This document shows, one piece after another, positions 1 to 12,608 of a DNA stretch of 12,608 bases. This stretch comes from Promethearchaeota archaeon (GTDB taxonomy: Archaea; Asgardarchaeota; Lokiarchaeia; Sigyniarchaeales; SOKP01), in NCBI GenBank assembly GCA_048940445.1, contig JBHLON010000065.1, forward strand, positions 1-12,608, in the 5' to 3' direction. The translations under genes were made by a program, and so were the position numbers. The notes beneath the pieces are model-generated. The model was not told the DNA's origin. It saw only the letters and a list, made by a program, of their open reading frames with translations, and did not search any database. Position 1 is the stretch's first letter. Every line of letters starts with the position of its first letter.

Positions 1-201
1 GGATTTGAATATCCCTCAATTAATGACTTGAAAGACATACAATATAACTTATCAAAGATTATTAAAATATTATGTTTATCATAATTTTAAATGTAATTAA
101 TTTCAGTCTGAATTATCGAATCTTCCCTAACATTTATACTGTTAAATAATTTTACTTAGATAATTTTTGAAAATCAAATTTTAAAATATTTATCAAGAAA
201 T

Positions 202-232
202 AAAAAAAAGAATGAGAGTTTGTTTTACTCTC
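202..232 (-). terminator. Putative intrinsic terminator for the 265-834 gene (short hairpin plus U-tract)
   Basis: Inverted repeat GAGAGT(214-219)-TTGTTTT-ACTCTC(227-232), followed on the minus strand by a T8 tract (A8 at 202-209 on plus), about 30 nt past the stop codon. Confidence 0.55.
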
Positions 233-264
233 TTTATTACATTCTAAAGAACATATTAAGTTCT

Positions 265-834
265 TTAATTTGGAATTAGGATTGTACCAGAAAGCCCATT
301 TATGCCATAATAGGGATCAATATCCCAAACTATACCAAAAAGCTTCATTCCTTCAAAATCTCCAGTACCTTGCAATACAATTTTACCCTCAAAAGGCCCA
401 ACCCCAGCCGTGCCCTTAGCAATAACAGGTCCATAGAAGGTTCCTACTAGTCCGTCCCATTCTATGTACATTGTTACTTTTCCAATGGTTATAAATTCAT
501 AAGTAGTTAGGTCCATTTTAACATGTAAATCTAATTCATTATGGCCTGTAAATTCAATTCCATCAATTGTTCCAAAAGTAACTGCTTCTTTGTAAACTTT
601 CATATGTAGAAACTTACCTTCCCCCCAAGATTCGTAAGGTAACCAAATTGTTTGGTGTTCTTCACCTTCAAAAGTTAATCTGGTCGATCTCTGATTACCT
701 GTATTAGCTGTCGCAAAAGTACATGCAAATCCAGTAAAAATAGTAATCATTAAGATTGTAAGGATCATTATTTTTGGAACCAATTTTGCACTTTTAATTT
801 TCTTCACCACTCTTTTTAGGTTTAAATTTATCAT
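265..834 (-). CDS. Exported or membrane-anchored beta-rich hypothetical protein, possibly AOC/dirigent/DUF3224-like beta-barrel
   Basis: 189-aa ORF. Basic N-region followed by a hydrophobic stretch (IMILTILMITIFTGFACTFATA), typical of a signal peptide or anchor. The mature part is Gly/Thr/aromatic beta-strand-like and contains GTGDFEGMKLFG. A TATA box lies 39-44 nt upstream. The fold call is tentative. Confidence 0.75.
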   Translation of the reverse strand: MINLNLKRVVKKIKSAKLVPKIMILTILMITIFTGFACTFATANTGNQRSTRLTFEGEEHQTIWLPYESWGEGKFLHMKVYKEAVTFGTIDGIEFTGHNELDLHVKMDLTTYEFITIGKVTMYIEWDGLVGTFYGPVIAKGTAGVGPFEGKIVLQGTGDFEGMKLFGIVWDIDPYYGINGLSGTILIPN

Positions 835-872
835 CTTTAAGATGATTAATTATTGGTTGAGATATACTTGCA

Positions 873-948
873 TTTATAGTTGAGCTTTCGATAATTTCTT
901 GGAAATTCCGAAAATAAATGAAAATTTTGAAAAATAGATATAAATAGA
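873..948. promoter_or_regulatory. Divergent promoter/operator element, copy A
   Basis: TTTATA(873)-gttgagc-TTTC-gataa-TTTC-ttggaaa-TTCC(906)-gaaaataaat-GAAA(920)-attttga-AAAATAGATATAAATAGA(931-948). Aligns without gaps to copies at 7955, 8647 and 10107. TATA-like boxes face outward at both ends. Confidence 0.8.
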
Positions 949-998
949 TATGTTCCCAAATTATACCTATAAAGCATATTATTTAGTCTTCATTGATC

Positions 999-2927
999 AT
1001 GGGAAAAATAAATTATCCCTCTGAAGAGATTCTTAACCCTTCGAAATTGAAAAGAAAGAATTATGACCATATCATTCTTTGGATGCTAACTAATAATGAA
1101 AGTTGTGAATGGGCTCATTTTGAGCAAAAACCCATTGAAATTCCTATATCTACAATCTCACGTCATTTAACAAAATTAATCATACAAGGTTTTATAGAGA
1201 AGTGTGCTAGAGGAAAATACAAAATAACTCCAGAAGGGAAAAAGAGATTTTATGAGTTATCACAAGAAAAAAGGAAGACACGAAGGTTAAGTTACCCCCC
1301 TGATGTAATCTTAAAACGAGGGAGGATTTATTCCCATTGGATTATATGGATGGTGTATAATAATGGCTTTTGTAAAATATCTGATTTTATTGAAGAACCA
1401 CTGTCTATAAGTCAATCATCTTTATCAAAAAGTCTAAATACATTAATTCAAAAAGGATTTATCGTCAAAGAAAATAAAAGATATATAATTACTCAATCAG
1501 GCAAATTAGAATATTCAAGGATTCTTCAAAATTATGATTTGGACAGACAAACAATTTTAGAAGAGGAAAGAAAACGAATTGATGAAATTACTGCAAAGAC
1601 AGCACAGTTTTTTGGTAAATTTAACGTAACTGATGATCAAGTCAAATTTAGATTTCTCAACAATGTGTTAAAATTAGATTATTCAATAGTAGATACAATC
1701 TTAAAAAATGATGAAGATTTTTATAAAATTTTACTCTTTATTTCAATTAATCATCCAAATTCTTATCCTGATTATCTGTCTCTTGATAATTTTTCGAGTT
1801 ATTATAATATTAAAAAGAGAATTCTTGATTATTGGGTGAATGAGATTATAGGAAGCAAGCTATATGATTTAAAGTTCTTCAAATTATACATCTCTCCGAA
1901 TAAACATTATTATTTTCATTCAGATGAAAAATTAGAGAAAATACTTCGAGCTGTTACTGAAGAACAAATTGCGACAAACAAATATTTAGAAAAATTTGGG
2001 AGAACTAGGAGTCTAAATTCCATTATTGACGATATTCTTGAAGAACTTTGCCAAACTACATTTAACAAGCATTTCAGGGAAGCATTGAGAGAATTCTTAC
2101 CAGAATACATAAAATATTTAGCATATAAAATTGAGACTAAAGAAGAATTGAAAGAAACTTATGATAAACTAGAAGGAATAATTTGGCAAAACATGACAGA
2201 GATTATGCAATCACAGAATTCTGAAACATTAGAATCTCAATACAAAGAAAAACTTAAAGAGATTGAAAAAGAAATCAACTTGACTCCGTTGAATTATGAA
2301 TTATATAATTCAAAAATACGAATTTTACTCTATTTCAACCAATACACCGATGTATTAAGGTTAATAGATAAAATGTTGAGATTATTTCCTGAAAAAGAAA
2401 TTGACTTGACGATAAAAAAGGCTTATACTCTTAAAAAAGAAAAAAATTTAGAAGGAGGATTAGAGATTATCGAAAAATTACTTGTAAAATATCCAGAAGA
2501 CAATTCTCTTCATAATTATAAAGCATATTGGTTATCCTATTTGGGTAGAAAACAAGAATCATTGAAGATTCTTCGCAAGCTCATCAAAAGTGAACCAGAA
2601 AAAGGAATTTATCATGATACATACGGAGAAATCTTAATATCCTTCAAAGAATATGAAAAAGCCATAAAAGAATTTCAAACCGCAATCAAAATAGACTCTA
2701 ATGACTGGTTTATCTACCAGACTTACATCAAAATTGGAATTTGTTATGCAGCACTCGAAAATGTTGAATTAGCAATTCAAAATCTAAAGATTGGAAAAGA
2801 GATGACAAATAAAATTATCAGCGATTTGGAATCAAAAAATAAGTGGTTAGCAATTGCAAACCTTTTTCTTGCAGAGATAGAAGAACAAGAATCTTTATCA
2901 TTTTCTAATTCATCTATTCAGAACTAG
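999..2927 (+). CDS. Tandem winged-helix + C-terminal TPR protein, putative transcriptional regulator (paralog 1)
   Basis: Two N-terminal wHTH repeats (IPISTISRHLTKLIIQGFIEK..GKYKITPEGK; ISQSSLSKSLNTLIQKGFIVK..RYIITQSGK) and C-terminal TPRs (e.g. YHDTYGEILISFKEYEKAIKEFQTAIKIDSND). ATG 999 is preferred over TTG 993 because MGKINYP aligns with MGSIIYP of the paralog and TATA-to-ATG spacing matches (60 vs 61 nt). Confidence 0.9.
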   Translation: MGKINYPSEEILNPSKLKRKNYDHIILWMLTNNESCEWAHFEQKPIEIPISTISRHLTKLIIQGFIEKCARGKYKITPEGKKRFYELSQEKRKTRRLSYPPDVILKRGRIYSHWIIWMVYNNGFCKISDFIEEPLSISQSSLSKSLNTLIQKGFIVKENKRYIITQSGKLEYSRILQNYDLDRQTILEEERKRIDEITAKTAQFFGKFNVTDDQVKFRFLNNVLKLDYSIVDTILKNDEDFYKILLFISINHPNSYPDYLSLDNFSSYYNIKKRILDYWVNEIIGSKLYDLKFFKLYISPNKHYYFHSDEKLEKILRAVTEEQIATNKYLEKFGRTRSLNSIIDDILEELCQTTFNKHFREALREFLPEYIKYLAYKIETKEELKETYDKLEGIIWQNMTEIMQSQNSETLESQYKEKLKEIEKEINLTPLNYELYNSKIRILLYFNQYTDVLRLIDKMLRLFPEKEIDLTIKKAYTLKKEKNLEGGLEIIEKLLVKYPEDNSLHNYKAYWLSYLGRKQESLKILRKLIKSEPEKGIYHDTYGEILISFKEYEKAIKEFQTAIKIDSNDWFIYQTYIKIGICYAALENVELAIQNLKIGKEMTNKIISDLESKNKWLAIANLFLAEIEEQESLSFSNSSIQN

Positions 2928-3468
2928 ATAAATTTTTATATTTATAGTATAATTTTTTAATAATTGCATTAAAAGCTTCTATTACTCCTTGTCCAGTTTT
3001 TGCAGACGTAATATAATGTCCAAGAAAACTATTATCTTTGACTAGCTTCTTAACCTCAATTTCATTTAAATCGTTTTGATTAACTAAATCAACTTTATTG
3101 GCAAATATAACAACAGGAATAATACCACAATACTTTGTTAATTCATTATACCAATTGGTTATATGCATGAAGCTATCTTTGCCTAAATCATTTTCTTCAA
3201 GACTGAATACAATAATAGCCGCCCTACTCTCTTTATAAAATAAAGGGTGCAAGAAATTAAAATCATCTTGACCTGCTATATCCCAAAATATTAAATTAAT
3301 TAGATCTCCATCAATTTCTTCATCATATGTTGAGAATTGAGCGCCTATAGTTTTAACATAATCTTTCTCAAACGTTCCCATTGTATATTTTTTAATTAAA
3401 GAAGTCTTACCAACCCCCCCATCACCGATGACGGATATCTTAAATTCAAATTCTTCTGATATGCTCAT
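2914..3468 (-). CDS. Ras-superfamily small GTPase, Rab-like (Asgard type)
   Basis: G1 GDGGVGKT, G2 Thr in YVKTIGAQF, G3 WDIAGQ, G4 NKVD, G5 TSAK. 184 aa with no C-terminal Cys prenylation motif. Confidence 0.95.
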   Translation of the reverse strand: MSISEEFEFKISVIGDGGVGKTSLIKKYTMGTFEKDYVKTIGAQFSTYDEEIDGDLINLIFWDIAGQDDFNFLHPLFYKESRAAIIVFSLEENDLGKDSFMHITNWYNELTKYCGIIPVVIFANKVDLVNQNDLNEIEVKKLVKDNSFLGHYITSAKTGQGVIEAFNAIIKKLYYKYKNLSSSE

Positions 3469-3593
3469 AAATCTCTTAATACTTTTTAGACTTATATTTC
3501 TACTTTAAATTAAAATTAACTCTAAACTAATATAAAATTTTACATAAATGTTATGATATTAAAATTGCACATTACAACAATTAAATCTAATGT

Positions 3594-5285
3594 TTAATAA
3601 AGAGTTTTTTGTATAAACGTTTTTTTAATAAGGGGTGCTAAAGAAGGAATATCTTTAAGACTAATTTTCCGGCTTTTTTCATAAAACTCTTCAAATTTCT
3701 TCCATATTTCAGTATGATCCTTCAATTCTTTTATAAAAGAGTTTATACGCTTTTGAGCTAAATATGATTGTCCCCTATATAAATAGAATAATAGAAATGG
3801 GAAAATAGATTTCATTAGAAGTGTATGGTTTCCAAAAGAAGCACGATCCAGCCCCTCAGAAAACATTTCGTTAATAAATGAATTAATCGCTGTAAAAAAA
3901 CCTCCAAAAAGATGGTCCTCAAACGATGTATCCTCAATAAAAGATTGAGTAAAAATGGGTAAGCCACCTTCTGATATGAGTAAAAGATAAATAGGCTCCT
4001 CCTCAATAAGTTCAGGAGGTTCTATTATTCGCTTTTTCATCATATCATCTATCTCTTCATTCAAGCCAGCGAGTTCCAAGCGTTCGGAGAAATTTACTTC
4101 TGAATCTTTAAATCTCCTCCAAATTTTTTCTTGTTTAAGTAATTTATCGTGCTCATTCGATATGTTTATAGCTAATTGTTTTAGCCCATAAGTTTCAGCA
4201 ATATCTTGAGCTTGGTTTAATAATCTTTTAGCTTCTTTTATATTAGAAGTTAATAATAATAATTTACCCTTCAAAATATAAGTCTCTATTAAAATTAGAT
4301 GCGCATTTTGATGGTTGGCAATATCTAATAATTCTTGGATATAACCTTGTATTTCGGTTGTTATTTCAAAATCATTAGTTATTTTTAGTTCTGTTAAACA
4401 TAAATCACATAAATTTATGATCGCATCAATCCTTTGCTCGCTATTTATTGAATTATTTAAGGCAATACTTTTAAAAAGATCTTCGGATTTGATACGATCT
4501 CTTGCTCTTAAACTAGACTTTAATACTAAAGCTTCAGTAAAAGTATAAATAACTCTATGTCGTTCAGTATCAAACTTTTTAATGTATTCGCGGAATAGCT
4601 CGAGATTAGCTTTTGCTTCGTTTATTTCTCCTTTACTAACATAAATCTCAATTAGATTGGAAAATGCGTGTACTAAAGTATATCTTTCATTAAGCTTAAT
4701 AGCATCTTTGGCATATAATATCGCTTTATCATATTCTTTCATATTACTATACATTTGGGCTATATTACTTAGACTCGAAGCCATAAATCTTTTGTTACTG
4801 GTGTTTTTTACAAGATCATAAGCTTTCTTATTCAATTCTAAAGTTTTTTGAACATCTCCTTTAAAATAAGTAATTCCTGACTTAGTTTTCACCAAAAAAC
4901 ATTCTCTCTCTCTCAAATCTATTTTTAAAGTTTCTTTAATTACGTTAAATAAATCTTGTGCTTGTTCAATTAAAGCTTCACTTTTATTTACATTTACCAT
5001 TATCATATAGGAATATGTTTGAATCATTAAAGCATCAAAAGATGAAAGTAAGTCTCCTAATTTTTGAGCCTTCTGAAATGCAATTTCAGCAGTTTCAATC
5101 GCTTTTAAGTAGTTTCCTACAACACGGAAAAGTTCAGCTTTAACAAGATCGCAAGAGAGTTGTTCTTTAAGAGATAAATCACTCTTTTGTTCCAATTTCG
5201 AAATAATTTGAAATACTTCCTTTTCCTTGCCTTCTTCTACAAGCTGAGTAACTTGAATCAATTCTTTAATTTCAGGATGGAACAT
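3594..5285 (-). CDS. TPR-repeat protein with C-terminal longin-like domain (paralog 1)
   Basis: 563 aa. Helical TPR-like repeats (ASSLSNIAQMYSNMKEYDKAILYAKDAIKL). C-terminal ~135 aa shows a beta-beta-alpha-beta-beta-beta-alpha-alpha pattern (LLLISEGGLPIFTQSF...LFGGFFTAINSFINEMF...LDRASFGNHTLLM...FLLFYLY). The longin assignment is by pattern only. Confidence 0.85.
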   Translation of the reverse strand: MFHPEIKELIQVTQLVEEGKEKEVFQIISKLEQKSDLSLKEQLSCDLVKAELFRVVGNYLKAIETAEIAFQKAQKLGDLLSSFDALMIQTYSYMIMVNVNKSEALIEQAQDLFNVIKETLKIDLRERECFLVKTKSGITYFKGDVQKTLELNKKAYDLVKNTSNKRFMASSLSNIAQMYSNMKEYDKAILYAKDAIKLNERYTLVHAFSNLIEIYVSKGEINEAKANLELFREYIKKFDTERHRVIYTFTEALVLKSSLRARDRIKSEDLFKSIALNNSINSEQRIDAIINLCDLCLTELKITNDFEITTEIQGYIQELLDIANHQNAHLILIETYILKGKLLLLTSNIKEAKRLLNQAQDIAETYGLKQLAINISNEHDKLLKQEKIWRRFKDSEVNFSERLELAGLNEEIDDMMKKRIIEPPELIEEEPIYLLLISEGGLPIFTQSFIEDTSFEDHLFGGFFTAINSFINEMFSEGLDRASFGNHTLLMKSIFPFLLFYLYRGQSYLAQKRINSFIKELKDHTEIWKKFEEFYEKSRKISLKDIPSLAPLIKKTFIQKTLY

Positions 5286-5313
5286 CTATTCATAAATCTT
5301 TTATAATTAATTA

Positions 5314-5361
5314 GATATCTTTTCTAATATAAGAAAAACTGCCCTTTAAATATATTGTAAA
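5314..5361 (-). promoter_or_regulatory. Conserved promoter of the TPR-longin gene 3594-5285
   Basis: 48-nt block matches 7282-7329 at 39/48 positions without gaps. Contains TTTAAATA (TATA-like) upstream of the start codon. Confidence 0.6.
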
Positions 5362-5468
5362 GCATATAAAAATCTAAATCTCAAAATTAAAATCGGTTAA
5401 GGATAAAAAAAAAAATTAACTTTACCTTTATTAATTATTTATATTTAACTCCTCTGTTTAATGTAAGA

Positions 5469-5515
5469 GATAATTCCATAGAACCTCCTATTTTTAATGG
5501 AATAATGAAAAAATA
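5469..5515. promoter_or_regulatory. Partial copy (E) of the TTCC/GGAA operator element
   Basis: gataa-TTCC(5474)-atagaac-CTCC(5485)-tatttttaat-GGAA(5499)-taatgaa-AAAATA. Same spacing as the other copies but lacks the left TTTATA box. Confidence 0.65.
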
Positions 5516-5542
5516 ATATTCAAAATTAATTCGAGTTATAAG

Positions 5543-7246
5543 CTATAAATCATTAATTACCATGTTTTGGGTTATAAAGACATCAGTTATTAAAGATTCA
5601 AGCAAGGGGATATCTTTTAAATGAATAAGCTTACTTAATTTAAAGGAGTTTAGCAAATTTTGCCAAATATCAACTCTAGTTTGTAATATATCAATAAAAT
5701 AATTCAATTTTTGAAGAGCATAATAGGAATTACCTTTAAATATATAGCAAATAAAAAAAGGTGGGAATGATTTCATAAGAAGTGTATAATCTCCAAAGAT
5801 TGCGCGATCTAATCCTTCAGAAAACATCTCCCTGATAAAGTAATCAATAGTGGCCAAAAAACCACCTAATAGATGAGATTCAAATACTTTATCCTCAATA
5901 AATGATTTTGAGAATAATGGGCTTCCTCCCTCTGAGAGTAGTAATAGAAATACAGGTTCTTCCTCTGAAAATTCTGGGATTTCGATGATTTGCTTTTTTA
6001 ACATATGCCTTAGTTGCTCATTCAAACCAGCAAGCTTCAAGCGTTCAGATATAGACGCTTGGGAAATTTTCAAATTCTCCCACATTTTAGTTTTTCTGAG
6101 TAATTCATCATGTTCGTAGGAAATTTTCATCGCTAATCGTTTCATACCATATGATTCTGCTATTGTTTGAGCCTGAGTCAAAAATATTTTGGCCTTGTTT
6201 ATATCTAAAGTTAAAAGTGAAAGCTTTGCTTGTAAAAGGTAAGTTTCGGCTAAATATAAATATAGATGCTGATTTTCAGCAATATCTAACAACTTTTGAA
6301 TATATGGATGTATCTCGTTTATTATCTTAGGGTCATTAGTTATCCGAAGTTCAGTTAGGTATAAGTCACATAAGTTTATAATCGCTTCAATCCGTAACTG
6401 ATTAAGTAATGTATTGTCCATAGCTAATTCTTTAAATATATCTTCCGCTTTAATACGATCTCTTGCTCGTAGACTTGATTTTAATATAAAAGCCTTTAAA
6501 GATTGATAATATCTTTTATATGGTTTAATATCAAATTTTTCTAAGTGTTCACGCAAATGATCTAAATAAAAGTTTGCTTCTTTAATATCTCCCTTACTAA
6601 CATTAATTTTAATTAAGGTACCTAACACAGCTACCAAGTATCGGTTATCTTTAACCTTAAAGGCTTTTTTTGCATATTTTATTGCTTTATCATAATCTTT
6701 CAAATGATAAAAGTGTTCAGCAATATTATTAAGGCTCCTAGAAATCAATGCTTTATTGCCTGTGTCTTTGGCTAGTTCATAAGCTTTTTTATTTAATTCA
6801 AGAGAAGTGTGAATATCTCCCTTAAAGCCGCAAATAATTGCCTTTATCCTTACTAAAAAAGATTCTCTTTCTCTTAGATCTATTGAAAGTGTTTCTTTAA
6901 TTAATTTAAATAAATCTTCTGCTTGTGTAATTAGATCTTCACTTTGAGTTATATTGACCGTCATAATATAGGAATAAGCCTGAAGGAGTAAGGCATCCAA
7001 AGATGATACTAAATCTCCTAGTTTCTGAAATTCATGAAATATATCCTTAGCAATTTCAATTGCGTCGTATAGTTTTCCTATCTCGCGTAATAGATTAGCT
7101 TTAACGAGTTTATATAAGAGTAATTCTTTAAGAGAAAGACCGTCTCCTTGTTCTAATTCTTCAACAATTTGTAAAGCTTCCTTTATTTTCCCCTCTTCTC
7201 TAAGTTGTTCTACTGAATTCAAACCTATAATCTCAGAATGAAACAT
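5543..7246 (-). CDS. TPR-repeat protein with C-terminal longin-like domain (paralog 2)
   Basis: 567 aa, full-length homolog of 3594-5285 (MFHSEI/MFHPEI, IDLRERE, LKSSLRARDRIK, IINLCDL, SEGLDRA). Confidence 0.85.
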   Translation of the reverse strand: MFHSEIIGLNSVEQLREEGKIKEALQIVEELEQGDGLSLKELLLYKLVKANLLREIGKLYDAIEIAKDIFHEFQKLGDLVSSLDALLLQAYSYIMTVNITQSEDLITQAEDLFKLIKETLSIDLRERESFLVRIKAIICGFKGDIHTSLELNKKAYELAKDTGNKALISRSLNNIAEHFYHLKDYDKAIKYAKKAFKVKDNRYLVAVLGTLIKINVSKGDIKEANFYLDHLREHLEKFDIKPYKRYYQSLKAFILKSSLRARDRIKAEDIFKELAMDNTLLNQLRIEAIINLCDLYLTELRITNDPKIINEIHPYIQKLLDIAENQHLYLYLAETYLLQAKLSLLTLDINKAKIFLTQAQTIAESYGMKRLAMKISYEHDELLRKTKMWENLKISQASISERLKLAGLNEQLRHMLKKQIIEIPEFSEEEPVFLLLLSEGGSPLFSKSFIEDKVFESHLLGGFLATIDYFIREMFSEGLDRAIFGDYTLLMKSFPPFFICYIFKGNSYYALQKLNYFIDILQTRVDIWQNLLNSFKLSKLIHLKDIPLLESLITDVFITQNMVINDL

Positions 7247-7281
7247 CTACTCAAAAAATGTTTTAAATATAGACAATTTAG

Positions 7282-7329
7282 GATATATTTACTAATATAA
7301 GCTAAATTGTGTTTTAAATATAATGTAAA
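7282..7329 (-). promoter_or_regulatory. Conserved promoter of the TPR-longin gene 5543-7246
   Basis: Ungapped match to 5314-5361, including CTAATATAAG and TTTAAATATA. Confidence 0.6.
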
Positions 7330-7473
7330 AAAGTTGCTTAGTAAGTTAATGTACCTTTGGACCGAATCAATATAAGAAAGGGCTTTATTAAATAAGTGTA
7401 TAATTAGTTCCAAAATACTTACATAAAAAATAAAAAGAAAAAAATAAATTAGAGAATTTTTAATTTAAGTTGA

Positions 7474-7869
7474 TTAGCTTCTCTGTTTGATATAAGCGAT
7501 AATTCCAAGCGTAAGAAGGGAAGCCTCTACGATCATAGCAAATACACCAAATAGAATCGTTGAGACTTCAAAAGAAGAGCCTAATACTGCTAATACAGCA
7601 ACTTCAATGATTAGTGTCGATATAAGCATAGTTAACAAAAATGCAAATGTCAATTTAATTTCTTCCCATTCCTTTTTGCGAAGCATTATAATTGCAAAAA
7701 GTGTAGCTACAAAACAGAGTCCCCCCCAAAATCTAGGGTAGTAGGGATTTGTAAACCCCTCAGGATTCATAGTTATATCATATAGAAATAAAAGGTTGAC
7801 TCCAAATATAAACCAAACAATCGCATCCACTATAAGTACGATTTTTGTAAATTTTTTAATTTCGGTCAT
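7474..7869 (-). CDS. Small 4-TM membrane protein (paralog 1)
   Basis: 131 aa with four hydrophobic segments. Shares MTE.KK.TKIVLI, FW and KK.WEEIKL with 8178-8570. Confidence 0.85.
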   Translation of the reverse strand: MTEIKKFTKIVLIVDAIVWFIFGVNLLFLYDITMNPEGFTNPYYPRFWGGLCFVATLFAIIMLRKKEWEEIKLTFAFLLTMLISTLIIEVAVLAVLGSSFEVSTILFGVFAMIVEASLLTLGIIAYIKQRS

Positions 7870-7933
7870 TTTTTTTATTCAACTCATCTTTTTGTTTATA
7901 GTTTCAATTTTATCACCAATATGGTAACCGATA

Positions 7934-8005
7934 AAATCTTGAGTAATTTTTGTATTTATAATTGAGTATCTGATAATTCTATGGAACTTCCTATTTTAAT
8001 TGGAA
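7934..8005 (-). promoter_or_regulatory. Promoter/operator element, copy B
   Basis: AAATCTTGAGTAAT(7934)-N7-TTTATA(7955)-attgagt-ATCT-gataa-TTCT-atggaac-TTCC(7988)-tattttaatt-GGAA(8002). Confidence 0.8.
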
Positions 8006-8177
8006 CTTATATATATATTATATCATTTAATTTTGATTTTTCAATATTTATTGATTATTTAACAGGTAGAAGAAATAAAAACCTGAAATTGTTTGAAGGA
8101 TTTCAATAAACACAAACCAAAAAGAAAAAAAAATATTTAGATTGTTTTTAGAATTTTATCAAAAACAAAAAGTGTGC

Positions 8178-8570
8178 TCATTGTTTAAACCAACTAATTA
8201 AACCGACAATTAAATTGAATGCCATAAGAGAAATATTAAATATCATATATATTAGAGGGGTTGCAGCTAAATTCAAAAGTGCTACTATACAGATATTCAT
8301 TATTAGTATCCCAATTATCCACATTATCATAATTTCGAAATAAAGTTTAATTTCTTCCCATTGCTTTTTAAAGTAGGCTAAAAATGAGGCGATGCTAAGA
8401 ACTAAAAGGCTTACTCCCAAACTCCAGAAAGTTACCGGATCATTATAAGGCCACTGCATTAATTGCCAGGCAAAAAAATTGGTTAGTACCAAGTAAGAAA
8501 ATGCAAAAAATAAACCTGCTATACCGTAATAAATCAACACAATTTTAGTTATTTTTTTCATTTCTGTCAT
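8178..8570 (-). CDS. Small 4-TM membrane protein (paralog 2)
   Basis: 130 aa with four hydrophobic segments. Homolog of 7474-7869. Confidence 0.85.
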   Translation of the reverse strand: MTEMKKITKIVLIYYGIAGLFFAFSYLVLTNFFAWQLMQWPYNDPVTFWSLGVSLLVLSIASFLAYFKKQWEEIKLYFEIMIMWIIGILIMNICIVALLNLAATPLIYMIFNISLMAFNLIVGLISWFKQ

Positions 8571-8625
8571 TTTGTTTCAATTATTTTTGTAAATTTTGGT
8601 TTAATCATCTTTCTGATGATTTCTT

Positions 8626-8720
8626 AAATCTTGAGTAATAAATCCCTTTATAATTGAGCATCCGATAGTTCCATGATAGTTCCGGCATTAAATGGAAATT
8701 TTAGAAAATAGATATATTTA
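8626..8720. promoter_or_regulatory. Promoter/operator element, copy C
   Basis: AAATCTTGAGTAAT(8626)-N7-TTTATA(8647)-attgagc-ATCC-gatag-TTCC-atgatag-TTCC(8680)-ggcattaaat-GGAA(8694)-attttag-AAAATAGATATATTTA(8705). Confidence 0.8.
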
Positions 8721-8842
8721 TGTGGGATTTTTGATAAATAGTAAAGAAATTCCGAATACGAGTTTTTTAAAAATTAGATGATATGATTACATTAATTTTA
8801 TATTACCTTTAATTCCACTTTTTTGGAGGAATTAATATAAAA

Positions 8843-9094
8843 TCAGGTAATAAAATTATGATATGATGATCCTTGAGTGTTTAACTTGTTGTTGTAATAG
8901 AAAACTCCTAAAATAGAAATTAGAGCAATGATTAAAATTAATATTTCTAAGTCATATCCTTCGATGGCAGGCTCTTCGCTATATTGGTTGAAAGAAATCA
9001 ATATACAGACCAAAAGAACGAAAAAAGCTACTACTATTACGAGTACAGTACAAATTAAGCTGAAGATAAACTGATAATTAATCCGTTTTTTCAT
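8843..9094 (-). CDS. Small 2-TM hairpin membrane protein
   Basis: 83 aa. Basic N-terminus (MKKR), two long hydrophobic segments separated by an acidic loop (QYSEEPAIEGYDLE). Confidence 0.65.
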   Translation of the reverse strand: MKKRINYQFIFSLICTVLVIVVAFFVLLVCILISFNQYSEEPAIEGYDLEILILIIALISILGVFYYNNKLNTQGSSYHNFIT

Positions 9095-9263
9095 TCTCTA
9101 CGATCTTAAGAGCTAATGATATTATAAATAAATAGATAAGGTACGATTTTTTACAGTACTTTTTTTAGGTATATATCTTCTAAAGAGAATAGTAGAGTTT
9201 GGAAATAAATTAAAATGAATAAAGAATGATTTTACTAATAAAAAAATTAATGTTGATAATTAT

Positions 9264-10040
9264 TTACCGTTTACCTTGTAAAATGTTTCTAATAATATTC
9301 TTTATTAAATCATTTTTATCTGAATTTATAGAAACCTTATTATCAGTTCTAGGTGAGAGGATGCCTAGTTCGATTAGATTTTTTATTCTATAATATGTCT
9401 TTGTTCTTTTAACATTCAATTCTTTGTAAAACTCAGTTTTATAAACAGATTCATTTTCAAGTAAAAAATTAACCATTAATCTATTCAGAGTGTCTCTCAA
9501 AATAAAATAAAAGATACCTTCTTCATCACTAATTTCAACAGGAAGAAAAATTAGATAATTCTTTATTTTCACTTTTTTGATTAAATTAAAACGAATTAAC
9601 TTATCTAAATGCCATCTTAAATGACCAATGCCTATTTTTTTCTTGTTATATTTCGATATTTTTTTTTTCAATAGGGAGAAATGAATTCCTTTGTAATTTT
9701 TAATTAAATGATAAATATAGGATCTAGTCTTATTATTTAACAGAGTAGTTTTTATAAATCGTGATCTATCAATTAAGAATCTTTTACTTATTAACATTTG
9801 AATAATTTCATCAAGGCCCACTCCAGAAATTTTTAATTCTTTCCTTGCCATATTATAAAGGAGCTCGGTGGTAATTAGTCTGTTTTCTTTCGTGAGTTCA
9901 ATTGCAACTTGTATCACTTTTTTAACGCTTGGATGATCTATTCCTAAGGAAGGAAGATGTTTTACTTTGGTTGAAAATTCTTCTTGATGAATTAATATTT
10001 TATTGAATTTGGAATCAACATCGAAAACTATTTGTTCCAT
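9264..10040 (-). CDS. Multi-HTH transcriptional regulator (COG3398-like tandem winged helix)
   Basis: LLNNKTRSYIYHLIKNYKGIHFSLL...IGHLRWHLDKLIRFNLI and a second HTH (RLMVNFLLENESVYKTEFYKELNVKRTKTYYRIKNLIELGIL), plus a probable N-terminal wHTH. Very basic protein. Confidence 0.8.
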   Translation of the reverse strand: MEQIVFDVDSKFNKILIHQEEFSTKVKHLPSLGIDHPSVKKVIQVAIELTKENRLITTELLYNMARKELKISGVGLDEIIQMLISKRFLIDRSRFIKTTLLNNKTRSYIYHLIKNYKGIHFSLLKKKISKYNKKKIGIGHLRWHLDKLIRFNLIKKVKIKNYLIFLPVEISDEEGIFYFILRDTLNRLMVNFLLENESVYKTEFYKELNVKRTKTYYRIKNLIELGILSPRTDNKVSINSDKNDLIKNIIRNILQGKR

Positions 10041-10106
10041 TTTTTTGTCTCTTTTTTTTTATTTTCATGCGATAAATTTATATTTAAATTTGTAGGGAAA
10101 ATTCCT

Positions 10107-10182
10107 TTTATAATTTCAGTTCCAAAACTTCCATGATAGTTCCGATATTTATTGGAGGTTCTATAAAATAGATATAAATAGA
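10107..10182. promoter_or_regulatory. Divergent promoter/operator element, copy D
   Basis: TTTATA(10107)-atttcag-TTCC-aaaac-TTCC-atgatag-TTCC(10140)-gatatttatt-GGAG(10154)-gttctat-AAAATAGATATAAATAGA(10165-10182). The last 18 nt are identical to 931-948. Confidence 0.8.
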
Positions 10183-10233
10183 AAACAAACTGATCTATAA
10201 TTTAGAAAATAATAAAATTAGTTTTCTCTAAAT

Positions 10234-12135
10234 ATGGGAAGTATAATTTATCCTCCAGAAAAATTTTATAGCCCATCTAAAATACAAAAGCCCAACTATG
10301 ATCACATTATACTTTGGCTGTTGTGTAATAACGATATATGTAAATGGGCGGATTTTCGTCAAGCACCAATTGAAATACCAACTGGCACTTTATCTAGACA
10401 TTTAGAGAAGTTAAAAGGTAAGGGTTTTGTAGAAAATTTTTCCAGAGGACATTATAAAGTGACTTCAAAGGGAAGAAAGCAATTTAATGAGATATCAAGT
10501 GCGAGGAAAAAGACACGTAAAATTAATTATCCTCCTGAAGTTATCTTAAAAGGTGGACGAAATTACACTCATTGGATTCTCTGGATGGTTTATAATAACA
10601 CCTATTGCAAAAGATCTGAATTCCTTGAGGAACCATTAAATATTAATCAATCTTCATTGTCAAAGAATCTGGGGTTGTTATTAGAACAAGGTTGTATAGA
10701 AAAAGTTGAGGGCAAATATGTTATTACCCGAGCAGGAAAATCTGAATATTCTAGAATGCTTCAAAATTATGATTTAGATAGACAAACAGTTTTAGAGGAG
10801 GAAAGCAAACGAATCGAAGAGATCACTAAAAAGACAGTTCAATTTTTCGAAGAGAATAACATTGAAGATGAAGAGATACAATATAGATTTTTAAATTACA
10901 TATTAACATTGGATTATGAAAAAGTAAAACCAATATTAAAAGAAGAAGAGACTTTTCGGAAAATTGTGCTTTTTCTCTCAATAAATCATCCAAATCAGTA
11001 TCCAAACTTTACTTCTTCTACAGATTTTTCTGAAACCTATAAAATTAAGAAAACTACATTGGATTATTATATTGATGAGATTTCAGGAGGTAAGATATAT
11101 CCTCTAAGATTTTTTAAACTAAGGCAGCCATCGGGAGGAGAATATTATTTTCAAACAGAAGGAGTACTTGAAAAAATGCTTCGAGTGATTACTGAGAATA
11201 AAATCACAAAAATTTCCTATTTGAATAAACTTTTTTCCAAACCAACGCAAGATTTAGATATAAACTCCATTATTAATGATATTGCTAACCAAAGTTGCGA
11301 ATTCCTATTTAATGAAGATTTGAAGTCATCAGTAAGAGAGTTTTTATCCGATTATATTAAATATTTAGCATATAACATTGAGAAGAAAAAAGAATTAATA
11401 GAAACTTATGATAAATTAGAAGGAATTATTTGGCAGAATATAACAAACATTTTTCAAACGCAACTTTATGAAAATTTAGGAAATCTGTATGATGAACAGA
11501 TTCAAGAGATTGATAAACAAATTGAATCTAACCCAGAAAATCTTGATTTATATTATTTGAAAGTAAGAACATTGACTTATTTTAATTATTACAATGATGC
11601 TGTGAAGTTATTGGATGAAATGTTAGAACTTTTTCCTGAGAGTGAAAAAGATATTAAAATATTAAAAGCTGCTATTCTTAGAAGAAAACAAGATGTTAAA
11701 GCAGGATTAGAAATTATAGAATCCTTAATTGAAAAATATCCCGAAGACAATGACCTTCTTAGTTATAAAGCCTATTGGCTTCAGTTTTTAGATAAGAAGG
11801 AGGAAGCCATAAAAATAATTCAAAAAGTCATAAAAAATGAACCTGAAAGCGGAATTTATCATGATATATATGGTGAAATTTTAATGTATTTTGAAGATTA
11901 TAAAGAAGCAGCTAAAAAATTTGTAAAATCAATGGTTTTGGGGGCTCATGAGTGGTATATTTTCCAGACGTATATTAAACTAGGAATTTGTTATAAAACA
12001 ACCGGAGAGCATGATTTAGCAGTAGAGAATCTCAAAAGAGGGATAGCTCTAACAAAGAAAAATGTAAAAGATCCTGAAACAAAAGAAAAATGGCTTTCAA
12101 TTGCTAATCTTTTTCTTTCAGAACTAAAGCAATAA
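10234..12135 (+). CDS. Tandem winged-helix + C-terminal TPR protein, putative transcriptional regulator (paralog 2)
   Basis: 633 aa, full-length homolog of 999-2927 (NYDHIILW, WMVYNN, LQNYDLDRQT, ETYDKLEGIIWQN, YKAYWL, QTYIK.GICY). Confidence 0.9.
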   Translation: MGSIIYPPEKFYSPSKIQKPNYDHIILWLLCNNDICKWADFRQAPIEIPTGTLSRHLEKLKGKGFVENFSRGHYKVTSKGRKQFNEISSARKKTRKINYPPEVILKGGRNYTHWILWMVYNNTYCKRSEFLEEPLNINQSSLSKNLGLLLEQGCIEKVEGKYVITRAGKSEYSRMLQNYDLDRQTVLEEESKRIEEITKKTVQFFEENNIEDEEIQYRFLNYILTLDYEKVKPILKEEETFRKIVLFLSINHPNQYPNFTSSTDFSETYKIKKTTLDYYIDEISGGKIYPLRFFKLRQPSGGEYYFQTEGVLEKMLRVITENKITKISYLNKLFSKPTQDLDINSIINDIANQSCEFLFNEDLKSSVREFLSDYIKYLAYNIEKKKELIETYDKLEGIIWQNITNIFQTQLYENLGNLYDEQIQEIDKQIESNPENLDLYYLKVRTLTYFNYYNDAVKLLDEMLELFPESEKDIKILKAAILRRKQDVKAGLEIIESLIEKYPEDNDLLSYKAYWLQFLDKKEEAIKIIQKVIKNEPESGIYHDIYGEILMYFEDYKEAAKKFVKSMVLGAHEWYIFQTYIKLGICYKTTGEHDLAVENLKRGIALTKKNVKDPETKEKWLSIANLFLSELKQ

Positions 12136-12138
12136 AAT

Positions 12139-12608
12139 CTAAACATTAAGCGGAACTGTTTTGTTAATAAAAGTCTCATCTATGAGAGATTCTAAAAGAG
12201 GAACGTCTGTTATTTGGATTTTCCTATTAGCCCGGTAGAATTTTTCAAACAAATCCCATATTTCTTTATGATTCTTAAGTTCGTTTACAAACGATTTTAT
12301 TCGCTTCTGAGCAGAATATGATTGCCCCTCATATACATAACACATAATAAATGTGAAATTGTGTCCATAAGGAGTGTATGTTTACCAAAAGAAGCACGAT
12401 CAAGCCCTTCAGAAAACTTTTCATTAATAAAGGAATTAATTGCAGTAAAAAATCCTCCAAATAAGTGGTCTTCAAAAGTTTTATCTTCAATAAAGGAGTG
12501 AGAGAAAAAAGGGATCCCTCCCTCAGACACGATTAAAAGAAGTACAGGTTGCTCATCTGTAAGTTTTGGATCTTCTATTATTCGTCTCTTTATCATATAA
12601 TCCATCTG
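12139..12608 (-). pseudogene. 3' part of a third TPR-longin paralog with a 1-nt frameshift near 12353 (pseudogene or sequencing error); 5' end lies outside the window
   Basis: ORFs 12297-12605 and 12139-12345 match consecutive parts of the C-terminal domain of 3594-5285. Restoring one base (TCA CA TTT to TCA CCA TTT) gives MDTISPFIMCYVYEGQSY, which aligns without gaps to MKSFPPFFICYIFKGNSY and MKSIFPFLLFYLYRGQSY. Confidence 0.8.

Follow-up and report, generated by a model that had tools for sequence, protein, structure and literature searches.

A repeat of about 100 bases of apparent control DNA is found in four copies across the window (the whole stretch of 12,608 nucleotides analysed here), on a contig of a Loki-type Asgard archaeon. 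Judging from sequence, we consider it probable that this repeat serves as a bidirectional promoter-operator cassette, approximately 100 to 120 bp long and most likely bound by the regulator encoded next to it. The proposal of a cis-regulatory cassette upstream of the minus-strand genes, made earlier for this DNA, is supported.

Copies in the window and the genome

The spaced pattern of TTTATA, TTCC and GGAA words, allowing up to three mismatches, matches only at 873, 7955, 8647 and 10107, in all four cases on the + strand, and in none of 200 dinucleotide shuffles. These are the positions given by the original prediction. The repeat search returns a single family with four ungapped copies at 850 (A), 7932 (B), 8624 (C) and 10084 (D), a repeat unit of 93 nt (93 to 105 nt) and 70 to 74% identity among the copies. 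The block AAAATAGATATA is present at 931, 8705 and 10165, and its predicted offset of 58 nt from the TTTATA of copies A, C and D is exact, with 0.07 matches expected by chance. Every copy sits between ORFs, in non-coding DNA.

In terms of the whole 3.64-Mb genome, nhmmer recovers the four window copies with E values from 1e-16 to 1e-24, three more diverged copies (C47:85925+, C44:50184- and C133:3353+) and the partial site at 5469. The copies on C44, C47 and C133 are distant from any regulator gene.

Cassette anatomy

Copy A is a full cassette (850-949, + strand) between the gene of a 189-aa signal-peptide protein (265-834, - strand) and a regulator gene (993/999-2927, + strand). Its leftward TATA is found at 872-878, its boxes at 886-928 and a rightward BRE/TATA-like block at 931-947. 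Copy D, also full (10084-10183, + strand), has the same parts at 10106-10112, 10120-10162 and 10165-10181, and is flanked by the gene of a 258-aa HTH-like protein (9264-10040, - strand) and a second regulator gene (10234-12135, + strand). Copies B (7932-8031) and C (8624-8723), both on the + strand, are upstream of minus-strand 4-TM genes at 7474-7869 and 8178-8570. Their leftward TATA is at 7954-7960 and 8646-8652, respectively, with boxes at 7968-8010 and 8660-8702. The rightward promoter block is degenerate in B and vestigial in C (8705-8721), with no + strand gene after it in either. The flanking genes had been described as unrelated, which holds in part only, as they include two pairs of paralogs, the + strand genes (54% amino acid identity) and the 4-TM genes (31%).

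Column numbers refer to an alignment of 61 copies of the cassette family. The putative leftward core promoter is a TATAAAT on the minus strand, at columns 29 to 23. The box array spans columns 32-79 and is composed of three to four GRWA-N-TTYC units, with unit starts at 41, 52 and 71; the original prediction missed these units and treated the TTCC words as isolated boxes. Relative to the two TATA boxes on either side, the outermost TTCC and GGAA words have symmetrical positions. In regulator-adjoining copies, an A-rich BRE-like word followed by TATAAAT (columns 82-96) would form a rightward promoter, and this TATA block is about 50 nt ahead of the tandem-winged-helix/TPR start codon. The AAAATAGATATA block is likely the regulator gene's own BRE/TATA, a point that had been overlooked. 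We infer these TATA and BRE assignments from how the genes are arranged and from rules that apply to archaea in general; counting words across the genome does not fix the orientation of the TATA words. A second TATA-like word occurs 17 to 25 nt past the rightward TATA.

As for conservation, the claim that boxes are better kept than spacers is borne out, with 1 to 2.4 bits in the best-conserved box columns and 0.06 to 0.32 bits in the 7-nt spacer (columns 63-69) across the 61 copies. The register is kept, and distance and orientation to the gene start are fixed in non-coding DNA, both as expected of an operator. These values support selection on the boxes. In the 32 regulator-less copies, the rightward BRE/TATA has only 0.25 to 0.48 bits, versus 1.27 to 1.44, whereas the leftward TATA (1.28 bits) and the boxes (0.96 to 1.18 bits) are retained, although their apparent conservation is inflated because these two parts, the left half and the boxes, were the basis of the model that picked the copies. 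Constraint on the cassette is stronger than on the neighbouring genes, since cassettes B and C are 70% identical and gap-free, against 31% for their 4-TM proteins.

To the left, beyond the region covered by the original prediction, the cassette runs on into a palindrome located where the target transcript is predicted to start. In about 40 of the 61 copies its start is 31 nt past the initial T of the leftward TATAAAT, and a perfect stem of at least 6 pairs is present in 34 of 61, versus 11% of shuffles. In copy A this palindrome is of the ATCATC-N5-GATGAT type (830-846, - strand) and coincides with the point where transcription of the leftward gene is predicted to begin; it could be a second operator or a hairpin at the 5' end of the mRNA. 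The start-site palindrome of copy C (8603-8621, - strand) has a perfect 7-bp stem with a 5-nt centre, and that of copy B (7911-7929, - strand) is imperfect, with variant arms containing a G-T pair. None was found at the start site of copy D.

Distribution and neighbouring genes

A sequence-only model detects the cassette in 23 of the 36 other genomes of the genus. Each of these has 1 to 8 copies, often grouped in a span of a few kb, and cassette positions are syntenic between species. A leftward gene lies 17 to 96 nt from column 1 in nearly every one of the 61 copies. Most of these genes encode signal-peptide or membrane proteins, and the recurrent families are 4-TM, two signal-peptide families, NosD/beta-helix, LVIVD and solute-binding protein. 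On the right side, a tandem-winged-helix/TPR gene starts 42 to 54 nt from column 99 in 27 of the 61 copies. The encoded regulators have 612 to 644 aa (about 635), with one of 826 aa. Among the cassette neighbours, no other DNA-binding gene is recurrent.

The specific tie to wHTH-TPR genes that had been anticipated, also for related genomes, is found. Nearly all clade I and clade II regulator genes bear the cassette, whereas the clade of the C75 paralog (46 to 51% identity) has none, even with filters off. Clades I and II are absent from 10 of the 13 cassette-free genomes. Adjacency, co-occurrence and co-variation with the regulator lineage are those of a divergent regulator-target unit, with linkage and ancestry as alternative causes of the same pattern.

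Some genomes depart from this distribution. G025 has the cassette and no clade I or II regulator in its assembly. G015 and G029 contain a homolog of 54 to 56%, with a weak or absent upstream match. Several cassette clusters in relatives (G011:C24, G013:C40) are on contigs that contain no regulator gene.

Regulator proteins

The candidate cognate regulator of clade I (993-2927, + strand) contains tandem winged helices, a third winged helix, long helices and a C-terminal TPR. Pfam HTH_34, HTH_45, MarR and TPR_2 are found above cut-offs, together with weak Sso10a/Sta1/Lrs14-like matches under the curated cut-offs. The clade II candidate (10234-12135, + strand) is described by Pfam and by an AlphaFold model (mean pLDDT 81 to 84), where winged helices are predicted at residues 22-88, 111-176 and 213-307, followed by long helices (311-432) and TPR (437-632). 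By these domain matches and the model, the winged helices are of a bona fide DNA-binding type.

Box dialects and recombinants

The boxes occur in two dialects, one per regulator clade: type I (GGAA-A-TTCC) and type II (GATAGTTYC twice). Copy A has type I boxes, its second unit being of the GGAA-A-TTCC form, and copies C and D have type II boxes, which in C are two occurrences of GATAGTTCC spaced 11 bp. The clade of regulators of about 830 aa has a third, diverged dialect.

The dialect tracks the regulator clade and not the target gene, as seen in two natural recombinants. In one, 4-TM genes that are 99% identical in DNA follow a type II cassette in G004 and a type I cassette in G030, with the sequence break about 10 nt before the ATG. 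In the other, a chimeric regulator of G028 has residues 1-95 (the first winged helix) from clade I and the remainder from clade II, and its cassette is type I. Physical linkage and shared ancestry can also explain the coupling of dialect and clade, and both recombinants.

Duplication history

The partial copy P (5469-5513, + strand) covers only columns 41 to about 85, with an nhmmer E value of 0.16 genome-wide. P is a truncated relic: in the relative G017, an intact cassette (L064:9200-9290) has a right half that is orthologous to P, with about 90% identity, and the flank aligns too. The leftward TATA half and the target gene have been lost, so the partial copy noted in the original prediction is real, but as a relic with no TATA in register. 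The DNA to its left duplicates 7434-7507.

The earlier statement that gene duplication alone does not explain the conservation is half right. The copies evidently do descend from duplicated or rearranged regulator-cassette-target units, and in relatives the 4-TM gene diverges from the regulator gene. A function of the cassette is argued by the selective pattern of its conservation.

Proposed mechanism and alternatives

A sequence-specific DNA-binding protein, most likely the next-door regulator, would fill the box array and control how the leftward target is transcribed. It would do likewise for the regulator gene in full copies (autoregulation), with the TPR half of the regulator as a sensor or partner-binding part, and the clades of 993-2927 and 10234-12135 would use the two box dialects. 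Since the boxes are just upstream of both TATA boxes, we lean to activation, or to dual control with the start-site palindrome repressing or RNA-stabilising. We infer both the binder and the sign of control from the arrangement of the sequence.

Some other factor could bind the same cassette, such as a chromatin protein, a specialised TFB/TBP pair or a winged-helix protein that acts globally, and the wHTH-TPR gene would be no more than one of its targets. This is rather unlikely, given that cassette and clades I and II co-occur across genomes, that dialects follow the clade, down to the first winged helix of the G028 chimera, and that no other DNA-binding neighbour recurs; it would, however, account for three copies in this genome and the G011:C24 and G013:C40 clusters, all with no regulator gene on the contig, and for the G025 cassette. 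We find it very unlikely that the repeat is a duplication relic, that is, upstream DNA copied along with regulator and 4-TM genes and with no operator beyond core promoters. Copies A and D do flank paralogous regulators and B and C paralogous 4-TM genes, the latter possibly descending from divergent 4-TM-regulator pairs like those of relatives, and P is a dead fragment. Against this, conservation is strongly uneven by column, with boxes far above the spacer, the ungapped register was held while proteins fell to 31-54% identity, boxes persist where the rightward promoter decays in regulator-less copies, and the family is retained across at least 23 species.

Read from the + strand, the TTCCAY...RTGGAA inverted repeat might also form a hairpin within a small structured RNA, or else a structure in single-stranded DNA. 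Pairing of columns 46-51 with 69-74 holds in 84% of cells, the pair at 48-72 is CG in 27 copies, UA in 10, UG in 22 and CA in 1, and the covariation score exceeds all but 3 of 500 shuffles. This excess is within the range of structure-free related sequences, and covariation is marginal; RNAalifold gives no consensus structure, the folds of single copies are on both strands no more stable than those of shuffles (z from -1.4 to +0.7) and there is no Rfam match. The repeat is located between two divergent TATA boxes, hence outside both predicted transcripts, and the same words recur as direct repeats of 11 bp, a pattern that pairing in RNA leaves unexplained. We regard this reading as extremely improbable. 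A miniature mobile element with an outward promoter, to which we give almost no weight, would agree with several dispersed copies, a pseudo-symmetric layout and the differing target genes under the same cassette between genomes. Yet there are only 1 to 8 copies per genome, at fixed orientation and distance to flanking start codons and in syntenic positions between species, with no transposase neighbours. No terminal inverted repeats or target-site duplications came from the repeat search, and no empty sites with precise boundaries and duplicated target sites were seen in close relatives.

The promoter-operator reading also has an extended form, which we find doubtful as a whole. Each clade would read its own dialect (at least three: GGAA-A-TTCC, GATAGTTYC twice and that of the clade of about 830 aa), several insulated ligand- or partner-sensing regulons of this Loki-type Asgard genus would switch sets of cell-surface proteins, targets would be exchanged between regulons by recombination just ahead of the start codon, and the 5'-terminal mRNA hairpin would be a second control layer. 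If this is true, it would give Asgard archaea their first defined regulator-operator code and provide a ready set of orthogonal switchable promoters.

Significance and comparison with known systems

Asgard archaea are hard to grow and lack genetics, and no sequence-defined regulator-operator pair or regulon for them was found in the literature searched. The cassette is a concrete, compact and testable cis-element, it comes with two candidate cognate regulators whose N-terminal domains are soluble, and genetic tools of the future could draw on it for candidate regulated promoters. The target set is rich in secreted or membrane proteins and could bear on cell-surface remodelling. The mechanism itself is conventional, a divergent regulator and target with the operator between them, and its value is as an example and in its evolutionary modularity, not as a new principle.

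Loci where an autoregulated regulator gene and its target diverge, and where the operator lies in the intergenic region between them, include the MarR- and LysR-type loci of bacteria and that of the Lrp-type BarR in Sulfolobus. Here too, regulator and target diverge from a short intergenic region of repeated boxes that is co-inherited with the regulator. Unlike in those loci, the protein has 630 aa with three winged helices, a long helical stalk and TPR, three to four units lie between two TATA boxes, and regulator-less copies extend the candidate regulon. Archaeal sites directly upstream of BRE/TATA usually activate via TBP/TFB recruitment, and Ptr2 of Methanocaldococcus, TrmBL1 and SurR have upstream activating sites when bound there. 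The boxes of both promoters are similarly placed relative to the putative BRE/TATA, but the motif differs, the protein architecture is unrelated past the winged helix, and activation is here presumed.

The NrpR operator of Methanococcus maripaludis is GGAA-N6-TTCC, located over the start site or just after it, sometimes in two copies (PMC2723118). An archaeal winged-helix regulator and GGAA/TTCC half-sites are shared features. The spacings found here are GGAA-N1-TTCC, TTCC-N2-GGAA, TTCC-N10-GGAA and TTCC-N21-GGAA, never N6, the boxes are upstream of TATA and the adjoining regulator is not NrpR-like by Pfam. The cassette does not fit the pattern of this operator.

As for TPR-containing regulators, AfsR is a SARP-type regulator with a TPR sensor half (PMC10936776). 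Like RRNPP proteins, MalT and AfsR, the regulators described here combine an N-terminal DNA-binding domain with a C-terminal TPR able to take a peptide, ligand or partner, and would control nearby genes. They differ in the tandem MarR/PhiH1-repressor/Sso10a-like winged helix, found instead of an XRE-type HTH or OmpR-type domain, in having no NOD/ATPase domain and in their Asgard host. An RRNPP-type system is not indicated: TPR is present, but with winged helices in place of the XRE-type HTH, and no gene for a secreted signalling peptide was identified. In Foldseek, the N-terminal model weakly resembles SarS of Staphylococcus aureus (PDB 1p4x, E 0.011), a lead and not a family assignment. SarS has two MarR-like winged helices in a single chain, a precedent for contacting two adjacent half-sites.

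Cassette copies in the window and across the genus

The 12.6-kb window makes up one whole contig (C43) of a 3.64-Mb assembly with 139 contigs and 30% G+C. From ORFs and Pfam matches, its gene order starts with a 189-aa protein (265-834, minus strand), a winged-helix/TPR protein (993-2927, plus) and a Ras-family GTPase (2914-3468, minus). Next come two paralogous TPR proteins (3594-5285 and 5543-7246, both minus), two paralogous 4-TM proteins (7474-7869 and 8178-8570, both minus), an 83-aa ORF, a 258-aa weakly HTH-like protein (9264-10040, minus) and a second winged-helix/TPR protein (10234-12135, plus).

The original prediction described a spaced pattern of TTTATA, TTCC and GGAA boxes in front of several of these genes. 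This pattern is real at 873, 7955, 8647 and 10107 (copies A to D), with 0-3 mismatches, and none of 200 shuffled sequences matches it. The 12-mer AAAATAGATATA does lie 58 nt downstream of the pattern start in copies A, C and D. The four copies, 70-74% identical, can be aligned gap-free over 93-105 nt. When the whole genome is searched with a profile, they are recovered at E values of 1e-16 to 1e-24, together with three diverged copies on other contigs and a partial site at 5469. Given the shuffles, the fixed spacing of AAAATAGATATA, the ungapped alignment and these E values, the cassette is far beyond chance.

A sequence-only model built from seven copies was used for a genus-wide search, which found the cassette in 23 of 36 other genomes; each of these has 1-8 copies, which often cluster within a few kb. 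We retrieved 40 loci and aligned 61 copies. Outside the genus there were only weak matches (loci L056-L063), with no regulator or target homologs found nearby, and these were for that reason treated as chance. The family appears restricted to the genus, as far as such a model can see.

Anatomy and conservation

In nearly all 61 copies a gene on the strand opposite to the cassette starts 17-96 nt from column 1 of the alignment. On the right, 27 copies have a homolog of the window's two winged-helix/TPR proteins, the candidate regulators, of 612-644 aa (once 826 aa) that starts 42-54 nt beyond column 99, mostly 50-52 nt, and two further copies were matched in reverse beside a regulator homolog gene. 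Both sides carry TATAAAT in the direction of their own gene, at columns 29 to 23 (minus) and 90-96 (plus), about 67 bp apart, with an A-rich word ahead of the rightward one. The stretch between the two contains GRWA-N-TTYC units that begin at columns 41, 52 and 71, plus an incomplete unit at 32. The two TATA boxes share their axis of symmetry with the outer box words, TTCC at 46-49 and GGAA at 71-74.

The orientation of the TATA boxes rests on the gene arrangement, because two other sources gave no signal: TATA words were equally common in both orientations in a count of 7-mer strand asymmetry upstream of 2498 long ORFs, and the upstream regions of the 10 tRNAs found (without intron handling), taken as a local promoter consensus, had no clear motif. 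A sigma-70/terminator scan was set aside as inapplicable to archaea.

Conservation is uneven. Over the 61 copies, TATA and box columns hold 1-2.4 bits and the spacer at 63-69 only 0.06-0.32 bits. The rightward block falls to 0.25-0.48 bits in the 32 copies without a right-hand regulator gene, whereas the 27 full copies have 1.27-1.44 bits there; spacer information is about 0.28 bits with or without that gene. The regulator-less copies, which were found with a model weighted to the leftward TATA and the boxes, retain that TATA at 1.28 bits and all three units, the central two at 0.97-1.18 and the third at 0.96. Since the boxes are kept where the rightward block is lost, they would serve the leftward promoter and not that of the regulator alone.

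The interval from the rightward TATA to the start codon of the regulator also contains clade-specific conserved blocks (953-976 and 10182-10212 in the window). Each contains a second TATA-like word, which implies either an uncertain true start site or two promoters. At copy C, the stretch beyond the vestigial rightward promoter block (8741-8842) is not followed by a plus-strand ORF. It includes an inverted repeat (TTCCAC ... TGGAGGAA region) at about 8806-8830, immediately beyond the stop codon of 8843-9094, which could be a terminator or else a leftover transcript.

Target genes

The most common leftward genes encode 4-TM proteins (14 copies), followed by two families of 210-267 aa with no Pfam match (10 and 8 copies), large NosD/beta-helix proteins (6 copies) and relatives of 265-834 (3 copies). 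Single cases are a protein with LVIVD repeats, an SBP_bac_5 solute-binding protein and an LRR protein. Almost all of these proteins are polytopic or have an N-terminus in which a hydrophobic segment comes after a basic stretch. This points to an envelope regulon.

The regulator and its link to the cassette

The regulator has matches above cut-offs to the Pfam models HTH_34, HTH_45, MarR and TPR. In NCBIfam, the second winged helix weakly matches Sso10a, Sta1 and Lrs14-type models, below the curated cut-off in every case. AlphaFold models (pLDDT 81-84) place winged helices at residues 22-88, 111-176 and 213-307, long helices at 311-432 and TPRs at 437-632. TPR proteins dominate the Foldseek matches of the full model. 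The structural neighbours of the N-terminal model are all weak (RPC62, SarS, MarR proteins, a PhiH1-repressor-like protein and Sso10a), as are the only matches of a sequence profile to the PDB, a PhiH1-repressor-like protein and AspA.

The genome has six regulator paralog loci, and the cassette is at only the two in the window; no recognisable copy was found upstream of the other four (contigs C75, C37, C39 and C110), with the C37 region perhaps holding a very diverged one. The paralogs C37:3781-6285 and C39:8247-10715 are longer (about 830-850 aa) and align in two blocks, with extra sequence between query residues ~410 and 530.

Across 40 genomes of the genus, the cassette lies directly upstream of nearly all clade II genes (the 10234-12135 type, at least 59% identity to 10234-12135) and most clade I genes (the 993-2927 type, 53-56% identity to the same protein), with diverged cassettes at some clade I genes visible only with filters off. 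No cassette was found upstream of the clade at 46-51% identity in these genomes, and a third, diverged version accompanies, in relatives, the clade of about 830 aa to which the longer C37 and C39 paralogs belong. Clades I and II are absent from 10 of the 13 cassette-free genomes; of the rest, a contig end truncates the gene in one, and in the other two the gene has a weak match or none.

Box types follow the regulator. When placed on the regulator tree, clade I promoters have GGAA-A-TTCC as second unit (type I), and in clade II promoters two GATAGTTYC sequences stand 11 bp apart (type II). In the window, copy B is of the former kind and copy C of the latter. The 4-TM gene tree does not track box type.

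Two recombinants separate the parts. Over the 4-TM genes, beginning about 10 nt ahead of the ATG, genomes G004 (L085, G004:C294) and G030 (L086, G030:C149) are 99% identical in DNA. On the upstream side of this sharp break, G004 has a type II cassette with a clade II regulator and G030 a type I cassette with a clade I regulator; identity drops to 58-73% over the upstream DNA and regulator gene, and the regulators are 58% identical. The pattern suggests that the target gene alone was recently recombined or transferred. In genome G028, the regulator (L088:3223-5127, G028:C78) is chimeric: clade I sequence makes up residues 1-95, the first winged helix (81-91% identity), and clade II sequence the remainder (88-100% to G016, another relative, over most segments). 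Its cassette is type I. The swap and the chimera together indicate that the cassette travels with the regulator N-terminus and that target genes can be exchanged. A cognate pair would account for this, although simple linkage gives the same picture.

Alternative explanations and known systems

The TTCC/GGAA inverted repeat could in principle form an RNA hairpin, and the pair count is marginal. We reject this as the main explanation: an Rfam scan gave only a chance match elsewhere in the window, RNAalifold found no structure, the four copies fold no better than shuffles on either strand, and the position of the repeat also speaks against it. A pure duplication relic is contradicted by the uneven column conservation and the differential decay of the rightward block. 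Low copy number, fixed orientation and synteny contradict a mobile element. We favour a bidirectional promoter-operator cassette, most likely bound by the adjacent winged-helix/TPR regulator, with binding by some other factor a less likely but real possibility. The observation behind the original prediction is confirmed and much extended, and its regulatory interpretation is supported in part.

The architecture resembles a divergent, autoregulated regulator-target unit, and also archaeal upstream activating sites. The half-site words recall the NrpR operator, GGAA-N6-TTCC (PMC2723118), but the different spacing and position rule out identity with it. The regulator recalls HTH-TPR sensors (RRNPP proteins, AfsR), although its DNA-binding fold differs. 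The literature searched contained nothing relevant on an Asgard promoter or regulon motif or on a winged-helix/TPR regulator.

A palindrome at the predicted start site

About 40 of the 61 copies have a palindrome of the ATCATC-N5-GATGAT type on the target strand; counted from the first T of the leftward TATAAAT, it begins 31 nt further on. Its start coincides with the base predicted to be transcribed first, a purine preceded by T. In the window it is found at 830-846, 7911-7929 (imperfect) and 8603-8621, all on the minus strand, and is not present at copy D; it lies outside the span of the original prediction. A perfect stem of at least 6 pairs occurs in 34 of 61 copies, against 11% of shuffles. 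The arms vary between subfamilies with complementarity kept, and in the mRNA sense there are 12 G-T pairs against 3 A-C. The palindrome would act as a hairpin at the 5' end of the mRNA or else as an operator at the start site.

The ATG at 834, which opens ORF 265-834, falls inside the palindrome. For this reason, and by match to the ortholog in the related genome G017, the true start is probably the GTG at 810 or 807. Such a start also does away with the odd 17-nt leader of this gene.

The partial copy at 5469

The site at 5469-5513 matches the right half of an intact G017 cassette at about 90% identity, and the downstream flank aligns too; the G017 cassette heads a 234-aa signal-peptide gene. 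In the window, a second copy of 7434-7507, produced along with the tandem duplication of the TPR genes, takes the place of the left half. The site is a relic without a TATA box.

The duplication itself (3594-7510) has a period of about 1961 nt and 55% amino-acid identity. It took along a 3'-end piece of a 4-TM gene (5405-5478 resembles 7434-7507) and truncated one cassette. A third TPR gene copy, at 12154-12608, runs off the contig end.
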